Assembly (NCBI RefSeq): GCF_041146345.1
Contig: NW_027191413.1
Location: 1,488,001 to 1,552,000, forward strand
Source of the DNA: Neodothiora populina
Taxonomy: Eukaryota
Direction: 5' to 3'
Length of the DNA: 64,000 nucleotides
The notes beneath the pieces were generated by a model, which was not told the DNA's origin, searched no databases, and saw only the letters and a program-made list of their open reading frames with translations. Position 1 is the stretch's first letter. Every line of letters starts with the position of its first letter. Position numbers and translations under genes: made by a program. Below are positions 1 through 64,000 of the stretch, in pieces.

Positions 1-132
1 CTGCTGTTCCTCGACTGCTACGGTGAAAGCCTTTCCGTATCATGAGCCCGTAGTCGAGTGATCTTCCCATTGTTGTTCTTGTGACCTCAACAAAAGCACG
101 GCGTTTCCACAGACAGTGCGCGACCCACCAAT

Positions 133-2899
133 ATGCCTGTGGATAGTCCTTATCGAGACGAGGAGGAGGAGGCCCAGCCATTGACGAGGAATAGCACAGA
201 GGAAGTCAAGAGCCTGGAAGATCAACCACGACTGTCAGAGTCCACAGCATCGACGACGTCCCTGATACTAGAACACATAACCGGGAAAGATAGCGCGCTT
301 CTGGCCAAAGAGGCCCTCTACAATAAACACCAACCCGAGCAATTCGACGTCGAGGAAGGACCGCCATGGCACAGTGCTATTGAGCCGGTAGACACAAGAG
401 CCAGGAAGGCGCTCTGGATTCTCTGTGGTGTGGCGACCTTGGGATGGGTGGCCGCCTTGTTCTTGTTCATCGGCTCGGGATCCCACAAACCACTCTCAAG
501 CAAACCTCACGATCCCCACGCCACACATACAGCAGGTAATGGACACAAAGTGACTCTCGACCAAGTCCTTACTGGACAGTGGTATCCACGCAGCCATGCG
601 ATATCGTGGATAGAAGGAGCTGACGGAGAGGACGGCCTACTCTTACAGCGAGGAGGTGAAGGAGGCAGAGACTATCTTGTTGTTGAGGACGTACGATACA
701 TGCAGGATGTGAACGCGGCAAAGGAGAACAGCAAGACACTCATGAAAGAGGGCGGATTTTATGTTGGTGACAAATATGTGGTGCCCGACGAAACGTGGCC
801 CAGCCCGGATCTCAAGAAAGTGCTCGTCCGCTCCGATTACCAAAAGAACTGGAGACACTCTGGCACAGCTCTATACTGGATCTTCGATGTAGAAACACAA
901 ACCGGACAGGCCGTGGATCCGGATAACGCTGACGGGAGGATGCAGCTCGCATCGTGGGCGCCAACCAGTGATGCAATTGTTTTTACTAGGAACAACAACA
1001 TGTATCTGCGGAAGCTTGCCGACACCGTCGCCCTCCAGGTCACCTTTGATGGCGGCTCCGAGCTCTTCTACGGTATACCTGACTGGGTGTATGAGGAGGA
1101 AGTCTTCTCCGGAAACAGCGCAACTTGGTGGTCCGGTGATGGAAAATATGTCGCTTTCCTACGAACGGACGAATCAAAAGTACCGACTTACCCTGTTCAG
1201 TACTTCTTCTCCAGACCAAGCGGCAAAGAACCCAAACCGGGAGAGGAGAATTATCCGGAAGTGAGACAGATCAAGTATCCCAAAGCCGGCGCGCCTATGT
1301 CTGTCGTCACTTTGCAGTTCTACGATGTTGTCGAGAAGCAGTTGTTCACTGTGCCCATCAAAGGCGACTTTCCAGATGATGACCGACTCATTACGGAAGT
1401 TCTGTGGGCGGGCAGCACTGGCAAAGTTATGATACGTGAGACCAACCGCGAGAGCTATATCATGAAGGTCATTGTGATCGATGCCGCCAAGAGGACAGGC
1501 AAGTCAGTCAGAGAGACTGATATCAATGCCATCGATGGCGGCTGGTTTGAGGTCTCGGAAACTACAGCATACCTTCCGGCGGACCCTGAGAACGGCAGAC
1601 CGCACGAAGGCTACATTGATACTGTCATCCACGAGGGCTACGACCACCTTGCCTACTTCTCACCGCTTGAGGCTGGTGAACCTACGATGCTCACATCGGG
1701 CAAATGGGAGGTCGTGAGAGCGCCTTCCGCCGTCGATCTCAAGAACAATCTTGTTTATTTCATCTCTACCAAAAAGTCCTCGATCGAACGTCATATATAC
1801 AGTGTCAAACTCGATGGATCATCAATGACACCGGTGACTGATGTCAGCAGTACAGCGTACTACTCGGCGTCCTTCTCCAAGAATGCTGGATATGCATTGC
1901 TTTCCTACAAAGGTCCTGGCATTCCGTGGCAGAAAGTCATCAACACTCCAAGTATTGACCAGAAGACCGAGATTGTCCTTGAAAAGAATGAGAAGTTGAA
2001 TGAGCTCGCTACCAAGAGCGAACTGCCCATCGAGATCTACCAGACTGTCAATATCGACGGTTACGAGCTGAATCTTGTGGAGAGACGTCCACCTCACTTT
2101 GACGAGAAGAAGAAGTACCCTGTTCTCTTCTATCTTTACAATGGCCCGGGCTTCCAAGAAGTGGACAGGACATTCGGGGTCAATTTCCAGTCATTCGTAG
2201 CTTCCTCGCTGGGTTACATTGTGGTGACTCTCGATGGTCGTGGCACTGGCTTCCTTGGCCGACCCACCAGAACCATTGTGCGAGGCAACCTCGGCTACTG
2301 GGAGGCGCATGACCAGATCGCAGCCGCAAAGATGTGGGCAGCCAAGTCATATGTTGATGCTAACAGGATAGGTATTTGGGGGTGGAGTTATGGCGGCTTC
2401 ATGACCCTCAAGACACTCGAGCAAGACGCTGGTCAGACATTCAAGTACGGCATGGCTGTCGCGCCAGTCACGGATTGGAGATTCTACGACAGCATCTATA
2501 CCGAGCGCTATATGCACACTCCCCAGAACAACCTCGAGGGATACGAGAATGCGACCGTCAGCAATGTAACGGCACTCGGCCAGAACGTGCGCTTTCTCGT
2601 CATGCACGGCGTGGCAGACGACAATGTGCATATGCAGAACACTCTGAGCCTGCTCGACCGTCTCGACTTGGCGAACGTACAGAACTATGATGTGCACGTC
2701 TTTCCAGATTCAGACCACAGCATTTATTTCCACAATGCAAACAGGGTGGTCTACGAAAGTAAGATTGAAAAATCTTAGGATATCGAAATTGACAATTCAT
2801 TAACGATGATTTTCAGAACTCACTTCCTGGCTTGTCAACGCATTTAATGGAGAATGGTTGAAGACTGATCACCCACAGCCTCTTGCGCAGGTTGATTAG
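133..2899 (+). CDS. dapB: Dipeptidyl aminopeptidase B (S9B, DPP-IV family), type II membrane protein
   Basis: N-terminal TM helix, DPP-IV propeller motifs (DWVYEEE), catalytic GWSYGG, DDNVH and DSDH. Intron 2759-2816 (GTAAGA..TTTCAG) restores the C-terminus [14 protein letters not shown]...VD*, stop at 2897-2899. Confidence 0.95.
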
Positions 2900-3419
2900 A
2901 TGATCTGATTATACTACCGGCGTTATGGGAAATTCAAGATTACAGCAGGAGTTCTTGGGATTGGGATCTTACGTGGTTGTCATGAGTCGCGATAGATATT
3001 GTATAGCACGTATGAAGAAGATTGTTCACAATGTAGTCTGTTGAGAGCACCAAATGAGCAAATGCTTCTATGATTAAACAACGCGACAATTAAATCGATC
3101 AGCCAGCAGCTGCGCATGGGGTCAGGTCATTCCACCGCTTATCGCGATAACGACGTACTTTCCAGTATACAAAGTGACCCTGACTTCACCTTCCAATTGT
3201 CGACGGCACTTGGGACCAGTGATTGAATATCCGTCCCTGTCAATCTGCATAACCATTGACTAGAAACACCAGACTCTCATTTTCCATACAACATAGCTGG
3301 ACAATTGATAACCGCCTAGCCTCTTCTAGCATTGTGTAGGTCCTGATGCTGTAAAAGGTATGCGCCAGGGAACATCCCTACAAGGAATTCGTTGAGAACA
3401 AATCTGCCGTATCGCGACC

Positions 3420-5660
3420 ATGGCAGCATACGAGAAAGTCGGAATCCATCGTCCACCGCCATCTGATTCTTCCGTTGATTCGGATAGAGAATTCGAGCTC
3501 GATGTGCGGCGCACCTCGACAGAAGTCCGACGCCAAGATCAAGAGATCCTGGAGGACGAGGAGGAAGTAGAAAAGCTATTGACCGGCCAACAAGATGAGC
3601 CTATAGGCTTCATAAGGATGTTGGGGCGAAAGAACAGGTCTGAGTCCGAGGCGGATAAGAGGAGACAACGCCAAGAGAGAAATCTCAGGCGTGAGATGAA
3701 ACGCGATGCTCGCCGATCGAAGAGACAACACGGACGAACAGGCAGCAAAGAAGAGGAGAGCGAGTTAATGTACGAAATGGAGGAAGGCCACAAGGACAGT
3801 TCGGATTCTGCCTCCTCGGGAAATTCGTCCGAAGTGGACAGAATGAACCTGGGCGGCGTCCGTCTTCCCAAGACTCCCCGTAAGCTACGATTCGGCAGAA
3901 TCGCTGGCATAAACATTATAATACTTGTCGCTTTTACCGGAGTACTCTTCGGCGCATACAAGGCCTCGTCTCGGAAGTCACATACGCGGCACGTTTTGCA
4001 GACGCTATCGAACGGCACCTCGATGTTTGCACCAACTACAATATACATATCTCTGGACGGATTTAGGGCCGATTTTCTACAACGGAACATCACTCCCTCC
4101 TTGAATAAATTCATCCAGGATGGCGTCTCACCAAAATACATGCTGCCCAGCTTTCCCAGTGTTACTTTCCCAAACCACTTCACTCTCGTCACTGGCCTGT
4201 ACCCAGAAGCCCACGGAGTAGTGGGCAACACCTTCTGGGATCCTACTCTGCAAGCCGAGTTCTATTATACAGACCCCGCGCGTAGTATGCAGCCAAAGTG
4301 GTGGCAAGGGGAACCCCTCTGGGTCACTGCCGAGCACCAAGGCGTGCGGTCAGCTATCCACATGTGGCCAGGGTCTGAAGCCCATATCGGTAATATCGAG
4401 CCTGCGTACGTGGACAACTACAACGGGAAGGAACTGCTCTCGAACAAAGTCGACCGGATACTTGGCCTGCTCGATCTACCAGGTTCTGGTGAGGTGGGTG
4501 CCACCGCGGACTCCCCTAGGCCCCAGCTCATTGCAGCCTATGTGCCGAATGTAGACCAGCATGGTCATCTCTATGGTCCCAACAGTACCGAAATCAGAGC
4601 AGATATCAAGAGTGTTGATACGATGCTCGGCGATCTGTTCGAAGGCCTTGCGAAGCGCAACTTGACCGACATTGTCAATATAGTCGTAGTCTCGGATCAC
4701 GGCATGGCTTCAACGGACACAACACGATTGATCCAGCTCGATGATATCATTGACATGGATTTGATCGAGCATACAGATGGCTGGCCACTGTACGGGTTGC
4801 GTCCGAAGAATGAGACCGACTTAGTGCCTCTTTATTACCATCTGAAGGCTGAAGCTGGACTCTCAGATAACTTTGAGGTCTATCTACGTGATCATGATAT
4901 GCCCGAGCGCTACCACTTCTCCAAGAACGAGCGCATCGCACCTTTGTGGATGATTCCGAAGACCGGCTGGGCTATCACTACGAAGCAAGAGTTCGATGTC
5001 GAAGAAGGCCTCAAGAGTGGTCGAGTATACCATCCTCGTGGTCTACATGGCTACGACCACGAGCACCCGCTCATGCGAGCAATATTCATCGCTAGAGGAC
5101 CAGCATTCCCGCATACACCAGGGAGCGAACTCGATGTATTTCAGAACATCGAGGTATACAACATCGTCTGCGACTCTCTGGGCATAGACCCAAAGCCAAA
5201 CAACGGTACCTTACGTCTGCCACTCAAGCCTGTTGGCTTGCACCGCGAAGGACCGACTGTAGACGTCCCAGACGACCCACCAGTCATGTCCGACGCTCCC
5301 ACAACACCTGATTCGTCTACGTTGCCGACCGCAACTGTTTCACTTACGACACCCTCCCTATCCGAAGCACTCGATAACACAGAACAGTCTACCCCATCTC
5401 AAGCTCTACAGGCCACAGAAGCCCCCAATGATACCGAAGAGTCTGCTCCATCTGAAAGCATGGATACAGAAGACGTTCCCGATCTTGCGACACCCACTCG
5501 TCCTGTAGTCAACGATGGTGGTGACGTAGAGTCGAGCGACAGGAACTTTAACCACTGGTGGGATTGGGTCAAGGGCAAGCTTGACGGAGCCAAGGACTGG
5601 GCTACTGGCTTGCTTGACAAGACCAACAAGGACACCTCTGAAACACCCAACACAAGCTAG
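3420..5660 (+). CDS. NPP1: Ectonucleotide pyrophosphatase/phosphodiesterase (type I phosphodiesterase family)
   Basis: Single 746-aa ORF with a TM segment, then ISLDGFR, PSVTFPNH (catalytic Thr), DQHGH, VSDHGM and GLHGYD metal-ligand motifs. Confidence 0.92.
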   Translation: MAAYEKVGIHRPPPSDSSVDSDREFELDVRRTSTEVRRQDQEILEDEEEVEKLLTGQQDEPIGFIRMLGRKNRSESEADKRRQRQERNLRREMKRDARRSKRQHGRTGSKEEESELMYEMEEGHKDSSDSASSGNSSEVDRMNLGGVRLPKTPRKLRFGRIAGINIIILVAFTGVLFGAYKASSRKSHTRHVLQTLSNGTSMFAPTTIYISLDGFRADFLQRNITPSLNKFIQDGVSPKYMLPSFPSVTFPNHFTLVTGLYPEAHGVVGNTFWDPTLQAEFYYTDPARSMQPKWWQGEPLWVTAEHQGVRSAIHMWPGSEAHIGNIEPAYVDNYNGKELLSNKVDRILGLLDLPGSGEVGATADSPRPQLIAAYVPNVDQHGHLYGPNSTEIRADIKSVDTMLGDLFEGLAKRNLTDIVNIVVVSDHGMASTDTTRLIQLDDIIDMDLIEHTDGWPLYGLRPKNETDLVPLYYHLKAEAGLSDNFEVYLRDHDMPERYHFSKNERIAPLWMIPKTGWAITTKQEFDVEEGLKSGRVYHPRGLHGYDHEHPLMRAIFIARGPAFPHTPGSELDVFQNIEVYNIVCDSLGIDPKPNNGTLRLPLKPVGLHREGPTVDVPDDPPVMSDAPTTPDSSTLPTATVSLTTPSLSEALDNTEQSTPSQALQATEAPNDTEESAPSESMDTEDVPDLATPTRPVVNDGGDVESSDRNFNHWWDWVKGKLDGAKDWATGLLDKTNKDTSETPNTS

Positions 5661-6540
5661 TAGGATATTCGCATGTCTACGCCTGACGACAATCGCGTCT
5701 AGCATATGCCCACGATACGCAGTCAGAGCGTTCAACCAGTGGAAGACGGGCGAGAACACGTTTCCTTCATTTTCATTAATTACATTGTGCTCTAGAAGAG
5801 CGGCGTTTGAACATTGTTCTGGTCTGAGGCTCCGGCTGGCGTTTTTTGTTGTAGAGATGCCAGGAACAAAGGGCCCGATACAGGCCTGTCGTGCTTGGTT
5901 CACCTCATAATGCGCGGCGTTTGCAAAGGATGCCAAACTTCGGATACCATAATACATACTAATGATGACAACCTGTTGTATTAGCATCGACATCCATTCG
6001 TGTCTACGGGACAGCCACATCACTTCCTCGTTCTGCTGATGGAGGACTCTGCTGTCGAAGCGAGGATTGCCATCTCTTCGTCCTTCCGGTCCTTTACCCT
6101 GAGCCACTTTATGAAGCCCTACAGTCATGAGTGAGTACGCGGATCGTACATCAGCGTCATGATGGCTTCATCATTCCAAATTATTGCCAACGTCGGTCTC
6201 TGTAAGTTGGACCCGGTTCACCCACTTGTCCTAGGTAAGTGTTCGTGTTTTGTACTGGGCTGTCCTAAGAGACCAGTATAATACTTCCTCCTCTTCTCTC
6301 CTTTCTCCTCTCTTGCATAGCATTCTCTATCAAGCATCATCAAAACCTTTACCAAAAACCTCACAAACCACACAACCTTCATCATAAGACCAAAACAAAC
6401 CCACAATACCAAATTGCACAAGCAATACAAACACAAAATCTTTCATCGCGTTAGCGACACAAAGACGACCACTTCATCCGAAGAAGAAACCACATTACAA
6501 CATCATATCATCAACAGACAAAAGTCTGCAACATCAAAAG

Positions 6541-7974
6541 ATGGACTCCCAACTCTCAGTTGGTCTCGAGTTCGAGATGAAATCTGCCTTTACTGCGGCG
6601 GAACTCATCGAAGCCAACCCAGAACTTGATCGCCTCGAGATCATCAAAGATCATGTTCCAGTCATTGGAAGGCGTGCTGCCAGAGGCCAGTACAGCCACA
6701 AAGAGTACAAGAGCTGGGGGCTTCACGATCCTTCTGAGCCCGCCTACCCCGAGGGGAGCCAGCTACAAGAAATCAAGAGACCAGATACAATCTGCAGTTT
6801 CCGACAATACCACGACGAGCCGCTCAGGCTCATTCAGCAAATACTCGACAAGGATGGCATCAAGGCTACCGTCCACGCTGACTTGACAAGCAAGCAGATG
6901 GACTACTCGGTAGTCCCGTGGTCTGTGCAACGTGATGCGAGTCTCCAAGGCCTTACCGACGAGCAAAAGATCACGGCATACCCCCAAACCACCAAAACCA
7001 TCGAAGAGGCTAAAGAAACCGACTGCTACGGAGTCGAACTTGTCACGTGGCCATTGACCAGTGCAAGTTTGGCTCGTGAAAGCATCTCCCAAGCAGCCAA
7101 AGCTCTTCTCACACACTCCCAGCACGGATTCATCGTGGATGATGAGGCAGGCCTACACGCGCACGTGGGGCAGATTGACGGCGAGCCTTTGGAGCTTCGC
7201 GTGCTGCAGAATTTTGCATTTCTCATCGTCATCTTCGAAGATGAGCTCTCCCTGCTTCACTCTCACAAGCGCAGAAGAGGCAGCGACAACACAGAGATCG
7301 AGAGCAACAGGGTCGAGTTCTCCGCGGAGGGAGCCCCGGAGGTGGCGCGTCTGGTGCCTGACGTCACAGACGCGACCAAGATGATCTCCAGCATGTTCTA
7401 CCAGAACTACATGTCAATCGCGGAGATCAAAGAGAAGATGTACGGAGAGGTGGACAGGGCGAGGAATCCCCGGGACAGATTCCGTCAACTCACTGGCGGG
7501 AAACAGCACGCGGTCAATTTCTCATACTGTTCTCGCACCGAGGGAGGAGCCACGGTGGAGTTCCGTCAGCACGACGGCACGATGGATGGAGAGACAGTGG
7601 AGCACTGGTATCGTCACTGTCATGCATTGGTCACACTCGCGCAGCGCCATGCCCGGGAACAGACAACGATAATGGAGGCTCTCAACATTACGGATTGGGA
7701 CTCGAAGAACATCGACATGGAGAAGCTTTGGGATGAGATGGCGCTTCCTGACAATAGCAGGGGCTTCTACCGCGCTCGCATCGCAGCCTACAAGGCATTG
7801 GACCCCTGTTGGGCGCCGTTTCCTCCTGTGTTCGAGGCAGTGGGAGATCTCGAGGGGGACGAATTTGTGGAGGAAGAGGAGAAAGACTACGACTCGGAGG
7901 CGGACAGTGCATACTTCACCAGCAGTGAAGCCGGATTTGGAGATATTGGTTCGACCCGATCCATCAATACCTGA
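6541..7974 (+). CDS. Putative amidoligase (Amidoligase_2, COOH-NH2 ligase fold)
   Basis: Intronless 477-aa ORF with ordered motifs VGLEFE, WSVQRDASL, GVELVT, GLHAHVG, AVNF and TVEFRQHDGT, plus an acidic tail. Confidence 0.78.
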   Translation: MDSQLSVGLEFEMKSAFTAAELIEANPELDRLEIIKDHVPVIGRRAARGQYSHKEYKSWGLHDPSEPAYPEGSQLQEIKRPDTICSFRQYHDEPLRLIQQILDKDGIKATVHADLTSKQMDYSVVPWSVQRDASLQGLTDEQKITAYPQTTKTIEEAKETDCYGVELVTWPLTSASLARESISQAAKALLTHSQHGFIVDDEAGLHAHVGQIDGEPLELRVLQNFAFLIVIFEDELSLLHSHKRRRGSDNTEIESNRVEFSAEGAPEVARLVPDVTDATKMISSMFYQNYMSIAEIKEKMYGEVDRARNPRDRFRQLTGGKQHAVNFSYCSRTEGGATVEFRQHDGTMDGETVEHWYRHCHALVTLAQRHAREQTTIMEALNITDWDSKNIDMEKLWDEMALPDNSRGFYRARIAAYKALDPCWAPFPPVFEAVGDLEGDEFVEEEEKDYDSEADSAYFTSSEAGFGDIGSTRSINT

Positions 7975-8688
7975 GGGCGACCATGTCACATCTACAGCAA
8001 ACTTCTTGGAAACTTCATCACGCAAGCTCTATCATCTACTGCATCTTGACCGCAGATGATTTTACTAAGGATGGGATAATGGGAGGCAAGAGAAAAGGCG
8101 TTCTACGGAGATGGATTAGATAATAGCACTCTGGCTAGGCGGTTGTTACTCTTTTCCTTGATTAGCCACAAGTCAAAGGTTTTTAACGAGAACAACATGG
8201 AAAGACCATGTCGGGCCGCCAGGACAACAATAATGACTCGCCAAGGTGCGATGGAGGACGCAGTAATGCGACAAGGACAAATAACGACTTCATGCACAAG
8301 GTTGCATTTCTTTCCACGATGATCATCGCCTCAAATGTGTTCTTCAAGAGTGCTACTTGTACGACAGTCGGTTGTCAGCACAAGGGACTAGCGACTGCCA
8401 AGAGAGCGATCCTCCGGAGATGCAGGACGGGCAGGGACGTCATACAGTAACGTTTCAAATAGGTAACTGCCTTTACTTTAATACTTGACCCATATATGCA
8501 TCACATGTGAATCCAGTTGCCCTACCAATAAATATCATATCATGTGCATACGGAAATACGATATCGTATGAAACCATCCATCCTACCTAGCTTAATCACA
8601 TTGTTTCCTAGATAGCAACATCGTCTGCTATTGTTTGTAATCGCCTACCCTCCTATCCATCGCCTGCTCCTCCTATCAACATTCCAAG

Positions 8689-10784
8689 ATGGTCTTCAAT
8701 CCTGCGGGACCGATCTCGTTCACCAAGACGACGCTATCCTACCCAGTATACACAGCCGACTTCGACCCATACAACCGTGGATATCTAGTGGTCGCAGGAG
8801 GCGGTGGTGAAGGACGCAGCGGTGTCGGCAACAAGATTGTACGCATCGTCTTTACTATAGAACTCGATGAGGCGCTGACAGCAACCCACAGACCGTCCTA
8901 GACTCTGCGCGACGAGGAATCCTCGACACAGTGACCGAGATCGAACTATCGCGCGACGAAGACTCGGTCACCAGCATCGCCAATCTTGCGTCCAAAGATG
9001 GACTGATCACTCTCGCGGGCATCAACTCGTCACTCGAGGAGCAGAAAGCCGGCAAGAACGAGCACCTTCGCACCTTCCAGATCACTTTCCCAAAGCGGCA
9101 GCGAGTAGGAGAGAAGAGCAAAGATGCAGAGAAATCAGCCATGTCGACGTCAGACGGCGGCAGCATTGATTTCGCAGGCAAGACTGGCCTCTTCACTCCG
9201 GCGACCGGACCCAAGCCCGAGACTTACCAGCGTCTTCTGCGTCTCTCGCCACCCATCAAGCGCGAGAGCGGAAACAGGAGAATAGGTGCTTGCGCCACTG
9301 GTCTGGCCAAGCGATCTGAGATTGTCATCTTCGATGCCACACGCACTCCACCCAAGCCCTCGGAGATTATTTCCAAAATTGCCATCCGCGACAACACCGA
9401 GGCTGCGGATCTCGACATCAGTGAGAACATTTACGAGAACACCTTCAGCGTCGCCTGGTGTACCGACTATGATGTCTACGAGCAGACGATCGCCTACAAC
9501 TTCACAAGTGGAAAGGCCGAATTCACGCCCCCGAGCCCGCGCAGAGTGCATTCCGTACCGCTGCGAGAAGACGCGACGAAACCCCCACGTGCCAAATATC
9601 GTAGCATCCGCTGGCTGACGGAAGAGGATCTCTTGGTGGTGACTAACAAGCCCAACAAGACCGGCGCCGAGCTCCACATACTGCATCTTTACCCGTCTGG
9701 ACCTGCCATGATTCTTTTCCACAAGATTCTGCCTTCCCACGTCAAACAAGCCGTTGCTCTCGACGTCTGTGCTCTCGATGCCGATAAGAAGGGCAATCGT
9801 CAATTCGTCGTCGCTGTCGCCGGCCAAGACATCAGCATCTGCGTCTACACCATTGACTTCAACGCCATAACACGCACTTTCTCCTCTTTCCGCAAATTCA
9901 CCACTCTGAGAGACGTCCACCCTCTGCAGATGACCACCCTTACTTTCTCTACTTTCCACTCTCCCGTTCGCACGCCCATTTCCCGTTCCGACGAAGTCAA
10001 GAACGGCGAGCGAAAGTCCACTTCTCCCGTCCCTGCACACCCGGGACCGCAATACATCAAACTCTGCAGCGCAAGCATGGGCAACACGGTGGTAGTAGAG
10101 ACGATGGCTTTGACACCGCTGGAGCCGGAGAAGCGTGACTCACGTTACGTTCTGTCCCATCCATCGGACGCCAAGTTCCGCCGCAACGCCTTCATAATCG
10201 TCATCTCTTTCATCGTGCTCGTCTCCTCCATCCTCCTACAAAGCCTTTTCTTCCCCGACACGACACCCATCACTTCTCTCCTCCCCATCCCAGACTCCGT
10301 CCGCAGCCTCCTCAGCCACCCGGCCTCAGTCTCCGATGGCTTCGGCCGCAGCGGCCGCGAGAAGATCGCAGTACTAGCCGGCAGCGCCAGCAGCGCCGCA
10401 TCCTCGGCGTCGGCATCCGCGTCCTCAGCAAGCGACTACGCGGGCCAGAAAATCAGCGACCTCCTGCACCTCCACTTCTCGTCGTCATCATCATCGTCAT
10501 CACCAGACTCCCAGACCAAAGCCCTCGTGGTGCGCGACGGCATGACAGATTCATCCGTAAGTCTGGACGTCATCTCCGACCGCCAGGAATTTCTGCGCCG
10601 GGACACGCAGGCCCGCGAGTGGTCGCAGCTCGCCGAGCACGAGAAGCAGGCGTGGAAGCAGCGCTTGGTCGCCGCGGGACACTGGAGCGTCGAGGAGGGC
10701 GAGAGGGTCCTCAAGGGGATTTTGTTCTCTAGTTGGGCCGGCATGGTCGGCCAGGTCGCTGGGGAGGCTATCAGGGAACTTTAG
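8689..10784 (+). CDS. SEC12: Sec12-like Sar1 guanine nucleotide exchange factor
   Basis: Exon 1 has YPVYTADF and the K-loop AGGGGEGRSGVGNKI. Intron 8839-8891 (GTACGC..CACAG) joins it in frame to the 617-aa ORF (WD-like repeats, one TM helix, luminal tail). Confidence 0.88.
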
Positions 10785-11491
10785 GATGGTTGAATTGTGC
10801 ACCCCACCTTTGCTTTTGTGGCTCGCCTTTGTGTACAGGGAGGGAGACTTGTGGAGGGGTCTGTTTGATTATGCCTAGTTGATGCGGAACAGTATGAATA
10901 AGCATTGTATGGATAATCGCTTCTTCCTGAGGAAAGAACAGAAAATTGGAAAAAACCGAGACGGAAAGATGGCTATCCCTGTGTATATGTATGTATGCCT
11001 CGGGGCTGGAGCGCTCTCACGAAACTGCCGACTTACTTCACCTTGTTTCACTTCACTTCTGCCCCTTTCACTTCATCATCACATGAAGAGAACATTGATT
11101 TCACAAAATCGAGAAGAAGGGAAAAAAACGCAGGACGGAGAATAAAAGATCAGAATCATTAAATCACCACCTCGATTCTCTCAAAGAACCCCCCTGGTCT
11201 GCGCTGCCATCAGATGTAATGTATATGTATTATTAAGAGGTTCTTGTAAAAACCGCCATATAATTGGTGTGGTCTTTTTTCCCTTGTCGGTCATACATGA
11301 TAGCATGACTTTTTTATCTTTCTCCGTTCAGTCAAAAACCCCTGAGTTTCCTCTTTGCTCTCATAACGAGCCATCCAAAAAAACATCCAGAATAAGGGGG
11401 CGTCTATCAAAAACCTTTATTGTTTGGCTTTTCTTCACTCCCAACTTCCCGTCATGAAAAAACAAAGAATAAAAGCAAAAACAAACATCTT

Positions 11492-14259
11492 CTAGTGTCC
11501 GGCCTTTCTGAACTTCAATAGTTCCGCAAGACTGGCGGTAGGGCAGCCACGCTGCAGGAACTCGTGTCTACCGAGCTCCTCGGCCGTGGCACGGCTCTTG
11601 ACGTCGACGCAGAGACAGACGCTGAGGAAGTTCTTCAATTCCTTACTCAGACGTTCGGGTTTCTTCAGGCGCGGCGTGCCGTTCGTGGCGATCAGGTAGA
11701 GAGCCTTGAGGGGCTCTTCGTTGAGGTACGGCGGCTCGGACTCGATCATCTCGATGGCCATGATACCCAGAGACCAGATGTCGACCTTGCTGCCGTACTC
11801 CTTTTGCTTCACGACTTCTGGTGCCATCCAGTACGGCGTTCCGACCATGGTGGCACGCTTGGAGCGTTGTTCGGTCAGCTTGGCGCAGAAACCGAAGTCA
11901 GTGATCTTGACGTTTCCTTTCGAAGATAGAAGCACGTTGTCCGATTTGATGTCGCGGTGGATAATGTTCTGCGAGTGCAGGTGGATAAGACCCTTGCATG
12001 TCTGTAGAAAAGAATTAGCTATCGTTGTCGCAAGATTATATTGCACGGGCGCCGGTGCTTACCTCGAGACAGATGGTCGAGATTTGGTCTTCGGTAATGG
12101 TAGGGTTGTTGTCGATGACATCAGTCAAGGCACCACCTTCCATGAACTCCATGACAACCCAAAGCTCGTTGTTCTCCTCCTGGAGGAAAGCGTCAAGGAA
12201 GTTGACAATGTTGGGGTGCTTGCTGTCCTTCATCACGATGATCTCGTTCACGATCAGCTCCTTACGCGGCTGATTGCGGAGATCCATTTGCTTGATGGCG
12301 ACTTGCACCCTCGGACCGTTCTCGCGCAACAAAGTACGAGCGGTGGGAGAGGTGGCGCTCTCACGGACACGGGCAACATAGACGGAACCGGAGGCGCCCT
12401 GGCCAATCTTCTTCTGCTTGTTATATGATTCGAGAGGACGCTCTTTCGAGACGACTTCGCGCAGTCTCTCCATGACCTGAGCATCGGTCATGCTGGACAT
12501 GCGGACATCCTTCCTCTGCGGCTCCTCCTTCTTGCTCGTCAGAGCCGCCTCAGCCTTCTTGACGGCATCGTTGGTCGAAGCTGCTGGTTGCTTGGAGGCA
12601 ACGTTCAGCGGCTTGACGGTATTGGCACCCGAAGATGGAGGCTGCTGGTACTGCTGTGAAGAGCCCGAGGGAGCGTATGCATGACCCTGCGCGTTTGGAG
12701 TGCCAGGCTTCCTCACCTCTGGCGGTGAACGCTGCTGTGCATTGGCTGCCAGTTGGACCTTTGTCTGCGGCTTTGGGAAAGCAGAAACACCGTTTGACAC
12801 GGGAGGTGCAGGTGCAGCACGTGTCGCCTGCAATTGGCGAGGAGCGCCAGGAGACCCGCCGGATCCGGTGGGAGCTGGAGGTGCAGGACGTGATGGGTTG
12901 TAGCGTGAAGGGCTCTGAGCCTCCTCGCCGCCGTAGCCACCGATTTCTTGCTTTGCCAGAGGTACGCGTGATTGAGGCAGCGATGCATTATACTCATCAA
13001 GCTCTTGCTTCGCCTTCCTCTGTTCCTCCTCCCTTTGCCTCTGTAGCATGTCCATTCTCCGTCGCTCGTCGTCTGCCTTGCGTCTTCTTTCTTCCTCGGC
13101 CCGTTGGTCAGCTTGTTGCGGACCTGTGTTAGTTCTGGCGAGGGGAGCTTGTTGGTACTGGCCATTAGCAGGCGAAGCTGTGCGGCTCGTAGAGTAGCTG
13201 TCTTGTCGGTTGTAAGCTGACGGGGGCTGGGGTCTGGGCGGGGCAATTGATGAAGAAGAGGAATATCCCAGCTGCTTGTTGCCCGCGTCGAGTGGTGGAG
13301 TTGGCGTGAGGCTGGAGAATTGCTTTGGGTCGTCCGCTCTCTTCTGGAGCTTATCCGTGTAGAACTGGAGAGCCTCGACGACGGCCTGCGGGTTCTTCTG
13401 CATGTCATCCTGGGTCAATGCAGAGGAGTTGAGCAGACGCTGCCATTCTGTGGGTAGACCGACGAAGCCACCGGTGACTGGATCGAAGCCCACGTGAACA
13501 CGGTGAGAGAAGCCGGTCGGGTGACTGACGCCGCCCATGCTGGGAGTCTTGTTGTAGATGATATCGATCCATGCATAGACTTCGTTGTCCGTCTCGAACT
13601 TGCAAATCAGCAGCTTCTGAGGACCATCTCTCGCCGGCGACGTCTGCGAAGATGAGCCAACACCTCGGGTCAACTCAAATGCAAAGGGGTATGTGTCGGA
13701 GCGGGTGATGTTGATGACGTCCTTTAGCGGTATCGACATTGATACCTTGGGGGTGTTGTCGCTCTTCTGAAAGTCGAGTTGCTTTTCTCTAAGCACCAAG
13801 AACTTCTCGGACCAGAAGACTCCCTTCATGAAACCACCCTCCTCCTTGACCTTGGCCCATCCAGACTTGAACGTCGCCGCATCCCCACCTGCCATCTGAC
13901 CGAAGTCGGTCATGGATCTGTTCAGTGAAGGCGTCGAGGCATTGAGACTTGGCGAGTTGAGGGACATGCTGCTCATATTCCCTGCGACATTGTTGACCTG
14001 TGGGGTGAGGGCGAGTCGGGGACGGTCAGTGGGAGGACGAGGTGCTGGGCCCGGGTTCATGAACTGCCCAGAAGCGTAGGAACTCCTGTTCACGCAATGC
14101 CAGATCAGCACACAATGACGACTAATTGCATCTCTCCGGCGAGCAATTGTGGACACAGCTAGGGAGAGGAAGCGAACTGGCTATGACCCCGCGGTGGCGT
14201 GACCATTCGACGGAGACGAAACATAATTGGACTTACCCATTGGTTTGTGATGAAGCCAT
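11492..14259 (-). CDS. CLA4: PAK-family kinase Cla4 (PH + CRIB + kinase)
   Basis: PH domain, CRIB motif [16 protein letters not shown], kinase motifs [17 protein letters not shown] and GTPYWMAPE. Introns 14086-14236 and 12002-12062 splice in frame. ATG at 14259 (MASSQTNG). Confidence 0.95.
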
Positions 14260-16126
14260 AGTGCAGCGAATAGAGGGGCTGAGTAGAGGGGCTAGGCGAC
14301 TGTCACAGTGCCTGTGCCTGGCCGCTTGCTCACTCTAACGCACCGTCGATATGGCGGTAAAGTAATTGGAGATACGGAGCGATGCGCGCTATCTCCTCCT
14401 GTCCCAGATTGTCGATGAAACGTGCAGTTCTTCACTGATGGGCACTGTAATTGGGCTGTCCGAGCACTTGAACTCGTCGAGAGTGCAAAGATGAGGCAAG
14501 TCACTGTAGAACACCTTATACACTGACTCGATGGGGATGTCGCCAAGTATCGAGTAAACAGCGGTGAACGTGCGTGTGTGCAAACGAAGACAGAGCAGGG
14601 TCAGCGAGAGTGACAAGGATGAGAATGGAAGTGTAGGATAGACGAGAACAAGATCAAAAATCACAAGCGCGGAGCGCGGCAGGAGACGCTATGAAACAAG
14701 ACGCTGGTGGTACTTCAGATGCTACCCCTGTGTTCTGCGCGGTCGAACTCAGGGAGCGTGGAGCGGAATGTTAGCAACAATCAATGGGCCGGTGATAATG
14801 CTTAAACCCCGGCCGAAGTGTTTGAGCTGAGTGGACAAAAGCAATATATAAAAGGTACTTGGAAATTGTCACTCCATAAGCGTCGCGAGGACCGGGACGA
14901 CTGGAATGTAAGGAGAGAGAGAGAAAGGTCAGACAGATAGGCACAGGCTAGAGTATGAGGGGTGGTGGTACATGCATCAGGAACTCCCAAAGCCGATGGC
15001 GCGCGCCAAAACCACCACATCTACCTTACCTTACTGGCGAGAACGAGCGAGTGAGCGCCCAGAGAGGCAAGACAGACAAGGGTGGAGACGACCCTCTCTT
15101 CGAACGCCTATAGGCAGACCCGCACTGACAGTCCAGTACTGCCTGCAATTCTATGGTATCCACTGGATACGGTAGTGACTGGACGCTTAATATATCACGC
15201 CCGAACGGTGGTTGTTCATCAATGCGAGATGCACACCTCACTGAAGCCCAATCGTTTCATTTACTTCGAATGCTCCCGGTATCCTTCGTGCCTGGCAGAG
15301 CGATACGGCATGCAAGATACCTAGGGTAGCCTCGTCTGGAAACATTCTTTTCGCAGCATTGACTTTTTCTGCCGTTTACTCCACCAGGAATACTGTACCG
15401 CTCCGCCAAAATTACTGCAAGACTCTTTTTCGCATCTCGTCGCCTCGAGCTTAATCTGAGTGTCGTCCCGTGAATAAGGATCTTTATCGCTTCGGGCATC
15501 AATCCTCGCTTCGTGCGCAAAATGTCTCACAGAAGACAAGCCAACATGGTGATATGCGTCTATCCACCATGGTCATCATTATATACTTCCGACGACAATG
15601 GAAGTGTGCACGCTTTCTTCGAAGAATCCTGGATCTGCAGTGCCGGGACCTGATGTGTGTCTCGAGATTTAAAACAATCTCCGTTTGTCGATACCTGAAA
15701 CGTTCAACGTACCGCTTTGACGCCGCTTTGCTCAACCCTGAAACAGCCCGGGATTCCACCTCCACCTAGTTGTGTGTCAAGCTTCTGCCCTAGAAAGTGA
15801 GCCTACCTTCGGCTACTGACCTATGTCATGTCTGCTATTATTACATGTGAAGCAGTCATCTTAGAGATATCATCATACGCTCTGATATACCGCGCATAGT
15901 AATTCTTGACACCTGCTACCATTTCCTCTTTGATCGCATTTCCAAAAGCGGTCATGTATGCTCGCCGCTCACAATGAAATACACCATCCAGAAGAACGCC
16001 CGCTCCGTTGATCCAAACAAACACCACGGGTCCATCCAATGCCAGTAGTCAGATCCTCCCGCTATGCTACACTGAATCGGCCACTCCTACCTAGATCAGA
16101 CATCTCGGACTGTCGCCGCCTGCAAC

Positions 16127-18297
16127 CTATGCAGACTCCTCTCCGTTCATCTTTCCTCCGGTACCCATGAACTTCTCCATGAAGGTGATATAGTCATACT
16201 TGGCCATCTCTCGATCTTCCTGCAAGTCAGGCCCACGATGTTCAGGCATGGTCTTTACAAGGTCGTCGATGAGTTCATCAGGGATCAGCGAATGCCTGAG
16301 ATCCATCTCGGTAACATAGGGCTACATCGAACAGGTGGATTAGTGTTGCTCCGGTCAACCGGCCAATGTACGCAAGAACTCACCTTGCCGTCTGCCACCT
16401 CCCTGAAGCTGTCGAACACTTGCTCCGCTGTGTATTGATCCTCGGTCACTTCGACCATGAACCTGATGAACTGCTCGAACGTTACGCTGCTTCCAGCTCC
16501 GCCGCCACTCACTTGCACAAAATGCTCGCGCATCTCGTCTTCGTCGTATACAAGTCCAAGACTGGCAAGCGCTGCAGAGAACTCGAGCTCTTGCAGAGAA
16601 TTGCTTCCAGAACGGTCGAAATGGCGGAAGACAGACTCAAATTCCTCGAGCTGGATGGGCGTCAAGTTTGTCATGCTTCGCGCAACCATTTGGTTCTCCA
16701 AGAAGGCCAGTTTCTTCTGCACGCTCGATCTGACCAGTCCTAGTTCATAGGCTAGCTCATCATATGTGTAGGTTGTAAAGTCGTTCTCCTCGATATTGGC
16801 CTCGACACATTGCTCGTCCAACCTGGCGATCAAGGTAAGGTAATCCTCGAGAGGCGGTAATGATTCCGATATGCGCGTCGTATGTGTTAGTTGATCCTCC
16901 ACTTCACCCTCTAGTCCAGATATGCTCGTGCTCAGTGTATGCAAAGCCAGAGCAAAATCGTTAGCCTTGTCGGCGAAAGACTGCCGTAAAGCGTTCTTGA
17001 TATCACGAATCGTCTCGTTGATGATCTTACTCCTGTCTCTTTCTGCTTGCATCAGCACGGCCCATGCCACTTCCAAGGCTTCCAAGCTGAGTTCGGCCGG
17101 AGGTTCGTAGGGTCTGAGGCGATATGTGCTCAATTTGGTCTTGATATTCCCAAGCAGGCCCGTCAGATCGCTCTTCTCAGCAACCCACTTCCGCTTCTGG
17201 CCACGCTTGTAAGCAGTGAATTTCAGACTCTGGTCCTTCGCATCGACATATGTGCCTTCGAAAGTGGCTTCTTCCCACTGCTTGCGCTGCTCGGCGATCT
17301 GTCGGAGCAACTCCCTCATGCGACGCTCGAAGTTGTTCTGCATTTCCCAAGCACCCTGCATGTTGCTGACAAACTTTTCTACTCTTCTCCCTGCATTCTC
17401 GACTCTTTCCATCTGAGAGAAGGCGTGAAACCAGTAGGCAATGTAGGTCATGAGAGATCGTTCATCCGGCTTGGCTACGTCGCACACATCCTCTACATCG
17501 AGTAAGTCCGGAATGCCGATCTCCTTGGTTGCGATGTCGAATGCTAATTGCATGTTGCCACGATGATCAGACTTGTCCAGCTGGTCATAGTCGATCAGAT
17601 CAGGACGGTGAATGTCGAGCAGGGCGCAGCTGTGCAGTGTTAGCTTTCTTGACCTCCAATGATCTGTCCATCAGGTGGACTTCTACGCACAAGGCTAATC
17701 CATCGTTCCAGCTGCTTGAGAAATCCCGCACAGAGACCTCGTCGTAGCACGCCGTCTTTCTCTGACACCAAAGCAAGAGACCTTCTCTGGCGCTCAATCC
17801 CTCCTCGTTGATGTCACTGATGGTGAAGCGCAGGATGAGCGTCCATATTAGTCCTAGTATGATTTTCCGGTTTCCGTCAACGATGTCTTCCGCGCCGATG
17901 TTCGTCAGTTGAATCTTCCGCCCCTTGATAAAGTCGAGTGCTTTATTGACGTTCTCGAATCGTTGCACGCGGAGCTTAGGCTTTGATGCATATCGACCTA
18001 GTGACTCATTTGAGAGGATTTCCAGAAGATGTATCAAGATGACCTAAGCAGCACATGTCTCAGTTTCTATAGTGCCATCGGCGTGGTCAGATTAAGGGAG
18101 GCAGGGGACGTCTCACTCCATCGGATAGGTCAGTGACCAAGTCTTTGATATGGACGCTTCGGACCACGAGCTTGCTATTGAGCCTGATCCATCTCTACTT
18201 AGCAAATGTATTTCTCATCGGCCTATCTCGCATAACATTACCATTTTCCGAACGTCTTCTCCTGCACCTTGACCCAGCTCTGCTCTAGCACGGCCAT
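16127..18297 (-). CDS. ain1: Alpha-actinin-like actin cross-linker (2 CH domains, spectrin-like repeats, EF hands)
   Basis: MAVLEQSWVKVQEKTFGKW/LNSKL, IGAEDIVDGN..ILGLIWTLILRF, DFSSSWNDGLA, PDERSLMTY, EF-hand FDRSGSNSL. Four GT-AG introns. Last exon PYVTEMDL...EESA*. Confidence 0.93.
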
Positions 18298-19081
18298 GGT
18301 CAGTAGCCGAGCGGTCGTCGCCCAAAGCGCTCTCCGTCGAGGGGACCAAAGTCGTGTATCGAATGAGATGCCGGCTATATGTCGCAGATAAAGCTATCAG
18401 ACGCAAAGCGATGATGGATTGATGTCACAAAGGGAAAAAAAGGTCGTTACATGTAAGCAAGCAGGGTTGGGTCTCGACAGCGGTGAGCGGAGTTCATTAA
18501 TTGCCAGCTGCTTCGCTGCGAACCCCTCAATCGTTGATAAACAACGGGGTTGGAAAGCTTGGCGTTTTGTTATGGGTCCACGACTCCAGACTCGAGGTCA
18601 TGGCTAGTTGGCTATTATGATACAGACACAACGGTGCGCTTTACTTCTTGACTGACACATGCGACAGGGGGGTTTGGAAGTAGCTAAGCTGCAGTGTGCA
18701 ACGGTATCGAACCTACAGCTATCATATTATCACACTACAATGCTCAGATAGTACTGGTGTCACATGCTTCGTTAGAATGAAAACACAAGGTACGCAAAGT
18801 TGGAATAATATCGTGAATTGCATTAAAGCTCAAACGATCTTGGCTGCAAGTACAAAGGTTTTAGGCAGATCTCCGCATCCTACTACATGAGGCTTGGGTA
18901 TAAGCGGAATCCAGATTGACTCATAAAATCACCGACCGTGCTCCCGTTGCCTGCATAGAAAGCTTTTGCAATCGACCAAGATGTGACCTCCTCCAGAAAT
19001 GAGCACCAAAAGAAAAAGGTCGTGCATGCGTCATTGTAGAAAGAAAACAAAGAAAACTCGTTCGTGGGCCCGCGCCAGACC

Positions 19082-21409
19082 TCAGATCCAGGCGGGATAA
19101 TCCTCATGCTGCTGTTGTGGTGGAGATTGTGGTGGTGTTGGGAAGGCAGGTAGGTGGAAGTGGGTGGAACCCATCTTCGGGGGTGTAGCCGGTGCTGACA
19201 AGAGTGAGCGTGGAGATGTGTCTTTTGCATTTTGTACATGCGAAAGACGACTTGGTGTTGATGGTCGAGCGGTGCGACCGCGTTGTACAATGCGGCCAGC
19301 CGCCTGCAACAAAGCCCGATCCTGAGATGACGATGGACGGCGTACGGTGGTAAAGTCGGGATTAGACGTTTGCGGTGGGGATATGGGTGGGGAGATCAAC
19401 CCGGTTGCCTTGTTGACTGGCAACTCCGGGAGGGGGGCAGCCGGAGGTGGTAAGGGAGGCGCCGAGAACAGCGTCTGCTCGGGCAGGGACATCTCGGGCT
19501 CTGCAATGAAGCTCAATCGACGGCACTTGACGTCTTCAGGAATGTCTGATGGCGAAGCAATGGACCATCGAAGAGACTGCTTCAGCATAGACGGCCTCTG
19601 ATCACTGTGCGATGCCGAGCGGGTATGTCTTATTTGCGCCTGCTCAGAAGGAATATCATCATGAAAAGTCGTATCGCTCACTTCTGGTATAGGCGTCAAT
19701 TCCGAGTTACCAATACTTATTGCTGAATGTCTCCTGGAGATTGGTCGCGAGAAGTTGAATTTCGTCACAGGTGAGGGCGTAGTAGAGGGAGAAACACCAT
19801 CGAAATCGGCGAAGAGCCCATCGTGGGATGCATTGCCGCTGTGTCTCGATGATGGTGCTCGAGAAGACTCGTCATCTGCCATTGAGGATTCGCGCGTCGA
19901 GGAAGCAGCGCCAGAGTCGCGTCGATTCTGAGAGCTCTCTGAGCCACGCTTGCTTGATTTGAGCGACGTCCAATCGAAGTCACACGTTGACTCCGCTTCG
20001 ACAAGATACAGAAAATCAACGTTATTTTCCCACGATTCGCCTGTCAATGTAGTAATACCAGATTCACCGCTGAAAGCTTTAGCGTTATATGAATCGTCGC
20101 CAATGCAACCCTGGCTACGCGCGAAAGCATTGCCCGCTGGGAATGGGGTAAGCCTGGTATTACTCGATAGTGTTGACGCAGGCGAACCCTCGCCAAACAA
20201 GCTCGGCCTCTGATTTGGTTTTCTTGGACTGCCACTAAATGCTTCGTTCTCCTCTGGCACAGAATCGAGGCTCATAAGCGATTCGTGGATCTGTCCACTA
20301 CTTCTGGGTCTAGAATCAAGCGGACTCATTGTCTGACCACGAAAGGCGGGATGGACCAAAGCAGGCAGCTCTCTTTGCTCGGCGTTGCTGGTTACGAGTC
20401 GCTCAGCAGACGTCGGTCCTGGACGATTGAAGCTTCTACTACGGCCTCTTCCATCATGAGGTATTATAGGCCTTGACTCACTGCCCAATATGGCAGCATC
20501 CGTGCTCGGTGTTGCGGTCGCAGAAGTGAAGTATGGTGCAGGGTGGGAGGGCCTTGCAGGTGGAGCTCGCGGAAAATTGAAGCGATCAGACGGCTTGTTC
20601 GAATTTGACCTCCCCCTGCTGCCGACCCACGCATGAAACTCCCGCTCTATTCTCTGAGCATCGACGCCACTGAGCTCATTCTGCGACTGTCGAAATCTGG
20701 ACGCTGCCCAAAACTCTGGGAAAAGTTCATGATCAGTTATTGATTCGAGGCCCGGGATCTGGCCTTTCTGAGTGTGCGTGATGTGTTGGAAATTGAACGG
20801 GGCAGAGATGCTGTTCTTCTTAATCTGTTTAGTATAGCGTCTGGAAGCCTTCGCCTCGCTACTTGTATCCGATTCTTGGTTGTACCACATCGAATCATCG
20901 GATTCGGAAACCTCGTCCTTGCGTCCAAAATCCATGGAGGATCTCACATTGCTACGATATCGCACCAACCCTTCTCCCGCTCTCGCGAGTCTCGAAGTCG
21001 CCTTGCGTGAAAAGAGGGATGACCTTCGTCTCTCTCCTCCGAATGACGATTTCGAAATTGACGCGGCAAGAGCACTTCCCGAATCGGAAACGTTATACGC
21101 AGAAAAATTATGGGACGAGTTATCCTGGTTTAGGATGACCCATTCGTCTGCAGATATGTCGGTAGTCGGGGAGACGGACGTATTGGAGCTTCGAGCACCA
21201 AAGAGTGAGAGTCTCTTACGAGAAGAGCTGCTGCTACGCTCAGACGCCTGCGACGATGACTTGAAGTTCCATGGCCGAGTATCCGCGAATGTTGAAGAGA
21301 TCCGTGGATTGCTATCCTTCTTGAGGCTTTCATCGTACTGGGCCGACTGGCCCCACGTGTCGTCTCTCATGTTATCCGCGCCGTCATTGGATACTGCAAA
21401 CCATTTCAT
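19082..21409 (-). CDS. Uncharacterised Ser/Pro-rich protein with a CRIB (PBD) motif
   Basis: 775-aa intronless ORF with ISAPFNFQHITH (CRIB consensus), a short ESWENNVDFLY..EAESTCDFDW block and a polyproline PPLPPPAAPLPELP segment. Confidence 0.75.
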   Translation of the reverse strand: MKWFAVSNDGADNMRDDTWGQSAQYDESLKKDSNPRISSTFADTRPWNFKSSSQASERSSSSSRKRLSLFGARSSNTSVSPTTDISADEWVILNQDNSSHNFSAYNVSDSGSALAASISKSSFGGERRRSSLFSRKATSRLARAGEGLVRYRSNVRSSMDFGRKDEVSESDDSMWYNQESDTSSEAKASRRYTKQIKKNSISAPFNFQHITHTQKGQIPGLESITDHELFPEFWAASRFRQSQNELSGVDAQRIEREFHAWVGSRGRSNSNKPSDRFNFPRAPPARPSHPAPYFTSATATPSTDAAILGSESRPIIPHDGRGRSRSFNRPGPTSAERLVTSNAEQRELPALVHPAFRGQTMSPLDSRPRSSGQIHESLMSLDSVPEENEAFSGSPRKPNQRPSLFGEGSPASTLSSNTRLTPFPAGNAFARSQGCIGDDSYNAKAFSGESGITTLTGESWENNVDFLYLVEAESTCDFDWTSLKSSKRGSESSQNRRDSGAASSTRESSMADDESSRAPSSRHSGNASHDGLFADFDGVSPSTTPSPVTKFNFSRPISRRHSAISIGNSELTPIPEVSDTTFHDDIPSEQAQIRHTRSASHSDQRPSMLKQSLRWSIASPSDIPEDVKCRRLSFIAEPEMSLPEQTLFSAPPLPPPAAPLPELPVNKATGLISPPISPPQTSNPDFTTVRRPSSSQDRALLQAAGRIVQRGRTARPSTPSRLSHVQNAKDTSPRSLLSAPATPPKMGSTHFHLPAFPTPPQSPPQQQHEDYPAWI

Positions 21410-24400
21410 GTTCGCTCCAAGTAAATCAACATAGCCCGATAGCCTTTACTACTCCACACTGCTTGCTGTTGTAACAAGAAGCTACTAGCCCGAACGCTTC
21501 CACGACGTATAGAGGTTAAAGAATTGACAGTACTGTTAAGTGGGAAAGACTTGGATTGAGGACTCGAAGAAAAAGAGAACGGGCGAACCAATTGGATGTA
21601 AAGGACTAATGACTACAATTGTTTTCGTGGGGCATTACACAACACAAGTAGGAGGGTGGTCAAGGAACGTGCTGCGGGAGCGGGATCGAGGCGGACGCGC
21701 CCACAAATGCGCTCCACTCCCCGTCGTCAGCGCCCATTCTGACAGTCAACCTGGGATGCGCTAGGATGTGAATGCGACGTATTTCATGCTAACAGCAGCT
21801 GTGTCATCAATCCAATGCATAACATCCTAGCGTTCAGGGCCGAGATCTACAGTTCCTGGAGCCATCCGGGATGCTAAGTCACACGTTGAACCGCTTTCCC
21901 AAGCCTCTTTTGGCCAAACCCAAGAACCTGGGTTGGCGCGATTAACACATCGATAGATTACTCGCGGCTGCTTGGCCGAGGCATAATGGACACAATTTGA
22001 GACTAATTGGATAAGGTATGCCAGCCCGATGCGTAGCCGTACATCGGTCTGTTGGGGCAGCTGCGAAAAAAGCACTCCACTCGTATTGAGAGCACGTCAA
22101 ACTGTGGTTCTTTGCGGGGCTGAACCTATTTGCCTTTTTCACGCATTGTCAACCGTTTGCGCTACTGCGCTTGCGTGGATTGTCGAATCAACACCGATTG
22201 GACCAAAATGCCCGCCGAGTGGAGGACTTTGCCGATAGGCCCTTCTTCGTACCATGTTCTATGCGTGTCTCGGCTGTCTTCAACTCAGATTAAGTACAAA
22301 AGGGGGTACAGCACGTGGATCAACAAGTCTCTGCCCATGGTGACACAGCCGTCACGGCGAGTATTACGATAAAGTGATCAGGCCGATTTCGAGGATTTAC
22401 TAAGACTCACAAGACTTTGGTGGTCTAGTGTTCTCTACCATGTAACAGATGTCTGCTTGGAGTCTTTAGTTGCCGCAGTAGTGTACACATTCTGGTGAAA
22501 TGAGCGGCTACTAAGTGCGGAAGCGCAGTCCCCCCGCCTGGCCAGAAACGGAAAACTTGCTTTAGTGTGGTCGAGCATGCACCTACTGCACGAAGTCGAA
22601 TTCAATTAAAATGGATTACGCTGGTGCGAAACGATTTTTGCATGACAAACAAAGATCATACTTGGTCCAGGGGCAGAGGCGTGGAATTTTACATCTCAGG
22701 TTGCCAGGAGGATGCAATATTATCTTGCACATAGCATATGCAAAGCCTGATTCATGCCGCTCTCGGGGCGCTCGTGCTTGAATTCGCATGTATTCCAAAG
22801 CCAGATGGCGCTGCCAAGAAATACCATTAGCAGAAGTTGAAGGCATGGACAAGCATGGTAGCGTTTGCTGCATCCTGTGATCTTCATTGATTGTTCAATC
22901 TGTGTGCACAGTACCGTGGAACTACTGTAGCTGCGGCTTATATTTGGTATCTGATATATGGAGCTGACGGATAACAGTGAACAGGCTGTGCTCGCGTTCA
23001 CTTTGTAATATTGCATCACTGTGCTTTCACATCCGACTTCCTACCTTGTCCTCGCAAAGTGACTAGTAACGCAGCGCCGTCAACATGTGGATGTTGTGGC
23101 TCTGAGCCCAAATCAATCAAGTCAAATGAGCAATATCACAAATCAGAAAGCTGTCTGAGACGTTCCTGTTGTCAGCTACAAGTACCTCACGCATCTATAA
23201 ATGTACAGTCCGGAGATACAGTACAGATACATGTAGGCACAGGTTATTTAGCTCTTGCTTTATGTTATCATAGCCTTACTGCTCCAGATGCAGCAGATCC
23301 GTCTACCTGGTTCAATGACTACTCGATCTAGCTATGAGTGCTTCATGTGTTCCTGGTCTCGATAGGTCGCTTAGACTACTGTACAATTGATAGGATCACA
23401 GGGAATCTCTGCTGACTGGTACTCGTCTGCCGCTCGGTCAGTACTGAGTATCGAACGTCCGGCCAGCCTCAAGCGATTGGACTAATGTCATGGGCTTCTA
23501 ATAGAAACCTGGAGGGCGCTGACATTGCCAGATCCCTGAACATGCAGCCGCCTCGATCATAGAAGAACTTTCGCATCGACGCTGTCCCTGCGATATCATG
23601 CTTATTGGTTGAACCAAGATTGTTGGCTGTGTCACCTCATCTATACATGACACAGAAGCATATCGCGACCATATATCGAATTCGATAATTATGCAGAAAA
23701 CCATTCCTGCAGTTTCAACGTCTGCACGTCACTGAATGCGCCATGATTGTCACATTGCTGCTCACCCGTTCTGAGCAGACCCGGTTTCGTGTCATCTGGG
23801 GTTCCCGATAGCAGCGACTATCTCCAACTTATCTGCATCGGGATGCTCATCTACATTTACCACCTCGTTAATCGTCTTGAACACAGGCGCCAAACACAGT
23901 AGTATTGTATATCTTCTTGTAACGCAAATTCTGTGTCGGCTTCTTGCATTGCACAACCCCATTATGCAGTGAGGTGGAAACCTTACTTTGGAGCTACTGT
24001 AGGTGTACAGAGGTGTTTCGCGCTAGGAAGCATGATTCGAGGATTTTGGCTTTCTCGCAACCGTTGCGGTCGGGCGCTGATCGGAACGTGTTATCCAGAA
24101 CTCGTTCGCTGGTCGCTCGTGTGCGAGCTGGTCGACCGTTAGAACAGACGCGCTGGGTTGTTGCTCTGTTACCCACGAAGGGTGGAGCGACTTCGTACCA
24201 CCTCTCGGAAGCTTTCTCGTTGTTGCTGCGACTGCGCGGAGGGATCTCAGCATCACCAAGCCACCCAGCCACTTCAGCTCTCAAGGGGTCCATAGGACGA
24301 GGGTTGTGTTTTGCCCGGTGGTTTATCATTAGTCTAACCATATATCAAATACTCCGTGTAGGAATATTGAAACCCCCCTGAATTGTTATTGTCATCGTCG

Positions 24401-25537
24401 GGGGGCCAACTTCACTCTTCACTCTTCGGCGCAAAAATCATAGCTCTAACTCCTTGCAGGCTTTGCAGAGTACATGTGAAACGTCGAGCAAAAAGTGAGA
24501 TAAAGCCAATGTGTTATATACGCGTTACGTGAGCGTTTCTCCTACAGTTCAACTGCCGTGCCGCCGCATTCGTCTCGACCCGCAGCGCAGCAGTCTTTCG
24601 TATCTTCGTACTGCCTTTGCCCTCTGCCCTCTGCCCTTGCCTGTGGTCACTGTCACTGTGCGTTGTACCCGTACGTCCCCAACGCAGGAACAACGCACGC
24701 CCGCCCCCTCCAACTTGCCGTTGTTATCGCACCTAGATGCGACACCGTCGTGCTGGCTCAAGTGCGAGCGCTCGGGCGTGTACGTCGCGTGCCCTCCACA
24801 ACATAACAAGGCTCATAATTACAGTAGAACAACTCAAGAGTGACACCAGACGACGTCTGACCGCAAGTAAGCTGGCGATCGATGCAAAAGGATTTAGCTC
24901 TGATCTCATCGAAGCGTACGAGAGGGAAGAGGCAAACCCCCCAGGCACGCGCTCAAACTCTGCCGTACTGTATCTCAATGATTTTATAAGTTAGGATATG
25001 TTCCTACGACATGCTCTAGAAGTCTTTACCGGTAAGTCGATCGAGATCCATTACATCGGTGCCGGTGCCTGGTGCGCGGGCCTGGTCGCGTGCCTGGTCG
25101 GGCCTCTTCTGAATACGTGTGTGATGCTTTCGTGAGGTAAAGGTTAAGGGCAAGGTGAGGAAGCTACTGTATCTCTATCTTATCTTACTGAATCATTGCC
25201 CGTTTGTTCATTACTCAAGACCTTTCCCCGAATATTAGTTTCTCGGGATATGGTTTGGTTGGCATGTACGTGTATCATTTTCATGTTCTGGTGCCAGTAA
25301 CGAAAGACGAAAGACGCCTGCTTCTTTTGGACTGTGTACTGAGTCATGATGATTTGTATCTTGCATTTGATTGATCTTGTTTCAGGACTGTAGCTGAGTA
25401 GAGATAACTTTCTGATACAGAGATTCTGAATTTGTAGCCAGCCCAGCGGGCACCTTCGTGACTGGATTATAGTATTATCTTGTTCTTCGTCTCCTTCGTA
25501 CATTCATTAGTCCTTTTCACACCCCACCCCCATCTTA

Positions 25538-27526
25538 TTACTTGGCAGCGAACTTGCTGCGAGCTCTCAATTTGTCACCGAAGAAAAAGAGCACATAGAC
25601 ACCGACGACACACCCGGCAGCCAATGAAGCAAGCAGACTGACTCCAGATCCGACGCCGAGGTTATCGTAGAGCGGTCTCGAAAACAAGATTGCTGCAAAT
25701 GCCAGCATTGACCTGGCGAAATCGTTGCCGGCGAACAGAGACGCGGAATAGGCGGGATATACCAGCGCCAGGTAGATGAAGATGCACTGGAAGATGATGA
25801 AAATGCCGACCACGGTGATGACGATGCCTATGCAGCTGACGATCCAGTGGATGTGGCCGTTGCCGGTCCAGGCGAAAATGAATAGTCCGATTGGGATCAG
25901 GATGGATGAGAAGAGTGCTGGGATGAGACGGCGTTCCGGTGCGCCGAGGCCATGGGCGATGATTTCGGGTTCGACCACGTATTTCAGATAATAGAAATAG
26001 AACTGCATACATGGATTAGCACATGTCTTTATACTTAGGGGAAAGAAAGGCTTACCGATGTGGCGATCACGACAGCTACGGTGACTGAGAGGAATGTGAG
26101 ACCCATTTCTCCAACGTTGAAGCCGTACCGGTTGATGTAGACCAGGGGAAAGACTTCAAAAAACGAATAGAAAATGCCATAGAGAAGGGCAATGTACAGA
26201 TCTGCATACGCGATTGCAGGATCCAGTATCATCAGCTGGATCGGTCGAATCAGAGAGTTACGAGCAGTCTCCTTGAAATCGATTTCCTTCATCTCCGGAC
26301 TGGTCTTGAAACGATCACTCCCGGTGAGCTTGCGCAAGCGTTGAGCACGGCGGTGCAATACGTTATCGGCCAGTGTTTCGGGCAGAAGGAAGAAAAGAGT
26401 AAGCCAGATAGGCCCGGCGAGCCAGAGCATCTCCCACAGACTCCATCGCCAATTCTCGGCTGCGACTGAGAATCCCGAGATGATGGGACCGAGGGCAGGA
26501 CCGACACAAGCTGCTGCTGCCCAACAAGTGAGGGCATAAGGGAGCTTGATGAGTGGATACATATCTTGCAAAGTCGCGCCTCCGGTAGCAAGACACGGGG
26601 AACCGAAGAAGCCCTGCAGAAATCGAAGGACTAAAAGGCTGGCGAAGTTATCGACGAGTGCGGTGGGAACGCAAAGGATAACGAAGATTGCGAAAGACAC
26701 CATGTAAGGCGGATTGCGGCCTATGACAGGAATCTCCTGAATTGGCGAGAAAAATAGTGGACCAATACCATATGCCATGACATAGAGGGCCAGTCCAAGT
26801 GATGCTGCGGTTATACCGACATCGAAGCGTTCCATGACACCTTCGGTTGAAGGCGTGTATATGGCAGAGCCTGTATAAACCCCTGTAGTGTAGATACAGA
26901 TGAGGAAGGTGACTAGTGCTTTCTTTGCAGAACCCCAATTCTGTAATGACATTAGCATCAGATGGATCGTCGTGTGTTTACTCATGACTTGCCTGAGGAT
27001 TATCCGGATCATCAGTAGAGTAGAAATCTACAAGCACTGTCCCGTCGTTGAGTTTTTGCGCCTCGATAGGTTGTGCTGGCTGGGATCCAACGCGGGCAGA
27101 GGCTGAAAATGCTTGTTCGAGATCTGCTCTTGTCATCGTATTCTCCAACGCGATGCGGGCGCTGATGGGAGAGATGACGGGTTGCAAACCTGATGCATGA
27201 CTGTCCTTACGCTTTGGATCCTTTAGCTCTTCATCGGTGAGCGTACGCGCAAGATCGAGGTTGTGGAGTGACTCGTTAGACTCTCTCCGGTCTGCCGAAT
27301 CTGGTCGTCTCGTATTCGCCTTCTCGACATCACTCAGGTCTTTCTCTGTGGCAGACGTTGTTGTGACCGATGGCGACTCCTCCGCTGATTTGTAGTCTGG
27401 GCAACCTGCCAGATAGCATGATGGCAATTCGAAGTCACTGCGTTCCTCTGGATACCGAAGGTATTTGTTTTTTGTGATATAGCGGACAAGCTGACCGAAG
27501 GGAGCATCCCTGATAAGATCCGACAT
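25538..27526 (-). CDS. MFS multidrug transporter, DHA1 family (Flr1/Mdr1/Caf5-like)
   Basis: N-terminus MSDLIRDAPFGQLVR, DDPDNPQ|NW, GPLFFSPIQE..GRNPPY, RFLQGFFGSP..ATGG, GPALGPIISGF and PERRL. Introns 26941-26992 (GC-AG) and 26003-26055. Confidence 0.92.
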
Positions 27527-28751
27527 TTTGGCGTTCGAAGCCGGGGAAGGGAAAGTATTGTGATAATTATGGAAAAACGGCGGCCACTTAGGTGCGATTT
27601 CTGCAACAAAGCCGTCTCAATAGAGAAGTGAAGTGGGGATATAACAGAGTATATCTTGAGATCCGATGGGAATATGAAAGAACATAACAAGGGGTGGTTC
27701 GACCCAAAATATACCATGTCTACCTCTTGATCCTACGCGAGACTTACAAGCATGTAGATAGAAAGAAATGACACATGCCAAAAGACGCCATTGTGATTAG
27801 AGATCATGCTTACAGGCACCGGATGAACTTTCAAAGGTTTACATACTTCCTCTTCGAACGAATTCATCCGCCAGAGTGTGTGTTGTAGGATCAAAGAAAA
27901 ATTAAGTTTCGAGACAAGTAAGACGACGTCGATTCGTTTGTAAGCTCACCCGCAAGCGGTAGTGCTGACATCAGCTCCTCCACGTTTTGGAGCTTAGAAA
28001 TCGCAACTACGAATCGAGTCGAATGGACGTAAGGTAGGTACACACTCGGACATAAGATACTCGACCATACAAATGCGAAAGAAAGAACCAGATCTCCGGG
28101 TCTTGCTATCGCATCGAACAGATCAATTACTAACCGGACGGGCTGTAGGAGGATCTTTCGGCCTAGTCGTGCCTTATCGAAACACCTTAATTCTACCACC
28201 AAAACCGACGGAGTCAGATATCGCTACAAGTACATAGATCTATTGAAACTTCAAAGATATCAGATTAGTAATCTATACCTTAAGCTACGCTGTAGAGCAT
28301 TTGACATCGAAGCGTATGAAGAAATAGTAGCGCCAGCAATGCCTAGGTCTGTAGAAATGCTTTTGGTGCGTGTTCGTAGCCAGGCTCCCCTGGTGGCCTA
28401 ACAATGTTCCTTGGTGCATGCGTGCGTATAGATATACTGGTAATATACACGTTCTAGGCCCGAAATCACCTGTACCTTAGCTGCTTATCTGGGTCGAACT
28501 CTACCTCCGTCTGCCGGAAGGAAGACATATCACGTATTTTGTATGGACGAGATACGCCTCTAAAGCCACATGGGAGGGCCAGGTGACAGTGCTCCCTTGG
28601 CATGCAGGATCTATCAACCAAGTTGTACCAACTGTTAACCTGGAAGTCTTGTGGGTACACTGGACTCTATCACCAACATTCAGAGTGTGGAAGTGAATAT
28701 CTGGTTCCATCATTGCGTGCCGGTCGTATAGTTCATTATTGAGGAGTCTCA

Positions 28752-31313
28752 TCAGTCCTCGATATCATCGTCGCTAAGTACAAGTTTCTCAATCTCATGT
28801 TCGACTGGAATATGCAAGCCACCTCCCTCGACTTCAATTTTCTTCTGACCAGAGACTACACTATTCCGCAGCTGTAGCCTTTCCCTTTCCACTTTCGGCC
28901 GATCAATTGACCACTCTGATATGCCATATGATGCGTTAACTTCGTCATCGGCATCGTTGTCAGCGTCTCCGAGATCTTTGGCATCAGGTGCTACGCTGCC
29001 CTGAAACGAAGTGAGTGTGACCATGTTTTCGAGAAGCGAAGATGAGATGCCTGGTCGCGTAGACAGGATTTGCGAAGCATATGGCAAGCGATCGAGGAGC
29101 ATCTCGGCCTTTGTCGATAGGTTGCTTGGGAGGACGGAAGTCGAAGCCGTCTGGGAAATTGCTTCCCTAGATCCTTCCTCGCCAACGAATGACCCGCGCT
29201 TCCAGCTCTCCACGCCTCCCTCCCTTACGCTCTTAGCTGGTTGACCACTGACGACTGCAGTGCCAGTCTGCAAAGACTGCACGACCAGATCGTAGATGCC
29301 CTCATTCTCCTCCTTGCTCTTCCAGATCTTCAGGCTTGCAGGGTAGAACATCCTGAATGCATCTCCCTTTCTGCCGGTACCTCCTTCTCCTCTATGGACT
29401 GGACTCGGCAAGGCAAACAGTAGGCCCCGAACAGCATTTTGGAAACTTATGTCATCTTGACGTAGATTATCCTGTGCAGACCCAGAGAATGCACGAGTGC
29501 CGAAATTGAAGCGATCTAGAGATAAAAGATCGGTATCCGAGAATGCGTCAAGGCAGCCACACAAGCTGTCTAGGGCTTCTTCCTGGGAGTTTGAGTTGCA
29601 CGAAAGCGCATAGTTCTCATGCAGAGCGGAGACAAAGGTGCTAGTGTCAGTGCCGAGCTCATTGATCAGAACATCTACGTCTAGTTCTGGGACCTTGGGC
29701 TTCCTATGCTGCGGTATATGATTCGGAGGCTGCGGTACAGGAAATCTCGGGGTCATGCGTTTATTGTATACAACTTTCCCCACCGCGTGAAATATACCTA
29801 GGCTGCTCTCGCGATTGCTGACGAGCTTAAGGGCCTCGATTTCTTGCTTCGTTAGAGGGGCATCTTTCTTGCCACCTTTCGGCTTTGTGAAAGCAATCTT
29901 CGCAGACCAGGTGTCTTCGTCGTCGCCCTTGACGCAGAGAAATTCGAGAGATGAAACAGCACTGCGCATATCACCTGTTTCAGTGATATGCTTTAGTATT
30001 TGTGACCCTGGAGTTCTGCGTCGTCCTGATCTGCGAGCCTCTTTCAGCACGATCAGTTCCAGAGCTTTCGTAAGGTATGTAGTTGCGATTGGGTTGAATT
30101 CCACTTCGACGGTGAGTGGATGAGCTAATATCTGTGGGCCGAGTAGACGATGCGCAGTGAAGCTGTCCGTGGAGGAGGCGCTGGTCGACAAGAGTGCTTC
30201 CGAAACCACCACGACTAGGGGTGTTGGCTTGGCTGTTGCAGAACGGGGCATAGCGAGAAACTGGAGGATCGTTGATCTGAAGGACTGCATTGCGGTAGAT
30301 GTTCGTGCCAGTGAGCTCGGAAATTCTTCTACAAGCATGATTTTCGATTGGTCTGGTTGGTCCTCAGGCACATGAGCAACTGGAGATGGGTTCTCACCAC
30401 TAGCCAGTTGGAGACCCGCAAACTGTCCACTTCGCAGAATGAATTCCTCGAATTGAGCGGATGCAGAGATTAATGCGCCAGAAGAAGTCTCAGCTCCCAT
30501 AGGATTCTTCCACTCGATCACTTCTACGTTGATATCTTTCGCAATTAGATTCACCGTCGTTGTTTTTCCCGATCCGGCTGGTCCTTTCAATACAACTAAA
30601 CGGGGCATCGCTTGGTTCGATAGTGCTGATTGCAGCACACCCCTGACATCTTGTACCTTCTTTCTGTGCACAGCGAGCTCGTTCAGGTCAGCTGGAGCAA
30701 ATCTCTCCGTCCAAGGTCTTGTGTCATCAGATCTTGGCTTGACAGTTGCCTTGCTTCCATCACTGATTTTACGAAACTTCTGCGCAGACTTATATTCATT
30801 GCCCGCCGTGCCACCCGCAGTGTCGTCGTGAAACTTCCTTTTTCGCACCGTCAGAGCGGTTCTCGAGCCTTTGGCGAACGAGATAGCAGTATCATCGCCC
30901 GAGATGTCGTCCAGAATATCCTCGGCGAATTCCTCCTGGGACGCCCGTGGCTTTTCGGGACTCACTGATTGCTGCGACTGTTGTCTTTGTGTGGCCGCGT
31001 TGAAGAAAGAATATATAGATCTGCTGCCACGCTTTGACGCCTCTAATGGTTTTGTTGCTTGCGACCTGGATTTGCCTGGCCGAAACTTAGGTACCGCGGA
31101 TGTGGGCTTGGATGTAGTCGACGAGGCAGGAATGGTAAGCTGTGTAGTTCCTCTACTTGTTGACCCTTGGCTGCTTTTCGCCATAGTCAAAGCTGGCTTC
31201 TGGACTTTCACCTCGTCGTCACTCAGTATGTCTTCTACGGCTGTTTTATCGTCTTCATCCTCATCTGAGGACAGTACGACTGCCTTTCGCCGGCCAGGGC
31301 GTGGCTGGCCCAT
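28752..31313 (-). CDS. rad17: Checkpoint clamp-loader subunit Rad17 (S. cerevisiae Rad24)
   Basis: PWTERFAP..LAVHRKKV, Walker A GPAGSGKT, Walker B-like MLVEEFP, FNPIA, GDMRSA, IFHAVGKVVYNKR and acidic tail DDIED. Confidence 0.93.
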   Translation of the reverse strand: MGQPRPGRRKAVVLSSDEDEDDKTAVEDILSDDEVKVQKPALTMAKSSQGSTSRGTTQLTIPASSTTSKPTSAVPKFRPGKSRSQATKPLEASKRGSRSIYSFFNAATQRQQSQQSVSPEKPRASQEEFAEDILDDISGDDTAISFAKGSRTALTVRKRKFHDDTAGGTAGNEYKSAQKFRKISDGSKATVKPRSDDTRPWTERFAPADLNELAVHRKKVQDVRGVLQSALSNQAMPRLVVLKGPAGSGKTTTVNLIAKDINVEVIEWKNPMGAETSSGALISASAQFEEFILRSGQFAGLQLASGENPSPVAHVPEDQPDQSKIMLVEEFPSSLARTSTAMQSFRSTILQFLAMPRSATAKPTPLVVVVSEALLSTSASSTDSFTAHRLLGPQILAHPLTVEVEFNPIATTYLTKALELIVLKEARRSGRRRTPGSQILKHITETGDMRSAVSSLEFLCVKGDDEDTWSAKIAFTKPKGGKKDAPLTKQEIEALKLVSNRESSLGIFHAVGKVVYNKRMTPRFPVPQPPNHIPQHRKPKVPELDVDVLINELGTDTSTFVSALHENYALSCNSNSQEEALDSLCGCLDAFSDTDLLSLDRFNFGTRAFSGSAQDNLRQDDISFQNAVRGLLFALPSPVHRGEGGTGRKGDAFRMFYPASLKIWKSKEENEGIYDLVVQSLQTGTAVVSGQPAKSVREGGVESWKRGSFVGEEGSREAISQTASTSVLPSNLSTKAEMLLDRLPYASQILSTRPGISSSLLENMVTLTSFQGSVAPDAKDLGDADNDADDEVNASYGISEWSIDRPKVERERLQLRNSVVSGQKKIEVEGGGLHIPVEHEIEKLVLSDDDIED

Positions 31314-31808
31314 GCTGGATAGTCTGATCGGACTACGAGATTCAGCATTTGCTGGATAGAATGCTCACTTGGACGAAGCGTCAAGATAAACGGATCACAT
31401 TATGAATTGTTTGAAAGTTGTTCGACAGAAAGTTGATCGATAATCAAATAAGGTAAGCTTTAGAAGGACAACGTCACTAAGGCTTGAGCATCACGCGATC
31501 ACGTGCGTCAATCAGGTGTCCTCTTTGGGTCTAATTCCGCTCTTGCTCGTAGCTTCGGTTATACATGACCCGGATGGTTGTCGACGGAGTATCTTGGTAT
31601 GAGGACATAATAATTATTCTATGGCACAAGGTCTGTCGCTAACACCTTAAATCCTTTGTCATAGTCAGGCATTGGACGTATGTTGCTCATCATTGACACT
31701 TTTCAGATCACATAGTAGTCTGACTTTTATCTGAATGCATTAAAGCATTAAAGAATGCCCCTTGACATTGACAACATTATGAAGATAATAATGTGACTCG
31801 CTTGCCAC

Positions 31809-34197
31809 TTATTCCTCCTGTGCTCCAGACTCAAAAGCTGGCAGTCTAGCGGCTACCTCTGCCCAGGTCTCCTTGCCCTTGCACATTCTGCTGACTGCCT
31901 TGATGACGTCTGCCTCGCTGGCTCTGATTTGCTTGGTGCTGTCGCGATCTCTGAGGGTGAAGGTACCATCCTCGAGGGATTCGTAGTCAACAGTGAGACC
32001 GAATGGAATACCGAGCTCATCGTTACGGGCGTAGCGCTTGCCAATGGACACACCGGTCTGGTCGACCTTGTATGAGATTTGCTTGGCATCGAGCTTGGCC
32101 TCAAGTCTCTGAACAAGAGGCGCAAACTTGGGGTCCTTCTGAAGAGGAACCACGAGAACCTTGATGGGTGCGACAACTGGGTTGAATGAGAGAACCTGGG
32201 AAATCGAGATTAGCAAAGTTGTCAAAGCATCTGATATGCTGTTCATGCTTACAGATCGGGCTTCGTCGTTCTCGCGAGTCCAGTAGCAGTGCTCCATCAA
32301 GCTGTAGAGAATGCGTCCAATACCGAAAGAAGGCTCGATAACATTGGGCACAAATTCTCTGAAAGTGACGTTCCTCTTCTGCTTCTCGAACTTAACAACA
32401 GAGGTGTCGAGTTCCACCTTGCCGCCTTCGACACTTGCCACAGGAAGCTCAACCTTACCCTCCTTGTCCATTGTGATCGATAGCTTCTCACGCATGTCTT
32501 GTGTGAGTTCTTCGAGTGCGGTCTCGACGGCCTTGGCGTCCTTCTTGAACTTGGGTCCGGACTTCTTCTTGTCAAGTACGGGCATCCACTCCTCCACAAC
32601 GTAAGGCTCCTTGAGCAGCTCACGGGCTCTCAAGGGCTGGCCTGTGGCTTTCTCGTGTACGCTCAAGTCGTAGGCAGAACGATCGGCACAACCGACACAC
32701 TCGGTCCAGCCATATGAGTTGAGAAGCTCGCAATCCCAGCAGTCCGAAGCATAATGAGCCATCTCGTTCTCCAAGTGCTGTCTGAACCTGACCTTGCTCA
32801 TATCCATGCCGATCTTCTCCATAAATTGGTTGATTCGTACGAGGAAGTAGCCGAGGGTCTCGTTGTCCACCAGCTTGGTAGATACGGCGTCGCCAATCGC
32901 AACCATCTCAGGAGTGGTGTTTCCTGAAGACTGAGTCTTACGGCTCAGCAGAGGGAGCTTGATGTGAGACACACTGGCGAACTTGGGGTGCTTCTTGCCA
33001 CCCTCTGGGTCGACAAAGTGCTCTATCTCGGCCATCAAGAACTCTCTCACGCGAAGCAGACCAGCGCGAGGAGAAAGCTCGTTACGGAAAGAGTATCCAA
33101 CGGATGCGGAGGCAAAGGGGAGCAGACCATCGCTGAACTCCAAAAGCTTCTGGAAGGAAAGAAATTGACCCTGCGCGGTCTCAGGCCTCAAGAAAGCCGG
33201 TGAGTTACCAGCAGCCCCAATTTGAGTCTGGAACATGAGGTTCACGGCGACCGGGGGCTCAACCTCGTTACCGGTAGAGGGGTTGCGAATGTCGTGCTTC
33301 TTGATCAGCTCGCCCATGGCGTCTCCGGTGAAGTCGTCGAGGACAGCAAGAATGTGAGTGTAGTCGTCGCGAACTGCGTCGTCAAGCTTCACGGCGCCCT
33401 TGTTGACCTTGGCCTTTTTCTTCTTCTTGGGGTCATCTTCCTTGGCCTCAATCTTCACACCGCGGGCCTCCTTGTCACCATCGAGGCGCTGTTCAAGCAC
33501 TTCCTTGATGAGATGGTCTGTTCGCAGGATCTCACCAGTCTTAGGATCCTTGCCTATACCGCTAAAGTCAATTTCTGATCACTAGAATATGATGAAGATG
33601 ATATTCTTACACATGAAGTCTGCGAATCGTTCCCTGTTTGTTATTAGTACATTGTTCATCACATGCGTTATCGGGAACCAAAGCTTCGATTATACGGAAG
33701 ATCCAGAAACTTACACATGACCAGACGTCTTCAGGACTTCATAAGGAGTAAGCATAGAGCATTTGAGTGCCATCATCTTCTCTGTGCGAATGAAGTGATC
33801 TCTCCAAACTTGGATGACATAGTTCTCGAGACCCTCAAGTGGCGGACCATAATCGAACAGGCCCTGATACCTTGGTAAGTCGATCGTCACTGTTTACTTC
33901 CAAGTCGATTTTGCGCACCTTGACAGCTCCGTAAGGCTCGAACGATTGCCAAAGGAAAGTCTTGCGGCGAAGCAGAGACTCAAATGCGGCTCTATCGAAG
34001 GGCTGACCCTTCTGGGTTTGATAATCGGCAGACATGGCTGATGAGCCGCGCGTTTTACTCTGAATTAACGCGCGAAAGTGACTAGCACTGGAATGAAATG
34101 CTTTTCTCCCCGAGACTATGTGCTCCGAAAGGCCAAGTGTAGGGAAAGAAGAGAAATGATTCAGGTGTCTCGGAGGGCAAACGATCCTCTTCAACAT
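31809..34197 (-). CDS. GRS1: Glycyl-tRNA synthetase (alpha2 type) with probable mitochondrial presequence; second start at 34035
   Basis: GLFDYGPP, LKTSGHVERFADFMCKD, LRPETAQGQF, FRNELSPRAGLLRVREF, EMAHYA, VIEPSFGIGR and anticodon domain SIGKRYARNDELG. Four introns, including those flanking a 23-nt exon (33611-33633) and an in-frame 57-nt intron at 32196-32252. Confidence 0.93.
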
Positions 34198-34545
34198 CCA
34201 ATGCAGATCTGAAAACTTGGTCAGCCCACTGTCCAGGACCGCGAATGAGAGGATGTCCTCGTTCATGACTTACGTTATGTGCTACTCGGATCAATGCGTC
34301 ATTCAGGGGAATGAGTCAATTGCAATCTGATATCTGTAATTATGCGTTGACGAAAGAGGGCTCGAAATTTGGAGGGCGGTGGTGCCAAGATTCCCAGGGT
34401 CCAGCATCGATCTCTCCGCATTTCAATAAAATAATTATTTCATTCTGCCTCAAGCTGGAATCTGTTCTGACATGGCGATTCTATTTTTCGCCCTTCACGA
34501 CATCCATATAGCACGTGCTTAAAACAACCACGGGCTTTCGGAATC

Positions 34546-35796
34546 ATGGTCTACAATACGAACAAGATTCAGAATAAGGTGAAGCGCGGCGAGCAACACC
34601 TTAAGGAAAAGAAGGCCAAAGAGAGCCAAAAGAGAGATGAGAGATTGAGAAGAAGAAGACAAGAAGACAAGAACCCGCATCTGAGAGAAGAAAGACGGAC
34701 GCGCAATGTCCCTCAGACCATTGACAAGAAACGTACCTGGGATGTGGCGGAGGTGGATGCAGCTGAAGGCGACAACTTGGGTCTCAGCGTCGACTTGAAC
34801 TCGTTGAAAAGACGGAAAGTAGACGACGACGACGAGGCAGCTGAACCCGAGGAAAAGGACGAAGACGCTTCAGAAGATGGCGAGGAGGATGAAGAGAAAG
34901 ACGACGATGCAGACAGTATGCTGGACGAAGACTCCGAACAGGAAGAAGACGAAGAGGACGACGAAGGCACGGGATCAAAATCGAAAAAGCAGGCAGCACG
35001 AGAAGCAAGTCCCGCTCAATCAACCGCGACTACTGCAACAAACATGGATCTCACACCATCTGGACTCGTCGCCAAATTCCCCTCCCTCTTCGAGCCGCTC
35101 ACGAAAGAACCCAAGGTTCTGATCACGACTTCCATAAACGGCATGCTTCACCACGAGGCCGAACTGCTCACAAACTTCTTTCCCAACAGCGTATACATCC
35201 GACGATCGGCACACTTCCACGCCCACAAATACTCTGTGCGCGAGATTGCCTCGTTTGCGACGAACCGCGACTACACCACCCTCATCATCTTGAACGAAGA
35301 CCAAAAGAGGCCCAGTGGACTCGATGTCGTCCACTTGCCTCACGGTCCCATGTTCCATTTCAGCATCAGCAACTGGGTCGAGGGTGCAAAACTACCCGGT
35401 CACGGAAATGCCACTGGCCACAACCCCGAACTCATCTTGAACAACTTCCGCACTCCCTTGGGTCTGTTGACTGCACATTTATTCCGAACAATGTTCCCGC
35501 CGCAGCCGGAGTTGGTCGGGCGACAGGTCGTGACACTGCACAACCAGCGTGACTACATATTTGTGAGGCGACACAGATATGTCTTCAGAGACAAGAGGGC
35601 GACTGAGAAGAGCATCGTGGGTACGGACGGAAAGCCGATCGAGGGCGTCGAGGATATCAAGACTGGTCTGCAGGAGCTGGGACCGAGATTCACCTTGAAG
35701 CTAAGAAGAATCGACAAGGGTATCCAGAGGCGAAGTGGGCAAGAATGGCAATGGAGAGCAGGGGACGAGAAGGTCAGGACGAGATTCGCTCTGTAG
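34546..35796 (+). CDS. RPF1: Brix-domain ribosome biogenesis protein Rpf1
   Basis: PKVLITTS, LPHGPMFHFSIS, PELILNNFRTPLG, FPPQP..GRQVVTLHNQRDYIFVRRHRY and LQELGPRFTLKL. Confidence 0.92.
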   Translation: MVYNTNKIQNKVKRGEQHLKEKKAKESQKRDERLRRRRQEDKNPHLREERRTRNVPQTIDKKRTWDVAEVDAAEGDNLGLSVDLNSLKRRKVDDDDEAAEPEEKDEDASEDGEEDEEKDDDADSMLDEDSEQEEDEEDDEGTGSKSKKQAAREASPAQSTATTATNMDLTPSGLVAKFPSLFEPLTKEPKVLITTSINGMLHHEAELLTNFFPNSVYIRRSAHFHAHKYSVREIASFATNRDYTTLIILNEDQKRPSGLDVVHLPHGPMFHFSISNWVEGAKLPGHGNATGHNPELILNNFRTPLGLLTAHLFRTMFPPQPELVGRQVVTLHNQRDYIFVRRHRYVFRDKRATEKSIVGTDGKPIEGVEDIKTGLQELGPRFTLKLRRIDKGIQRRSGQEWQWRAGDEKVRTRFAL

Positions 35797-36080
35797 GATG
35801 TTGATTGTATGTTTTGCAAGCAAGGGGCATCTATTGCTCATGAAAGGCCATTAAGTCATTTACGTGAGAATACTCCTGGTGTCCCCCTCCAATATAAGTC
35901 CGTAATGCAAATCGATTCCTTGTCCGATGTGTGGATGCTTCGTCGCGCTAAAGTGGGTATCTTGGTAGCCTACATCCTCATGCAGAACAGGTAGAAAATA
36001 TCGTCATCATCATGCAGTTCCCTTTGCAGTCGTACGGACTCGCTCATCGATTCTGTCCTTCAAACCTCATACGAGACATA

Positions 36081-37430
36081 TCAGGAATGCAATTTTCCTG
36101 CTGTGACCAAGTTCACCATCTTCACCAGAATGTTGCCCACGAAGGCCGCTGCGAGCACAGGCGTGAAGATCTGGCAGAACTCGAGCTGAGACTTTGGCTT
36201 GACTTCGGTCTCGATGTAACCGTTGCCTGGCTTGTCTTTGCCTGCGATACGCACAGCATCCGGGTCTGCGGGCAGCCGACCTGTCCGTTGGTAGTAGTCT
36301 ATGATCTCGTCCTTCTCTTGCCATCGCTTCAGCAGCCACTCTTCCATAGCTTTATGATCATCGACAGGTATGTCCGAGACCTTGAAGCGCCGCCAATGAA
36401 GATTTACACTCTTGGGTGGTCGTCCTTCGAAGTAGACTGCCCGTAGGGTGAATATCTCACTAGCGAGCTGACCCGGCGAAGTACCCTCGTAACAAATAGT
36501 GCAATCGTAGAGATACTCGACAGTGTCCTTGAGCTCCGAGAGACAGAATTGTAGGCCAGTACTCCGCGGCAATAGCCCGTGCTTCACATCGGGAGTGCCT
36601 GACTTCGCACTCCATGCTGCGGAACGGTTGCGTGTGTTCCGGCTGAGGTTGGTACCTTCAGGGAAGATCAGTAGCCACATGGGGTCGAGCTGTGCGCTGC
36701 CCTCTGAACCTGACATCGGTCCACTGTGCCTCGTGTTGAGTTTCTCAAGTCGATGTCTTAGGCGAGGTTGATCTTTCTCCCACTTTCGTGCCATGAAGAT
36801 GAAGTTGTACAGCATCATGGCTGGGCCGATGACGGGAACATACTTCAAACTCTCCTTCAAGATTATGTAGATGTGGCCATGGAGTCCAGCAGTGTAAGAG
36901 GCCCACCAGAGGTACAGCCAGTCTGTGTAGATCTGATGGTTGGCGATTAGAACGATACGTTCAGGAAAGTCAAGCTCCAGTCGACCATCGGCAAGCTGCT
37001 TGAGTTGACCGCTGACAGATGAGTCGCCTGACACACGAATCACAGTAGGTGACCACCACTGCGTTCCAACGGTAGCTAAAAGACCAAAATACTGCTTGGT
37101 CACAGCCATATAGGCATAGAAGTAATCTCGATTGTAGAAATATAATGGCAAGCCAAGTAATTGCGCGCCATGTATGCTGCAGCTTTGTCAGACAGCTATC
37201 TTACTTGTAAGTTGTTGTGGACATGCTTACAAGATACAGCTGATAGTAAAGAAAATGGTAAACAAAAATATCCGCAGAGCTTGCATAGGACCACCATGCT
37301 TGACGGGTCCAGCGGGATGGTCGTCCTGTAGCTTGTTTGGATTACCCAAGGAAGACTGTGTTGTTACTTTGCCATTTGGCTGTATGGCTGTCTTCCGCTG
37401 CTTCATGCCTTCTGTATTGAGCTGCACCAT
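36081..37430 (-). CDS. 1-acylglycerophospholipid acyltransferase (Cst26/Psi1-LCLAT-like)
   Basis: NHQIYTDW (HxxxxD), ILKESLK, FIFMARKW, IFPEGT and LLPRSTG motifs. Intron 37177-37230 links the 5' exon (ATG 37430) in frame. Confidence 0.9.
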
Positions 37431-37926
37431 GATGGCCAGACTTTCTGATATGTTGTTGAAGTTGAGATGAACGGATGCGCCGGACCCATCTAGTAGAGGT
37501 GTCTGAATTCAGAGGGTTTGATCAGCACAAGCGTCGTATACCGTGTATGCTAGGCGTCAATTTGCTTTGGATAGCAAGAAAACTATGAATCATCAAAATG
37601 ACAGGCTGGTCAGGCGTCTACATTTGTCGATTATGGATTTGAAAACGCTGGCATGTGATGCTTCAATTTTAGTACAGATGTACTCGTGCTCCGGCCTAAG
37701 TCCGATGAGGCTTATCCAATTGCATCATCGAAGCTTCTTGACTCGTGCCACGGTGCGCATCTGACTAATGCAAGGTCGCTTCGTCCAAGTCGTCTTAAGT
37801 GTTGTAGTCAAAATATACCTAACCTTGGTAAACGACATGATCACTAGCTCGTGACAAAGTGATCAACGATAAGGTAGTGCGAGCAAACTTGATTAGGTCT
37901 TATCACTGGTAGCCATATCTTCGCGC

Positions 37927-39341
37927 ATGACTCCACACTATGGTAGCATGAGGCCCATCTTCGCGCGCTTGTCGCCAAACAGGTCGCTACTGCGATGTTT
38001 CTCATCGACACGGTGCCGATGGGAAATCAGGGACATCGCCGCTCTGCCTGACCGTATCTCTCCATCATATCAAGGTATGGTCTGCCAAGACTCCTCTGTG
38101 CTGATATAGCTCAACTTGCTGGAACACTCACTCAGTGCTCGCCAGAAACAACGCACCATGATCTCCTCTGTCTGCAGTGGCCACAGCCTCCTAGGAATGT
38201 CCTTGTGGTCATCAAAGATGGCTCACCTGCCGTAAGAGACACTATGATCGAGTATGCCAACCATATCAACTCTACTTACCCAGATGTTTCTCTAATCCTG
38301 GAGCCTCATGTCGCCCGTGAAGTCCATGAAGGTCTCGAGTTTCCTGTTTACACCACTGCTGGAGTTTCAACGCCTGCCAATGTACGTCTACAAGACAAAG
38401 TCGACGTAACGTGCACGCTGGGAGGTGATGGTACGATCCTCCATGCCAGTTCACTTTTTGCCACTGCAAGGGATGTACCACCTGTCCTGTCCTTCAGCAT
38501 GGGTACACTTGGTTTCTTAGGCGAATGGAAGTTCTCTGAGCATAAGCGTGCTTTCAGAGAAGTATTCATGTCTGGCGCGGCCGCTGGATACGGAAGCTCG
38601 CTTCTCCAATCTGAAGGAAACAGTGAAGCTGCGGATAAGTCTTCTGTATTGACCGGATGGTCTTCTGTCCGTGGAAAATCTATGGGACCTTCGCGTAGCT
38701 CGCGCGTGCTACTTCGCAATCGCCTCAAAGTCGGCATTTTTGCTGCGGACGGTACTCCTCTTACGCATGAAAAGCCATCTTCTCATGTAGCCACACGGGA
38801 GCGTCATACCACTGAGGAAGTGTATGCTATGAACGAGGTATTGCTACATCGTGGAAGAGAGCCACATCTTGCCATAATCAACATCTACGTTGGAGGCCGA
38901 TTTTTAACAGAAGCTGTCGCCGACGGATTGCTAATAAGTACACCTACCGGATCGACTGCATACTCATTAAGCTCAGGCGGAAGCATCGTACACCCATTGG
39001 TGTCTTCACTGCTTCTGACACCAATTTGCGCGCGGTCTCTCTCGTTCAGACCCCTTGTACTTCCTGCAAATACACCTATCACCCTTACTTTATCAGAAAA
39101 GAATAGAGGTGATGAGGTCGAAGTGAGCGTGGACGGCGTGCGGAGGGAGAAGGGTCTCACAAGAGGCATGGAAGTGAGGGTGGTTGGTGAAGATATCCGA
39201 AGCGATCAACGAGAATGGGGAGGTGGTGTCCCGAGCATTGTTAGAGCCGGCAACGCTGGCGGGTCAGATGGTCAGGACCACTGGGTTGGCGGTCTCAATG
39301 GCCTACTCAAGTTCAATTATCCATTCGGGGAAGATGAGTGA
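37927..39341 (+). CDS. POS5: Mitochondrial NADH kinase
   Basis: Arg/Ser-rich presequence (..RCFSSTRCR), LGGDGTILH, FSMGTLGFL, MNEV, ADG..STPTGSTAYSLSSGG and LTPICARSLSFRP. Intron 38075-38145. The start could instead be the second ATG at 37948. Confidence 0.9.
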
Positions 39342-41371
39342 TCAATCACAGATGTCTATCTGGTCTGAGATATGGGTAATATAGCGGAAGATCTGTTGAT
39401 GCAACAGGAGGATCCTTCGAAAAGAGATATACAAATGATGTCTGAGAAGTAGACATGAAGATAAAGTGAGCACATTTAGATGGGAGCACTGGAACTATCT
39501 GCGTATTGCTACAGCTCGGACCCTTCAGTATAATGATCATTTCAGAATTGAGATGAGTGAAGGCTGTGGTCTACTTCAACATATGAAGCGTCCAGCGCTT
39601 ATAAGCTTGCATGAATCGATGAAGAGACTGGTTATGATTCGTGAAGCTGATATTGGGGCCGTGGCCAAAAAGTACATATGTATGGAGTCTTTGAGAACAC
39701 GTTCTGCTGCCGTATGTCAAGCTAGTAAAGTCTTGTCATTCGTGCAGTAAATAGTCGTACCACACCAAGACTTCGAGGCATTGGTCCGCTCCGCTCGACC
39801 TGGTCGTGTGCTTCGTCCTGCACACCGGATACGAGATGGCTCGATGTCAGGTCGATCGGGTGAGTGTTTCCTTGCACTACTCGCTAGATTCACTCACAGT
39901 CACTACTCTCGCTCGGACCAGATGGTCTTCCTGCACGCATCGCATACCCCTCGCCTCGCCTCGGTGCTACCAAAGGAATGCACGGTTGCAAGGGACGAGA
40001 CCTAGCGGAGCTCGCCGCGTTGCCTCGCAAGAAAAAAAAACATTTGCCGTTTAGGGCACCAAAATTGCAACGATCTTGGAAATAGCCTTGGGCAGCACCC
40101 ATGGTGTCACAGTATATGGTGATATGACACCCTTCTACCAGTATGCCCCTTTTGACGCAAAAAGCAATTGTCCATTATTGTGTATGCAAACAATATGAAT
40201 AGTTGGCAGTGAAATGTTATACACCGGCGTGATGTGACGTCGGCTTTAGTTGTCGGGTTATTGGAGCAGTCTTTGACGTGGGGCTGCGAACTACGGCACG
40301 GTCAATCAAGGGCTCCAGACTCGAGCTAGTGTCAAGTTAGTCAAATCTTCGCCGCATCTGTCTGCAGAGCTGCACCGAATCATCCAGACACGAGGTCGCG
40401 TTCTCGATTCTGATTGGCTGTTGCTCACTACAAGCCCTTCTGACGTCTACAGACGTCCTGTTACCTGCTAACAGCGAAGGCGCTTTCAACCTTCTCGGCA
40501 TGTCGTTGTGGCTGCTATTTCCTAATGCTTGTCATTGTTCTATAGCTACAGCCAAGACTCTGGCAAGATTGACAGAAGAAGGCAAAACAACAAAGGAAAG
40601 TATGAATTGGAGCAGTGAACGAACAAAGATATATTGCGACATCGAGCAATTCGCAAGTTGCAAATACCACAGTCGATCAAAAGTTACCTAGAGAGTTTCT
40701 AGAGCTGCCACGCCCCATGTTTCAACCAACTCGTAATTGTTGCCATGTCTGAGCTTCAACGTTACCCGCATAAGGCCCACTCTCAGCAAGTTCTGTGCCC
40801 CATCAAGCGTGGCAAGGGCATGGAAAAAATGTCTGCGCTGAGCCAACATAACCAATGGCTACCTCGCCTCGGTATCTCCCTAGTTTAAACCCCCATTTCG
40901 GACTTATTTTTGTTCGGGAAATATATAGAAGGCCAGTCCGGGCCGCCTGCTGGTCTCCAATTGACCATATTGGATATCATCCTTCCTGCGCGTCCACTCA
41001 AGGTCTTCGTACTCTGCACGTTTCTTGTGCAGATCCGCGGGAACCGATCGTCCCTATTGAGTACTCCACCGACATTCCTCTTGAGTACCAGGGTGTTCTT
41101 CACGAACCACTAATACTTCTACATCCCCCGTCGTGCTACTACTTCAACAAATACAGCCAAACCCAAATTCCTCCCGTGGTGCCTTGCGGCAACCTTCCGA
41201 CTTGGACATTCGTCATTACATCTCTAGAACGCCATCACAGTCTAAGCTTATAACAAGAAGCTTGTCGCTGCACATACGTGAGCTTAGCCACGCTTTACGG
41301 CTCTTGGCCAGCTCTACCACATAGTAGCTTCCTCTTCGCCGTGTCAGCGCTTTTACATTTCGTTACACACA

Positions 41372-43453
41372 ATGGCATCCGAAGCATCTATCAGAGACTA
41401 CGGTCTTGCAGTTCCACATGGACCCAACAACACTGGAGAACATGTTGCGACTGCTGATATTGGTGCCATGTCCTCCAACGAGGCTGGAGTGTTCCAAAGT
41501 CTATTAAAGCCGGACGACAGTTATGATGCAGAGGGCACCTACTGGGCCGACATGGGCTTCGTGAAGAAACTGAAATTCGTGGGAGGTGTGGATGCAGCGG
41601 AAACGAAACAAGAGGTTTCTGCGACTTGGGCGATGATCAAGCGCGATCCTCTGAGCCCCATTGGATACTACATGCGCAACATGGTTATTCCTGGCGCCGG
41701 TCTCGGTCTTGAAGGCTACGTCCTCTTCTCTATTGGCAACATCAAGCCTCTTCTTGCAGCTGCATTCCCTGACTGCTGGGGAACGTTCGAGACCTGCGAC
41801 AAGACTTGGATCGATGCACTGGACTACCTCGAGATCGTTGGTATCATTGTCGGACAAATCCTTGTCGGTGTCATTGGTGACTGGCTCGGTCGTCGCTGGG
41901 GTCTTATTCAAGATGCTCTTATCATGTTCATTGGTCTTCTCATGCTCACTGCTGCATGGGGAGTTACGCAAAACGGCTGGGTCATCTGTTACGTCTGGGC
42001 ACTTTGGTTCTACGGCATTGGCGTCGGTGGTGAATATCCCATGACTGCTACTTCTGGAATGGAGAACGCCGTTGGTTCAGGAAAAGTCTCGACCAAGTCG
42101 GATCGCCTGCACCGTGGTCGTAAGGTCACTTCTGCTTTCCTGATGCAAGGCTGGGGTCAATTCTTCAACCAAGTCATCCTGATCATCCTGCTACTTATTT
42201 TCCACCACGGATCCGGCAACCCCCCTTACTCCGAGGTCGCCGTTCAATGGACTTACCGCATCTCATTCGCCATCCCCGCCGTCGGTACCCTTTGGCTAGT
42301 CTACTTCCGTACTTTCAAGATGAGATCTGCATCGAAACAGCTCGCAGCTGCCAAGAAGAAGTCCAATGTCACTGGTTACGACAAGCAATCACTCAAAATG
42401 ACCTTCTCTTACTTTGGCCCTCGTCTCCTCGCGACTGCTGGTGGCTGGTATGCCAACGATGTGTTCTTCTATGGCAACAAGCTCTTCCAAAGCGAGTTCA
42501 TCAAAGTCCTTACTCCTAACAACAAATCAGTGATGGAGGGATGGTTGTACAACCTGATCAACGTCGGTGTTTCCTTGTGCGGCTACTATCTTGCATCTTT
42601 CCTCATTGACAACAAGATCTATGGGCGCAAGTGGATGCAGATTGTTGGTTTCGTACTTGACTTCATCCTCTTCGTGATTCCGGCCTTCAACTACGAATAC
42701 TACACATCCCCTGAGCACGTCCACGCTTTCCAGGCCATGTACTTCTTGTCGTCTTTTTTCAACCAATTCGGTCCCAACTCCGTCAGTTTCTTGGTTGCCG
42801 CAGAGGTCTTCCCTACGCCTATCAGAGCGACTGCCCATGGTTTCAGTGCTGCTTGCGGTAAGCTCGGTGCTCTCACCGCTGCTGTTCTCTACAATTACAT
42901 CGACACCCAGACCAAGTTCCTGGTTGTTCCGTGGTTCGGACTTGCTGGTGCACTTCTCACTCTGGTATTCCTCCCTGATACTACTGGTCTCGATTTGAAA
43001 GAGCAAGAACGTCGCTGGACATTCATCCGCGCTGGTCGTGAGGAGGACTACCACGGAGTTGCCATTCACCCTCACCATCTATCTTTGTGGGAGCGCTTTA
43101 GAGGCGTTGGAAAGCACTACGACGCTGAGCTTGACTACCAGCAACGTGTGGAGGAAATGCGCCACGAATGGGAGGAGAGCATGGCTCGCAAGGTCGCCGA
43201 GAAAGAAGCTGCCATTGATGATTACGATGACCAAGACTGGCACAGTGATGTCTCCAGCTTCTTCGCTCGTACTAAGAACACGCCTCGCAACGGCCGTCCT
43301 TCTCCATTCAGCAGCCCCATGATCCGTGGCAGCCCGATGATGCGTGGTAATGAGAAGCCCATGAGCGCATTACCCAGTCCCATGATGCGCGGCATGGTAA
43401 AAGAGGAGGATGAGACGAATCTGGAGCCAGACCTCGACAAAAGGGAATCATGA
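41372..43453 (+). CDS. MFS phosphate:H+ symporter-family (Pho84-related) transporter
   Basis: Intronless 693-aa polytopic ORF with GDWLGRRWG, GIGVGGEYP, FLMQGWGQ, NDVFFYG, NQFGPNS, AEVFPTPIRATAHGFSAACGKLG and LPDT. Confidence 0.85.
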   Translation: MASEASIRDYGLAVPHGPNNTGEHVATADIGAMSSNEAGVFQSLLKPDDSYDAEGTYWADMGFVKKLKFVGGVDAAETKQEVSATWAMIKRDPLSPIGYYMRNMVIPGAGLGLEGYVLFSIGNIKPLLAAAFPDCWGTFETCDKTWIDALDYLEIVGIIVGQILVGVIGDWLGRRWGLIQDALIMFIGLLMLTAAWGVTQNGWVICYVWALWFYGIGVGGEYPMTATSGMENAVGSGKVSTKSDRLHRGRKVTSAFLMQGWGQFFNQVILIILLLIFHHGSGNPPYSEVAVQWTYRISFAIPAVGTLWLVYFRTFKMRSASKQLAAAKKKSNVTGYDKQSLKMTFSYFGPRLLATAGGWYANDVFFYGNKLFQSEFIKVLTPNNKSVMEGWLYNLINVGVSLCGYYLASFLIDNKIYGRKWMQIVGFVLDFILFVIPAFNYEYYTSPEHVHAFQAMYFLSSFFNQFGPNSVSFLVAAEVFPTPIRATAHGFSAACGKLGALTAAVLYNYIDTQTKFLVVPWFGLAGALLTLVFLPDTTGLDLKEQERRWTFIRAGREEDYHGVAIHPHHLSLWERFRGVGKHYDAELDYQQRVEEMRHEWEESMARKVAEKEAAIDDYDDQDWHSDVSSFFARTKNTPRNGRPSPFSSPMIRGSPMMRGNEKPMSALPSPMMRGMVKEEDETNLEPDLDKRES

Positions 43454-44185
43454 GGACAGGACGACATTCATGGCTTCATTGGTCTGAGATGACCTTGCCT
43501 TTGATTCACAGCGACTTTAGACTTAGCGCGCGCGCGAGCATTTACATCTAATTGCGACGACTTTACGACCTAATAGCTTGCTAAGATTATGCAACCAAAA
43601 GTTACGATATTACCTTCCAGCATTCGCATCTCCTGCACCCATGTTCATGATATCTAATTGTAGACACCTCGTGCATATTTCGGTAACTTGCCTTTAAAGT
43701 GTTTCTTGTGTAATGCAAAGCCCTGTAAAGCAAGGAAGGTAGGCGAGGTTCGTCAGTATGGCGAAGCCAGAAAAAGTATAGAAGTGAGGTATGATCCACA
43801 GAACTATCCCACAATCTCTTATCGGTACCTCCGTGGAGAAAGGTTGCGCCAATGACGTGGCTGGAAGAAGTAAAATGCACCAAGAGCAGCGACAGGCACT
43901 TTCCTCTTACCAAAGAAATGCGAGAGCTCCGGGGCGCCGTTCAACAAGATCAAGGTTCTCCGGAGACTCAGTTGCTGATTAGGTATGACTTCAACACCAT
44001 GTTATCGTGATCCGTTGCGGTGGTTGTTGTTTATTGCTGCTGTTCTCCCGCGCGCGCTCTGAGCTTATCTCTTATATTGCGACGTCCGTGAGGTTTGCAA
44101 CAATATTCTGTTAGGCCTCGCTGTTCTTATACATATATTGTCTGCTGTTAGCGCATCGTGTGCGTCTTGTACCTACCTTAGCAGT

Positions 44186-45306
44186 ATGAAAGGAGTAACA
44201 CATCAGTCCGAAAGCGAGCACTTCTCGCCGTACAGAGCAGATGGAAAGCTGGTGAGTCGAGTAGAGCAAGCTTCACTGCGTGTCTTTTTCATGTACTTAT
44301 GAGACAACAGTATGGTTTCGTGTGTATAGTCACGGGTGGTGCTCAGGCTATCGGCAAGTCGATTGTTCTCGAGCTTGCAGGTGAGCTTTCACTGGAAATA
44401 CATGACCACTCTTCTTGAGGATTGGCGAAATTGATTCGTGGGCGACACTCTTAGCGCATGGTGCGGCAGTCATCTATGCATGCTCTGACATTGGACTCGA
44501 GAACTACAAGGAGGTGGTCGACGAGGTTCACGCGCAATTTCCCAACACCAAAGTCATAGGCTACCCCTATGGCTTGAAAGAGGAAGACACCCTGACACTG
44601 ATTGACGATGTGCTCAATGCATGGGGCCGGTGAGTCAGCTCGCATGCTCTTGCCATAGATCTACTCGCCTTGAAACTGATACTGACGACGAGCTTGTTCG
44701 CACAGTCTCGATGTATGGGTGACGTCCTCAGGCCTCCTAGGCCCACCATCAATCACCTCGACGACGCCCGCAGATCTATACAAGACATTCGAAGCCAACA
44801 GCATGGCGCCCTTTTTCGCGCTGAAATACGGACCACCCGCCATGGCAAAGACAACAGCAAAGGGCAACTACCTGAACGCGGCGCCCAAGGACGTGGCCTA
44901 CGGGTCCATCATCGTCGTGTCCAGCGTGGCAAGCACATATGGAGGATGCTGGGGACCCGCGTTCACCATGTCTTCGCACGCAGCACTGGGAGTGGTGCGC
45001 GCAGGCGTCGCGGTGCTCAAGGGGACGAATGTGCGTATCAACGCCATCAGTCCCGGCCAGATCGATGTCGGGGTCAGTCTGCAGGGTATGGACATGCGAG
45101 GACTCAACTCGCAGCTTCCCCCTGCGGATCTGCAGAGCGACAAGGTCAGACAGCAGACTATTGGTCTTGAGCGAGCGGGAAACACTAAGGAGGTTGCTCG
45201 CGTTGCTGGCTTTCTTGCTTCTGGCTTCTCGTCTTATATCACTGGTGCGAACCTGGTGGTTGATGGCGGGGCTTCGGTGATGAATCCTCTTGCTGTTCCT
45301 ATCTAG
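44186..45306 (+). CDS. Short-chain dehydrogenase/reductase (atypical active site)
   Basis: Spliced model MKGVTHQ..GKL|YGFVCIVTGGAQAIG..|..AWGR|LDVWVTSSG.., with introns at about 44252-44310, 44381-44454 and 44630-44705. Also VRINAISPG and ASGFSSYITGANLVVDGG. Confidence 0.85.
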
Positions 45307-45710
45307 ATGAGACTGATCGGGCAGGCGCGAAACAAGATGTTAGATGGATATCTGTCAGCATTGAACTTGAATTTGCTTGCTGTCATCGTCCGATCGTGTA
45401 AAGTATATTGTACAGTATGTGAATATCTCGTCTCTTTCTATATTCGAGGAAGCCACGCAGGGGGGACAGTGTATGCAATATATTAATTTCCGCAAAGGGA
45501 CTAGCACATGTGTTCGTGACGTCGCCAGCAACTCCAGAAACATCAAAAGATTCCATCGACAAGTTCCGAACAATCCTTGGAAACAAACAAGGAAGTATCA
45601 CATAAAAGACCAACAATCTAATCATCACGCATCCTGCAAAGTTCATCAGCACCTCTTCATAGGATCAAAACAGCGTCAATAAGTCTTCAGAACCCTACAG
45701 AATCACAATC

Positions 45711-46478
45711 ATGCGAGCATCAATGATGCGTCTACAGGGGAGTTTGCAACGCAAAGCAATCGCCTCGATAGCCACCACGAGACAACCAGCACTGCGCCTA
45801 GCGCCTCTCGCAAGCGACACACAAAACTCATCACGAGCGCCATCAGCCTCGCACAACTTCTCCACAACCTCGGTACGAAGAGACGACAAGCCCTCCCACA
45901 ACAACTCGCCGCCAAACACCACATCGCGGGAATCCATCCTGCCGCAAACCCACTACGACATTTTTCCTTCTCTCGGACCCGCTGCGATCCCCCCGGCAGG
46001 GACGTTTGCGCTCGATCTCGGCGCGCTGAAAAGAGAGTTTTTGCAGCTACAGGGACGCGCGCACCCGGACCGAGTGGCGACGGACAAGAAAAGGCAGGCT
46101 GAAGCGGCCAGCGCGCGCATCAACGAGGCCTACAAGACGCTGCAGAATCCTCTGCTGAGGGCGCAGTACTTGCTTTCTCTGCGGGGCATAGACGTCGCGG
46201 AAGACGAGACGGCGAAAGTGGAGGATCAGGACTTGCTGATGGAGGTGTTGGAGACGAGGGAGGTGATTGAGGAGGCGCAGACTGAGGAGGACCTCGTGCC
46301 GCTCAAGGAGACGAATGAGAAGAGAGTCGATGCCAGTGTGGCTATTCTCGACGAGGCGTTCAGGACGGACGATCTCGACACGGCTAAGCGGGAGGCGGTC
46401 AAGTTGAGGTATTGGATCAATATTCGAGAGAGCATACATGCGTGGGAGCAGGGCAAGCCCGTTGTGCTCAATCATTAG
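45711..46478 (+). CDS. JAC1: Mitochondrial Fe-S cluster co-chaperone (HscB/Jac1)
   Basis: Presequence, J-domain THYDIF..AHPD..INEAYKTLQNPLLRAQYLL, and C-terminal LLMEVLE..VKLRYW. Confidence 0.93.
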   Translation: MRASMMRLQGSLQRKAIASIATTRQPALRLAPLASDTQNSSRAPSASHNFSTTSVRRDDKPSHNNSPPNTTSRESILPQTHYDIFPSLGPAAIPPAGTFALDLGALKREFLQLQGRAHPDRVATDKKRQAEAASARINEAYKTLQNPLLRAQYLLSLRGIDVAEDETAKVEDQDLLMEVLETREVIEEAQTEEDLVPLKETNEKRVDASVAILDEAFRTDDLDTAKREAVKLRYWINIRESIHAWEQGKPVVLNH

Positions 46479-46730
46479 AGTATGGAATCAGACGTCTCAC
46501 AGGTTTGTGGCGGAATTGGTGAGTTTGGACTTTCGAAGACCAATAAAAGATACCCAATTTTAGTCTATTCTTCCTTGCCCAAGATTGAGCAGGGTTATCT
46601 ATCCAAGCGTGCTGACAGCCATCTTGACTATACAACAGCCCCGTTGTCTACGTTCTCCGGATATGACCTTACAGGTAGGTGCGCGACATCAAAGTGTACT
46701 TGACGGAATTACCGAACCACTGTATGACAT

Positions 46731-47658
46731 TTACTTCGGGACGTCATCCGGAGGCAATAAAGACTCGGGGCCAAAGCTCATGGGCAGCAGCTGTTCAACA
46801 GTCATCGAAGTATACTTGCCTTCGCTGTCGTACATCAAAACCGGCATATGTGACTACAAGTCTTCTCGTCAGCGAAATGCCGAGTATTGATCACGTGCCA
46901 TGGATGAGACCATAAAACCACGAGGCCAAACAGAAGGAGGGAAAGAATGGGGGACAATATGCTTACCTCGCAGAACTCTCTGATGAACTGTCTGCACATG
47001 CCACACGGACTCGCTGGCGGGCTGATGTTCGTCGCTACCGCAAGTGCCTTGAAGTCGCCTCTCTTGTGTCCCTGTATGGCTCGTCAGCTGCGGTGGACCA
47101 GTGAAGGGACAAGTCGCGTATCAAGTGCTCGTGAGGTTCAATGCCTTGATTGACAACCATAGCTCAGGCAGGAAACATCTTTTGAAGAAGCAAACACATA
47201 CGTTGACAACAGCGGTGGCCAGCGCCACTCGCTCAGCACATGTGCCTACTGGGTATGCCGCGTTCTCCACGTTTGCACCGTGAATGACCTCGCCGGTTCG
47301 AGTCAACAGCGCGGCGCCGACTTGGAACTTGCTGTATGGGCCTGTAGCGTACTCGTCATCAGAACCAATTTCACGACAAAGAGTCCGCGCGGATAACGCG
47401 CTGCCTTGCCATCAACTCAAACCGCAGGCATTCCAGCCATAGGAGATCTAATCCTCTTCCATTCTCCTTGGTGCGGGAACCCGTAATTGAACGAACAACA
47501 GTAGATATACGAGACGGTAAACACGTACAGTATGCCTTGGCCTTGGCCTCGGCAGCGGCCGAGGACAGTGCATCGACCTCAGAAGTCGAGAGTCCGTGGA
47601 TCAAAGCGGTGTCATGGCGAGCATGGGTGGGCTTTGAAGGCGTGGAAGAGTCTGCCAT
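46731..47658 (-). CDS. CDD1: Cytidine deaminase (homotetrameric type)
   Basis: Spliced: AY|CPYSKFQVGAA, GANVENAAYPVGTCAER, SPCGMCRQFIREF and LLPMSFGP. Introns at 47342-47528, 47072-47201 and about 46854-46966. Confidence 0.93.
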
Positions 47659-48067
47659 TGTCTGATCTTGAGGAGAAAGTATGAAGTGAAGACAGGTAGT
47701 CAAAGGGAAGATCGGTTATGGTAGAAAGTAATACAGCTGTCTTGATCATTTACTTTATGATGGGATGTTGAGATAGGCGATGTCCGCCGCTTCCTACTTG
47801 TACCTTACGCTTTGGGAATGTGCTTGGCGGTGGTGGATGGCGACCCTGTCCTACGTGTTCAATTTTATCTCAATCTGATCCACAATCGATGGTTCCGTCT
47901 GGTCGGGCACGCATTGCTTGAAATGAATCTCCAGACTTGCGGCTCCATCATAGATATATAGTATCAACGTCAAATACAGCTCCAGTGCTCGGTGAAAATA
48001 TAATGTAGGCTTACAATGTGTCATTGTTCAAGACGAGGTTGAAAGTGGAGGAGATAAACCGCCGTCA

Positions 48068-49705
48068 TTACATTTGGATAACCACTTGCTCTTCGTCGTC
48101 TATCCAGACAGGAGCTACTCTACGGACTTTGCTCTTGCTAGCCACGTATAACATCAAGTAGACATGCTGCACGACCTCACCCCAACAGAAGATCTTGATC
48201 TGACCCAATCCTGGACTTGTGGATGCTGATTTGTCTCGCATGGTGTCTACGCACATACCATTGTCCACATCCCTCGTGCACCACACGCCCCACCCCGACT
48301 TCCCAGTGCCCACATGTCGAATTAAGAAACGCCAGAATTGAAGCTGTAGACCAACCGACCAGGTGCTCGCATCGAGTAACCAGTAACCTCGCTCCGACTG
48401 GCGCGGTACCCTTACAACATGCTTTGGCTTATAACGATCAGAAATTGCAGAGTTGCTCCGCAAAGCGTGCAGCGCCGGCGTTACATGGGACGTGAATGTC
48501 TCGTCAGATGTTGGAGGCGGAGGTGGATGAATAGAGATAGGTAGTTTCTCAATATCTTCCAATCCACCAGGCTTCGCTGGAGTGACTGGCATACGTAGAG
48601 AAGGTCGATCCTTGGTCACTGGGCGCGGCGGAGGAGGCATTGCAATCACTGATTCGGTAATGTTCAATTTAGGGCATAAGTGTTGCATGCTTTGACGTCT
48701 TCTGTTTGCCACTGAAAGCTCATGGTTGCTCTCTGCATCCGCTGCATTGACATTGGCATCTGCATGACTTGTGTTTGGTGCATGTGGTGAGACTTTCGTC
48801 TCTAGAGTCGTGAATGAGTGATTTTCTGGTCTTGTCCGCGCCGGGCCGGGATCTGCACGCGAAGATGTACCAGAATATGGAGGCAGGGCAGTGCTGTCAT
48901 GTAGGGTTTGGTTGGGGAGCGAGCTGACACTTGAGGCTACTTGGCGGATTATCCTAGAAGGGGTGGACGGAGTACGGTTCACCGGCGAAGACAGCCGATG
49001 GTCATGAAATGGTGGAGAACATCTGGAGTTGGTGTCACTCAGCGAGTACGTGCTCGGTAGTTGAGACGGAATGTCGGCTGGCGAGGAACTCTGTCTGGCC
49101 CCCAACAGTGAAGTGGGTTGTCGCCGATTTCCAGGATTCAACGAGGAAGCGACGGCATACTCGGCATGAGCTGAAGATGACGGCGTAATCGCCTCCTCTT
49201 CTGTCGTGGATTCCAGATGTGACAGATTCGCCTGTGCAGGAATCTTTGAAGGGATCGACGCAGTCTGCATCTCAGAAGGTGAGTTTTGCTCACACGGCGA
49301 AGAAGACGATCGCACAGGGTCTAGGATCAATCTCGTGCATGACGCTGGTGTACGTATAGATCCGCCTCCTGAATGTGCATCTTGCGGAGACTCCGAGTTA
49401 ACGCCAACGATGCTGTATATAGGTCCTAAGGAAGAAGTGACAAGTTGAGATTCCAAAGCGGTCCGCGCGAGTTGAGTATCATCCAGGAAGACCGGGGGCG
49501 AAACACGATTGTCTACACCAATTTCACAATGGTTCAAGCTTGTACCCAATGGCGGAACCTCGTCTGCATGAGATGTGGTACTGATCTCGGACTGCCAAGA
49601 TGTTGTCTCTATAGCAGCAAAAGTAGAAAAGGCGTGGGCCTGCCGCTTGTATCGATCATCGTCCCTCTTGGAACTTGGAGCCGTAGTGTGGACAAGGAGC
49701 TCCAT
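48068..49705 (-). CDS. Fungal hypothetical protein (ordered termini, disordered centre)
   Basis: Long ORF with an N-terminal block MELLVHTTAPSSKRDDDRY, a Ser/Pro-rich middle and a Trp-rich C-terminal domain (ERGYW..FW..GWGVWC..IFCWGEVVQHVYLMLYVASK). An in-frame upstream ATG at 49738 is possible. Confidence 0.72.
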   Translation of the reverse strand: MELLVHTTAPSSKRDDDRYKRQAHAFSTFAAIETTSWQSEISTTSHADEVPPLGTSLNHCEIGVDNRVSPPVFLDDTQLARTALESQLVTSSLGPIYSIVGVNSESPQDAHSGGGSIRTPASCTRLILDPVRSSSSPCEQNSPSEMQTASIPSKIPAQANLSHLESTTEEEAITPSSSAHAEYAVASSLNPGNRRQPTSLLGARQSSSPADIPSQLPSTYSLSDTNSRCSPPFHDHRLSSPVNRTPSTPSRIIRQVASSVSSLPNQTLHDSTALPPYSGTSSRADPGPARTRPENHSFTTLETKVSPHAPNTSHADANVNAADAESNHELSVANRRRQSMQHLCPKLNITESVIAMPPPPRPVTKDRPSLRMPVTPAKPGGLEDIEKLPISIHPPPPPTSDETFTSHVTPALHALRSNSAISDRYKPKHVVRVPRQSERGYWLLDASTWSVGLQLQFWRFLIRHVGTGKSGWGVWCTRDVDNGMCVDTMRDKSASTSPGLGQIKIFCWGEVVQHVYLMLYVASKSKVRRVAPVWIDDEEQVVIQM

Positions 49706-50175
49706 CCACGAAATCCAAAAACTGTCTCCAGGAATCATTTATCTCAATGTCCATTATATAGCGTGGGAGTGAGCACAGTTGATGCTCTTGAAATGATGTC
49801 CAATGAGCTGCGATTGAAGTGTCGTATATAGTAAGTGTTTTGCAGAACTGCAATCAAGAAACTCCAACACGAAAAGTCAGTGCTAGAATCTGCATATACA
49901 CAGGAATTATAGTGAAGTGTATTTCAATTATATTGGTAGTATAGACACGGGATGTTTGCTGTAGCAGTGGCAAGACAAAGTACCTTGAGGTACTACTGTA
50001 TAAAAAGAAAGGCGCTAAGCCCGTTTCAAGCGAAGAAAGGCTCCGAAAATCTTGGCGCTCCACTTTCGGTGGGCGGATTTGAAGATATTGTAGATACAGC
50101 AATTATTGTCTCCGACGTCTATACCGCTGTCACAGAGTCTTTCCCCCTCGAAAGTCTCATTCCACATCTCTCAAT

Positions 50176-52115
50176 ATGGCGCCCGCATCTTTGTTGGATC
50201 TCGTCCAGGCGCTACCTGCGACCGACTCATGGGGTCCTCCTGTCACCACTGAGACCATCCGCGATGGCCTTCCTTTCGCTCCGTTTTCCAAGGGTGACAA
50301 GCTCGGTCGCATGGCCGACTGGACTGCCGATGGCAAGGGTCAAGAAAGAGGCGGCAGACAACAATACAACAGGAACTTCAGAGGTAAAGATCCCTTCTTG
50401 CCAGGTTGCGCCGCGCGGGGATGGATCAAATGCATGCAAAGCGCACAGCGTTTCCAATTCTACTGCCTTGCACTTAGCCATGCACAATTTTCTTATTCGT
50501 AGGGGCGCATGCTGACGAATCTCACCAGATCAACCATATGGCGCTGGCGCTGGTCTCCAGGGTATTTTCAGTGCTGAGGGCATGAACGAGGAGAACACCT
50601 TCTCCGTTGTCGACAACTCGCGAACTTCGACACGCACCCGTGGCTTCGGACGTGGCGGCAGCGCTATCTTCCGTGGACGTGGAGGAGCCCGCGGCGGCCA
50701 GGCTCAACGTGGTGCTCGCGGTGGTACCTTCCAGCGTGTTGGCGGAAGAGGTGGACAGCAGCAATACAACAACAACCCCCGTGGCGGTCGCGGTGGCGGT
50801 CCCGGTGGACGAAGGTTCGGCTGGAGAGATTACGACAAGCCCCAGCGCACCAGAGAGGCTTCAGTCCAGCCCAAGGACACCTGGAAGTTGCTCGAGGAGA
50901 TCGACTTCAGCCGTCTGGTCAAGCTCAACCTGGATACCGGAGATGGCGAGGACCTCGACAGCTACGGCTTCCTCTACTACTACGACCGCAGCTACGACAA
51001 GCAGCCCGGTGCGCCCACATCTTTCAAGAAGCTCAACGTTGTCGAGCGCGCTGCATACAACGTCACCACTTCTCTGGATCCCATTATTCAGGACCTTGCA
51101 GACCGCGACGAGGCTTCTATCTTCACCACTGACAACATTCTGTCCATGCTCATGTGCGCCCCCCGCTCTGTCTACTCCTGGGATCTGATCATCACGAGAC
51201 AAGGCAACAAGGTTTTCATCGACAAGCGTGAAGGCTCCAACATTGACAGAGTCACCGTCAACGAGAACGCTGCTGACGCCCCTATGGAAACCTCCGAGGG
51301 CAAGGATACCATCAACAGTGTCGGTCCCCTCATGGAGGAGGCCACCCACATCAACCACGTCTTCCCTATCCAGACTGTTCAGGAGTCCGAGACCCAGAAG
51401 ATTGACATGCCTAACGAGCACCCCTTCTACAACGCCGCTGAGGAGACTGACCCGCCGGCATCTAAGGCTTACAAGTACCGCCGCTTCGATCTTTCCCTCG
51501 AAGCCGATGCTGAGCCCCTTCACATCATCGTCCGTACTGAGATCGATGCCGTTGTCAAAAACAGCATCAGCGGCGAGGACCAGATGATGGTCATCAAGGC
51601 CCTCAACGAGTTCGACAACAAGGCTCAGGGCAGCGGTGGCGCGCTTGACTGGAGAGCCAAGCTCGCCAGTCAGCGTGGTGCCGTTCTTGCAACTGAGATG
51701 AAGAACAACAGCTGCAAGCTCGCTCGCTGGACCACGCAAGCCATCTTGGCCAAGGCTGACCAGATGAAGCTCGGGTAAGTCGAATTATACAAAAGATAGT
51801 GCTGGGAAACAAACCTGCTAACCGCTTGATAGTTTTGTCTCTCGTGTCAACCCCAAGTCTGCCAACGATCATGTCATCTTGGGTGTATTGGGCTACAAAC
51901 CTCGCGAGTTCGCCGCCCAGATGAACCTCAACCTCAACAACGGCTGGGCCATTGTCAGAACATTCGTCGACATGGTCATGAAGGAGCCTGATGGCAAGTA
52001 CGTTATGGTCAAGGACCCCAACAAGCCTACCATCCGCCTCTACAATGTCCCTCTCGACACCTTCGAGGAAGCCGAGGAGCTTGGCATGGTCGCCGAGGAG
52101 GGCCTTGACGAGTAG
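50176..52115 (+). CDS. eIF3d: Eukaryotic translation initiation factor 3 subunit D
   Basis: [24 protein letters not shown]-rich segment, RSVYSWD, TVNENA and [12 protein letters not shown]. Introns 50384-50528 and 51775-51832. Confidence 0.96.
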
Positions 52116-53460
52116 ATATTGCAGAGATATGAGTGCATGTCGAGCAGGGTGTCCGATGAAAGTAGAGGCGTCGCTCACGATTGGCGTTTGCAGGTACCTG
52201 GATGCTTGTAGACATGTGTTTGCTTTATAGCGGGTTAACCAAAAAGAATGGAGATGAGTTTACGCCTTTTTTCAGCTGGCTGCCAGTAAATATTGTTATC
52301 GTGCAAAAACGACAGGATCAAGCGGGATCGAACTTCCATAACACTTGCAGTGTCTTTATATTACTGTTCGCAAGCATCTCCATACATGTACACCTAGGTA
52401 GTGATCGACACCCTCGTGTTTATGATGACCGAAGTTTCCATAAAACCACATGCCTTCGACCTCGGCTCACCGTTTAAAACAAAGCAAGCCTGTCCTGAGC
52501 TCTTTCCGCATTCGATCAGACCTTGTCACCGGAAATATTGCACCTGCTATCACATCCACACTGGTGCCATGGTTGTTTGTGCGTGTCTTCCGCAATAGCC
52601 TACCACAGAGAAAATTTGATGGTCACCGGACTGGACTGGGACAATCCATGTATAGTAAGGTGTTGATGATTGAGCGTTGGCGGCCGACCAAAGTCCGAAT
52701 GACGTTGGCCGCATGCGAGAACTGCCGCCGAAGCTGGGAAAAAGTAAAGCCGGTAGCACTGGTAACACTTAACAGAGGACAAGAGAGAGAAAAGTACCTT
52801 GAAGGCAACAGAATTGTCATGTGAGTGAGCTCGACACGATATCGTATTGTACATGCTTCCAGGCCGCCCGGTAGTGCGCCAACCAGCAATGGACAGAACG
52901 TTATGGCTCTAGCCTCAGCGGTTCTTTCTCACAACTGGACCATGAATGTACCGGACGAGGTACAAATCTACTACGTTCCGGTGAGATCCGGTGGAGTGGC
53001 TTTCCATTGAGGCCTGATCGCTACTAGTTGACGAGAATAAGACCCATGCGTATGACATTACCGGCTCACTGCGCGACAAAAAGTGCTCGTTGACACGGGA
53101 GAAGTTCGACTGGACAGCACAAGTCATATCTAGTGAGATTCCACCGAGTACCTACCGTGTTGTACTTACAAGTACAGTGCAATAAAGTAAGCGGCTCCAG
53201 GATTGGTAGGGTGCCTAGAGGTACGTTGCTGTACCACGTACCGTAATCTAGTGCACCAACGAATCATTTAAATTAGCAGTGAGCCTCTGTGCAAGTACAA
53301 GTAGGCTCTGGAGATAGGGCGATGACTTGACGGAAGGGTCGAAACAAGCTCCGGTGGAATAAGCAGTGCGCACTTGGCAGGGCAATGATGGGCTCGTGCA
53401 CGACATTTGCGATGCAGATGAGGCAGATTAGAGGGGTGTAGCAACTAGCGCAAGGTGGGA

Positions 53461-53489
53461 GTCGCTGAGTCGCTGGGTCGCTGAGTCGC
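53461..53489. repeat. Short tandem 8-mer repeat (GTCGCTGR, ~3.6 copies) upstream of the ErdS-like gene
   Basis: gtcgctga-gtcgctgg-gtcgctga-gtcgc, read directly from the sequence. Confidence 0.7.
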
Positions 53490-53914
53490 AGTTCAAGTTC
53501 AGTTTAGGCGGTTGCGTCACACCCACGTCCTGCCTGCCTCCCGCATTTCTCACTTTCTCGCTGAGGTGGGTTTACCCTACCTTACCTGCCCGCAACGGTT
53601 CTATCCTCCACGGACCCCCAATTCTTCAGCGACAATTGTTCCCTGAGAGCTCCGTCAGATCTGACTTTGCTTTCTTTTCCATCTTGCCACATACCCTCCT
53701 CTCCATCGTAGAGACTTTTTCTTTCTTATCAAGTCTCACCTCCACCATCGGCGCCGCTGTCCTTGCCACAGCCCCACCGTAGCAAGTGTCCGCCCAAGGC
53801 AGACACGCCCAAGACGCCCTTCACCCCCGTAAGCTTACCCACTATTTTGGACCGTTCCTCGACTCTGTACAGCATGGCTGACTTGATCATCGTGACACAG
53901 TGTCTGCGCCCGCC

Positions 53915-56863
53915 ATGAAGAAGGCATTGCACAAGTTGACTCTCCACGGCACGCCGTCGAGCAGCAACCCGGGCAGTGACACCGAGGCCAGCACTCCGGT
54001 CCGGCATAGCTTCGACAATGCCAATGGCTCGCGTGGTTCCCTCGACCGCTTCCGTTCGCCGCGAGCCTCGACATCTGTCGACCACCATCGTCCAACCCAC
54101 AGCCCTCTGGGCGCCTTCCGCCAAAGGCTTAGGAGAAGCTCGTCTTCAGACAGCGACCTCCCGCTGAACCGCGATGGCGATCCCATGAGCAAGGGTCAGC
54201 AGAACAAGACCGAGAAGATCATTCAGAAAGAAGCGCACAGGAAGGAGGCCGAGGCTCGCGCCGAGGCCGACCGCCAACGCAAGCTTGAGGCTGAGGCCCG
54301 CGCCGCTATTGGCGAGACAGATGAGATGAAGACCAAGTACGGAGTTCTGCCCATCAACAACTACTCTCTGGCAGCGCCACCAAACGAGATCCGCGTTGAT
54401 CTCCGTGCGCTGACACCAGAGCACATCGGTCAGCTCGTCACATTCAGAGCCCGAGTCCACAACATCCGTAAGATCAGTGCCCATCTCGTCTTTATTGAGC
54501 TTCGCCAGCAGACGGTCACCATCCAGGGTGTTATTCACAAGAACGATTTGATCTCCCCTCACATGGTCTACTGGGCCGAGCATCTCCACCTCGAGACTGT
54601 CGTCCGAGTGAGAGGTGCCCTCCAGGAACCCAAGTCCAAGCAGGGCGAGATCATTGGCGCTTCTATCCACAACCTTGAGATCGCCATCCTTGAGTTGCAT
54701 GCCGAGGGATCCCCTACTGAGCCTCTTCCGTTCAGTGTCGGCGAAGCTGAGGTCACCAAGGAGGAGTCCGAGGCATCTCAGCACACTCGCCACTTCGTCT
54801 CAGATCGTGCGAGATTGAGCAACCGCATTATTGATTTGCGAACCACAACTTCTCAAAGCATCTTCCGTGTTCAATCGGTCGTCTCCACACTCTTCCGTGA
54901 GTTCTTGCTCAAGCAGGACTTTATTGAGATCCACACCCCCAAGCTTCAGGGTGGTGCTACTGAGTCTGGCGCCAGTGTGTTCAAGGTAGACTACTTTGGC
55001 AGACCGGCATTCCTCGCCCAGTCTCCTCAGCTGGCGAAGCAAATGTCCATCGCGGCTGACTTCAGGAAAGTCTTCGAGGTCGGTGCCGTTTTCCGTGCGG
55101 AGAACAGCAACACTCATAGACACATGACCGAGTACACTGGTCTGGATCTGGAAATGGCTATCGACGAGCACTACCATGAAGTATTGCGCACACTTGACAA
55201 TCTGTTCAAGTACATCTTCAAGGGAGTCTACGAACGATGCCGCCACGAGGTCGATGTTGTCAAGCGCCAATTTCCTCACGAAGACCTTGTCATCGCAGAC
55301 GTCACACCAGTCATTCCTTTCAAGGAGGCTATCGCAATGTTGAACGAGTCAGGATGGAGAAAAGAGAACGGAGATTTACTCCCTGACGATGAGGACCTCG
55401 GCACTAGAGATGAAATCCATCTCGGAGCAGTTGTCAAGGAGAAGTACAACGCTGATTACTATGTCCTGGACAAATTTCCTACTGGTGCCCGACCGTTCTA
55501 CGCAATGGAGGACCCCAACGACGCGCGATACACCAACTCCTTCGATATTTTCCTCAGAGGGCAGGAGATCTTGTCCGGTGGCCAACGTATCCATGACGCT
55601 ACCATGCTCAGGGAGAAGATGGAGCGCATGAAGGTGGATCCCAGCGTCATGGAAGAGTACATGCAAGGATTCGAGTGGGCTGCTCCTCCTCACGGAGGTG
55701 GTGGTATTGGCTTGGAGAGAATGCTCATGCTCTTCCTGCAACTCGGAGATATCAGACACGCCACCTTGTATCCTCGCGACCCGAAGTCCCTTCCAGCCAA
55801 GCCTGTTATCAAGCAGCTGAGACATCCCGAAGCAAGCACCATGCACCCCGCATGGGAAGGCAAGGACAGGGCAGCCGCCGGCATGGATCTTCCACCGGTC
55901 GAGATGCTTATTGCCAACTATGGAGATGCCTCAAACACCTCATGGCTTGAGCCACGCACAGAGATCTGGCGTGACGAACTCACCGGCGCTGCTGTTGGCT
56001 TCGTTCCCCATCAAGGATATGCCATCACTGTTGGCGACCCGCTGTGCCACGTTTCTCAGTACACCAAGATCATCAGCGGTTATCTCCGCTACATCAAGAA
56101 GGAGAGGAATTTGAAGCCTCTCTGGCTTCTGTGCGGTGCGGATGCTGAGGAAGTTCTTGCATCTAAGCTCGACTGGAGGACCTTCTCGGTGGCTGCTGAG
56201 CAACGCCTAGATCCGGGCAACAACCCAGCTGTACACGATCACGACATCCAGCGCAAGATCCGTCACGCTGAGAAGGAAGGCGTCAAGATCCATGATATCC
56301 CTCTCGGTGGCCCTGTGCCAGCACCCGTGAAGGAAAAGATCGACCAGCGTATCAAGGATTGGTTGGCCAACCGTAAGGGCAAGCAGGTCCATCTGACCAA
56401 CATCCACCCGTGGCAAGATGTTGCCCACCGCAAGTACCATTATTCCGTGGACAAAGAAGGCAACATTGCTGGTTTGGTCATCATGGCACAGCTGTCGCCT
56501 GATCATGGCTGGCAAGTCAAGTTCTCTCTTGACTTTCCGGGAGCACCATCCGGCGCAATTGAATTCCTTGTCATGCACGCCCTCAAGGAGGCTGCTGCTA
56601 GTGGCGCAACTTCTGTCACCTTCGGCGGTGGTGCTACGAGCAAGCTCAACCCCGGTCACAACCTCAAGGGTACCCGAATCAAGGTGCTCAGCAAGGCTTA
56701 CCACGCCATCGCGACTGAGCTCAAGCTCACCAACAAGAGTGAGTTCAGAGAGAAGCTTGGCGCACAGGAGGATCCGGTGTACATCTGTTACCCTCCTCAT
56801 GGCTTGGGACCCGGTGGTGTCAAGGCCATTCTTTCTTTCTTCGAAGATGATACCAACCAGTAA
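53915..56863 (+). CDS. erdS: Aspartyl-tRNA synthetase fused to a DUF2156-like aminoacyl-tRNA transferase (ergosteryl-3beta-O-L-aspartate synthase)
   Basis: OB fold (VTFRARVHNIR), eukaryote-type AspRS signature LAQSPQL, motif 2 FRAENSNTHRH and motif 3 PPHGGGGIGLER. About 350 further aa follow in frame (GDPLC, KIRHAEKEGV, FSLDFPGAPSGAIEFL, FREKLGA). ATG at 53915 in a CGCC context; probable 5'UTR intron 53829-53900. Confidence 0.92.
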   Translation: MKKALHKLTLHGTPSSSNPGSDTEASTPVRHSFDNANGSRGSLDRFRSPRASTSVDHHRPTHSPLGAFRQRLRRSSSSDSDLPLNRDGDPMSKGQQNKTEKIIQKEAHRKEAEARAEADRQRKLEAEARAAIGETDEMKTKYGVLPINNYSLAAPPNEIRVDLRALTPEHIGQLVTFRARVHNIRKISAHLVFIELRQQTVTIQGVIHKNDLISPHMVYWAEHLHLETVVRVRGALQEPKSKQGEIIGASIHNLEIAILELHAEGSPTEPLPFSVGEAEVTKEESEASQHTRHFVSDRARLSNRIIDLRTTTSQSIFRVQSVVSTLFREFLLKQDFIEIHTPKLQGGATESGASVFKVDYFGRPAFLAQSPQLAKQMSIAADFRKVFEVGAVFRAENSNTHRHMTEYTGLDLEMAIDEHYHEVLRTLDNLFKYIFKGVYERCRHEVDVVKRQFPHEDLVIADVTPVIPFKEAIAMLNESGWRKENGDLLPDDEDLGTRDEIHLGAVVKEKYNADYYVLDKFPTGARPFYAMEDPNDARYTNSFDIFLRGQEILSGGQRIHDATMLREKMERMKVDPSVMEEYMQGFEWAAPPHGGGGIGLERMLMLFLQLGDIRHATLYPRDPKSLPAKPVIKQLRHPEASTMHPAWEGKDRAAAGMDLPPVEMLIANYGDASNTSWLEPRTEIWRDELTGAAVGFVPHQGYAITVGDPLCHVSQYTKIISGYLRYIKKERNLKPLWLLCGADAEEVLASKLDWRTFSVAAEQRLDPGNNPAVHDHDIQRKIRHAEKEGVKIHDIPLGGPVPAPVKEKIDQRIKDWLANRKGKQVHLTNIHPWQDVAHRKYHYSVDKEGNIAGLVIMAQLSPDHGWQVKFSLDFPGAPSGAIEFLVMHALKEAAASGATSVTFGGGATSKLNPGHNLKGTRIKVLSKAYHAIATELKLTNKSEFREKLGAQEDPVYICYPPHGLGPGGVKAILSFFEDDTNQ

Positions 56864-57307
56864 TGGTAACGCTTATGAGAACGAAGTAAAGCCAGGTAGA
56901 TGGAATCATGGAATGATGGAATGTGGCACGCTCGAGAACCGATACCAATTGATTTCTTTTGTCTCAGTCAGTAGATATCAAATGATAGTGCCGATTACAG
57001 GCGCATTAATTGTATGACATTTTGTTTATAGTTATCTAGTATGGAGTAATGTTCGAGGATTTATGTCTGTTCTCATCACCCTACTCCCAAGTAATTCGCA
57101 AAGATAGCGAGATAATTCTTATAATTATGGTGAAGGTCATATACTGTGATTATGCGGTGGTTCAGCAAATGCGTATTTTAGCCTGTATAAAGCGATGAGA
57201 ATATTGACCAACGCTTGGACCAATAAAGCTTGGACCACTAGTATTCTACCTCTAGAAAAAGTTCCTTGCGCGTCGTCCACCTCGAAGACTTTCTTCTTCC
57301 TCCACCC

Positions 57308-58245
57308 ATGTCCATCATGGTAGACACAATAGCCGTCGCATCACATCATGAAGATGTTGATGATGACCTCAGTGACGAGCAGATGCAGCAGATGCTCGCT
57401 CGCGCTGCAAATCGCAAACGGGAAAGCGCTGGCTTGAAGCTGGTTGATGATGAGAAAGACGATGGTGACAGGACGAACTTTTCTTTCCCTAAGCTCGATA
57501 CCGGTCTCATTGCACAGCCCTATGTCTCAACTACGGGAGTTGTTGCACATGTCGACTCGTCACGCTTGCTTCAGGAGAAGGATCGCGTGCTTGCGAACCG
57601 TGTGCGGAAAGTGGAAGATCCGGTGTTGGTGAAGCAGAGAAAAGCAGAGGTACGATATCATTCCCTTCTTCTTTCTTCTATACTATACGATTGCCTATGA
57701 GGAAAATATTCCCAATCTTTTTGTTGAGCAGAGTCCGGGCTCCGTCTTGGTTGCCTTTCTGCAAAAATGATCTTTCTATAATCATAGTTACTCTGACGGC
57801 ACACTTTATCATCTATCTTCTTTTGATATCTTGAACTTGTTGTATGGCTATTTACTGACAAGTACTCGCACAGAACAAGAAGGCTACCGCTGGTGAACAG
57901 TGGTACAACCTGCCACGTACCGACTTGACTCCTGAGCTCAAGCGAGATCTGCAGCTTCTCAAGATGCGTAACGTGCTTGACCCTCACAGGCACTACAAGA
58001 AAGAAAATGGCAAGCTCAAGCCGCCAGAGTACTCTCAAGTTGGCACTATCGTCGAGGGTCCCACCGAGTACTTCAGTGCTAGACTTTCCAACAAGGACCG
58101 TAAGCAAACCTTTGTTGAAGAGGTTCTTGCTGGTGAGCAGGCTACTGGTCGCTTCAAGAAGAAGTACGGTGATGTACAAGTCGGTAAGACAAGTGGAAAG
58201 AAGGCCTATTACAAGTCCGTCCAAGAAAAACGACACAAGAGATGA
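57308..58245 (+). CDS. FCF2: rRNA-processing protein Fcf2
   Basis: Intron 57650-57873 joins exon 1 to NKKATAGEQWYNLP..ELKRDLQLLKMRNVLDPHRHYKK..QVGTIVEGPTEYFSARL. Confidence 0.92.
57692..57801 (+). ncRNA. Intronic box C/D snoRNA, predicted 25S rRNA 2'-O-methylation guide (snR63/U46-like target)
   Basis: Terminal stem TGCC/GGCA, C box ATGAGGA (57697-57703), D' TTGA, C' ATGATCT and D box CTGA (57793-57796). The D box is preceded by TCATAGTTACT, the exact complement of LSU rRNA AGUAACUAUGA. Confidence 0.85.
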
Positions 58246-58284
58246 ACACCGCCGATGTCATTGATGCTATGTTGCAAACTGCTT

Positions 58285-59501
58285 CTATAGTGTCGAGACG
58301 ATCTGTTTTACAAGATTCTGCAAAGAGTAAGCATAGTGCTGGTGACCTGTGGTATACATCTATCACATACCTGCATGTCCACGGCGGCTTCCTGGCCAGC
58401 CTCGAGGACCTCCTCATGGTTTGCTTTGCCTTTGCTCAGATACGCTTCAAGCTCCGCTGGCGTCATGCTGCTCAAGGCAGCATCATCTCCACGAGGTACT
58501 GGCTGCAGCACAGCCTGATTGGTCACCAAGCTGAAAGCCAGGATTTTCATCCCGCAGTGACGGGCAACGACAATCTCAGGGACAGTCGACATGCCAACAA
58601 CGTCGGCGCCGAGAGTGTGTAGAAGCCTGCACTCTGCCCGCGTCTCGTAAGTTGGACCGGCCACGAAAGCATAGACACCTTCGTGGACACGACGTCCACT
58701 TCCGCTTGGCTTGATCTGCTGCCACACTTGGTAGGCCTTTTGCCGCAAGCCAAGGTCGTAGGCGTCTGATAGTGGAGGAAAACGTACGCCAAAGTCCTCA
58801 GCATTGGGGCCTCTAAGAGGATGGAAACCTACTAATCCGGCGAGATTCAAGTGCTTAGTAGACGTCAGCATACGTCTACAGGCATAGGAGAAGGGCGTCT
58901 AACGTCGTTGAGGACAACAATATCACCAACGCGATAATCTGGGTTTAGACCCCCGGCAGCATTGGTCATGAGCATGGTCTCGACGCCCATGACTTTGCAC
59001 ACTCGTGTTGCAAACGATACCATTTCCATAGCATGACCTTCGTAGAAACTTGAAAGAGACATGAATGAGCAGCTGAAGACCGAATATCACGTTGCATATG
59101 TTGGGAAACTAACTGTGCTCTTCCCACCAACAATAGAACTGGCACCTTCGAATCTCCCATGAATGCCGCAACAAGTTTGCCAGCATGTCCCTGGACTGTA
59201 CATGTAATTTCAGCGTGAGTTATTCAAGTTCACTGTTCTCGAATGTGATTTTTCTGCCAGTCTTACCGGTTGTCTTTGGGAAGTTTGGAATACCGGAATA
59301 AGCGATCTCGACCGAGACATCCTGGTTGATAGTGCTAGCAATGCCACCGAGTCCAGATCCGCAGACTATGGCCACTCGAGGAGTATGTAGTACCCGAGGC
59401 AGCTTTGAGCGAATGAAAGCGGCAGATTCAGTGGCCTGCTTGAAGACCGGCGATCCAGGGTTATGGCCACTTTGCTGCTCCTGCTCGGTCACGGCAGCCA
59501 T
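58285..59501 (-). CDS. PNP1: Purine nucleoside phosphorylase
   Basis: IVCGSGLGG, T|VQGHAGKL, GRAH|FYEGH, TNAAGGLN, GPTYETRAE, GADVVGMSTVPE and ANHEEV. Four GT-AG introns. Last exon NLVKQIVSTL*. Confidence 0.94.
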
Positions 59502-59814
59502 GATGTAGAAGGTCAGCAAGACGTGTATACCAAGAATCGACCTCTCACAAACTTTGCTATTGTCGTGAATAAGAGGGGTTGCGAATGAAGTTGAAATGGG
59601 AGTCGACTATGATACAGTTACCGTAGATGCCCTACCTGATTGTACTACTGTACTGTACCTCAGATTATGGTCGTTGCCAAGCCGGCGACGCCAGATACGG
59701 CAACCTCTCTCTGTCTCTCTCTTTGGAGTCGTCTATGGAATTTTGACCCGAGCGCTTTCTTGTACTTGTGGTGTCCTGTCTTGCAAAAGAACATCTCCCG
59801 CGCCAAACACAAGG

Positions 59815-60792
59815 ATGGCATCATATTTCAAATCGTCATTCGGCTTAGCGAAGAGGCTGAAGGTGAGTCTTCTCCTTGTCTAAAATCACAGCGTCTGCAT
59901 CCAAGGAAATTCATCTAATTCAAAGCCGCACGCACAGGTCGCACCTCCGAAAGTTATTCAGAGTCGAAGTGTATATCAATCACGGCAGCCATGGCACGCG
60001 GACCCGCCGGTTTCGTTCGAGCATCAGAGAGATGTTGCCACCGACTTTGACGACTTCATGGGCGACGCAGTCGAAGAGTGAGGACAACCCAGCCCAGACT
60101 ATGTGCATGCGAAGCGGTGTCGTCTACAGTCACTGACGAATTGCAGAGCCCGAGGCGTGACCCTCCCGGCTCGCGAGCCTTCCTTTCCTCCAGAGATCCA
60201 GCGCGAGCTCAACGGCCTACGATTGCCACGATCGGTGCAGCTCAACTATCTCAAGCCTTTAAAACGAACGCCCACCTACGGCGTGCCATCCGCCGACCTA
60301 CAGCTCCGCTCATACAGTGTGCGCAACCTCGAATTCTTCGCCGACTTCGCCCTCCGTGCCGCCTACTACCTCAATCTCCCGGCAAAGGGCCCCGTTCCGC
60401 TTCCTCGAATCACCGAGCGTTGGACTGTGCCGCGCTCCAACTTCGTGCACAAGAAGAGCCAGGAGAACTTCGAACGTATCACCATGCGACGATTGATTCA
60501 GATCCAAGACGGTCACCCGGAGGTTGTTCAGATCTGGCTAGGGTTTCTGCAAAAGTATGCCTACTACGGTGTCGGTATGAAGGCGAACGTGTGGGAATAC
60601 TCTCCGTTGGATGTCGCGAAGGACATGGACGAACAAGCAGACAAGCTCAAGGAGACCATCAACAAGAGACTGAGTCTGTTTGGAAAGAGAGGGGGTCTCG
60701 CAGGCGAGAAGGACATCGAAGCCCTGATGAACGACGAGGTCTTCAAGGATGCCTCCGGCAGCATGGCTCCGCTTGGCGTCAGGTCAGTGTAA
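59815..60792 (+). CDS. RSM10: Mitochondrial 37S ribosomal protein S10
   Basis: LQLRSYSVRNLEFFADFALRAAYYL, GPVPLP..ERWTVPRSNFVHKKSQENFER. Presequence exon MASYFKSSFGLAKRLK. Introns 59863-59937 and 60078-60146. Confidence 0.92.
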
Positions 60793-62398
60793 ACAAAAAA
60801 GGCAGCGGCTTCGAGGCCTTGTAAATATATACATCAGATAGGTCGCGCTCTGGGATACAGGGGGGCACCTGATCGAAAGCATTTACCATGAAGCAGCCTC
60901 ACCGAGGGCGCTATCTACTGCAGTCCTGAGATGAGACGAAGCGAAGGGCAGGACATGCCTGCGCACCGACTGATCACAGGAGGGAGCGGTAATCGCACAA
61001 GACTCACAATGCATGCGTACAAAGGCTCACAGACAATCGTGAAAATACAAGGCCGAGAAAGATGCGCAGTCAGTGTGAAGGTGAGGTGAGGTGAGACGAG
61101 TAGACAGCAGCCCGATACGAATTGGAGGCTTAGGTGGTTGCCTTGAATCGACGGTATGCGCCTCTGAGGCACACACACAACACATATACTTGACACCCAA
61201 CCGGCTTGCATTTTCTACATGGCACCACACTGTCCTGAAAACGGGGGCAGCATGCCCTTTGTGATACACAACTAGGTTGACCCAGGAAAGAGCGTACATT
61301 AAGTCAGCATGAACAACAAGTATGACGTCCTGTGTCGCTGCCAGAAACACGCACCCATGCACAGGGAGGCTGTGACTGAGCCAGCAAGCGCGCTGTCAAG
61401 GATTTGTACCTCTATATCTCCAAATCAAGGCGCTCTGTGATGCGTTATGCCCTAGTTTATGCGCTGTTCATCACCACCACCATCATCATAATCATCATCG
61501 TCACCTTACAAGTATAGCTGGTCTCGGGCTGCTGTAAGGTGGCGCATATTCCTGTACCGTGGTCAGGGTAATTTACCATTTCCCGTCACGTCACGTGGGG
61601 ATCTTGGCAGTGTATCAAAAGCGAGGGCGAGGGAAGGCACTAGATGGATGGGAAGGATGGAGGTTATAGGGTCAGCATCACCATCTTAACCGAACCAACC
61701 GCTGCCCGCTCCCGAACTACTGCTCCTCCTCTCCTCTTTCTTTATCTCTTAACAAAATAGTCCGGATCTCTCGAAAGTCACTGCTCGAGTGACCAACGGT
61801 TCTTTTGGCTGCTGATAGTGCCACAGTAGAACAGAGCGCCGGTTCTCCCATCCCTCACATACCAATAGCAAGACTCCCCTCTGTCTGGATCGACGGCAGA
61901 AGCATTTTAGTGCGGCCCAGGGATCCCTCCGGAACCTTAGCCCCAGAGCTCCATCCGGCCAGTAACGTCAAGCTTGGTCCGCGCACCAATCCATCTAGCA
62001 GCCAATCCACTTCCACCTCGGTGCCAGGACCTGATTGGCAGCAGCGGTGGATAGTAAAGTACTCGGAAAACCAACAGGTAAACACATGATTTCTCTTTGC
62101 TCGAAGCCCCCTCATCCGCGTGTGTTTTCTACATCAGACTCGACACCATGCGCGCGCGAGACAGAGAGAGGGAGCTTGACGCTCGCCTCGATGCCCGTGA
62201 CGCTTCTTTGCGTATTCGTCGCGTTGATGCCGCATCCTCTGAATTATGAAGAGCCTCACTGCTGATGCTGATGCCCGTATTCAGCTTGACCGAACCACAA
62301 AAGAAACAGCTATTGGGGACCCGTTCGCCGTCCACGGGTACTCCCATCTTCTTTTTGATTAAGGTAGCTCGACTATCGCACTTCTTCGGCAGATCATC

Positions 62399-63572
62399 AT
62401 GAACGTGTCGGGATACAACACGATGCAAGCCGCGAACGCGCCTCAGACCGCACCCAAGCGCTACGACGGCCAAGACAGTATCGAGTATGACGAGAAGCAG
62501 GGTGGTCACTATGGTATGAGAATGCCGCCGAGTTTCTGGCGCTGAATAGATATTTTGCTAACTTCTTCATCACAGGTGCAAGCAGCAACGTGAGGTCTAC
62601 GAGGTTCATGTTCTTATAGTAGACGCGACTGACAGGATCGACAGATCGCGGGACATGGCCAGGCACCTCCACCAGAGACTTTTACCGGTTTGTGGTCAAA
62701 CGTCAGTAGCCTGCACCCTTACATTTCGTTACCCAACGAAGGCGCAGCTGACAAGTGAACAGGTCTCACAAGGTCTCTCGGGAAACTATCGCGACATCCT
62801 GAACACATACTGGCAGAACCAGGTCACCAAACTTGAGACGGAAGACCATGACTACAAGATCCACCAACTCCCGCTTGCACGCATCAAGAAGGTCATGAAG
62901 GCCGATCCCGAAGTCAAGATGATATCAGCGGAAGCTCCCATTCTCTTCGCCAAAGGTTGCGACATCTTCATCACGGAGTTGACCATGCGCGCATGGATCC
63001 ACGCAGAGGAGAATAAGAGACGCACTCTGCAGCGCAGCGACATTGCGAGCGCCCTTGCTAAAAGTGATATGTTCGACTTCTTGATCGATATCGTTCCTCG
63101 TGAGGATGCGACACCTCAGCACAAGCGCAGACAGGACTTTGCTCCTTCGGCGTCATACACTGTGCCAGAAAGTCAGCCTCCGAATGCAGGCGGCAATGTC
63201 GTGGGAGCACAAACTTCGGCACCACAAGATCAGACGCATCAGATGAGCGCACCCGATTTCACTGCCATGGGCCAGCACATGCCTCCGGAGCAATACGCGA
63301 CACAAGCAGGCATGTATCCTCCACCTGCGCCTCAACAAGGCTACGCTCAACCCGGCATGTTTGATGCCAGTATGTATCAATACGCACTACCTCAGCAGCC
63401 GGTGAGTACCTATGACTCCGTGATACTCGACACACGGCAAGCTCATGCGAACGGACAGATGTATCCTCCAGGACAGAGGATGACCGACCCATCCATGGGC
63501 GGTGATTCGACGCATCAATTCCGCGTGGAGGAAGGGGAGAGGGAGGAGGAGAGGAACCAGTATAATGCTTGA
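62399..63572 (+). CDS. hapE: CCAAT-binding complex subunit HapE / Hap5 (NF-YC)
   Basis: Histone fold HQLPLARIKKVMKADPEVKMISAEAP..KRRTLQRSDI..FDFLIDIVPR. Introns 62514-62575, 62590-62644, 62702-62762 and 63402-63458 give GGHYG|ASSN|IAGHG..WSN|VSQGL. Confidence 0.95.
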
Positions 63573-64000
63573 CGAGATTGATTGATACCCCCCGCCCCAC
63601 TACCATCATTTGAACGGCAGACTAAGCGGTTAGCGAGCCATGGGATAGGCCGTATGTTCGCAGTGCTGCTTTTGATTTTCCTTGATATTTTTTGCCCTGT
63701 CTACTTTACGGATGTTTACTGCGCGGTACGGTGCGTGATGTCAGTCACGTCTACAGTCGTACGAATCCAGCCGTAATGCAAGCTCGTGTCTCTCGATGAG
63801 GGACGCTGATAACGATCGGAACTACAGTATACTTGTACGGCATATCCGACCCGCTCAGCCGGAAGAAAGTGCACTTGTGTGAGTTCCCCTGTTCTCTCCG
63901 GCCACATGGAGACAGCGGACGTGGGCACGATATCTATACCGAGGATAAGATTATTCAAGCTTGGTTGCACCCGGGCCTGTTGTCATGAGCTCACATACTG

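Follow-up and report, generated by a model that had tools for sequence, protein, structure and literature searches.

In the 64-kb window (the whole stretch of DNA that was analysed), we detected a gene, erdS, whose reading frame is open from 53882 to the stop codon at 56861-56863 and runs uninterrupted for 982 codons from its first ATG at 53915. A 982-residue protein identical to its product was already present in the protein collection searched, and four homologues (P0002, P0004, P0010, and P0012) share the N-terminus MKKALHKL, which supports the start codon of erdS and the absence of introns. The gene upstream encodes eIF3d on the same strand. A tRNA scan of the 64-kb window returned 0 genes, so no tRNA-Asp gene lies nearby.

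Table 1. Positions of erdS, its protein domains, and an upstream ORF in the window
Feature	Position	Strand	Basis
erdS CDS	53915..56863	+	One exon encoding 982 aa and a stop codon; A. fumigatus ErdS chains matched over the full length
N-terminal extension, aa 1-165	53915..54409	+	Composition; alignment to A. fumigatus helix
OB-fold anticodon-binding domain, aa 175-251	54437..54667	+	PF01336
Class IIb AspRS catalytic core, aa 298-622	54806..55780	+	PF00152, TIGR00458, yeast AspRS 1asy
Linker from AspRS to transferase, aa 627-676	55793..55942	+	Between Pfam envelopes
DUF2156 / aminoacyl-tRNA transferase (ATT) domain, double-GNAT fold, aa 677-958	55943..56788	+	PF09924
Upstream ORF, 14 codons, overlapping the erdS start codon	53874-53918		

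The synthetase half of the protein consists of an OB fold (PF01336, tRNA_anti-codon; E 1.5e-08, 34.9 bits against a cut-off of 27) and the class II D/K/N synthetase core (PF00152, tRNA-synt_2; E 9e-73). It also scored 433 bits against TIGR00458, the archaeal/eukaryal AspRS equivalog (cut-off 368.4), in keeping with the eukaryote-type AspRS that an earlier note on this DNA had proposed. That note had placed the OB fold from about 54430, QSPQ at about 55020, and PRDP at about 55780, had reported motifs 2 and 3, and had seen the protein continue for some 350 residues. All of these features were recovered: the OB fold begins at nt 54437, QSPQ lies at nt 55019 (aa 369), motif 2 reads FRAENSNTHRH (aa 393-403), motif 3 reads GLER (aa 599-602), and PRDP at nt 55772 (aa 620) is followed by ~360 further residues. 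Our protein search yielded 1296 proteins with E ≤ 0.001, the best 120 of which were listed and used for residue counts; QSPQ, FRAENSNTHRH, and GLER were invariant in all 120 of these best 120 of 1296 except at H401, which was kept in 111.

The C-terminal half, described in the earlier note as DUF2156-like, matched PF09924 (DUF2156/LPG_synthase_C) with 47 bits against a cut-off of 27.5 (E 2.4e-12, profile positions 18-297 of 298), and the profile search that the note had proposed thus found tRNA-synt_2 and DUF2156 above their gathering scores in one polypeptide. The linker aligned to residues 596-644 of Aspergillus fumigatus ErdS with one 3-residue gap, and the solved A. fumigatus transferase domain aligned without large gaps. 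Single A. fumigatus mutants at W785, R789, K790, G791, Q793, H795, F913, and K916 are reported to have given R < 0.5, with H795 and R914 the proposed catalytic residues (PMC13219428). The eight CCA-pocket positions are all identical here (W816, R820, K821, G822, Q824, H826, F944, and K947, in that order), as is R945, the counterpart of R914, and each of these nine CCA-pocket or catalytic residues occurs in 119-120 of the best 120 of 1296 homologues. Every A. fumigatus single residue whose mutation strongly cut synthesis of ergosteryl-aspartate (Erg-Asp) is kept. The basic alpha(+) helix (R780, K781, R783, and H784) retains three of the four basic residues of A. fumigatus; at the fourth, R753 is replaced by His, the state in 115 of the best 120 of 1296 homologues.

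In the sterol cavity, 9 of 16 residues are identical to those of A. fumigatus, including Q836, S644, W645, and K838. The remaining seven are substituted (T641S, S642N, the conservative D647E, N677D, E712D, C728V, and E798N), and five of these substitutions are the majority state among the best 120 of 1296 homologues. Reported A. fumigatus cavity mutations had mostly slight or non-significant effects, with those at Q836 and S644 strong and those at W645 and K838 milder (PMC13219428). Across the whole protein, the highest 19-residue Kyte-Doolittle mean was only 1.53 (aa 458, inside the synthetase core) and thus indicates no transmembrane segment, as the earlier note had held; no membrane-domain Pfam family matched the protein.

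The N-terminal extension, likewise seen beforehand as basic and helical, is basic over aa 1-165 by composition (pI 9.9), with a low-complexity head at aa 1-90 (pI 11.1), after which comes a helical, charged segment rich in K/R/E/A (aa 91-140). This segment opens with MSKGQQNKTEK (aa 91-101), which pairs with LSRNQQKRLAR (59-69) of A. fumigatus ErdS in the structure-chain alignment, within the helix 59-102 reported to clamp the tRNA elbow (PMC13219428). The xSKxxLKKxx motif is matched in part only, the S-K pair and downstream lysines being there and the LKK core not literal; the M. oryzae protein is described as likewise being without this motif (PMC13219428).

Searches placed the whole protein in the ErdS family, as the earlier note had suggested. 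It aligned with the A. fumigatus ErdS chain 9w9f_A over aa 60-978 (against 29-947) at E = 0 and 1119.8 bits, far beyond chance for a solved orthologue, and 9w9e was also matched; 9W9E, 9W9F, and 9W9G are cryo-EM models of that enzyme (PMC13219428), and together with the conserved transferase residues this alignment identifies the type. The best 120 of 1296 homologues all contained both PF00152 and PF09924 and were 62-84% identical. Among the matches listed, the closest named relatives were Dothideales fungi, and the nearest named orthologue was 82% identical across 100% of the length. The gene therefore very probably encodes the fungal ErdS (ergosteryl-3beta-O-L-aspartate synthase) orthologue of a Dothideales-like ascomycete, an assignment drawn from sequence comparison. 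The partial N-terminal motif, the seven cavity differences, and the missing erdH neighbour (see below) count against it. Erg-Asp is reported by TLC in eight Ascomycota, including the dothideomycete Alternaria alternata (PMC7334510). We infer that the gene is expressed as an active enzyme with Erg-Asp as its product, and that a second AspRS would serve translation.

If the protein works like A. fumigatus ErdS, its AspRS domain would activate aspartate with ATP and charge tRNA-Asp, which the N-terminal helix would hold together with the anticodon-binding domain. The acceptor CCA end may then swing into the C-terminal double-GNAT (DUF2156) domain, where H826 (A. fumigatus H795) would deprotonate the ergosterol 3beta-OH for attack on the aminoacyl ester. 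The oxyanion would be stabilised by R945 (A. fumigatus R914), and the predicted product is ergosteryl-aspartate.

In the published account, erdH, which encodes the Erg-Asp hydrolase, is "almost always" a divergent neighbour of erdS, and adjoins it divergently in Aspergillus and Neurospora (PMC7334510). We searched for ErdH, an alpha/beta hydrolase, as PF07859; its linkage to erdS is typical of the family and not strictly defining. PF07859 had no match in the 120 window ORFs of 110 aa or longer, in 36 ORFs of 35-109 aa between 52100 and 53920, or in 87 ORFs of 60-109 aa between 43.8 and 64 kb (240 such ORFs before 43.8 kb were left out). A six-frame search of the window and 73 loci for esterase motifs (HGGG and G-D/E/Q-S-A/S-G) gave seven weak matches, none with both motifs, and was set aside as a weak test. 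Nor was erdH found beside ErdS in the related metagenomic loci examined. Neither this window, at the ORF sizes scanned, nor those loci show the linkage of erdS and erdH described in the literature, an observation of modest interest. It is possible, though we consider it unlikely, that in this Dothideales-like lineage erdS has been uncoupled from erdH (unlinked or lost), with Erg-Asp levels set otherwise and the cavity changes maybe shifting acceptor preference. Alternative control could come, for example, from the 14-codon upstream ORF over the erdS start codon or from a different esterase, and the lineage-typical S642N, N677D, C728V, and R753H changes might underlie a shifted acceptor preference.

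The lineage-specific cavity changes also raise the question of whether an active ErdS-type enzyme here makes something other than ergosteryl-aspartate, such as a derivative of another 3beta-OH sterol. Seven of the 16 cavity residues do differ from A. fumigatus, but five of those differences are what most of the best 120 of 1296 homologues carry, the strongly acting Q836 and S644 are kept, and ergosterol is the major sterol of fungi. Most of the reported A. fumigatus cavity mutations were of slight or non-significant effect (PMC13219428), and Erg-Asp itself is reported in Alternaria alternata (PMC7334510). We therefore regard a different acceptor or product as very unlikely. That the gene is intact but silent or non-functional, a decaying paralogue, is exceedingly improbable: the 982-codon frame is uninterrupted, and the retention of all catalytic and tRNA-pocket residues tested in A. 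fumigatus, with 82% identity over 100% of the length to the nearest named orthologue among the matches listed, fits purifying selection.

The complete, conserved AspRS domain could also mean that this protein is the main cytosolic AspRS for translation, with DUF2156 as an accessory and no separate canonical enzyme. A. fumigatus ErdS can reportedly complement a yeast dps1 deletion (PMC13219428), and a scan of the 120 window ORFs of 110 aa or longer found no second AspRS, though 64 kb covers very little of a fungal genome. Against this, a second canonical AspRS is stated for every ErdS-bearing fungus, since ErdS keeps tRNA-Asp sequestered and is poor at releasing Asp-tRNA (PMC7334510, PMC13219428), and some metagenome data sets with ErdS loci also contain AspRS-only loci (residues 136-626, 40-60% identity). 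When the AspRS domain was searched by itself, the best 120 matches were canonical AspRSs or truncated ErdS models, most of them from basidiomycetes, with identities of 48-57%; none of these best 120 was the canonical AspRS of a named relative in the Dothideales, a result that says nothing on the source genome. We thus find a housekeeping role highly improbable, and the published statement for all ErdS fungi suggests that the source fungus has a separate canonical AspRS beside its ErdS.

The ErdS system was reportedly described in 2020, with its physiology and structure published in 2026, and the copy found here is ordinary for its family. Nothing is new in principle about a well-conserved orthologue in a lineage where earlier work had already recorded both the enzyme family and its product; its practical use is for annotation. 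To our knowledge, no eukaryotic enzyme family other than ErdS has been described as diverting aminoacyl-tRNA to the modification of a membrane sterol. As the earlier note had anticipated of annotation pipelines, most named homologues among the matches listed were called "aspartyl-tRNA synthetase-like" or "aspartate--tRNA ligase dps1", with a few JGI entries named "ergosteryl-3beta-O-L-aspartate synthase", and the AspRS names hide a lipid-modifying function. In A. fumigatus, Erg-Asp is reported to affect hyphal growth, sporulation, and germination (PMC13219428).

Of the known systems that the protein resembles, A. fumigatus ErdS (AFUA_1g02570) has the same domain order of N-terminal helix, OB fold, AspRS core, linker, and double-GNAT transferase, and with it the protein shares an identical CCA pocket, catalytic His/Arg, and key sterol-cavity residues. 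The two differ in the N-terminal head, which is ~31 residues longer here, in the only partly matched xSKxxLKKxx, in the His at alpha(+) helix position R753, and in seven cavity residues whose changes are mostly lineage-typical; in A. fumigatus, erdH lies divergently upstream of erdS, whereas here eIF3d on the same strand takes that place. Ergosteryl-glycine synthase, ErgS, has a paralogous DUF2156 domain that acylates the ergosterol 3beta-OH from aminoacyl-tRNA, but is described as freestanding and supplied with Gly-tRNA by a separate GlyRS (PMC8913301), in contrast to the complete fused AspRS found here. Bacterial MprF and other aminoacyl-phosphatidylglycerol synthases, as well as mycobacterial LysX, share the PF09924 fold and tRNA-dependent lipid aminoacylation, and LysX, a LysRS-MprF fusion, resembles this protein in joining an aaRS to a transferase. 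The MprF/LysX type, however, has an integral-membrane domain (in MprF a flippase/anchor domain ahead of DUF2156) and glycerolipid acceptors, whereas no transmembrane segment is indicated here, and the LysX model NF002821 reached 84 bits against a cut-off of 742, over the synthetase part only. In yeast Dps1 (1ASY), the OB fold and class IIb core are matched at E 5.7e-135 and QSPQ and motifs 2 and 3 are the same strings, but Dps1 stops directly after PRDP, its 1asy chain finishing 2 residues past the alignment, whereas the erdS protein runs on for ~360 residues.

Profile searches of P0001, the 982-aa product of the window's erdS gene, recovered an OB anticodon-binding fold and a class II D/K/N synthetase core, followed by an LPG_synthase_C (DUF2156) match spanning profile positions 18-297 of 298. 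At 433 bits, TIGR00458, the NCBIfam equivalog for archaeal/eukaryal AspRS, passed its cut-off of 368. The first 165 residues are basic (pI 9.9), and no TM helix was indicated, the top 19-residue hydropathy mean being 1.53 and lying within the synthetase core. The earlier note had read a eukaryote-type AspRS with its OB fold at ~54430, QSPQ at ~55020 and PRDP at ~55780, a basic N-terminal extension, no TM segments, a DUF2156-like continuation past PRDP and, overall, ErdS architecture; all of this was borne out, the continuation by a profile check.

Positions of features in the window (nt) and in P0001 (aa).
Feature	Position	Strand	Basis or remark
Glycyl-tRNA synthetase gene	31812-33578	-	HGTP_anticodon and tRNA-synt_2b domains
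556-aa Ser/Pro-rich ORF	48071-49738	-	no Pfam matches; adjoins eIF3d
eIF3 subunit D (eIF3d)	about 50083-52115, three exons	+	upstream gene, same strand as erdS
eIF3d-erdS gap	52116-53914		eIF3d stop to erdS start
14-codon uORF	53874-53918	+	ATG with A at -3, G at +4
erdS	53915-56863	+	stop at 56861-56863
OB anticodon-binding fold	aa 175-251, from nt 54437	+	Pfam, above gathering score
QSPQ	nt 55019	+	sequence motif
Class II D/K/N synthetase core	aa 298-622	+	Pfam, E 9e-73, above gathering score
PRDP	nt 55772	+	sequence motif
LPG_synthase_C (DUF2156, PF09924)	aa 677-958	+	E 2.4e-12, 47 bits vs 27.5
Fcf2-domain gene	downstream of erdS	+	Pfam scan
Purine-nucleoside-phosphorylase-like gene	downstream of erdS	-	Pfam scan

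The best PDB-sequence matches were 9w9f_A, 9w9e_A and 9w9g_A, from the cryo-EM models of Aspergillus fumigatus (Afm) ErdS (9W9E/F/G; Murayama et al. 2026, PMC13219428). The 9w9f alignment (E = 0, 1119.8 bits) places aa 60-978 on chain residues 29-947, reaching the chain C-terminus; yeast AspRS 1asy came next (E 1.5e-134) and ends shortly past the PRDP motif. A protein search gave 1296 matches (E <= 0.001), and all of the best 120 listed combine PF00152 with PF09924, their identity to P0001 being 62-84%. Closest among the named matches listed were Delphinella strobiligena (82%), Zalaria obscura and Aureobasidium pullulans, which points to a Dothideales-like ascomycete as the source of the window. 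Pipelines do tend to label ErdS as plain AspRS, as previously noted: most source names among the matches listed were 'aspartyl-tRNA synthetase-like' or 'aspartate--tRNA ligase dps1', and a few JGI names used 'ergosteryl-3beta-O-L-aspartate synthase'. P0074, a 1380-aa protein labelled Quercus suber (67% identity to P0001), joins ErdS domains to alpha/beta-hydrolase Pfams PF12697, PF00561 and PF12146, outside the ErdH family PF07859; it probably represents fungal contamination and a merged gene model.

Because the 9w9f chain numbering reproduces the paper's residue numbers, the Afm mutational map is directly transferable, and transferred positions were checked on P0001. The quadruple mutant R749/K750/R752/R753 in the alpha(+) helix abolished Afm activity (PMC13219428); P0001 has R780/K781/R783/H784 there. 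Single mutants of W785, R789, K790, G791, Q793, H795, F913 and K916 each gave R < 0.5 (PMC13219428), and this CCA pocket is 8/8 identical in P0001 (W816, R820, K821, G822, Q824, H826, F944, K947). H826 and R945 are the equivalents of H795, the proposed general base, and R914, proposed to stabilise the oxyanion (PMC13219428). The sterol cavity is 9/16 identical (Y637, T643, S644, W645, R649, E731, W802, Q836, K838 in Afm numbering), and retains Q836, where mutation abolished activity, and S644, with the strongest single effect (PMC13219428); the other seven positions are substituted (T641S, S642N, D647E, N677D, E712D, C728V, E798N).

In a MAFFT alignment of P0001 with its 119 closest homologues listed (the best 120 of 1296), N674 and E679 occurred in 120/120, D708 and H784 in 115, V759 in 111 and S673 in 102, and P0001 held minority states only at D743 (27/120, a variable column) and N829 (13/120; D in 97). 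Most differences from Afm are lineage-typical and not peculiar to P0001. QSPQ and FRAENSNTHRH were present in all 120 except for H401 (111/120) and are identical in yeast AspRS. MSKGQQNKTEK (aa 91-101) aligned to Afm 59-69, where the tRNA-elbow clamp helix starts, and matches the xSKxxLKKxx motif (PMC13219428) in part only. Judged from sequence, P0001 is an ErdS in both architecture and individual residues.

In Afm ErdS, Asp-tRNA-Asp made by the AspRS domain remains clamped while the CCA end swings over to the GNAT II pocket, and Asp is transesterified onto the ergosterol 3beta-OH (PMC7334510, PMC13219428). Because the residues are conserved, we take this mechanism as the best explanation for P0001, which very probably works the same way: its AspRS domain would charge tRNA-Asp with Asp and hold the tRNA clamped, the CCA end would move into the GNAT II pocket, and Asp would pass to the ergosterol 3beta-OH, with activity, product and expression all predicted. 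An MprF-type enzyme is ruled out, since MprF is a membrane enzyme and P0001 has no TM segment, as is a LysX-like protein beyond the synthetase core (NF002821, 84 bits vs a cut-off of 742). ErgS, the ergosteryl-glycine synthase, is likewise ruled out, being a freestanding DUF2156 (PMC8913301), whereas that of P0001 is fused to AspRS.

A canonical AspRS accompanies ErdS in all Dikarya that bear it, according to PMC7334510 and PMC13219428, and we infer a separate one in Neodothiora populina. Among window ORFs of 110 aa or more, the Pfam scan found no other tRNA-synt_2 gene; AspRS-only metagenomic loci (L054, L059, L061-L073) matched P0001 only within residues 136-626, at 40-60% identity. The glycyl-tRNA synthetase gene also present in the window matches human GlyRS chains at E 1.9e-140. 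In fungi with ErgS, a paralogue of ErdS, GlyRS provides that enzyme with Gly-tRNA (PMC8913301); the window ORFs of 110 aa or longer yielded no freestanding DUF2156, and the co-location with erdS is probably coincidental.

The erdS frame is open from 53882 (standard code), its earliest ATG giving P0001. P0001 is identical to one called protein in a large protein collection and shares its N-terminal MKKALHKL with homologues P0002, P0004, P0010 and P0012, so the start codon and intron-less model are well supported. An internal Met at residue 91 (window 54185) immediately precedes the tRNA-clamp helix, and the 893-aa homologue P0007 begins at the equivalent MSKAQQ; such starts reflect either truncated gene models or an alternative start giving a form without the basic low-complexity head. 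The TGA of the short uORF overlaps the erdS start codon (ATGA), and this uORF, if within the 5' UTR, could modulate erdS translation.

The hydrolase gene erdH (alpha/beta hydrolase, PF07859; Yakobov et al. 2020, PMC7334510) adjoins erdS divergently in A. fumigatus, A. oryzae and N. crassa, an arrangement that other species 'almost always' share (PMC7334510). Here, the ~1.8 kb between eIF3d and erdS has no convincing ORF, and none of 35 aa or more that Pfam recognises. This gap, long for a compact fungal genome, occupies the erdH site of Aspergillus and Neurospora (PMC7334510). PF07859 had no match in the window scans, which took in 120 of the 121 ORFs that reach 110 aa (E <= 1e-4; the one omitted, erdS, was scanned separately), the 36 ORFs of 35-109 aa that overlap 52100-53920 (E <= 1) and, between 43.8 kb and the window end, 87 of 114 ORFs measuring 60-109 aa (the 27 dropped being 16 covered by the 52100-53920 scan and 11 inside erdS). 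The 60-109 aa class was covered from 43.8 kb onwards, with 240 such ORFs lying before that point.

To see whether the lack of linkage is local or general, we fetched 73 related metagenomic loci. Across 11 loci, PF07859 had no match in 57 minus-strand ORFs of 100 aa or longer in the 4.5 kb preceding ErdS (57 of 65 listed; L038, a duplicate of L017, was left out, and L027 had no such ORF). Nor was there one at 18 loci in 132 ORFs of 130 aa or longer lying up to 6 kb from ErdS on either side (what was left of 198 once shadow ORFs were taken out; loci left out as duplicates: L009 of L001, L041 of L039, L046 of L045, L055 of L010, L060 of L038). Thus erdS is not linked to erdH in the window or the metagenomic loci examined, with the caveat that an intron-rich erdH could escape ORF-based Pfam scans. 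Fig. 6A of PMC7334510, whose legend uses '//', or that paper's supplements may already include unlinked arrangements.

Neighbourhoods of ErdS are variable among these loci. When nine window neighbours were compared with the 73 loci by tblastn, only eIF3d and the adjacent 556-aa ORF matched, about 6-8 kb downstream of ErdS in L039 and L041; both loci retain the pair, at 44% identity over 163 aa. Other neighbours recur among the loci. L027, L031 and L036 carry a Questin_oxidase-like gene a short way upstream of ErdS and in its orientation, and in L043 such a gene is on the other strand, several kb downstream; L031, L035 and L036 have a cytochrome P450 downstream, and another group has a HECT_2 gene nearby (L005, L013, L019); none of these three stands beside erdS in the window.

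Only two points are mildly new: erdS and erdH being unlinked in this lineage sample, and the putative short uORF over the start codon. The system had been called already described, and rightly so: the family was reported in 2020, with 780 ErdS sequences across Dikarya (PMC7334510), and its structure and physiology in 2026 (PMC13219428), so the novelty of the window's erdS is low, and the gene is a correctly identified member of a known system.
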